DNA of 64,000 bases from Octopus vulgaris (Eukaryota), in assembly GCA_951406725.2 (NCBI GenBank), contig OX597824.1, positions 56,544,001 through 56,608,000 of the forward strand, written 5' to 3'. The translations under genes were made by a program, and so were the position numbers. Below, piece by piece: positions 1 to 64,000 of this stretch (position 1 is the stretch's first letter; each line of letters begins with the position of its first letter). The notes beneath the pieces are model-generated. The model searched no databases. It saw only the letters and a program-made list of their open reading frames with translations, and was not told where the DNA came from.

Positions 1-810
1 AGTTGATCAGTTTGTCTACCTGGGAAACACATAACAATATGGATGTTGAAATTCCTTATAGAATTAGGCAAGCAAGTGTTGCTTTCGGAAGGCTCGAAAA
101 GCGCCTCTCGAGTCGGCGTGATATATGCAGAAAGACAAAGATAAAGGTGAACAAGGCATGGGTGCTCCCTTCTCTTCTCTATGCCTGTGAGACGTGGGTC
201 ACATATCGATACCACCTTAAGCAACTGGAACGTTTCCATCAGATGTGTCTCAGACAGTATAAGGACTTGCTGAAGAGATGCTTGCGTCTCTCCTGACACA
301 TGGGAGGGCATAGCTATTGATCGTAGCAGGTGGAGAAGGATTGTGTACGAGAGGACAAATGCTTTTGAGAAATCTCATTTTGCACATGAGAAAGTAAGGA
401 GGGATGTAAGGAAGGGCATCGCTGTTACACTTCCAAATGGGAAGGTTCTTCCTCTGATGCTGACATGCAATGTTTGTGCAAGTCTATGCCTCAGTAAAGC
501 TGGACTCAAGAGTCGTCTTCGTAGTCATAAAGCGAGACAGATGAGTGACAACCTCGCCACTGCTGGTGGTGTAACACACAATACTAATCATATCTGTCTG
601 GCATGTGGAAGAGAGTGTAATTCGGCAGAAGGAGTTAAACGGCATGCAAAGGTACATGAAGCCCAGTACAGCCGGCTATTACCGGTAAAGGGTTCAGTTG
701 CCAATTCTGTGCATTGTAGATCTGGGCTAAAAAGTCACATTCGATCACAGCACCAGTTACAGTTAAGGTTCATGCAATGACCGATGACGTGGGGGCAGCC
801 ATAATGTATA
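1..810 (+). mobile_element. RTE/Bov-B-type LINE, degenerate 3' part of ORF with C-terminal C2H2 zinc fingers
   Basis: ORF 3..296 has RTE post-RT motifs (RIRQASVAFGRL, KTKIKV, LLYACETW, LERFHQMCLR). ORF 343..780 has CNVC..SRLRSH, CLAC..KRHAKVH and a third partial finger (GLKSHIRSQH). Followed by (TATG)n. Confidence 0.8.
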
Positions 811-1197
811 TAGGCATGTATGTATATGTGTATGTATGTATGTATGTATGTATATATGAATGTATGTACTTATGTAGGTATGCTGGTATATATTTATGTA
901 TGCATGTAGATGTGTATGTAGGTATGTATGTATGTATTTAGGTATGTAAGTTTGTAGATATGTATGCGTGTAGATATGTAGGTATTTATGTATGTCGGTA
1001 TATATCTGTATGTATGTATGAATATATGTAATGTATGTATGTATGTATGTAGGCATGGGTGTATAGGTATGTATGTATGTTTATAGGTATATAGGCATGT
1101 ACATATGGATATATGTATGTATATATAGGTAGGTAAGTAGTTATGTAGGTATGTATGTATATATGTATGTATATATGTTGGTAGATATGTAGGTATG
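805..1197. repeat. Degenerate (TATG)n microsatellite
   Basis: Direct reading. Similar tracts at about 1959-2410, 6568-6827 and 8086-8240. Confidence 0.95.
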
Positions 1198-1349
1198 GGG
1201 CTGTCCTCTCATGCACAATCCTTCTCCACATGCTAAGAGCAATAGCTATGCCTTTCCATGTGTCAGGAGAGATGCAAACTTCTCTTAAGAAACCTCTTTT
1301 TTGGTTTATCTGGAGGTCGTTCTCCTTTTAGCTAACTCTCATCCTGACC

Positions 1350-1950
1350 AGCTATACAAAGTACACTAAAAAAACAGCAATTTCTTTTTTTAGAATTTGT
1401 TCACTTTTTCATGCTTATTTGCAATATTTTCAAACTTTAGTTTCATAGAATGTTTTATTTCAGTGATCTCTTTCGTAATCACAATCTTATCAACCAGCTA
1501 ACATATATTTGCCAAACAGACATTATAAAAAGTGTTTGTCAGGAAATGAAAAGTCCCAAAACTACTATTGTACATCAAAAAATTTGTCATTTGCAATTAT
1601 ATTCACTTTTTCATGCTCATTTGGAATATTTTGTCGGAAGATTTGTGAGTTCAGTGATCTCTTTGATAAATACAATCTTATTATCAATCACTTAGCATAT
1701 ATTTTCGACACAATTACAAAACGTTGAATGTACAAAATTGTTTACTTTTTCATGCTTATTTCCAATAATTTTAATATTCTATTAATTAATTATTGAATAT
1801 TATTAATATTGAATATTATTGAATATTATTAATAACTGAAAAAGTTATTTGTATGAAAAGTTTCACAAACGTGTAAAAAGACAGTGAAAAACAAAAAATT
1901 TGAATTTTTTCATTTTTTTCACTCTTTTCTGCTTGACTTTATGTGTGTAA
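1350..1950 (+). repeat. Degenerate ~140-220 bp tandem repeat family, also present at 24360-25000
   Basis: Recurring motifs tttttcatgcttatttgcaatatttt and ttcagtgatctctt..aaatataatctt at about 1400, 1605 and 1745, and again at about 24400, 24620 and 24820. Confidence 0.65.
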
Positions 1951-2293
1951 ATATTGATATGTAGGTATGTATGTACATAAGGATGTAGATATGTTTCAAG
2001 GTATGTAAGTAGCTATGTATGTAGGTATGTATGCGTGTATATATAGGGTATGTGTATATATATGTATGTATGTAAATATTACGTATTTAGGTATGTATGT
2101 ATGTATATGTATGTGTGTATGTTATGTATATAGGTATGTAGGTATATATGCATGTATGTATGTACGTAGGTATGTACGTATGTGTGTATGTATATGTGTA
2201 TGTATGTATGTAGGTATGTATATAGGCATGTATGTGTGTATGCATGTATGTATGTATTTAGATATTAGGAATGTAGATACGTATTTAGGTATG

Positions 2294-2333
<40 letters not shown>

Positions 2334-2529
2334 TATATGAATGTATGTTGATATGTATGTATGTATGTAGCTATTTAGGTATGTAGGTATTTAGGTATAT
2401 AGGTTTGTGTGTTTGCATGTTGTTTAATGATCTCTGAGAAATATAATCTTATTATCAACCAGCTATAAAAAGTACACTAAAAAACATTTTTTTTATTGTT
2501 CATTTTTTCATCCTTTGCAAGATATTATT

Positions 2530-3290
2530 TATGAAATATATAAAAAAATTAAAGATGAAAAAGCAAATTATAAACGTATAACCTATAATTCTCATTATAT
2601 ATAATACTTAAACCATATCTTTTAAAGAAACTATAAAGTTTACTTATATAATTCTAGGTTCCTATTAGTGCAATTCTTAGTAATTAATAAATGATCATCC
2701 CTCTAGTTTTAAATTTTCTAATTGAAGTTCCGATAATAGATAAATCCGTTGCTTGTGCATAGGTATGTCAAAATAGTCCCTAGCATCCTTCCTAGCACAT
2801 ATTTTATTATTGTATCTAATGAACGATTTCGTAGCCATTTTAATTACATTAACCTCTTCAAAAGCCGATCATACCTTATTCAAATGGTCATCCCTCTAGT
2901 TTTAAATTTTCTAATTGAAGTTCCGATAATAGATAAATCCGTTGCTTGTGCATACGTATGTCAAAATAGTCCCTAGCATCCTTCCTAGCACATATTTTAT
3001 TATTGTATCTAATGAACGATTTCGTAGCCATTTTAATTACATTAACCTCTTCAAAAGCCGATCATACCTTATTCATTGCGTATATTAGGGCCTTATTAAA
3101 CACAATTTCATTAATAGAAGAAGAATAATAATCTATATCTATTTGAATAAATGGATCTTTTCTATTCTGAAGCCAGGACCACAGATCTTTCTACTTAACT
3201 AAATAATCTGAAACTTCGTATGCTGATAGAGTCTAGCAAAACAAGACACAGGTTGGAACTAGTTTATTTGAGAAAAATCTATTTTATGAC
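2530..3290 (-). mobile_element. Penelope-like element RT remnant containing a 193-bp tandem duplication (2695-2882 / 2888-3075)
   Basis: Minus-strand translation gives PFIQIDIDYYSSSINEIVFNKAL, KSFIRYNNKICARKDARDYFDIPM and SFFKRYGLSI, which resemble Penelope RT motifs (FIQFDIxxFYPSI, FDVxMG). Confidence 0.65.
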
Positions 3291-3427
3291 TTTAATCGTA
3301 GATTAAAACTGCGAATTTTAACCAATCAGATTGTTTGTTTTCATGTGTAAAACTTGACTGCATTCTATTAGTGTGACGTAGAAAGCGCTTTTGTGACGTA
3401 CTAACGTTCGGAAAACTGTAAATAAAC

Positions 3428-3485
3428 ACGGCAGACGAAATACGGCTACGCATTTCGCCCGGCGTGCTAACGTTTCTGCCAGCTC
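3428..3485 (-). mobile_element. tRNA-derived SINE head fragment
   Basis: Matches the SINE head at 11487-11535 (cggcagacgaaatacg..tacgcatttcgcccg). Confidence 0.7.
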
Positions 3486-3784
3486 TTTGCTTTTTTAATA
3501 TTACATTTCGGCGAAGTTTCGCTTGTCGTAGCACAAGTTTTCCGTCGATTTCCGTAAAAAACTTTTATTTTTTTACATAAGTAATGAGAGCGAAAGAGAC
3601 TAAGAGGAAGCGATTTTATGACGAGGGAAGTTTGTCTTTGAAGTTACCGTCTAGGGGAAGCATTGATGTACATGTGTGTGTGTGTGTGTTTGATGGGGTG
3701 TGGGAGACAGTATGTTGTGTAAGTGAAGTGCTTCTGTTAGTGTGTGTGAAGAGACAGAGAGAGTAATGTGTGAAAGAGAGAGAT

Positions 3785-4102
3785 AACTGAAATTTTTACT
3801 CGGTGTATGTGTATATGTATGTCTGCATGTATGTGTGTGTGTGTATGTATCTATGTATGTATGGCCAATTCATCGTAATTACGATTACGATGAATCGGCT
3901 ATACATACATACACACACACACATACATACACACACACACATACTTACACATACATACACACACACATACATGCAGACATACAGAATGGAATTACGATTA
4001 CGATGAATCGGCTATACATACATACACACACACACATACATACACACACACACATACTTACACATACATACACACACACATACATGCAGACATACAGAAT
4101 GG
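3785..4102. repeat. Fold-back (inverted) repeat followed by a ~113-bp tandem duplication
   Basis: ATTCATCGTAAT-tacg-ATTACGATGAAT hairpin near 3870-3895, with complementary gtatgtctgcatgtatg / catacatgcagacatac arms. The right arm is duplicated from about 3991. Confidence 0.8.
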
Positions 4103-4382
4103 AAACATTTTCAATTTAATACATGTGGCTTATTAACTAGTTTTAAATATTGTTATTAGAAGGTGGCTGACTTGTTTACATTTAAGATGTTAAATACGTC
4201 ACGAAATTGGTGGTCGAGACGGAGTAAATAAAATAAAGCCGAATGACGGAATATCATTGGTTAAAATTCTAATTATTAAACAACGTTAAACTTAGAAGTT
4301 ACAATTCCGTTTTCATTCTGGTTTACAATTAAGTTTACTTTTGACACATTCTACCAGTATACGAAGTTTCAAATTGTTTGGT

Positions 4383-5700
4383 TCAGTAGGAAAAATTTGA
4401 AAAAACTGGCCTCAAAATAGAAAAGATCCGAATAAATTTATATCGATACTTTTCTTTAAACCATGATTTTAGGTAGTTAAATTTATTTAATTTATTAATA
4501 TATTTATCTAAAATGAGTTTACTCAATTTACCAAGGTCTGATTTACATGCACAAATTAATCTAACTTTAGGGTCTGAATAAAAATTATCTTTATAATCTT
4601 TCAAAATACTTCTAGGGTGCATAGGTTCATTAGGTTCAGTTTAATTATCCAACTTATTTTGAGGCCTTATTTATAGTATAAAGTGTACTATCTGGAACAA
4701 TTTTATATTTTTTAATTATCTCTTTCTCTAAAAGGTTATCATATAATTTAACATACTGTTTATATAGATTCCTAGTTTTAGATTCCTAATAATACCATCC
4801 ATATTTCTCATTTCTTTAATTCTAATATCTAAATTTCTTAAATATTCAATCTGTTTGGGAATTTAATGTCTGTTTGGGAATTTAATGTTTTTCACCACCT
4901 TTCAAATGTTATCTTCTAAGATCTGTAAATCTCAATTATATGGGGGTTCTTTTTTGGATTTAAAATTTGAAGTAAAATCATTATAATTCATAATATCATT
5001 AAAATTAGATATATTATAGTTATAATAGTAGGCTTTCCATTTAACCCTAGAAACAAAATCTGACATCTAAAATATGAATAATGATTATTTAGTTAAATAA
5101 TTTGGTAACTAAATTTTGCACTATAACTGAGTTAAGGGTATTCCTGGGTTTATTATGTTTTTTTAAGCCATATTATATATTCATAGATATAGTTTTCATT
5201 ATACATATATATATTTATTGATATAGAAAATTTATATCTTAATTATTATATTTATTGATAATAATTTAGTTATTATTCTTAAATATTTTATAATTATTAG
5301 ATTTGAACTATAAAAATATGAATAGTGATTATTTTTTTGTTAAATATTGACTATAACTGAGATTAGGTTATTCGTGTGTTTATTATGTTTTTTATATCTT
5401 AATAGATAAATACATTTTCTATCTATTTCATCTTTAAAATTTATATTTGACATTATAATTAGATTGTATGACATAATCCTAATCGTTAAAGTTTCTAATT
5501 TGATAATAGAGTTTTTTATAAGAAAAATTATTATTCTATTTATTTCTTTAAAAATATTGTTTAATAACTATTATCTTTAACATGAAGATTGGCTATAATT
5601 ATAATTCGAATTTTTAATTGAATTTAAATTATTGTAATTCGAACTGGGTTATAGCCGGAAACGTACGTAGTGGTTAACTTTTTAATACCTTTTTGATAGC
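4383..5700 (-). mobile_element. Penelope-like element, N-terminal RT remnant and degraded upstream region
   Basis: ORF 4383..4622 ILKDYKDNFYSDPKVRLICACKSDLGKLSKLILD resembles the Penelope TLKDHKxNFxxNPxCRLINPAKSExGKISKxILD motif. Internal duplication at about 5075-5165 / 5310-5395. The upstream boundary is uncertain. Confidence 0.6.
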
Positions 5701-5822
<122 letters not shown>

Positions 5823-6169
5823 AATATTAAAACAATTAAAAGTTTAAAAATTTATAAATTTAAAATTTATAAATATAAATTAAAAATTTTTAATTTAAAT
5901 AATTTAATTTTAAATTTTATATTTTATATATTTTGTATATTATAGTAACTATATTTATTTTTATGTTTTGGTTTATGTTTTTCACTGTTTGATTTGCCTA
6001 ATAGTGGTTTTAACTCTAATTTAATTTATATATATATACAGAAGGATGCCCCACAAAGGCTAGAAGTCCCAATGGTTTAACCGCGCAATCGGGTATTCAT
6101 CCACGCATGATACAGCATTAAGCTGCATATGATTGATATGAGAAATAAAAAAAAAATATATATATATAC

Positions 6170-6229
<60 letters not shown>

Positions 6230-6827
6230 AAACATTGATATACAGAAAATACATAAAATATATGGTGTGAATTATATAAAAATTTATATGTAATGAGCAA
6301 GCTATAAAAATATGCAATATATAAAAATTAGTGAGAAAAAGGCAGATATGCAGTAAATATATCATTACACATTTATTGGATGGCGTTGACACTCAGGAGT
6401 TCCTGTGCCCTATAACGGGTATTGTTTTTTATTTTGCAGGGTGTCCAATAAACACCCTCCTCACAAATCTAGCTTAATGGGGATGCCGGTTTAGTTGCCG
6501 ACAGCCCAACCATGCAACAGGTTGTACTGGGTTACATGTTATCAGTAGCACTCGAAAGTGACCTGACATACATACATACATACATACATACATACATACA
6601 TACATACATACATACATACATGCATGCATACATACAAACATACCTACATACATACATGCATACATACATACATACATACGTCCATACATACATACATACA
6701 TACATATATAACATACATTAATGCATGTAAGCATGCATATATACAAACATACCTACATACATACACAATACATACATATTACATACATACATACATACGC
6801 ACATACATACCTACATAAATACATACA

Positions 6828-7620
6828 TGGACAACTTCCAGAAATCCGTGGCCTGGCATTGCTACCAAGAAATGCTACGGCCGACCTGCCCGAGATGCAG
6901 TCAGAGTGACGAAACCGTTCTGCACGCACTCGTGCAGTGTCCAACAATTTCCGACCTGTGGGCTTATGTCGAATGACTGCTGTCACGTGTGGGACGAGTC
7001 GGTTTATCAGCTGTGTCTATCGTCAATATTTTCCCAACTCCTTCCTTCAAACGGGAAGGAACAGCTATTTTCATCATCCTTGTGGCTATGGAGAAAGAAT
7101 GTATCTAGTGGATGCATCTGAAAGGATTTGAGACAAACACTTTCCTCTCTGGTCAATCTCTCATCAACTTCTTCAAGCATCGCTTGAAAAGGAAAGTGAG
7201 AGTAGAGAGGCAAGTTTTGTCTAGCGAATATTTCAAAAAATGATGGGTGAATTTAGCAAGGATAGCACGTATGAATGACGAAGCCACCTTGAGCATAATC
7301 TTATGAACCTGGAAAATTTAAAACAGAGGGTTACCTACTTGCAAACAAATGTGGTAACATGTAACAATATTGACCGAGGTTACCGTGTTTTTTCCGTAAG
7401 CTTTTCTTCCCACGGATAAACCTTATTTTCCCCCTTTACACTTTATATCATGACACTGTGATACACGATCCCTATTGCTTTTTTTCCTTTTCCTTTTTTT
7501 CTTCTTTCACTTTTTGATCGAAAACCTACCCCACCTTTTTTTTTTTCTTTCCACAAAAATGAAAAGCTCTACTTTGTAATCTGTCCCGTCTGTGTGCAGC
7601 CCCATGTGGCTTATAAAGAA
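6828..7620 (+). mobile_element. Tx1/L1-group LINE 3' fragment (ORF2 C-terminal CCHC region and pyrimidine-rich 3' UTR)
   Basis: Translates to NFQKSVAWHCY..CPRCSQSDETVLHALVQCPTISDLWAYVE, homologous to 20920-21150. Ends in tgtggcttataaagaaa, similar to the 3' end at 21565-21585. Confidence 0.75.
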
Positions 7621-7621
7621 A

Positions 7622-8085
7622 CATCTCGAAAGAGTCCAGAGGCTGGCTACCCGCATGGTTCATGGTCTCAAAAATTTGTCCTATGAAGAAAGGCTGAGGA
7701 CGCTCGACCTTTATTCTCTTGAAAAACGCTGCCGCCGTGGTGATCTCATTCTCGCCCACAACATCATAAGCGGGAAGTGTAACCTCTCGAAAGAGCTGTT
7801 CTTCACTCCTGCTCCGGAGCGTCAGCTGCGGGGTCATTCCGAAAAGCTCTACCTGCGACGATTTCATCTCAATCGAAGGAGAGGAGCTTTCTCCGTCCGG
7901 GTTGCGGATCCGTGGAACAAGCTGCCAGACGAGATGGTGAAGATGCCGACGACCGCTTTGTTCAAAGCCTCCCTGGACCTCAAGTGGCCTGAACTCTTTA
8001 CATGAACACCACCCTGTACTTAACTCCATGTCCCCCTACATGGCCTTGCTATTTGCTTTTGAGCCAAATTAACTAACTAACTAAC
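7622..8085 (+). mobile_element. CR1-group LINE, 5'-truncated 3' end with (AACT)n tail
   Basis: HLERVQRLATRMVHGLKNLSYEERLRTLDLYSLEKR..RGDLI..FSVRVADPWNKLP, a short 3' UTR, then aactaactaactaac. Confidence 0.85.
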
Positions 8086-8337
8086 ATATATACATACATA
8101 TGTATGTATACACACATACACACATACTTACATCCATACATACCTACATCCCTACATACATACATACATATATACATACACAAAAACATTAATGCATGCA
8201 TGCATACATACATACCTACATACCTACCTACATACATACATAAAAATTAAAAGATGGTGACATACAATTGTGAGTTCCAAATTTAAAAATTAATAGAAAA
8301 TGGAGATATGTAATTGGGAATAGTTGTGAATTGTCCA

Positions 8338-8478
8338 CTTAACTTAGCAGTTCGGCAAAAAGAGACCGATAGAATAAATACTAGGGTTACAAAGAATAAG
8401 CTCTGGGCTTGATTAGCTTTACTAAAGGTGGTGTTCCAGTATGGCCACAGTCAATTGACTGAAACATGTAAAAGAGTT
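8338..8478 (+). mobile_element. SINE 3' half with CR1-like tail
   Basis: Homologous to 12355-12488 and ends ccagtatggccacagtcaattgactgaaacatgtaaaagag. Confidence 0.75.
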
Positions 8479-8673
8479 CCCTTTTCTATTCATTTTTTAT
8501 TTTTGAATTCACAATTATATATTTTCATTGTTTTAATTTGGAATTAAAAGTTGTATATATTCATGTTTGATTTTTCTATTGATAGAACTAAGACGCCTGG
8601 ATCAGACTTTATCAACCCACAATTTCATTCCTCTCTCATCTATCCTTTCTTTAGGCAATGTTGTATCTAATAT

Positions 8674-9682
8674 TGTTATGGACGCCAAGGGAAATGTAAA
8701 CGAACAAAAAAACATCATGCCCCTCATTCCATTAGTTGGAATCGAACCGGCGCTCGAGTTGTTCAGCAAAATGGTATTTCCTTGGTCCTGTCAAAGAGTA
8801 TGATTATTAATGGCCCTAGGCAGTGAACTATGGCCTCACACGGTCACGGAAAGTTTAAAAATCAGATAAAAATGCTGGGAAGGGATCTACACACTGCTGT
8901 CCCATGATATTTCTCTTCTTCTAGCTGCTGGCCGTTATAAATACGGGTGGCATTAAGTTAAAGAGTCAGTGAGAGAGATGACAGGACGAGAGGTAGTAAG
9001 GAAGATGACAGTGACCGGGGCAGAGAGAGATACATAAAGCTGGACTACTAACTATAGTGGGAGTTGTGAGGTTCAGGGAGTGTTGTGGACGTGGAACATA
9101 CGGTAATGCTTTTATTTGTGATTTGAATTTTGATGTTCAGATGAAAAAAAGAAAAACGTTTAAGAAAAATGCTTAAAAAAAAAAGAAGAGACGATGTGTT
9201 GTTGGAATGAAAAAAGAGAGAGGCTCTGACGTAACCGTTGAAAAGAAAAGGAAAAAAAAGAATTTGGAAATGTTTTTTAAAAAAAAACAGAGGAAAGTGG
9301 AACTCTAAGTGGACTGTTGATTGTGAACTTTGTGTTAAATGTAAATGATTTGTCTTGAAAAATCGAACTGTAATTGTGGCAAATGTTAAATGATTTGTTT
9401 TTCGAACTCTGTATTATGTTTAAATGCAAATGATTTGGTCTTCGAACTCTGTAAATGATTTGTCAACCTTTTTTTTTAAAGCTTTTGTTTTGTTAAAAAC
9501 AAAAATCGCTGAACGAAGCAACGACCATGTATGTCTCTTTCTTTTGTTGTTGTGTTGGTTCCTGGCTGCGCTCGCTGCCCCCCCCCTTCCCGTGGTGGAT
9601 TTCCGGTTTACTGAGTGTCATCGTCGCGACTTAGGGCTCATGGTGGAATCGGAAGGCCTTGGGCCTGAGTGGCGGCGTATCA
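8674..9682. mobile_element. Probable solo LTR (1009 bp)
   Basis: TG...CA termini (TGTTATGGACGCC ... GGCGGCGTATCA) flanked by ATAT at 8670-8673 and 9683-9686. Non-coding, more GC-rich than its flanks, with a TATAAAT near 8936. Confidence 0.6.
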
Positions 9683-9689
9683 ATATATA

Positions 9690-10830
9690 TCTTTGTTTTC
9701 TATTCATTTTTAATTTTTAAACTGAGAAATATATATCTCAATTTTCTATTTAAGTTCTGAAATTTAATATCGTATGCTATATTGTATACACATTTAATTT
9801 TTGATTCGACAATTTTATATTGCCATTTCCTATTCCTTTAAAATTTTCTTTTTTCAGATTTCTATATATGTTTATTAATTTTTGGATTGAAAATTCTATA
9901 TCTCAATTTTATATTACTTTTAATACTTGAATTGACATTTTTATATATCCATTTTGTATTCATTTTTAATTTTTGAATTTAAAATATTATATCTCCAATT
10001 TCTATTTAGTTTTAAATTTTTAATTGACAATTGTATATCTCTATTTTTGAATTGACAGCTATATATTATTTTGAATTCCCTTTTTATTTTTGTTTTCACA
10101 ATTTTATATCTTCAATTTGTATTCATTTTGAGTTTTTTATCTAACAATTTATTTTATTTTATTTTTGAATTTTTGAATTTACAATTTTATATTTCCATTT
10201 TCTATTCATTTTCAATGCCTGAATTGAAAACATTATATCTATATTATCTACGAAATTAATTTTTGAATTGACAATTGTATATCTTGATTTTGTATTCATT
10301 TATAACTTTTGAATTTGTAGTTTTAAATCTCCATTTGCTATTTAGTTTTATGAAACTTTTTCTATTAATTTTAATTTTTTAATTCACACTTATAAAACTC
10401 CATTTTCTATTCATTTTTGTATTTTTGAATTGACAGTTGTATATCTCCATTTTGTATTCATTTCTAATGTTTTAATCGTTAATTTTATATTTCAATTTTC
10501 TATCCCTTTTTGATTACAGAATTGAAAACTTTTTATCGAACTGGCAATTGTATATCTCCATTTTTAAGCATTTTAAATTTGTGAATTGAAAGTTGTGTAT
10601 ATGCATTTTTTATTCATTTTTAATTTCTGAATTGAAAATATCTGCATTATCTATGAATTTAATTTTTAAATTTACAGTTGTATATCTACATTTTGTACTT
10701 ATTTTTATCTTTTTAAGTGAAAACTTATATCTGCATTTTGTATTCATTTTTATTTTTTGAACTGAAACTTGTATATCTCCATTTTCTATACATTTCGAAT
10801 TTTTTAATTTAAAATTGTATATCTCTATTT
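9690..10830. repeat. Degenerate AT-rich minisatellite (~45-bp unit)
   Basis: Repeating ttgaattgacaattgtatatctccattttctattcattttt-like unit. Also seen at 8480-8580. Confidence 0.8.
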
Positions 10831-10904
10831 TCAGTTCTCAAAGTTACCTCCTAAGCTCAGTTCTATGAGTGCAAAACTGGTCCCAAAGTAATAAGGTTAG
10901 TTTC

Positions 10905-11330
10905 TTAGCACTAAGACGCCTGGATCAGACTTTATCAACCCACAATTTCATTCCCCTCTCATCTATCCTTTCTTTAGGCAATGTCATTCTTTTAAAAATT
11001 AAAAAAGGTAGCAGTCTTTTGCCATCAGTGCAACATGCTAATACAACTGTGTAGTGTGTTGTTTTGTGGCAACATGTTTAACAGTCACAGTATTAGCACC
11101 CTTGGCTACTACCATCTTATTTGTTGGTACATCAAATTTCAAAGAGATTTCATCCATATTCACCATCCATGAAAGTCCAAAATTAATCTTTTCTTGCATG
11201 CATGTGAAGCTTAAGTATTTGTCAGGGAATATTTTTTTCTTATTCTTGTCCTAGCCCTCATACAGAAGTTATTTCTTCTCATAAATATGGAACACCATGA
11301 TGTTGACCCTTAAAAATCATTGATATCTCT
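10905..11330 (-). mobile_element. pogo/Tigger-type DNA transposase remnant
   Basis: Minus strand reads SWCSIFMRRNNFCMRART (CENP-B HTH end), VNMDEISLKFDVPTNKMVVAKGANTV and [20 protein letters not shown] (DDE_1 motifs). Pieces are duplicated at 8587-8661 and 11945-11983. Confidence 0.75.
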
Positions 11331-11334
11331 GACC

Positions 11335-11535
11335 ATTTCACAAGGGGATAAACACAGAGGGGACAAACAAGGACAGACAAACGGATTAAGTCGATTACAT
11401 CAACCCCTGTGCGTAACTGGTACTTTATTGACCCCGAAAGGATGAAGGGCAAAGTCGACCTCGGCGGAATTTGAACTCAGAACGTAACGGCAGACGAAAT
11501 ACGACTACGCATTTCGCCCGCCAGCTCGCCGCCCT
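11335..11535 (-). mobile_element. tRNA-derived SINE
   Basis: The minus strand carries a B-box-like GAGTTCAAATTCC followed by gccgaggtcgactttgcccttcatcctttcggggtc. Homologous to 34735-34910. Confidence 0.8.
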
Positions 11536-11999
11536 TGAATGGCACCTGTCACTTCTTAATACCCATGTCTTATATGTTTAAATGGATTCTTGGCTTCACC
11601 AGCCTCTAATGTTCACCTCATTTCAATTCTCAAAATATAATTTTGCATATTGAGGGTGATATTATAATCTATCACTTTTCATATTCTCTTTATCTACATG
11701 GTGTTTGCTTTCCTACCACTAAATCCTGGTTTATTCCACTTCTTGACCTATATGTATATTTTATAATTCATAATCCTTGGTCTTCTATAATTTTGATTTA
11801 AAATTGTATATCTCTTTTTAGTTCTCAAAGTTACCTCCTAATCTCAGTTCTATAAGTGCAAAACTGGTCCCAAAGTAATAAGGCTAGTTTCTTAGCACAA
11901 AGACGCCTGGAATTTTTATCCTTTATTCTATATTTGTTATCTATAGTTGTATTAGCATGTTGCACTGATGGCACAAGACTGCTTTGTGGTAAGTAGCTA

Positions 12000-12138
12000 G
12001 GCGTAGGAGTGACTGTGTGGTAAGTAGTTTGCTAACCAACCACATGATTCCAGGTTCAGTCCCACTGCATGGTACCTTGGGCAAGTGTCTTCTACTATAG
12101 CCTCGATTTTGTAGGCGGAAACTGAAAGAAGCCCATTG

Positions 12139-12193
<55 letters not shown>

Positions 12194-12196
12194 ATA

Positions 12197-12227
<31 letters not shown>

Positions 12228-12488
12228 TGTATGTATGTATGTATGTATGTATGTATGTATGTATGTATGTATGTATGTATGTATGTATGTATGTGTTTGT
12301 GTATGTGCTTCCAACATTGCTTAATAACCAATGCTGGTGTTTTTACGTCCCAGTAACTTAGCGGTTTGGTATTAGAGATCGATAGAATAAGTACTAGGCT
12401 TTCAAATAAGTCCTGGGGTCGATTTTCTCGACTAAAGGCAGTGTTCCAGCATGGCTGCTATCAAAATGACTGAAACGAATAAAAGAAT
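12000..12488 (+). mobile_element. tRNA-derived SINE with internal (TA)n/(TATG)n and CR1-like tail
   Basis: A/B-box-like head (gactgtgtggtaag ... ggttcagtccc), ccttgggcaagtgtcttctactatagcc core, and tail ccagcatggc..tgactgaaacgaataaaagaat. Confidence 0.8.
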
Positions 12489-12602
12489 ATATATCCTTTA
12501 TTAATTTTTATTTTGTTTTTTAATTATGAAACAGGTTTTATTATTCATTCAATCCTTATCCGAACTTAATCTACAACTTTTACAATGCCCTCTTTGATGG
12601 GT

Positions 12603-12633
<31 letters not shown>

Positions 12634-12869
12634 AATATATATAATATACTCAGCTATATATTTATGATGTATATATATATATGCACATATATCTACATAC
12701 ACAACCTAAGAAACACAGATGTTTATAATTTTATCCATCAGGAAATCCCACTACTAAGATAAAACCCAAGAAGGAAACAATCATTTGAAATGCTCAAAAC
12801 AATCATAAGTAAAAGATGATCAAAGTCTCTTTAAAAAATTCCTCCCAAGTTCTAAATTCCCATACCAAC

Positions 12870-13200
12870 AGTCAAAAAGTGCAGCCACCCCAAATACGGG
12901 ACTTATTTAAGACACAATGTAAAAACTCAAATCAGGACAGATTTTTTCCATAAAAAATTATTTCACATGTTCCTCAAGGAATTTAATATACGCTATCAAA
13001 TGAAGATTACATAGGTCAAACAAAGATTACTCTAAGAAATAGACTGACTATTCACCAACAACAAATATGTGACCCCAGTACCAGACAGATTCCAATGAGT
13101 GGACACATAGAAATGCATGTGCAAAGAATGTCTGAAATTCCAGGTCTTCCCACTCTACCTATGTTCATACAAAAGTACAAACCAAGACTTAACAAACTTT
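12870..13200 (+). mobile_element. Penelope-like GIY-YIG endonuclease remnant
   Basis: FTCSSRNLIYAIK..YIGQTKITLRNRLTIHQQQI at about 12961-13070. Confidence 0.75.
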
Positions 13201-13580
13201 AACAGAGTATATACACAAATAACCATTCACACAGTAAACTCATTCTTCCACATCGGGAAGATTGATGAAGGAGAATTGGATGAAGTAAGCTATTTTAGAT
13301 AAGTACATACAGGTACTTAAGGAAAAGGTTACAACTTTGGTCTAATACCCACGAAGTAATAAATTGGCATCAAATACGAAAGTAGAAACAAATTTATACA
13401 AATTAACTGTTTTAAACAAGACCCTTTTGTTCACAAGAAACAACTCGAATCTTAGAGAAGAAATTAACATCATTTTAACAAAAATGCCGACTATTATAAG
13501 GCACTCAGCAAAGCTGGGTACAGCTAGAAGTGGGTTTTTCAATTACAAGAACTAAATGTCAGAGGGGAACGGGATAAATT

Positions 13581-14070
13581 TGTAGTGACGCTACTGTGTA
13601 AGTTTCAGCGCACATGCGCAGAATTGGATTGCTTTCGGTAGGCCGCCGGAAGTTTCCGCATGCACATGCGCAGGAACTGCAACCTGAAAGCGTACCCCAT
13701 AAATTGGTCTTTTTGGAAGAGCAGCTCTAACGAGCGGACGTGACAAAAGCTTCTCTCAGGGAAAACCCTGGACATAGAGAAGCTCTCTTCGAAGCAGGAA
13801 TGGAGACCGTATTCTTCTTGGCTCACCCGAGTGAACATTTGTAAACAGTCCTGTGGACTTGGCTGCCGGTTCCCCCTTAAGAAATATATGTCTAAATTTA
13901 ACCTGTGAACCCGAAGAATAAAGTGTTATTGAAGACAGCCAGATTTTTGGTTCCTTTTCTTCGACTATTGTATGTGACAAGATAAGACCAGACACCTGTC
14001 AAGTGTTCCTGAAACTCTCATCTTGTTACATTATTACCTGCCTCAACTTACTATAAAAGCAGGTCGTAAT
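13581..14070 (+). promoter_or_regulatory. Promoter-like or LTR-like non-coding segment
   Basis: GCGCACATGCGCA (13608), CCGGAAGT (13646), GCACATGCGCA (13662), AATAAA near 13917 and TATAAAAG near 14052. No matching TSD was found. Confidence 0.3.
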
Positions 14071-14355
14071 TTTTCCTTGTACTTATTCTTATTTTCTTGT
14101 TGATAGTTTTCTCTGTGTTTTTTGGTTGGTGAATTGCTGCGGTGAGTTGTTATTGTTATTTGTTTAAAAAGAACTTTTATTGCATTTTTGGAAGCGGATT
14201 GTTTAAATTACACCCCTCCCCCCCCCATCCTGCAGGGGAATTATTGTTGAACTGTGTGGCTTGAAGCCAATTCAGTAAGGCGTAAGCCCAAAGTTTTGTG
14301 TTCGGCGTTTTGCCGCAAATTGCATTTTGTTATAAAAAAAAGAGAGAAGGGAAAC

Positions 14356-15506
14356 ATGGACTCACCATTAATTTCAAGCAACTCACCTGATTATGGATAT
14401 GCCTGTTTTTGTAACAGGTGAAAAGGAGGTATCACTGGCGGTGAGACGGAAAAAAGGAAACTCAGTTAAACACTGAGATAAATAATCTACAGAGATTTAT
14501 GTCAATGCTCAAAAAGGAGGAGACCGAGATAAAAGTAGCCCATCAGGAAGAAAGAACAGACCAAGTCAACAAGATTCTGTACAAATCATATAACATAAGC
14601 AAAAAAAGAATCTTCAAAACCGAGGAAAAAATAGTAGAGAAATGCCTCAGACCTATTTGGTCTGAGATCACATACATCAACCTAGGTAAAAGATTCGGAA
14701 CTGTTGAAGCCAGAGGAAGTAGCCAGGCAGTACTCCTTGGAGACCCTAAGAACGGAGGAAGTGGTTCTTCTCCCCGTATATATGAGAAGAAGAACATCAA
14801 AAGTAAAAATTAATAACATTCCACCGGAAGTCGATGCTACCTGTTTAGGGGCAGCTATCGTCATGGGCCCGGAGGAAAAAATAACGATTCTCCAGGCCTC
14901 AGAAGAAAAAGAAGAGAACTGGAAGAGATAATGCCTGACAATGTTAATACAAGCAGAAGTCCCAACCCTTGAGGAAATAGCAGAAATTATAAATGTCAGC
15001 AAAGAAAAATTAAAAGTTTTTGTAGAAGGAAGAAAACCAAGGTGCTTTAACTGCGGTTTAAAGGGCCACATAAGGTCGGAGTGCAAACCAAAAGAAAATC
15101 AAGTAGAAGAAATAGAAGAATTAGCAACTGAAACACCAACACCGAAAGAAAATACAACACTGATACCAACAGAAGAGAGCGAAGATAGCGACAGAAAGGA
15201 GGGGTGGTCGACTATGTTCAAAAAAAAAAAGAAGAAAAAAACTCAGACCGCCCCTACCAAATTGAACAAGAAAATGAGAATACATATATGGTCATCAAAG
15301 CATCAAATAACAGATTAATCAATCGGTTGGCAGCTATTTCATGTGCCAAACGTGTTGAAAAAACAACTTCTAACGACTTTCTCAATTACAGGATAGGTCG
15401 GAAGGATTACGGACGGATTAAGTCCGAATTCTTCCACGACATAGGCCCTGTCAGGATGGATTTTTCTCCCTACATTTATGACAGCCTACATCCAAATTCC
15501 CTATGA
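14356..15506 (+). pseudogene. Tx1-type ORF1 (Gag-like, CCHC), with stops and frameshifts
   Basis: Pieced from ORFs 14499..14813, 14704..14931, 14941..15318 and 15204..15506. Confidence 0.8.
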
Positions 15507-16198
15507 ACCCAAGAAAAGGAGAGAAAAAAAAGAACACCAGAACGAAGAAACCTCGAACCACTGATATAGAGATAAGTACTGTTGAACATTCATGCTGGTT
15601 GTTTAAATGTATGTGGCCTGGTGTCGTGTAATTTGGATGTTATTGTTGCTACAGAAACTCGGTTAAGGGGGCCAAGAGATCTGCTCCCACCGTTGGATGG
15701 CTACGAGAGTATTCCTCTCCAGGCTGTCCTTCTAGTGGAAGCGGGGTGTTGGTCCTGTTAAAAAAAAACGGGTTTCTGAGAAAAAGTCAATTTTTTCTGA
15801 TCCAGAATGGATTTGACGTTCAGCCGTGGTAAATTTATCAGACTGGTTGCAATTTATGCACCCACGACAACTGGGCAAAGTGAATATTTTCAGAATCTGG
15901 AGAAGTTTCTTGGTACATCACATCCTTTAGTTGTGCTAGGAGACTATCTACTAGGCACGTGTAGATTATGTTGGTTTGTGTACAGATAGAAGAAGTAAAT
16001 CCTTGCTTCCTGGAACTGCTAAACCGCTTTGAGCTTTGACGCTCCATTGTGGACAGGGTCAAATAGCGATGGATCTTCCACGTCATACCTAGATAGAGTG
16101 TTAATTAGAGAAGCAGATAGAAATATAGCTAGGTGCCCACAGTTTCACCCAGTCAGCTACAGTGATCATAAAATGGTCACCTGTAAGCTTGATATAGA

Positions 16199-16418
16199 TG
16201 TTACACATTCATATCTATGTGTTTACGTATGCCAAACTACATCTCCACTCTTGGCACTATTTTGTTAGTGAACAGTACAACTGTGTGTAAAGTATATAAT
16301 GTATCACTACGCTGAATGTAGAGTCCGTGTAACATGAGAAGTCAATAAACACGTTAAAACAATAACAATGGTTTTCATTTGGTTGTCTATCCCATTAGAA
16401 CCCAAACTACACATAACA
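16199..16418 (+). repeat. 5' LTR
   Basis: TGTTACAC...CATAACA with an internal AATAAA. Direct repeat of 19415-19634. Confidence 0.97.
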
Positions 16419-16431
16419 TAGTGGCAGCGGT
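16419..16431 (+). promoter_or_regulatory. Primer binding site, tRNA-Leu type
   Basis: TAGTGGCAGCGGT differs at one base from TGGTGGCAGCGGT, the complement of the tRNA-Leu(AAG/TAG) 3' end ...ACCGCTGCCACCA. Confidence 0.8.
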
Positions 16432-16542
16432 AAAAAATTAAACGGAAACTGTGCCTTTACAACAAATCAGAAACGCAACGAACCAGGAAATTAACAAACA
16501 AAACATCGCTTCGTCTTCGGACAACATACACGACTATCCAAG

Positions 16543-19247
16543 ATGGCGACCCCCGTCACCGTACAGATGAATCTACATCCGATTATGGATTGGGACTCCG
16601 ATGATATTTTGGAAGCATTTAAAAAGTTTAAACAGAAAACCCAACTAGCTTTCAAAAGTTTCCTGAAAGGCACAACTGATGATGAGAAGGTAAGCTATAT
16701 CCTTTTATGGTCAGGTAATAAAGGAATAGACCTATTCAATAGCTGGGATATGTCAGAATCGGACTGCAATAACCCAGACACACTTCTTGAGAAATTTGAA
16801 AGGCACCTAGAGCCCAGGTCGAACCATAGAATTCACAGATGCGAATTCCAGGGCCTGAAACAAGACCCACAAGAAACAATTGACAATTTCCTGTCAAGAC
16901 TGAAAAATGTTGCAAAGAAATGCAAATTCAAAGACAGGGAGGAGAGAATTGTAGACCAATTAATATGGGGGTGTACCCACAAAGAAGTACAAAAATCACT
17001 AATAGTTGGTAGAAGCAGTAGACACTGCAAGAGCATTCGAAGCCACTACCAAACAGATGGCCTCACTTAGCTTACAAACAAGCTCACTGGGTAGCAGTGT
17101 AGCTGTTGTATCCAGGAACAGGACACATACCCACAAGCAAAGAACATGCCAGTACTGTGGTACAGAGCATGAATTTAATAACCGGAAAAAATGTCCTGCA
17201 TTCGGTACACACTGCAAAACATGTGGAAAACTTAACCACTGGGAAAAAATGTGTAGGGTAACAAAATCCCAGAGATACAAGCCCCAATTTTCAAAGAGGA
17301 GCAGAAATAAAAGAAGAGATATACATGCACAACAACAGGAACAAAACACCTCAGAGGATGAATTCTTGGCAGTCGGCACAATAAATGTGCATGAGATGGG
17401 AAAGAACGACCGGAAGAAAGAAGATGAGGCATACACGACAATAAGAATACAGAAGAAGTCTGGCAGGAAACGAACAAACATAGACTTAAGGCTAAAGATT
17501 GACACTGGAGCCCAGAGTAATATCTTGCCTGTCAACCTCTACAAAAAGATGTTCCCAGAACACATAGCAAATGAGGATAAAGTCAAACAAGGAATCCTCA
17601 CACCAGGTGATGTGGTCCTCACTGCGTACAGAGGTACCAGGATTCCACAACTGGGGAAAACAACGATTAGGGGGACACACAAAGGGAAAACAATCGAGTG
17701 TACATTTTATGTCACAAGAACAGAAGGCCCAGCAATTCTTGGACTCGATACCTGCAGGAGGTTAAATATTGTGTCGGTCAATGCTGAAGTGAAAGCAGCT
17801 CCAAGCAGGATTGACAGTGATATGCCTATCAAAGACCGACCACCAATCACAAACAAACAGGAGATGGAAGGACTAAGCAGAAAGGTCCACCACATTGTAA
17901 ATGTGACAACCACAAAGCTAGTGGAAATCAAAGAGGAGACCAGCAAAGATGAAGAACTTCAGCTCCTTACTCAGATGGTGATTCAGGGGTGGCCAGAAAA
18001 GAGACATCAGGTGCAGCTCCTAATTCGTGAATATTGGGCCATCCATGATGATATATCAGTGGAGAATGGAATCCTAATGGCTGGATCCCGAATCATTATA
18101 CCCAAGTCAATGCAAAGGGAGATTCTTGACAAGATCCACCAAGGGCATCTAAGAATGGAAAAATGCAAGCTCCGAGCCAAGTCAGCAGTATATTGGGTAG
18201 GCATGTACAAAGACATAGAAAAGACAGTTTCTACATGCCGCATCTGCCAAAAGTACAGAAACACAACAAAAGGAGGAAATGATACATAGTGACATCCCAA
18301 GAAGGCCATGGCAAACTATTGGAGTAGATCTATTCACAGAGGGCCAAGAATGGTATTTAATAATGGCCTGCTACTACTCCAAATTTCCATTTGTGAGAAA
18401 AGTGAAAGACCTGATAGCCAAAACAATCACTACAGTGGCTCGAGGACTCCTAGCAGAGCAAAGAATACCAGAGCAGATCATATGTGACAATGGAACCCAG
18501 TTCACATCACAAGAATTCAAAAAGCTAGCCGATGAGTATGGGTTCAATATTACAACTTCATCTCCACACTACCCCAAAGGTCATGGGTTTATAGAAAGAC
18601 AGGTGCAGACAGTGAAGAGAACACTAGTCAAATGCCGAGAGACTAAGGAAGACCCACACATGGCACTTCTTTCCCTACGAGCGACACAACTGAGAGCTGA
18701 TATGAAATCCCCAGCAGAATTGCTGAATGGCAGGAAGTACAAAACTACCCTGCCAACTAAGATCCATCCAATTGACCAGGAAGAAATAAGGGCAAAGTTA
18801 GCAGCCACTCAAGAACAATCTCAGAGATATTACAACAAATATGCACAATATTTACCTGAGATACTTGGAGGACAACATGTGCATACTCAAGATCCCATAA
18901 CTAAAACATGGATCCCAGCAAAGGTTGTCAGTAGAGCTGAAACTCCAAGATCGTATATAATAGAAACGGAATCTGGTAGGCAGCTGAGACGCAACAGGGC
19001 CCACATCCGCCCAACACCAGAGCTGTCGAGGAAAACGTGTACAACACCTGCTGCATTGGTGACAACACCCACAGAATCATCACCCCAATGTGCCCCAACC
19101 ACCTATCAGCAGCCCAACAACACACCTCAGACACCCGTGCGAAGCACAAGATCCACCAGATGGAGAAATAACATTCTGCCACCGGTTCGAAAAAAAGTGA
19201 AAGACCTGTTAAAGAAAAAGTTAAAGAAAAAAAAGAAAAGAAAATGA
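16543..19247 (+). pseudogene. gag-protease-integrase polyprotein in three frameshifted pieces
   Basis: Gag (FERHLEP, QDPQETIDNFLSRLK), knuckles CQYCGTEH..C and CKTCGKLNHWEKMC, protease LKIDTGAQSNIL, integrase zinc finger HQGH..CRIC and DDE core (GVDLF, CDNGTQF, GFIERQV). Confidence 0.92.
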
Positions 19248-19414
19248 AAAGAGAAGTATCTAATTCAGCTAGACTACAAAGCAGAGGCAGAATAATCTCA
19301 CGACTTCTGCTGTAGGATTGCCACCTCAGGCTGACAATCCATATAGCAAGGGAGACTACTCATAGTTGTCTTCACTGCCATAAGACCCCTTTATTTTTTT
19401 TCAAGAAGAAGGGA

Positions 19415-19634
19415 TGTTACACATTCATATCTATGTGTTTACGTATGCCAAACTACATCTCCACTCTTGGCACTATTTTGTTAGTGAACAGTGCAACTGT
19501 GTGTAAAGTACATAATGTATCACTACGCTGAATGTAGAGTCCGTGTAACATGAGAAGTCAATAAACACGTTAAAACAATAACAATGGTTTTCATTTGGTT
19601 GTCTATCCCATTAGAACCCAAACTACACATAACA
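19415..19634 (+). repeat. 3' LTR
   Basis: Direct repeat of the 5' LTR, preceded by a polypurine tract. Confidence 0.97.
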
Positions 19635-21596
19635 ATAGATAAGCTACATAATAGAGGCTCCGGCTACTGGAAACATATGTCCCTTTTGGCGATCAGGGAG
19701 TACAGAGACTGGATTAAGTTGTTGATTCAGGGGCATTAACCGGTTCCATTATTTATAAGAAATGGTGGTATGCCCTCAAGCGAGCATATCTCCATCTTAT
19801 ACAGTACACTTTAGAGGGGTTTAATAGTGATTCTGGCAAGGACGGCGTACTGGTCCATTTAGACCAATCTAAGGCATTTGATAGGGTTGCCATCGCTACC
19901 TGGAGTCCGTTCTGGTGCAGTTCGGTCTGGGTCTTGGCTTCCTCAGGTGGATAATTCAGATTTATGACAATATTGACTCGGTAGTTCAGGTGAACGGCTT
20001 CTTATCGAGGCCGTTCAACATCAAACGCTCAATTCGTCAAGGGTATCCGCTCTCCCCGCTTTTGTATGCAATTGACCTTGAGCCATTACTGCGAAAATTG
20101 AGCAGCATCCCGAGACAACCAGGTTGTGGAAAGTCAGTTTCAGCTTACGCGGATGACATCAACATCATCGAAACTGAAATGGATCACCTACAGAGGGTAG
20201 GAAAGGCCATTAAGGTTTACGAGATGATGGCAGGAGCAAAAGTTAATCGAGAAAAGTCAGTCGGCTTGCAGCTCGGCACCTGAAGAGCGTCGTGGGACAT
20301 TGGACAGAGGGTCCAATTAAAGTTGCTAGGAGTTTAGTTTGGACCAGACCTACAAATAGAGAACTGGGCCGATGTATCGAGCAGGGTGACCCACATAATC
20401 AAGACCTGGTCTTGGCGGTGGCTATCCTTGAAACGGAGTGCGGAGGTAGCCAATGTGCTTACCGCATCGGTTATCACCTACCGCCTAGCCGTCGTTCCTT
20501 GCCATGATTCATGGTTGATCAAGCTGGAAAGACAGCTTTTCCACTCCTTGTAGAAGGGCTTGAAACTACTTGTGAGCTAGGGATGACTTCGCTATTGATG
20601 AGCAGACATGCGCTGAGGTTGAGACATCTGTGGCCCTACCTGGATGGTGAATGGGTGTGGTCTCCACTGGCGAAGCGGATGTTTCTAGTTGGTTCTATCA
20701 CTAGTTGGTTCTATCGAAGTTGGGTAAATGGTTTACGGAGTGTCGCAAGGCTCTCCTGCTATTCCGTTGCTCGGGCAATGCCACCGGTGGAGGTTCCACC
20801 GCATTCTTTTACAGAGGGCTTGTAGAGGTGGAATGTGACGTAACCTTAGGGGAAGCCCTAGATCTCAACGATAATCAGTTGGCCAGTCTGTTCTGATGTA
20901 CATTCGGGTCGAAAACCCTGGACAACTTTCAGAAGTCTCTGGCATGGCAGAGGAGCCTTACCTGTTCGGGACAAGCTCACCAGGCATAGAGGCCACGGCC
21001 CTTCGACCATTCCAAGATGTGAGCAGGATAGAGAAACCGTCCCGCACGCTATTGTTCAGTGTTTGGAGGTGTCAGACATGTGTGTTTATGCTGAACAACT
21101 GTTGTCAAGTGCAGGAAGAGTACAGCTATTGACTGAGTCAATAGTAAGAATTGACCTGCCTCATTTCCTTTCGAAAGCAGGTTAGAATTGTTTTCTCATT
21201 TGTTGTAGCAATTGCGAAAGAGGTGATTTGGAAGATGAGGCTGAAAGGATTAAAGTCTGACACTTTCATCTCTGGCTCTTGAATTGGAAGATAGGGCTAG
21301 AGAAAAAAATGCCTGACTTTGAAAATGTTTGAAAATCAATGGAAGAATGTAGCATGTATGTTGCGCGTGCATGTAACCTCATGAATGCGACGCAGGACGT
21401 ATCTCAGGAATCAGTGGCGAGGCGGGTCTCAAGGGGTACGAAATGAACCTGCCTCCCCACTCCATCCGTAATGTCTTCTGGTCTATCCTATCATTCGATT
21501 TATTTATCTTCTATTTTGTGAATTTTCTTCCATCTGACCCCACTCAGATTGTGTTATCCTTTTCTGTGTGGGAAATAAAAAATCAACTTATTCTTA

Positions 21597-24341
21597 GTGC
21601 AAGTTTCCTGTTGTCGGTACTGGTGATAGTTTTCTCTGTGTTTTGTTTGGTTGATGAATTGCTGCGGTGAGTTGTTATTGTTATTTGTTAAAAAAGAACT
21701 GTTATTGGTTTTTTGGAAGCGGATTGTTTCAATTCCACCTTGCGGGGGAATTATTGTCGAACTGTGTGGCTTTAAGCCAATTCTGTAGGGTGTAAGCCCA
21801 AATTTTTGTGTTCTGCATTTTGCCGAAATTGTATTCTATATATATTTATATATATATAAAGCAACATCATGGAGTCGCCACTGAGTTCAATGTACTCCAT
21901 AGATAATTCAATATTGGATATGCCTGTTTCTGTAACAGGCGTAGAAGAGAAAATACCAGCAGTGTCATAAAAAAAAAGTTAAACTTGTAGAGGCAGCAGG
22001 AAAGAAGGAAAGAGAAATCAATACTGAAATGAAAAATTGGAAAAAGTTAACGTTAAAAAAGGAGGGGATGGAAATACAAGTAGCCCCTCCAACAGAAGCA
22101 GTAGTAGAAGTAAACAAGAAAAGAATTATTTATAAAACCTACATCATGGAAAAAAAGCAAATCGATTAAATGGAAGAAAAATTAGTGGAAAAATGCCTAA
22201 AGCCTATATAGGCAGATATTACCTACATGACAAGAGGAAAACGGTTTCGAACAGTTGAAGTGAGATTCACATCAGAGGAGATGGCCAGGCGGCATTTCTC
22301 TGAAACTCTGAGAACTGAAGCGGTGGTTCTTCCCATATATATAGGAAGAAGAAAATCGAAAGTAAAAATCACTAATATTCCTCCAAGCTGCTTGGCTTGT
22401 GGCAGCCATAATAATAAACCAAGAGGAAGAAATCTCCATTCTCCAGGCATCAGTGGTGAGAGAAGTGAACTGGAAGGGACAATGCCTAAACATGTTGATT
22501 CAGGCAGAAGTTCCCACGCTGGAAGAAATTCCAGAAATAATAAATTTCGGAGAAGAGAGGCTGATTGTCTTCGTAGAAGGCAGGAGGCTAAGATGTTTCA
22601 ACTGCAGGCGAAATATAAGGTCCGAATGCCAACCCCAAAAAACAAAAGTGCAAGAAGAAAAGGAAGGAGAAAAAGCAGTGATTGTGGAAGTGTCATCTAC
22701 ATCAACAGAGACAACACTACTACCAGCAAAACCAGTAGAAAATTGTGAAGATAAAGAAAAAGAGGACTGTTTTTAAAAAAAAAGGAGAAAACTGAGACCA
22801 CACCTACCAAACTGAAAATAAGTGAGAAAAATGGAAAAGTAAAAGACTAATTATATGGCCATCAAGGCAACAAATAGTAGACTAATCAACCGTTTGTCAG
22901 CTATTTCATCTGCTAAACGGGTGGAAAACAAATCATCGAAAGACTTTCTCATTTACAGGATAGGCCGGAAGGATTACGGACGGATTAAGTTCGAATTTTT
23001 CCACGATGCTTAGGATGGATTTTCTACCCTATGAGTTGTATAAGAGTATGCCAGACTTGTTCAGGCACCTGCTGGCGAAGGTCTATGCAGAACCGGTTTA
23101 TTTCCAGATCTGTTTGCCGGGGAGTGGTGACGCTTGTCAGAAGGGCCCCGGACAAGGTGTATTCCGTTAATTTTCAGCCCAGCACTCTGCTAAACACAGA
23201 GTTGAAGATTTTTAGCCAAAGTGTTATCGAAAATATTGGCGCGTGTAGCGGATAGTCTGATCGGGGGGCACAGACATGTGCCGTTCCCGGCAGAACCATC
23301 CAGGATAATCTCCATCTTATACAGTACACTTTAGCGGGGTTTAATAGGGATTCTGGCAAGGGTGGGGCACTGGTCCATTTAGATCAATCTAAGGCATTTG
23401 ATAGGGTTGACCATTGCTACCTGGTGTCCGTTCTGGCGCAGTTCGACTTCCTCAGGTGGATAATTCAGATTTATGACAATATCGACTCGGTAGTTTGGGT
23501 AAACGGCTTCTTATCGAGGCCGTTCAACATCAAATGCTGGGTTCGTCAAGGATGTCCGCTCACCCCACTTTTCTACGTAATGGTTCTTGAGCCATTACTG
23601 TGAAGATTGAGCAGCATCCCGAGACAGCCAGGTTGTGGAAAGTCGGTTTCAGGTTACGCGGATGACATCAACATCATCATAACCAAAATGGATCACCTAC
23701 AATCTTAGGTAGGAAAGGGCATAAAAGTTAACGAGATGGAGATAGGAGCAAAAGTTAATTGAGAAAAGTCAGTTGGCTTGCAGCTCGGCACCTGGAGAGG
23801 CAAGTCGATGCCACCAGACAGTGTCATAGGACATTGGACGGAGGGTCCGATTAAATTGCTAGGAGTTTAGTTTGGACCAGACCTACAAATAGAGAACTGT
23901 GCCGAGGAATCAAGGCAACAAATAGTCTTGGCGGTGGCTATCCCTGAAAGGAAGAGCGGAGGTAGCCAATGTGTTTATCGCATTGGTTATCACCTACTGC
24001 CTAACCATCGTTCCTTGCCCTGATTCGTGGTTGATCAAGTTGGAAAGACAGCTCTTCCACTTTTTGTGGAAGGGCTTGAAAGCGCTTGTGAGACGCTCTA
24101 TTTGCTGCCACAACCGTTAAAGGGTGGGCTAGGGATGACTTCTCTATTGATATGCAGACGTGCGCTGAGGTTGAGGCATCTATGGCTCTACCTGGATGGT
24201 GAATAGGTGTGGTCTCCACTGGTGAAACGGATGTTTCCCAAGTTTTGGTGGACGGGAATCTTGGTTCTGTTGAAGGCTGAAGTTGGGTACATGGTTTACG
24301 GAGTGTTGCAAGGCTCTCCTGCTATTTTGTCGCTCGGGCAA
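21597..24341 (+). mobile_element. Tx1/L1-group LINE copy B, internally deleted and 3'-truncated
   Basis: 5' UTR matches copy A (tgatagttttctctgtg..gaattgctgcggtgagttgttattg). ORF1 remnant 21870-23030 runs directly into the RT region (LLNTELKI, DQSKAFDRV, RQGCPL, YADDI), so the endonuclease part is missing. Confidence 0.88.
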
Positions 24342-25814
24342 TACAAGTCTATTGTTGTAGACTGGAAAATAAAGAATTTTTGATTTGCAAATTTGTACAT
24401 ATTTTCATGCTTATTTGCAATATTTTATGCCTTTTGATTTTCTTAGTATGTTTGTGATTTCAGTGAACTCTTTCTTAAATATAATCTCATCATTGAGAAA
24501 ACACAGATATACCCAAGAGATAATAATCCGAAAAGTGATTGGCAGAAAAATGAAATGTCACAAGTGTGTGAATAATTAATTTACTGGAAAACAAGAAATT
24601 TTTGATTTGCAAATTTGTACATATTTACATGCTTATTTGTAATACTTGTGCCATTGAGATTTCTCAGAATAGTTGTGAACCCTTTGATAAATATAATCTT
24701 CTCATCAATATATATTTACACAACAGATATTAATCTGAAAAGGATTTGTCAGAAAAAAAGAAAAGTTACAAGTGTATAGCCATAGACTGAAGAACAAGAA
24801 ACTTTTCCTTTGCGTATTTGCATGCTTATTTGCAATATTTTGCAACTTTCAGTTTTCTAAGAACTGTTGTGATTTCAGTGATTTCAGCTAAATATATCCT
24901 TTTCATCTCAGATAACATATATTTACACAACAGATAATAATCCAAAAATTGTTTTCAGAAAAATGAAAAGTCACAAATGTCATATTATTTACATAAATGT
25001 TCTACTTTTTCGTCACCTTTGGGATCACTAAGATTGTTGTGCAGCCTGTAAGGACTCCGCTATAGGCAGCAACTGTATGAGCATTTCTACTTTCTTGCAG
25101 AGTATGTTAGTGAGGCAGTAACTTCACTTTGATCACTTGCCTTCTTGCACTGGTAGCAAATTGTTTCAAGGGTTCAGCTGCCTAGTCTCTTGTGATGTGC
25201 AAACTGCAACACCTAAAATATTGTTCTTTAAACAGTCATGGCTACTCCATGAAGTTTCTTCTCTCCTTAATCATTAATTGCCACCCAATGCTGTAGATTT
25301 CCATAGCTGCCATCAACACTGCATTTCTCTCTGTGTTTCATGTCAGAAGACAGGCTTGATTGATTTCTGTCACATACATGTCCATCTGCCCTCCCATCCA
25401 CTCCACATTTCCTAATTTGGTAAAAATACAGTGTGCGAACCTTCTGTGAATGCATCCCTTAATTTTAATTTGATCTTCTCTTAGTCTGCTTTGTCCATTT
25501 CAAGATGTGTTTCACTCTAAAAACAGAGAGCCAGGAGACCTACCACATTACAGCCTGGCCAACATATTAATTTTCTGAATCCAGTGTGATAACATCTTTG
25601 CCACAGGGTGGGGGGAAGGAAAAATGCACAAGGGCCAAAGTAGCTTGTGGTATGGGTCCAGCTGGGATATATCTGTAGGAACAACAATCCCTGACCAAAA
25701 GACATCCATACTAGTCATCCTACCACTCACATGTCCTCCCTTGCTCCTCTCTTTCCAGCAAGGTTCCTCAGCTGTTTCCATAGCATAACTGACCTATACT
25801 TCCAGCCCTCCTCA

Positions 25815-25960
25815 TGTGTGTATAAAGAAGCTTGCTTCCAAACCACATGGTTCTGGATTCAGTCCCATTGCATGACACCTTGGGCAAATGTCTTCTACTA
25901 TAGCCTCAGGCCGATCAAAGCCTTGTGAGTATATTTGGAAGATGGAAACCGAAAGAACCA
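25815..25960 (+). mobile_element. SINE fragment
   Basis: Homologous to 12015-12130 (ttcagtccca..ccttgggcaa.tgtcttctactatagcctc). Confidence 0.75.
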
Positions 25961-25989
25961 TATCAGAGGATAGCACCAGTGTGTTGGCT

Positions 25990-26827
25990 AAGCAACTTGG
26001 AGCTAAGTAGACTGCATACCATGCATTGTAATGGATAGGAAACTTGACTCCAACATATGAAGTGGAAAACATCTCAGTAGAACACAACTGGAAATGATTG
26101 GCAGTGGATGTGACAATGAAGGAATGTGGACTGGAGTGGATAGTGATATGGAAGGGAAGGAAGTTAAGACAGGAATTACTGATGAAGTTGCATGAATCCT
26201 GAATGAGATATTCCCAGAGTGGGGTCCCATGGATGATTACTGAAAGAAATGCTTGATAAACTGCTTCTTCCGAGAGGAGTATAGGCCAGGAGTCAGTGCC
26301 ACACAACAATATTCAGATATAGATGGCAACATCCACGTATGGTGTGAGAGTGACCTGTAAAAGAGAGAAAGCCTGTTTTTATGCAGGTAGGGGATGAAGT
26401 TTGGGTCAAACCCCAAAATATGAACTGCACATCTCAATGGAAAAAAGGAATAGTAATGGCCATTAATTCTAGAATTAATACCTGTAGAGGGAATGGCACA
26501 TCATGTCTTGGATGTTCATTGGATCATTGATTCATCAGATTGTGAAGGAGAAGATGTGAGTAGCAACCTATCTCTGTGGAGGTCACAGTAGGTGATACAT
26601 CCCCCTAGGTGGATGGCAGATTCTAACGCGGATTGAGATCAAGCATGTTGTCTGAGGTGCACCAGAAGTATAGGTTAGTGATGTCATGCAAACAGCTGTG
26701 GGGCCTTGTTGGAAGGAAAGGAGTGAGGGAGATTATGTAACCAGAAAGATTACTAGCATGGACCTCTTTTGCTTTGGGGCTATCACTTGGGACATGTGCC
26801 CAGATGTTAGGTAGCAGGGCTACAACA
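25990..26827 (+). mobile_element. Degenerate LTR-retrotransposon integrase and 3' LTR (26646-26827), related to the 38327-40590 element
   Basis: NISVEHNWK*LAVDVT and QVGDEVWVKP..CTSQWKKG align with NLSVEHNWKRL and KIGEEVWIKPPKACCTSQWSRG. Terminal TGTTGT...ACAACA. Confidence 0.7.
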
Positions 26828-27071
26828 GAATTTTAATTTTCATGTTTTTAATAAAATCACAAAAACGGATGGAAAGGATTGGCAAGGATGGAAAGGATCT
26901 ACCCACAAGGTAGATAAATTACACATTTCTCCTCATACCACTATATGCTAACACATATACACTGTTTCCTTTTATTATGCAGGACAATCATTCCTCAATA
27001 AATTCAAAATCCTTGTCTGATTTTATTGAAATTTTTACAGGATATGTAGCATTAGACATCCTATGTCTCAT

Positions 27072-28335
27072 GTACTTTTCATCTAAATTGGTTTATGTTT
27101 AAAGTGGAAATGAAGAAAAACACGTATATAGGGTGTTTCTTTTTATTATGCAAGTTAACAAATATTATATAAACTACAATGCGATTTACATATAGAACAA
27201 TGCATAACCATAACATTAACATATATACGTATATTTTCCACCATATAATTATATTTTCAAACAATTATGTATACATTTTACATCTTTATATAGCCTCCTT
27301 TACTATTTATAACTTTAAATATTCTCTCATCAACTGATTTGGTCAATTTCTCAATTTCTCACTTTTAATATTACTTGCAGCAGTTTTTATTGCTTCCTTT
27401 TTGAATATTGTCTACCATAAGAATATGAATCTTTTTTAATAATTAACCACAAATTCTCTATTGGGTTTAGATCTGGAGATTGGTGGGGCCATTCCATTAT
27501 CTTATGTTCTTTGAAACCTTTCTTAGCTAAATAGTTACTAGTGATTTTAGCAGAGTGTGAAAGAGCATAATCATGCATAAACATGCTCGCAATATTGACT
27601 TGTACCATTGGAGGAAATTGTCATTTAGAAGCTTGCAATAATTTTCAGCATTTATTTTGACTTCATCACCAACCTTAAATGGACCTATACTCTTCCAACT
27701 ATACTAGCCCAAAGCATGATTCGGACACTGCCCTGCTGTCTTCTTAATTGTATTGGCTGACTTTTTCCATGTAATACCCAACCTCTTACCCATCTATCAG
27801 TAAAAATTACATTTGTAAAGTCTGTCTTCATATAACTTTTTGCCCATGTCAATCTTTTTTCTTTGTGTACTTTATTTAAAGGAGTACTTTTGCAAAATTT
27901 ATCTAGTTTTTTCCTTGGTATGCTAGAGATTCCTGCTTCTTCAAAGATTTGTTTGTTGGTTAACTCACTTTTCTTGCACATAGTTCTTTTGTGTTTTGTC
28001 TTGTCTCTATTTGTGATGTTCTTGAAATCCATTTTCTACCTTTCTCTGAATGTTTTATGCCTGTTTTTTTTTTATACCTTTGATCTCTATTTAGCTTCTT
28101 AGAAATTACAATTGTATCCCTTTCTCACAGTAGTTTCCTGTTTCCTTCTTCACCTTTGATGTTATATCTTTTCTTTGACCCATTTCTATATTATTATGTT
28201 ATTAAGAAAAAACATTTCAAAATCACATATCACATGGGGGAAAGCAGTATCTTGTTAATAATAAAAAGAAACACCCCATAAAAGTGTTTTTCTTCATTTC
28301 CCCTTTAAATGTACACTGATTTAGACAAAAAGTAC
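27072..28335 (-). mobile_element. Tc1/mariner DNA transposon, degenerate, with ~75-bp inverted repeats
   Basis: RLTWAKSYMKTDFTNVIFTD, FMHDYALSHSAK and WPHQSPDLNPIENLW. Inverted repeats at about 27072-27150 and 28257-28335. Confidence 0.9.
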
Positions 28336-28479
28336 TAGTGAAACAATCCTGACAGTTATTATGAAACTGTCAGGTGAGAAATCACCAGAGAGACATCTGA
28401 TAGTAGGCTACAGGTACAAAAAGAAATTCTCATGATCCTGAGGGTTGCATGGACTAATTTTTTTCTAAAGAACAAAGAG

Positions 28480-29830
28480 ATACATGTGACCAAAAACTAT
28501 TGGCTCATAGTATGCCTGAATGTTATGAACAAACTGTCTATAGACTGTCTGAATATGTTTCTCCAAGCAAATGGATGAACAGGCAGGAGGAAAGAAAGGA
28601 GTCTGGGCCTGTACTGAACAGTTTCTCTACAACAAGATTCCTTAAGGAAGCCAAGCAACATCGCCATAATCTCTTTCTCACCACAATATGGTCCACTGAC
28701 AACTACTAAAGCAACACCTAATGTTACAAACATAATTAAGTTACCAACTGGCATTTCCCAGGGTGATAGTTTATATATAATGTTATTTGTAATGCCAAAG
28801 TTTCATGTTGGGATAGGCAGAAAGGAATAAAATTAATACCACCCACTCATTTTTTGCTGATGACCTAAACTCATATACTGCTAACATAAAGGGAATGGAA
28901 TTTGGGCAAAATAAATGCTCATATAATGAAAGGTTGTCAACTAGATAGAGAGCATGTACAGCAATGGTTTGTCAATCTCCCCTATCTCTTATGATGAAAA
29001 CTATAAGTAGAATCAGAGTTGAAGAGAATGTTGCATATGTTGGTGCTGCGGCTAAAGCTAGATTAGCATAGATGTACTTTTGTATGCCCTGGAAAATATG
29101 GATGTCAGAGCTGCCAGCATTTATCAAGACATCTCAAAATGTTTTTGCAGTGCCAGTGTTAGTATCAACATTTGAGATATTGGACTGGATACTTGAGATC
29201 TGCAGACTAGGCATAAAAACTAGAAAAGCACTGACCACCACTGGCAACTTCTAATAGGATATATCATGATAAGATGGCAGTAGAGGCATAAGATCAGTTC
29301 AAACAAACTTTGAATGTTACAACACCTGCTGAAAATAAAGAAATGAGTACATTCGACACATACTCAAAAGTGAAAGCAACAACACCTTAAGAGTTGGAAA
29401 ATACTAATCAGGTACTCCAAAGGAGACTGGACTGACCTACTTAAAAAGAAGCTTGTAAGAGAAGCTGGCATAAATACCAGTAAAGAGCAATGCATGTGTA
29501 CATATCCCATAAGCTAAAGAATAATAACAGGATTGACAAGACGAGTAGCCTCTCATGGAACAATCATAGTTACATTACACCCTGCTTTGAAGGATATGCT
29601 TTTAGTATCCAGGAACATGAGATAGCTACTAATTTTGTGATAAACAAATGAGACAAACATAACACCTCCACATTGTGATAGAAAATGTTGGCTCTGTTAT
29701 ACCAGATATAACCACATCATTAGAAGCTGCCCACCAAATGTCTTACAACTGCAGATTCTCCAAATCCAATCTATTAGTAGCGCAGTGAAGATGTGTAAAA
29801 CATTCCAAAGATTCTTCATCTAAGATTCTT
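28480..29830 (+). mobile_element. R4/Dong-like non-LTR retrotransposon remnant
   Basis: Decayed motifs GISQGDSL, HSFFADDL, MEFGQNKC, FAVPVL..F.ILDW, EGYAFSIQEHEIAT and CWLC..HIIRSCP. Confidence 0.6.
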
Positions 29831-29916
29831 TACATAAATAGATGCATCAACAGTTCAACAATCACATACTGGTAACTCTCTTTACTTAAAAAGCCTTGTT
29901 GCTTTGTTAATATGTA

Positions 29917-32660
29917 TGATTGATTGATTGATTGATTCTAGTTTCAGCTTATGAGCTGTGGCCATGCTGGGGCACCGCCATTTGGTGTTGCTACTTGGTT
30001 TCACTTCACGAAAGCTTTCTAGCAACTGCCATTTGGTGCATGAGAGAGTTCGATGCAGCTGCCCTCATCTGCCCCTCCTGCCGTGAAGTTGGTTCATCTG
30101 GGACACCTGACAGGAAGAGATCCAGCTTCATTTTAAAGACATCTGCATCCACCCCATGCAGGTCTCTCAGGTTCTTCGGGAGGATATTGAAGAGTTGTGG
30201 GCCTCGGAAGACCAGGCTATCTTGTCCTACATCTTGGTGGCAAGTTTGGAGTCCTAGGCACGGACACGTCCCTACAGGATCTTCCAGATGTATATTATGG
30301 CATATCTTTCCCGCCTACGCTCCAGGGAATATAGTTTTAATCCCTTGAGTCTTTCCCAGTAGCTCACATTCTGCATAGAGGCTTTCTTCTTCGTGTAGCT
30401 ACGTTGGATCGCCTCGAGCTCTGTGATCAACTTGACACTGGATGGTGACCATAACTGAGAGCAGTAGTCAAAGTGGCTTAGGACAAGTGTCCTCCAGAGG
30501 ACCATCATGGTTTCTTGTTCTCTTGTTCTAAAGGTTCTGAGGATCAATCCGGCCAGTCATCTACATTTCATTGCCAATTAAGCAACATGTACACGAAAGG
30601 TCGCGTAATCACTCATGTAAATACCTAGGTCACGCACTGATTGTGCCTCTGGGATTGCTATTCCTCCGGGTCCAGTGTATTCATTGGGTATTGCATTTAG
30701 TTTTGCATGCTGATAGTATAGAGCTTGAAACTTTTCAGCATTGAACTGCATGCTATTCTTTTCGGCCCACTTGTATATTTTGTCCAGCTCACATTGCAGG
30801 TGTTTAGTGTCCTCAGGGTTCTGTATTGCCTGTGAAACTTTTGTATCATCTGCATAACTTGTGATCGTGGCTCTCTGCGTGGCTGAGGGCATGTTTGAGA
30901 GGGCCATTATGAAAAGTAGTGGTCCCAGAACAGTGCCCTGCGGAACACCGCTCACTATTTGCGTGTTAATGGAAGTGAGATATATCACTTCCACATTTGA
31001 GTGGTTGAGCAGCCGTTTCAGCACCCAGTCAGGAGCTGAGTTAAACAGCTTCTCCCTGGTCGGAAACCATGTTGGGTGTCGGGCAGCAAGTCATTCTCTT
31101 CAAGGAAGGTGATCAGCTTCCTTCTGACTATTCGTTCCATGACCTTGCTGATGTGTGAGGTCAGAGAGATAGGTCTATAGTTCTTGGCTTCCGCTCTGCT
31201 ACCTCCTTTATGAATGGGGCATATTTTACCTTCATTCAGTTTTTTTGGAAGTTTGCCAGCTGCAAGGAAGCTCTGAAAGAGTAACTGCAGTGGTCTTGCT
31301 AGGACTCTCTTACATGCTTTTAGGAGGATTGCCGGGAATCCATCGGGGGCCAGTAGCTGAGTCTGTTTTCATTTCATCTATAGCCTTGATTACATCGTCT
31401 TCCTTTATATCAATGTAATCTATCGTCGCCGCCTCTGATTTTATATCTGCAGTGGTAAAAAAGTTGGATTGGTGATTTGGAGATGCCCAAGGGGTGGAGT
31501 GAAAACACTCTTGAATTGCTCATTCAGTATTTCACTTACTCTCATTGGTTTTCCTGTAAGTGCGCCATCCTTTTCGAGGGGTGGCTCTATTCTACAGTGC
31601 ACCGTAGCTATTTCTTTGGCATACCTGTAGAAAGCTCTGGGGATAGATTTTATGTTGTCTATAGCCCAGGCTTCTTTGTCTGCTCTTTCCTTTTCATGGG
31701 AGAGTTGCAGACATTTTTCGATTTCCAACAGTTTTATTTTCAGGCGGGACTTTTCACTGCTTTCAATCTGTTTGTTTAGGCGATTTGAAAATTTTGTACG
31801 CCGTCTCATTAAAATTTTCCTCTCTCTGGGGATTTTGTTCTTGTGTACAGTGACCTTTCTCTCTGGGACACATTTGTAGCATATGGCTTGCATTACAGAC
31901 ATGAATTGTTGAAGTTTCACGTCGTTGTCTGGCGAGGAAAGACTTTTAGGCCAGTTTTGTTTGAGGATCTCATTCTCAATTTGTTTCCAGTTTGCCTTAT
32001 TCTTTGTGTTACTTGCACTTTTTCAAGCTGGAAAGATTCTGAGGGTTTTTTGTAGGCTGCATGTCCGTGCTGTCTTTTGGCCCGTACATGGTCAGCTCTA
32101 TCATATGATCCGAGAGTAGTGTCGGTGTCACTTTCACATTGTGGATGAGATCCATGTCATTTGTGAAGCAGAGATCCAGTGTGTTACCTGCCCTGGTTGA
32201 GGTTACCTGCCCTGTGTGTTACCTGCCCTGATGAGGTTCAGGAGGGACCTCGCCTGTCCTCGTTCACATCTTGTCATCCCTGGGAGAGAAAGGCCCTCGG
32301 GCCATCTGACATTGGGCAGATTGATGTCTCCCATAAGAAGTACACATGTGTTGTTCTAATGTGGTTAGAACTTCTATTTTTATAAGGCAGTCTTCAAACT
32401 TGCCCACATGGCTTGGGGCATCTGGAGGGTGATATGTAGCACACACAACTACACCGAGTTTGAGTATGACAAGAGGACCTGGGGTGTGAGGTCCTCACGG
32501 ATGTACATAGCAACACCTCCATGACTCCTTTCTTTCCTGTCGGTCCGTAGTACAGCATACTGTGGTATGTGTAACTCCGCATCTGCTATATCCGGTTTCA
32601 GGTGCGTTTCCGTAAGTGCTATGCATAAGGCTTGATTGCATGCAACAAAGTCTCTCAGAC
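29917..32660 (-). mobile_element. CR1-group LINE copy 1 (EN-RT, degenerate, internal deletions), (AATC)n tail
   Basis: IALTETHL endonuclease motif, SGVPQGTVLGPLLF, YADDTK, HFDYCSQLWSP and YSLERRRERY. Closely similar to 55022-57626. Confidence 0.92.
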
Positions 32661-32671
32661 ACATACACACA

Positions 32672-32730
<59 letters not shown>

Positions 32731-32830
32731 ATATACGACAGGCTTTGTTCAGTTTCCATCTACCTAATCCAATCAGAAGGCATAGTAAAAGACACTTGCC
32801 CAAGGTACCATGAAATGGGACTGAACCTGG
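32660..32830 (-). mobile_element. (CA)n tract and SINE fragment
   Basis: gacacttgcccaaggtacca..gggactgaacc is the reverse complement of the 12000-type SINE head. Confidence 0.7.
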
Positions 32831-33893
32831 AAAATAAAAAATGAAAAGTAAAAATGGAAAATCAAAATGTCTCTTGAAAAGAGATCTAATTAGATAGATA
32901 ATATAAACATATAGAGTCTCTTACTGCTGTTTCTAGAATTGCCAAGCATGTAGATCTGATGATCTATTTAGTAAGCTGAGTATTCCATCATCAGAGAGGA
33001 AGAAGTCAGTGAGATGTAACGAGGAGGGAATGTTTCCAGTCGAGGATATTATTTATTCCAGTTTGTTAAAAATAGGGGAAAGATCTGAGTAAAATAAAAC
33101 TTATGTGAGTTACAAGGGGTAAGAGTATGCAGGTAGACAGGCAAGAACAAGTGTTGTGGATTGGTACTTGGCAGACCTGCTCATGGAAGTTTGATGGTGA
33201 TGGTGACTTTGGTGCAGGTGGTGCAGCTGGTTCTAAGGTAGTACATCCAGATTGTTGGCAACCAGTGGCAGAGGCAGAGCTGGCAATTAAGAATTCCAGT
33301 TGAATATCAACAATAGTTCACTTGATGCTGAATGTTTTGACTTGGAGGTCACAGAGTCTCTAGAGAAAGTGAGACAAAGAGTTCTCTCTATCGCTGGATC
33401 TGAATGAGTGCCTGAGTTTGGAGTATCTTCTTTTGGAGCCATTGGCCGTCATACCCATATAGTACCTAGTGATGCCATCGGATGGTGTAAGAGTGGCTTT
33501 GTATACTGCAGTCCTCAACTGGCATGATCCTTCTAGAAGATAGGCAGTGGGGTTTTGGCAATTGTAGGTTGGGATTGGGGGTGTACAGATACATTTTTAT
33601 GTTTGTTAGTGTGTGCAGTGTTAGATATAATATGTAAGCTGGAGTAGCTTACCATGACATTATGTGAGATGAAGAGTTTATAATACGTATGGTCGCATGA
33701 CCTTTTTTGACCAATCCAGTAATAGTACTTTACTTTCTCTAACTGATCTCTCATTTAAATTTCCAATGACAGAGAATTAGTATCATGCTTTGAAACTTAA
33801 AGAATCAAGGAATTTGAATCAAACTGTTTTGAGCCACACACACACATACGCACATGCATGTGTTTGTGTTTATATATACACACACATAACATA

Positions 33894-33930
<37 letters not shown>

Positions 33931-34734
33931 GTATACACACACACACATTTGGGATGATGATGTTACATCAGTGTCATGATGATGTTACATCATATGTCAT
34001 GATAAGATTGCAGTTGAATGTTACATTGCTGAAAATAAAGAAATGAGTACATTCGACACATACTCAAATATCTGCAATACTTAGGACATTGAGACCTATA
34101 TGTTACTTATTATCATGAAGGAAAACAGCCGATAAGGGACCCTATTTAGTTGATTGTGTTGTTCAGATGAAAGCAAAGATAAAACAAAAACGATACAATT
34201 AAATGTCTAAATGTCTAGATACAATTCAATGACCTTTTAGACATCTAAGTTAAATTATTTTATCAGTGACCCCCACCCACACCCAGTGAATTATTTCAAG
34301 TAATTTTTTGGATTTTGTGTTACTTGCACTTTTATTTTTTTATGCCACCCAATGTCTTCATCATGCTACACTAACTTTCACTTATTTCATCTTACTTTCC
34401 ATTTTGACCTCTACCTCCTATCTTCTTAAAGGGCTTTACTGCCTAGTGTTAGACTTTTTCACTTTTTACCAAAATATACCTCTTTTTGGATTAATGTTGT
34501 CTCATTTAGCTGCACGAAGAAATTCATTAGATTGTTATACTTCCAAGGTTTGACTTTTTGCATGAATGTACATGATTATTGGTGATTTCGGACAGTATTT
34601 TAAAAATAAATGTAACCTTCTTTATAAACTTATTCGTTTATATGAATTTACTATCCTTGTTTAACCTATACAGACCATTGTTATCTGAACCACTCTTTTA
34701 TCGGGTATCAAATATGATTCCACATTTATGTCAA

Positions 34735-34910
34735 GGTGGCAAGTTGGCAGAAACATTTACGTTCTGAGTTCAAATTCCATTGAGGTCGACTTTGCCTTTC
34801 ATCCTTTTGGAATCGATAGCTTAAGTATCAGTTGTGTACTGGGGTCAATCTTATCGACAGACCCCCTCCCCCTAAAATTTTGGGCTTTGTGCCTAAAGTA
34901 GAAAAGATTA
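34735..34910 (+). mobile_element. tRNA-derived SINE
   Basis: cgttctgagttcaaattcc..gaggtcgactttgcctttcatccttt, the same family as 11335-11535. Confidence 0.8.
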
Positions 34911-34944
34911 TAATTATAATAGAAATTTCAGACATTCTTCTAGC

Positions 34945-35905
34945 TTGGGTGTGAACAGGACCCTCAACATGCACAGTGCACATCCAGTGAAGCATACAAG
35001 CTTCATTTCTTTCAAGCCTACACATGTCCTTGGTGGTCACAGCCCATGTAGCACAGCTGTTCACACACAGGCATCATACAGTCTGCCTTTCATTCTAAGG
35101 CCTTCGTTACCAACTTTACCAACTTTGTCTTATTCTCACAGCTAAACTCTAAGCATCCACCTCCACTACTGACTTGGTCACCTAGATAACAGAAGCTATC
35201 AACTATAAACTTACCCCCCCCCACTCCTGGCATTTGATGGAGTCTATTTTTTGTAAATTTTAAATCTTCATTGTACCAGTGCATCTTCCACACACAAAAA
35301 CTATTTTCCCTGTCGACCTTCCTCTGATATTGCTGCACCTCTTGTGTCCATAGCTTGCACTGGATACATCTTATGGCGTTTCTACCTATGCCTTTTCTAC
35401 AGAGCCATCAAACCCGAGGGGATTTGTGATTTGTCCACTGAGTAAGACTTTGGTTTTTGGTGGATTAACTCTAAGGCTTTTTGATTCCAGACCTTGCCTC
35501 CATACCTGAAATTTCTTCTCTAGTTCAAGATCATCAGCATAGAGGAGCTCCCAGGGGTAACTCATCTTAAATTCCTCTGTTATTGCCTGAGGAGAGGGTG
35601 GAGGACTGATCATTGGTGAACCTCTACTTATACCCTGAATTTATCACTATACTCGTTGCCAACCCTCACCTTATTGATGGCATCTTTGTACATTGCTTGT
35701 ATAGCTCTCACAAACCACTTCTCTATCCCTATTTTCCACATTGACCACCAGATAAAGGAGTGGAGGACTCTCCGTGTCAACAAATGCGAAGTATAGAGGT
35801 TTATCTTTGGCTAGGTACCTCTCCTGCAGCTGTCTTACCAGAAATTTAGCATCAGTAGTGCTTCTCCCTGGCACAAAACTAAACTGCATCTCATCTAGAC
35901 ACTGC
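34945..35905 (-). mobile_element. RTE-clade LINE RT remnant
   Basis: MQFSFVPGRSTTDA.FLVRQLQERY..LYFAFVD, PWELLYADDL, VDSFCYLGD and RLERNEA.ML.WM. Confidence 0.85.
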
Positions 35906-37749
35906 CTGATCTAACAACCTGATATTTGTGTGTGGGTGGGTGTGGGTGTGTGTGTGTGTGTGTGTGTGTGCATGTGTGAGTTTATGTGTGTGTACATGCG
36001 TGCATGTGTTTGCCAATCATTAAGAGTGGTTGGCATCTGTGGAATAGGGAAACATGGAATGACATGGTGAGGACCAATCTCAGGATGTTGGGCCTCATGG
36101 ATGAGATGACAATGGTCTGAGATGTCTGGCAATATAAAATTCTTGAGAAAACCCATCCACTTCAGCAAAACTGAGTTCTAGATGCGCTGTGTAACAATAA
36201 AACATTCCACACACCCTACTCCAAACTACATTTCTTCTTTTCATGCACTATCCTGTCCTCAAATTCCCCAGTCCTGTCCTCAAATTCCTTGCTCACTGTA
36301 TCATTGCTATCTTGTAGTCTCCCACTCCCTCTATATACCTAAATTTCATCAATCACTGCATTATCCCACTCCACACTTTTTGCATCCATGCGAAGTGTCT
36401 CCTCCCTACTCGTTCACCTTTGGCAATACCTTGCCACTTATATTCTGAGCAACGTACCTTTAGGGTATGCCCAGGCACTTTGTCACCATCTCTCTCTCTC
36501 TTGCTTTACTCTACAATCCCATTTATATACTAATCCCCATTCCTTGTATGCCGTGGCACTTTGCCACCATCTCTCTCTCCTGTTTTCTCTTGCACTCCTT
36601 CTTCTCTTCCATTCTCTCTCTCTTGCTCTCCCCTCTGACTGGGTAACCATGTATATCCTCTACAGCAACACACCTATTTCTGTCCTCATTCTTGATCTCT
36701 CTCTCTCTCAGAGAGAGAGCGAGAGTGAGAGTGTGTGGAAGAGAGCTGGAGTGCAAGAGAAAGCAGGAAAGAGATGGTGCCAGGGCCTACTCACAGAACT
36801 GGGGTGATTCAGGGTCTGCTTAGAATTAATATAATAATAGCAACAACAGAGAATGTTTCAGCACCCCACACTAAATGTAAATCAAACAGTATGGATATGG
36901 CAGATGGAGGTTAAGCCAATAAGGAAAAAAATATTTTAATTAACATTATGACAATAACAACAGTAACAAAAATAATAGGGTTGAAATAAATGAGAATAAC
37001 AAAGAACAATGGAGTTGAGAAAATCAGCAACTACCATACAAATAAACGCAATAAAAGGAATAAAAGTGCAACAAGGGATGACCAGGTTGCAAATAAAAAA
37101 AACAAAAGCTCTAGAATCAAAAATGAAAGCCTACCCGAGAATGACTGCATGAAAAAGAATACTATATTTAAATGTGAAGTAGAGACATGCACAAACTTTT
37201 AAAATCGTCTGAGAAACTATCTTCCATCCTTCACTAATGAGTGCAAAAGTCACTGCACATCGATGACAAGCCTCATGTGGAGGAATTTCAACTGTGTTTC
37301 GTGGTCTGCTACCACACCAGCTCCTTTATAGGATCCAGTTAGCTCAAGACATCATCAGGAGGTACCACGTACGGTTTTCGCCCCTACTCCTCTACCGTTT
37401 TGACGTGGCGACCCCCACCCCTTTCAGCGGTGTCTTCAGCACTGGTGTTGGGTGCATGTCTTCTTTCGTCTTCTTTCTTCTGTTCCCTGGCCTCTTCGAT
37501 GTAGCGTCAACGAGTGTCAGAGGGCGACTGACAGTCTTGTCAATTTTTTCCCCTTTAAATACCTGCTGCTAGACTCCAACAGGCAGCCATAACAAGTTGT
37601 CACGTGAGACTGTCTCAACTTTAACTGACCAATGAAGGCCCGTAGTCTTAGCCCACGCATTCTCTAAACGACTGTCACCTGTCAATCAGCAAAGCTAATT
37701 CAGGGTCAGCTTGTCTCACCTAGTGATGTTATTTTCCGCCGACATGTTA

Positions 37750-38326
37750 TGACTTTCAAGCCACTTTTGGTCTTCCTGCTTCAGACATATATAGAAGCTG
37801 GCTTTCTCGGCCGCCTCCTGTACTCTCCCTATTAGCTTTCTCAGCTTTCAGCTAGAAAAAACAAATCTTCTTTTGAGTAGCGTTGTCATTTTTCTTTCAA
37901 TGAAGCCTCTACCCTACTGCCTGGTGGTAATACTAGACATTCCATCCCTGTTCTCTACACTCTTCGATTAGTTTTTCGTACCTCTTCTTTCCTTCCTCTG
38001 CATTGCCGATGTTCTCTTCCCATAGCACTCTCAGTTCTAGCAAAATTCCTATTCTCCGTTCTCTGTTCCAAAGGACTGAATCTGGTCTTTTTGTCGTTTT
38101 TATTAGTGGAAATATTACTTGTCCTTTCAAATCCGTGGCCACCTCCAGTATCCTTTCCATCTTTCGTCTATCTCATATATTTTATTTGCAGACCTGGGTT
38201 TATAAGTATACTTTCCTGCATTTTTCCAATTTTGGCTACTTTCTCCTATTGTACCTCTCAATCTTCTCCATGAGTGCTGCGTTTATGACGCCGAGGACGC
38301 CATGTAGTCTGCACTTTGACAGAACA
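37750..38326 (-). mobile_element. HERO/R2-group LINE remnant with restriction-like endonuclease
   Basis: TDLKGQVIFP..TTKRPDSVLW..LLELRVLWEENI..KKRYEKLIEECREQGW, a PD-(D/E)xK-type REL domain. A related segment recurs at 40591-40700. Confidence 0.75.

Positions 38327-64000: not shown

What the first reader, a model, noticed from the sequence alone, without database searches (positions are those of the whole stretch)
16199..19634. Young LTR retrotransposon encoding Gag-protease-integrase but no reverse transcriptase/RNase H
Seen: all cis signals are present (LTRs with 2 mismatches in 220 bp, TSD, PBS, PPT). The protease domain reads in frame into the pre-integrase region at ..PPITNKQEMEGLSRKVHH.. 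(about 17860) with no RT (YxDD) or RNase H between them, and the integrase HHCC and DDE residues are retained. Established: Gypsy pol order is PR-RT-RH-IN. Inference: this may be a non-autonomous lineage that supplies its own capsid, protease and integrase and borrows RT from a helper. Two frameshifts (about 17005 and 18270) mean this copy is not fully coding, and a one-off post-insertion deletion cannot be excluded here.
Basis: partly seen in the sequence, partly recalled or inferred. Interest (0 to 1): 0.72.

Follow-up and report, generated by a model that had tools for sequence, protein, structure and literature searches.

The report
RT-less retrotransposon lineage with editing scar
This is one of about 30 copies of an octopus jumping gene that lost its reverse transcriptase in one clean in-frame deletion yet kept spreading, likely by riding and recombining with complete relatives, and its protease gene carries a run of A-to-G changes that likely records RNA editing copied back into DNA.

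Summary
Confirmed, and not a one-off. The element (LTRs 218/220 identical, TSD ATAGA) lacks 1,353 nt (451 codons: all of RT and RNase H) present in same-LTR relatives. The junction occurs at 31 loci (29 after removing duplicates; 24 with perfect 5-bp TSDs); 81 places match the RT-bearing junction. Trees and block-wise haplotypes show repeated recombination with RT-bearing copies. All five large rearrangements inherited only within the RT-less lineage keep the frame, but amino-acid selection is weak, and 18 of 29 copies, the youngest, also lost the integrase HHCC finger. So 'borrows RT' is supported; 'supplies its own integrase' is not. Best reading: a dependent lineage that works like mouse IAP 1-delta-1, where translating the fusion likely helps in cis. 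The RT-less protease region carries 17 A>G and 0 T>C lineage-typical changes in 280 nt, likely an inherited ADAR footprint (neighbour preference not significant). Similar in-frame RT-less ORFs recur in distant Gypsy relatives (proteins only). The scan noted an RT-less fungal copy and ADAR-like scars on other octopus elements before. New variant of a known kind.

The parts
16194..16198 (+). 5-bp target-site duplication (ATAGA), left copy
16199..16418 (+). 5' LTR, 220 bp, TG...CA
   Evidence: 2 mismatches to the 3' LTR
16419..16431 (+). Primer-binding site for tRNA-Leu(AAG); one mismatch (TAG for TGG) in this copy
16543..17300 (+). gag with Cys/His knuckle region; broken by a 17-nt deletion at about 17004 (end approximate)
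   Evidence: (PF03732 E 2e-4, below cut-off)
17470..17857 (+). Aspartic protease region, DTG at 17501 (start approximate)
   Evidence: motif only, no Pfam hit
17614..17777 (+). Part of the lineage-typical A>G tract kept in this copy (10 of 17 sites G; the 7 upstream sites are RT-bearing type, i.e. a crossover); coordinates approximate
17855..17858 (+). Deletion junction: 1,353 nt (451 codons, RT plus RNase H) missing at an AAA microhomology, frame kept
17858..19247 (+). Integrase with HHCC (18137-18247) and D-D-E (about 18327, 18486, 18594); broken by a 2-nt deletion at about 18262; 13-nt insertion near 19193
19403..19414 (+). Polypurine tract
19415..19634 (+). 3' LTR
19635..19639 (+). Target-site duplication (ATAGA), right copy; the element interrupts a decayed LINE between endonuclease-like and RT-like fragments
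   Evidence: motifs recognised from memory; the two short flanking frames gave no Pfam hit

Best explanation
This is a decayed copy of an amplified Gypsy-type LTR lineage that lost RT and RNase H in one in-frame deletion and likely spreads by being packaged together with, and recombining with, RT-bearing RNAs of the same family. Shown: shared junction at 29 independent loci, partners with the same LTR and PBS, mosaic haplotypes, open frames in several copies. Inferred: the deletion arose once by an RT template jump; the helper provides RT-RNase H and probably integrase; the RT-less RNA is likely translated into a Gag-protease-integrase fusion, and what is selected is mainly the open frame (Gag made in cis, or RNA stability), not integrase activity. 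Inferred: an early RT-less RNA was likely A-to-I edited over about 270 nt of the protease region before reverse transcription, and the recoded tract has been inherited and eroded by crossovers since.
For: 31 loci with the junction: one search gave 31 matches (one an internal duplicate in L038) and L059 was found; 29 remain after removing 2 near-identical duplicates. 24 of 29 have perfect 5-bp TSDs in different flanks, 1 has a one-base mismatch, 4 lack an end. 81 matches to the RT-bearing RNase H/integrase junction. RT-bearing copies hit RVT_1 and RT_RNaseH; one has an uninterrupted 1,315-codon frame. RT-less copies with uninterrupted frames: L032 891, L037 894, L046 781, L056 770 codons. Recombination: RT-less and RT-bearing copies interleave in gag, integrase and LTR trees (at least 4 label changes forced by starred branches in gag); L031 is 0.7-3.4% from RT-bearing copies over gag-protease but 7% in the window next to the junction; the A>G tract is lost in contiguous blocks. 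Single origin: six sites 81-101 nt left of the junction carry the RT-less allele in 23-26 of 28 RT-less and 0-1 of 43 RT-bearing copies. Frame: the five large changes private to the lineage and seen in 3 or more copies (deletions of 1353, 321, 282, 30; duplication of 36) are all in frame (p=0.004 against one in three, p=0.04 against 6 of 14 single-copy indels of 7 nt or more tallied by hand), while single-copy indels are 29 shifting to 5 in frame. HHCC-less classes are younger (median LTR divergence A 2.9%, B 1.9%, C 0.9%; A vs C p=0.005). A>G tract: 17 of 27 lineage-typical sites, 0 T>C (p=7e-4), five AA>GG doublets, A in 83 of 85 positions of five old RT-bearing copies (2 G; 3 positions not covered are counted out of L064). 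Precedent: IAP 1-delta-1 (PMC6466679, PMC7411935, passages).
Against: Amino-acid constraint on RT-less-private variants is weak and not significant in any single domain. A TGG>TGA stop at integrase N-terminal codon 1007 is shared by L033, L034, L035 and one RT-bearing copy, and 1-nt shifts are shared by pairs or trios of RT-less copies, so an open frame is not strictly required, or these are recurrent. Four class C copies share a shift in the last 50 codons and two share a stop or 16-nt deletion in the integrase C-terminal part. Microhomology deletions in coding DNA may be biased to in-frame by themselves (own knowledge, not tested). L035 and L037 look RT-bearing up to 80 nt from the junction, so a second origin of the same deletion is not excluded for them. 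ADAR neighbour preferences are not significant (5' G depletion p=0.38, 3' G enrichment p=0.21), no single copy of 103 shows its own A>G cluster, no long inverted repeat covers the tract, and family-wide A>G excess in RT-less private variants is only p=0.07. No protein, particle or certain RNA evidence was obtained.
Confidence: 0.65

Rival explanations
1. Cooperative partner: the RT-less lineage makes working capsid, protease and integrase and borrows only RT.
For: Class A keeps HHCC and DDE in most copies; D-D-E intact in 24 of 29 RT-less copies (2 changed, 3 not covered) and DTG in 28 of 28 covered. The deletion spares protease and integrase. Pooled N/S ratio 0.49, p=0.02 at the two-copy threshold; integrase core p=0.07. 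Distant relatives P0218 and P0230 show the same Gag-side protease to HHCC-integrase join.
Against: 18 of 29 copies lost HHCC in whole or part by independent deletions and are the youngest; a stop in the integrase N-terminal part is shared by 3 of 11 class A copies; class A alone has too few private shared variants to show selection (5 N, 4 S; p=0.24). The copies are too young for retained catalytic residues to mean much.
Confidence: 0.2
2. Pure RNA parasite: only LTRs, PBS, PPT and a packaging signal matter; the reading frame is a passive remnant and in-frame junctions are chance or a by-product of microhomology.
For: N/S ratio 0.76, p=0.53 for variants in 3 or more copies against 0.34, p=3e-14 in RT-bearing copies; some stops and 1-nt shifts are shared; many of the protease changes are non-synonymous.
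Against: 5 of 5 inherited large rearrangements are in frame against 29 of 34 single-copy indels out of frame; no stop among 28 non-synonymous private variants in 3 or more copies (12 of 187 among singles; not significant); no RT-less sub-lineage has lost gag or protease among 29 loci (one single copy, L039, has an in-frame gag deletion).
Confidence: 0.13
3. One-off or recurrent post-insertion deletion, or an assembly collapse.
For: An imperfect 12-nt homology surrounds the breakpoints; two copies cannot be told from a second deletion event.
Against: Same base-exact junction at 31 loci on 14 contigs with their own TSDs; nested later deletions shared by 5 and 12 copies; linked private haplotype; the joined form appears in contigs of independent runs labelled as four organisms, though with only 19-30 letters on the shorter side, under the tool's 31-letter bridging mark.
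Confidence: 0.02

Closest known systems
Mouse IAP 1-delta-1 subtype (PMC6466679 and PMC7411935, passages read; the primary paper was not held)
   Same: Internal deletion that leaves one open gag-pol fusion frame; needs full-length partners in trans; amplified; the fusion protein is reported to help in cis.
   Different: IAP is a betaretrovirus-like ERV whose 1.9-kb deletion removes parts of gag and pol; here a Gypsy-type element keeps whole gag and protease and loses exactly RT-RNase H, then integrase HHCC in later steps. The cis effect is not tested here.
Plant semi-autonomous LTR elements: TR-GAG, RLG_Sabrina/WHAM, RLG_Quinta, and sugar-beet families with partial POL domains (PMC9744471 and bioRxiv 10.64898/2026.03.01.708851, passages read)
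   Same: Keep Gag (and protease), lack RT, co-evolve and exchange sequence with an autonomous partner.
   Different: Sabrina/WHAM and TR-GAG lack integrase too; the sugar-beet families with INT remnants are described as partly decayed. Here the integrase core stays in one open frame and the partner is 85-97% identical.
Bovine ERVK[2-1-LTR] competent/defective pair (PMC10924933, passages read)
   Same: Pervasive recombination between competent and defective RNAs read as co-packaging.
   Different: Defective bovine copies have no intact ORFs and a swapped central segment.
Marine Ty3/Gypsy elements named 'K02A2.6-like' (sea urchin P0003/P0132, amphioxus P0004, Octopus sinensis P0005)
   Same: The RT-bearing partner is 65-76% identical over the polyprotein to these (89% to the O. 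sinensis piece).
   Different: They carry RT and RNase H. Placement in the Mag lineage is recalled from features (single frame, tRNA-Leu PBS), not tested.
APOBEC-edited LTR elements of vertebrates (PMC4866542, passages read)
   Same: A clustered one-strand mutation written into a retroelement during replication.
   Different: G>A by DNA editing, reported absent from 19 invertebrate genomes; here A>G on the sense strand, inherited by a whole lineage.

Membership tests
Ty3/Gypsy LTR retrotransposon (family as a whole) | Two LTRs TG...CA, 4-6 bp TSD, PBS, PPT | tested here: met
Ty3/Gypsy LTR retrotransposon (family as a whole) | pol order protease-RT-RNase H-integrase | tested here: met
   In RT-bearing copies: DTG 325, RVT_1 522-678, RNase H 742-868, H2C2 975-1029, rve 1059-1134. 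Not met by the window copy itself, which lacks RT-RNase H.
Ty3/Gypsy LTR retrotransposon (family as a whole) | RT phylogeny with named Gypsy clades (Mag A/B/C, MolGy) | not tested
   No named reference sequences were available from the tools; Pfam families and database names point to Gypsy.
Non-autonomous LTR derivative mobilised in trans | Several independent insertions share the same defect | tested here: met
   29 non-duplicate loci, 24 perfect TSDs
Non-autonomous LTR derivative mobilised in trans | Autonomous partner with matching LTR ends and PBS, active at the same time | tested here: met
   Same LTR and PBS; LTR divergence 0-5% in RT-less and 0-14.5% in RT-bearing copies
Non-autonomous LTR derivative mobilised in trans | Mobilisation by the partner's RT shown directly | not testable with these tools
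   Inferred from recombinant haplotypes
TR-GAG / Gag-protease-only elements | Gag (and protease) only, no integrase | tested here: not met
   rve is present in all three RT-less classes
IAP 1-delta-1-like cis-assisted fusion element (works-like claim) | Deletion keeps one open fusion frame | tested here: met
IAP 1-delta-1-like cis-assisted fusion element (works-like claim) | Translation of the fusion raises mobility in cis | not testable with these tools
   Only indirect: frame conservation p=0.004-0.04; point-substitution test inconclusive
ADAR hyper-edited retrocopy | Clustered sense-strand A>G without T>C, A ancestral | tested here: met
   17 A>G, 0 T>C in 280 nt; old RT-bearing copies and O. 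sinensis proteins have the A state
ADAR hyper-edited retrocopy | 5' G depletion and 3' G enrichment; a double-stranded partner | tested here: inconclusive
   p=0.38 and 0.21 with 17 sites; no long inverted repeat inside the element

The most novel reading that the evidence does not exclude
In-frame RT-less Gag-protease-integrase derivatives are a recurring, translated partner class of marine Gypsy elements, and in this octopus lineage ADAR recoded the protease once on RNA, RT fixed the edits in DNA, and the recoded enzyme has been propagated through about 30 insertions: RNA editing as a heritable mutagen that founded a retrotransposon lineage.
Probability: 0.3. Interest if true: 0.72.

Novelty: new variant of a known kind. 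Interest (0 to 1): 0.5.

Why it matters
It gives a dated, stepwise record of how an autonomous LTR element turns into a dependent one (RT-RNase H lost, then integrase HHCC lost by at least three separate in-frame deletions) while the frame is kept, which bears on whether translation in cis is a general need of parasitic LTR RNAs beyond mouse IAP. The A>G tract is a natural marker for template switching between co-packaged RNAs and, if ADAR made it, a case of cephalopod RNA editing entering the germ-line DNA. RT-based annotation would miss or miscount such lineages: here 31 against 81 junction matches.

Tried and rejected
Splicing as the source of the deletion: no GT at the left end under any reading of the microhomology. 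A YxDD search missed the partner's RT because its motif is IADD. A family-wide A>G excess and single-copy hypermutation clusters: not found. Internal hairpin over the tract: none. Expression: no RNA holder listed as such; three runs guessed to be RNA gave contigs with both RT-bearing and RT-less ends and the class C join, but their kind is a guess and contigs cannot show level, so not used as evidence. DNA for the convergent protein P0108: the metagenome scan returned only 31-38% relatives, 9 loci; of the two inspected, one was RT-bearing and one an unrelated arrangement. 19 of 20 loci fetched by LTR match alone were LTRs without internal sequence, most with TSDs. The '-1 at codon 893' row is an alignment artefact across the junction and was ignored. 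Papers: ten full-text searches listed nothing that describes this family or an RT-less Gag-protease-integrase Gypsy lineage in an animal; of the listings only the six papers cited plus PMC6238403 and PMC10089650 were opened, as passages; none was read whole, no supplements were opened, and Repbase was not available, so prior description is not excluded. Look-up of earlier scan notes by sequence found nothing.

Full report
Observation. The element spans 16199-19634 with 220-bp LTRs differing at two positions, TSD ATAGA and a purine tract before the 3' LTR. The PBS matches tRNA-Leu(AAG): a pattern made from it matched 61 places, and ARAGORN called tRNA-Leu(AAG) in 2 of 3 loci tested; this copy has TAG for TGG. 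Three frames carry gag, protease plus integrase N-terminus, and integrase core; Pfam finds no RT or RNase H. This copy is broken by a 17-nt and a 2-nt deletion. It sits in a decayed LINE, judged from recalled motifs. The host appears to be Octopus vulgaris, from the name of a database protein 100% identical to locus L032 over the matched part.

The missing part and the partner. A 351-base query across the junction returned 41 matches, some whole and some split. Split ones proved to be 4.6-4.8 kb elements with the same LTR and PBS and an extra segment, typically 1,353 nt, which holds RVT_1 (motif IADD) and RNase H. The deletion joins at AAA inside an imperfect 12-nt homology and keeps the frame; an RT template jump is inferred. 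Among the RT-bearing copies with two LTRs examined, one has an uninterrupted 1,315-codon frame and LTRs 1 of 216 apart; the copies fetched later were not checked for open frames.

A lineage, not an accident. With two mismatches allowed the RT-less junction matches 31 places and the RT-bearing RNase H/integrase junction 81; many of the 81 cluster on two contigs and may be segmental duplicates. I fetched every RT-less locus and 74 non-duplicate loci labelled RT-bearing, some of them fragments. After dropping two near-identical duplicates, 29 RT-less loci remain; 24 have perfect 5-bp TSDs in different flanks. Uninterrupted RT-less frames exist (891, 894, 781, 770 codons). Contigs of independent runs labelled organisms A, B, D and C show the joined form, with 19-30 letters on the shorter side, short of the tool's bridging mark, so this is supporting only.

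Three nested classes. Class A (11 loci, including the window) lacks RT-RNase H only. Class B (6) also lacks 321 nt (5 copies) or 333 nt (1), removing the whole HHCC finger. Class C (12) lacks 282 nt, removing the two histidines, with a further 30-nt deletion and 36-nt duplications in most. All of these keep the frame. Median LTR divergence is 2.9% (A, n=7), 1.9% (B, n=5), 0.9% (C, n=11), 2.8% (RT-bearing, n=35); A versus C p=0.005. The lineage has thus moved toward less integrase with time.

Origin and recombination. In trees of gag, integrase core and LTR, RT-less and RT-bearing copies interleave, less so in protease (four duplicates and copies covering under 80% of a region were left out). 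Near the junction they separate: six sites carry one allele in 23-26 of 28 RT-less and 0-1 of 43 RT-bearing copies. L031 resembles RT-bearing copies except next to the junction, and class C shares 3' deletions with two young RT-bearing copies. This fits one origin followed by repeated template switching between co-packaged RNAs (inferred). L035 and L037 could be double crossovers or a second deletion.

What is selected. Comparing variants shared only among RT-less copies with single-copy variants, N/S is 41/23 against 187/51 (ratio 0.49, p=0.02) for two or more copies, but 28/10 (0.76, p=0.53) for three or more; RT-bearing copies give 0.52 and 0.34 (p=3e-14) (an earlier run with fewer RT-bearing copies gave 0.58, p=0.03). 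No single domain is significant. The frame signal is clearer: 5 of 5 inherited large rearrangements in frame (p=0.004 against one in three; p=0.04 against single-copy indels of 7 nt or more), single-copy indels 29 shifting to 5 in frame. Against it: a stop shared by three class A copies and one RT-bearing copy, shared 1-nt shifts mostly at homopolymers, and inherited breaks in the last part of integrase in class C. I conclude that integrase activity in cis is unlikely to be needed and that an open frame through gag-protease is likely favoured, either for Gag made in cis or for RNA stability; these two cannot be told apart here.

The A>G tract. Of 27 lineage-typical sites in 280 nt of the protease region, 17 are A>G and none T>C (p=7e-4), against 5 of 26 outside and 96 of 559 among inherited RT-bearing variants (p=4e-7); five are AA>GG doublets. 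Old RT-bearing copies have A, and O. sinensis proteins have the RT-bearing residues at the end of the tract. The changes are of the K>R, N>D, N>S, I>V kind. The window copy holds the last 10 of 17. ADAR editing of the RNA before reverse transcription is the likely source, since coleoids edit heavily (own knowledge), but neighbour preferences are not significant, no double-stranded partner was found, and RT error under nucleotide imbalance is an alternative. I found the tract before reading the scan's notes on ADAR-like scars in other elements of this genome; those notes are unchecked and are not independent support.

Convergence. Among 372 fetched proteins, 296 had both protease and integrase core, and 21 had them unusually close; several are gene-model artefacts or multi-element fusions (P0009 is a spliced call of L032). 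Two sets look like real parallels: P0108, P0114 and P0119 (813 aa, 98.5-99.3% identical, no RT, RNase H or HHCC; RT-bearing partner P0022 99% identical over gag-protease) and P0218 with P0230 (same join, HHCC kept). Their DNA could not be fetched, so LTRs and independence are unverified.

Comparison. It works like mouse IAP 1-delta-1 (PMC6466679, PMC7411935; passages) and parallels plant semi-autonomous families (PMC9744471; bioRxiv 10.64898/2026.03.01.708851; passages), but is not a TR-GAG, since the integrase core is kept. Ten searches did not list a description of this family; the library is partial and Repbase was not available.

Verdict. Real, amplified, dependent LTR lineage; a new variant of a known kind, with a well-resolved decay series and a likely editing footprint. 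Interest 0.5.

Noticed in passing
P0002/P0132 (sea urchin), P0001/P0120 (cluster with a skate member) against L060: The RT-bearing partner is 70-76% identical in protein to elements named from sea urchin and clustered with a skate protein, high for such distant hosts; possible horizontal transfer among marine animals.
   Followed up: no
P0108, P0114, P0119 (partner P0022); P0218, P0230; P0200, P0238, P0284, P0287, P0363, P0364: Distant Gypsy proteins with protease joined in frame to integrase and no RT-RNase H, with or without HHCC; possible convergent lineages or gene-call artefacts.
   Followed up: partly
window 17913 onward, runs X4, X14 and X9: Contigs of other runs leave the element shortly after the junction and continue with letters resembling the 3' tail, suggesting a further class that has lost almost all of integrase; not seen among the G000 loci fetched.
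   Followed up: no
L038:3761-3996: One RT-less copy holds an inverted duplication of about 237 nt around the junction, which would form a long hairpin.
   Followed up: no
L078-L097: 19 of 20 best LTR-only matches are lone LTRs, most with 5-bp TSDs, so the family has inserted far more often than the internal-sequence counts show (422 first-look candidates).
   Followed up: partly
window 42575-47743 (+): Uninterrupted 1,722-codon frame with Helitron Rep/helicase-like motifs (recalled).
   Followed up: no
window 38588-39740 (-): Fragments of a different Gypsy-like element (RNase H- and integrase-like motifs).
   Followed up: no
window 14107-14455 and 21632-21976: Direct repeats 73-90% identical, 7.5 kb apart, flanking the LINE that hosts the element; probably ends of tandem LINE copies.
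   Followed up: no
G000:C14:40775670-40863468: A dense cluster of 34 matches to the tRNA-Leu 3' end pattern within about 90 kb.
   Followed up: no
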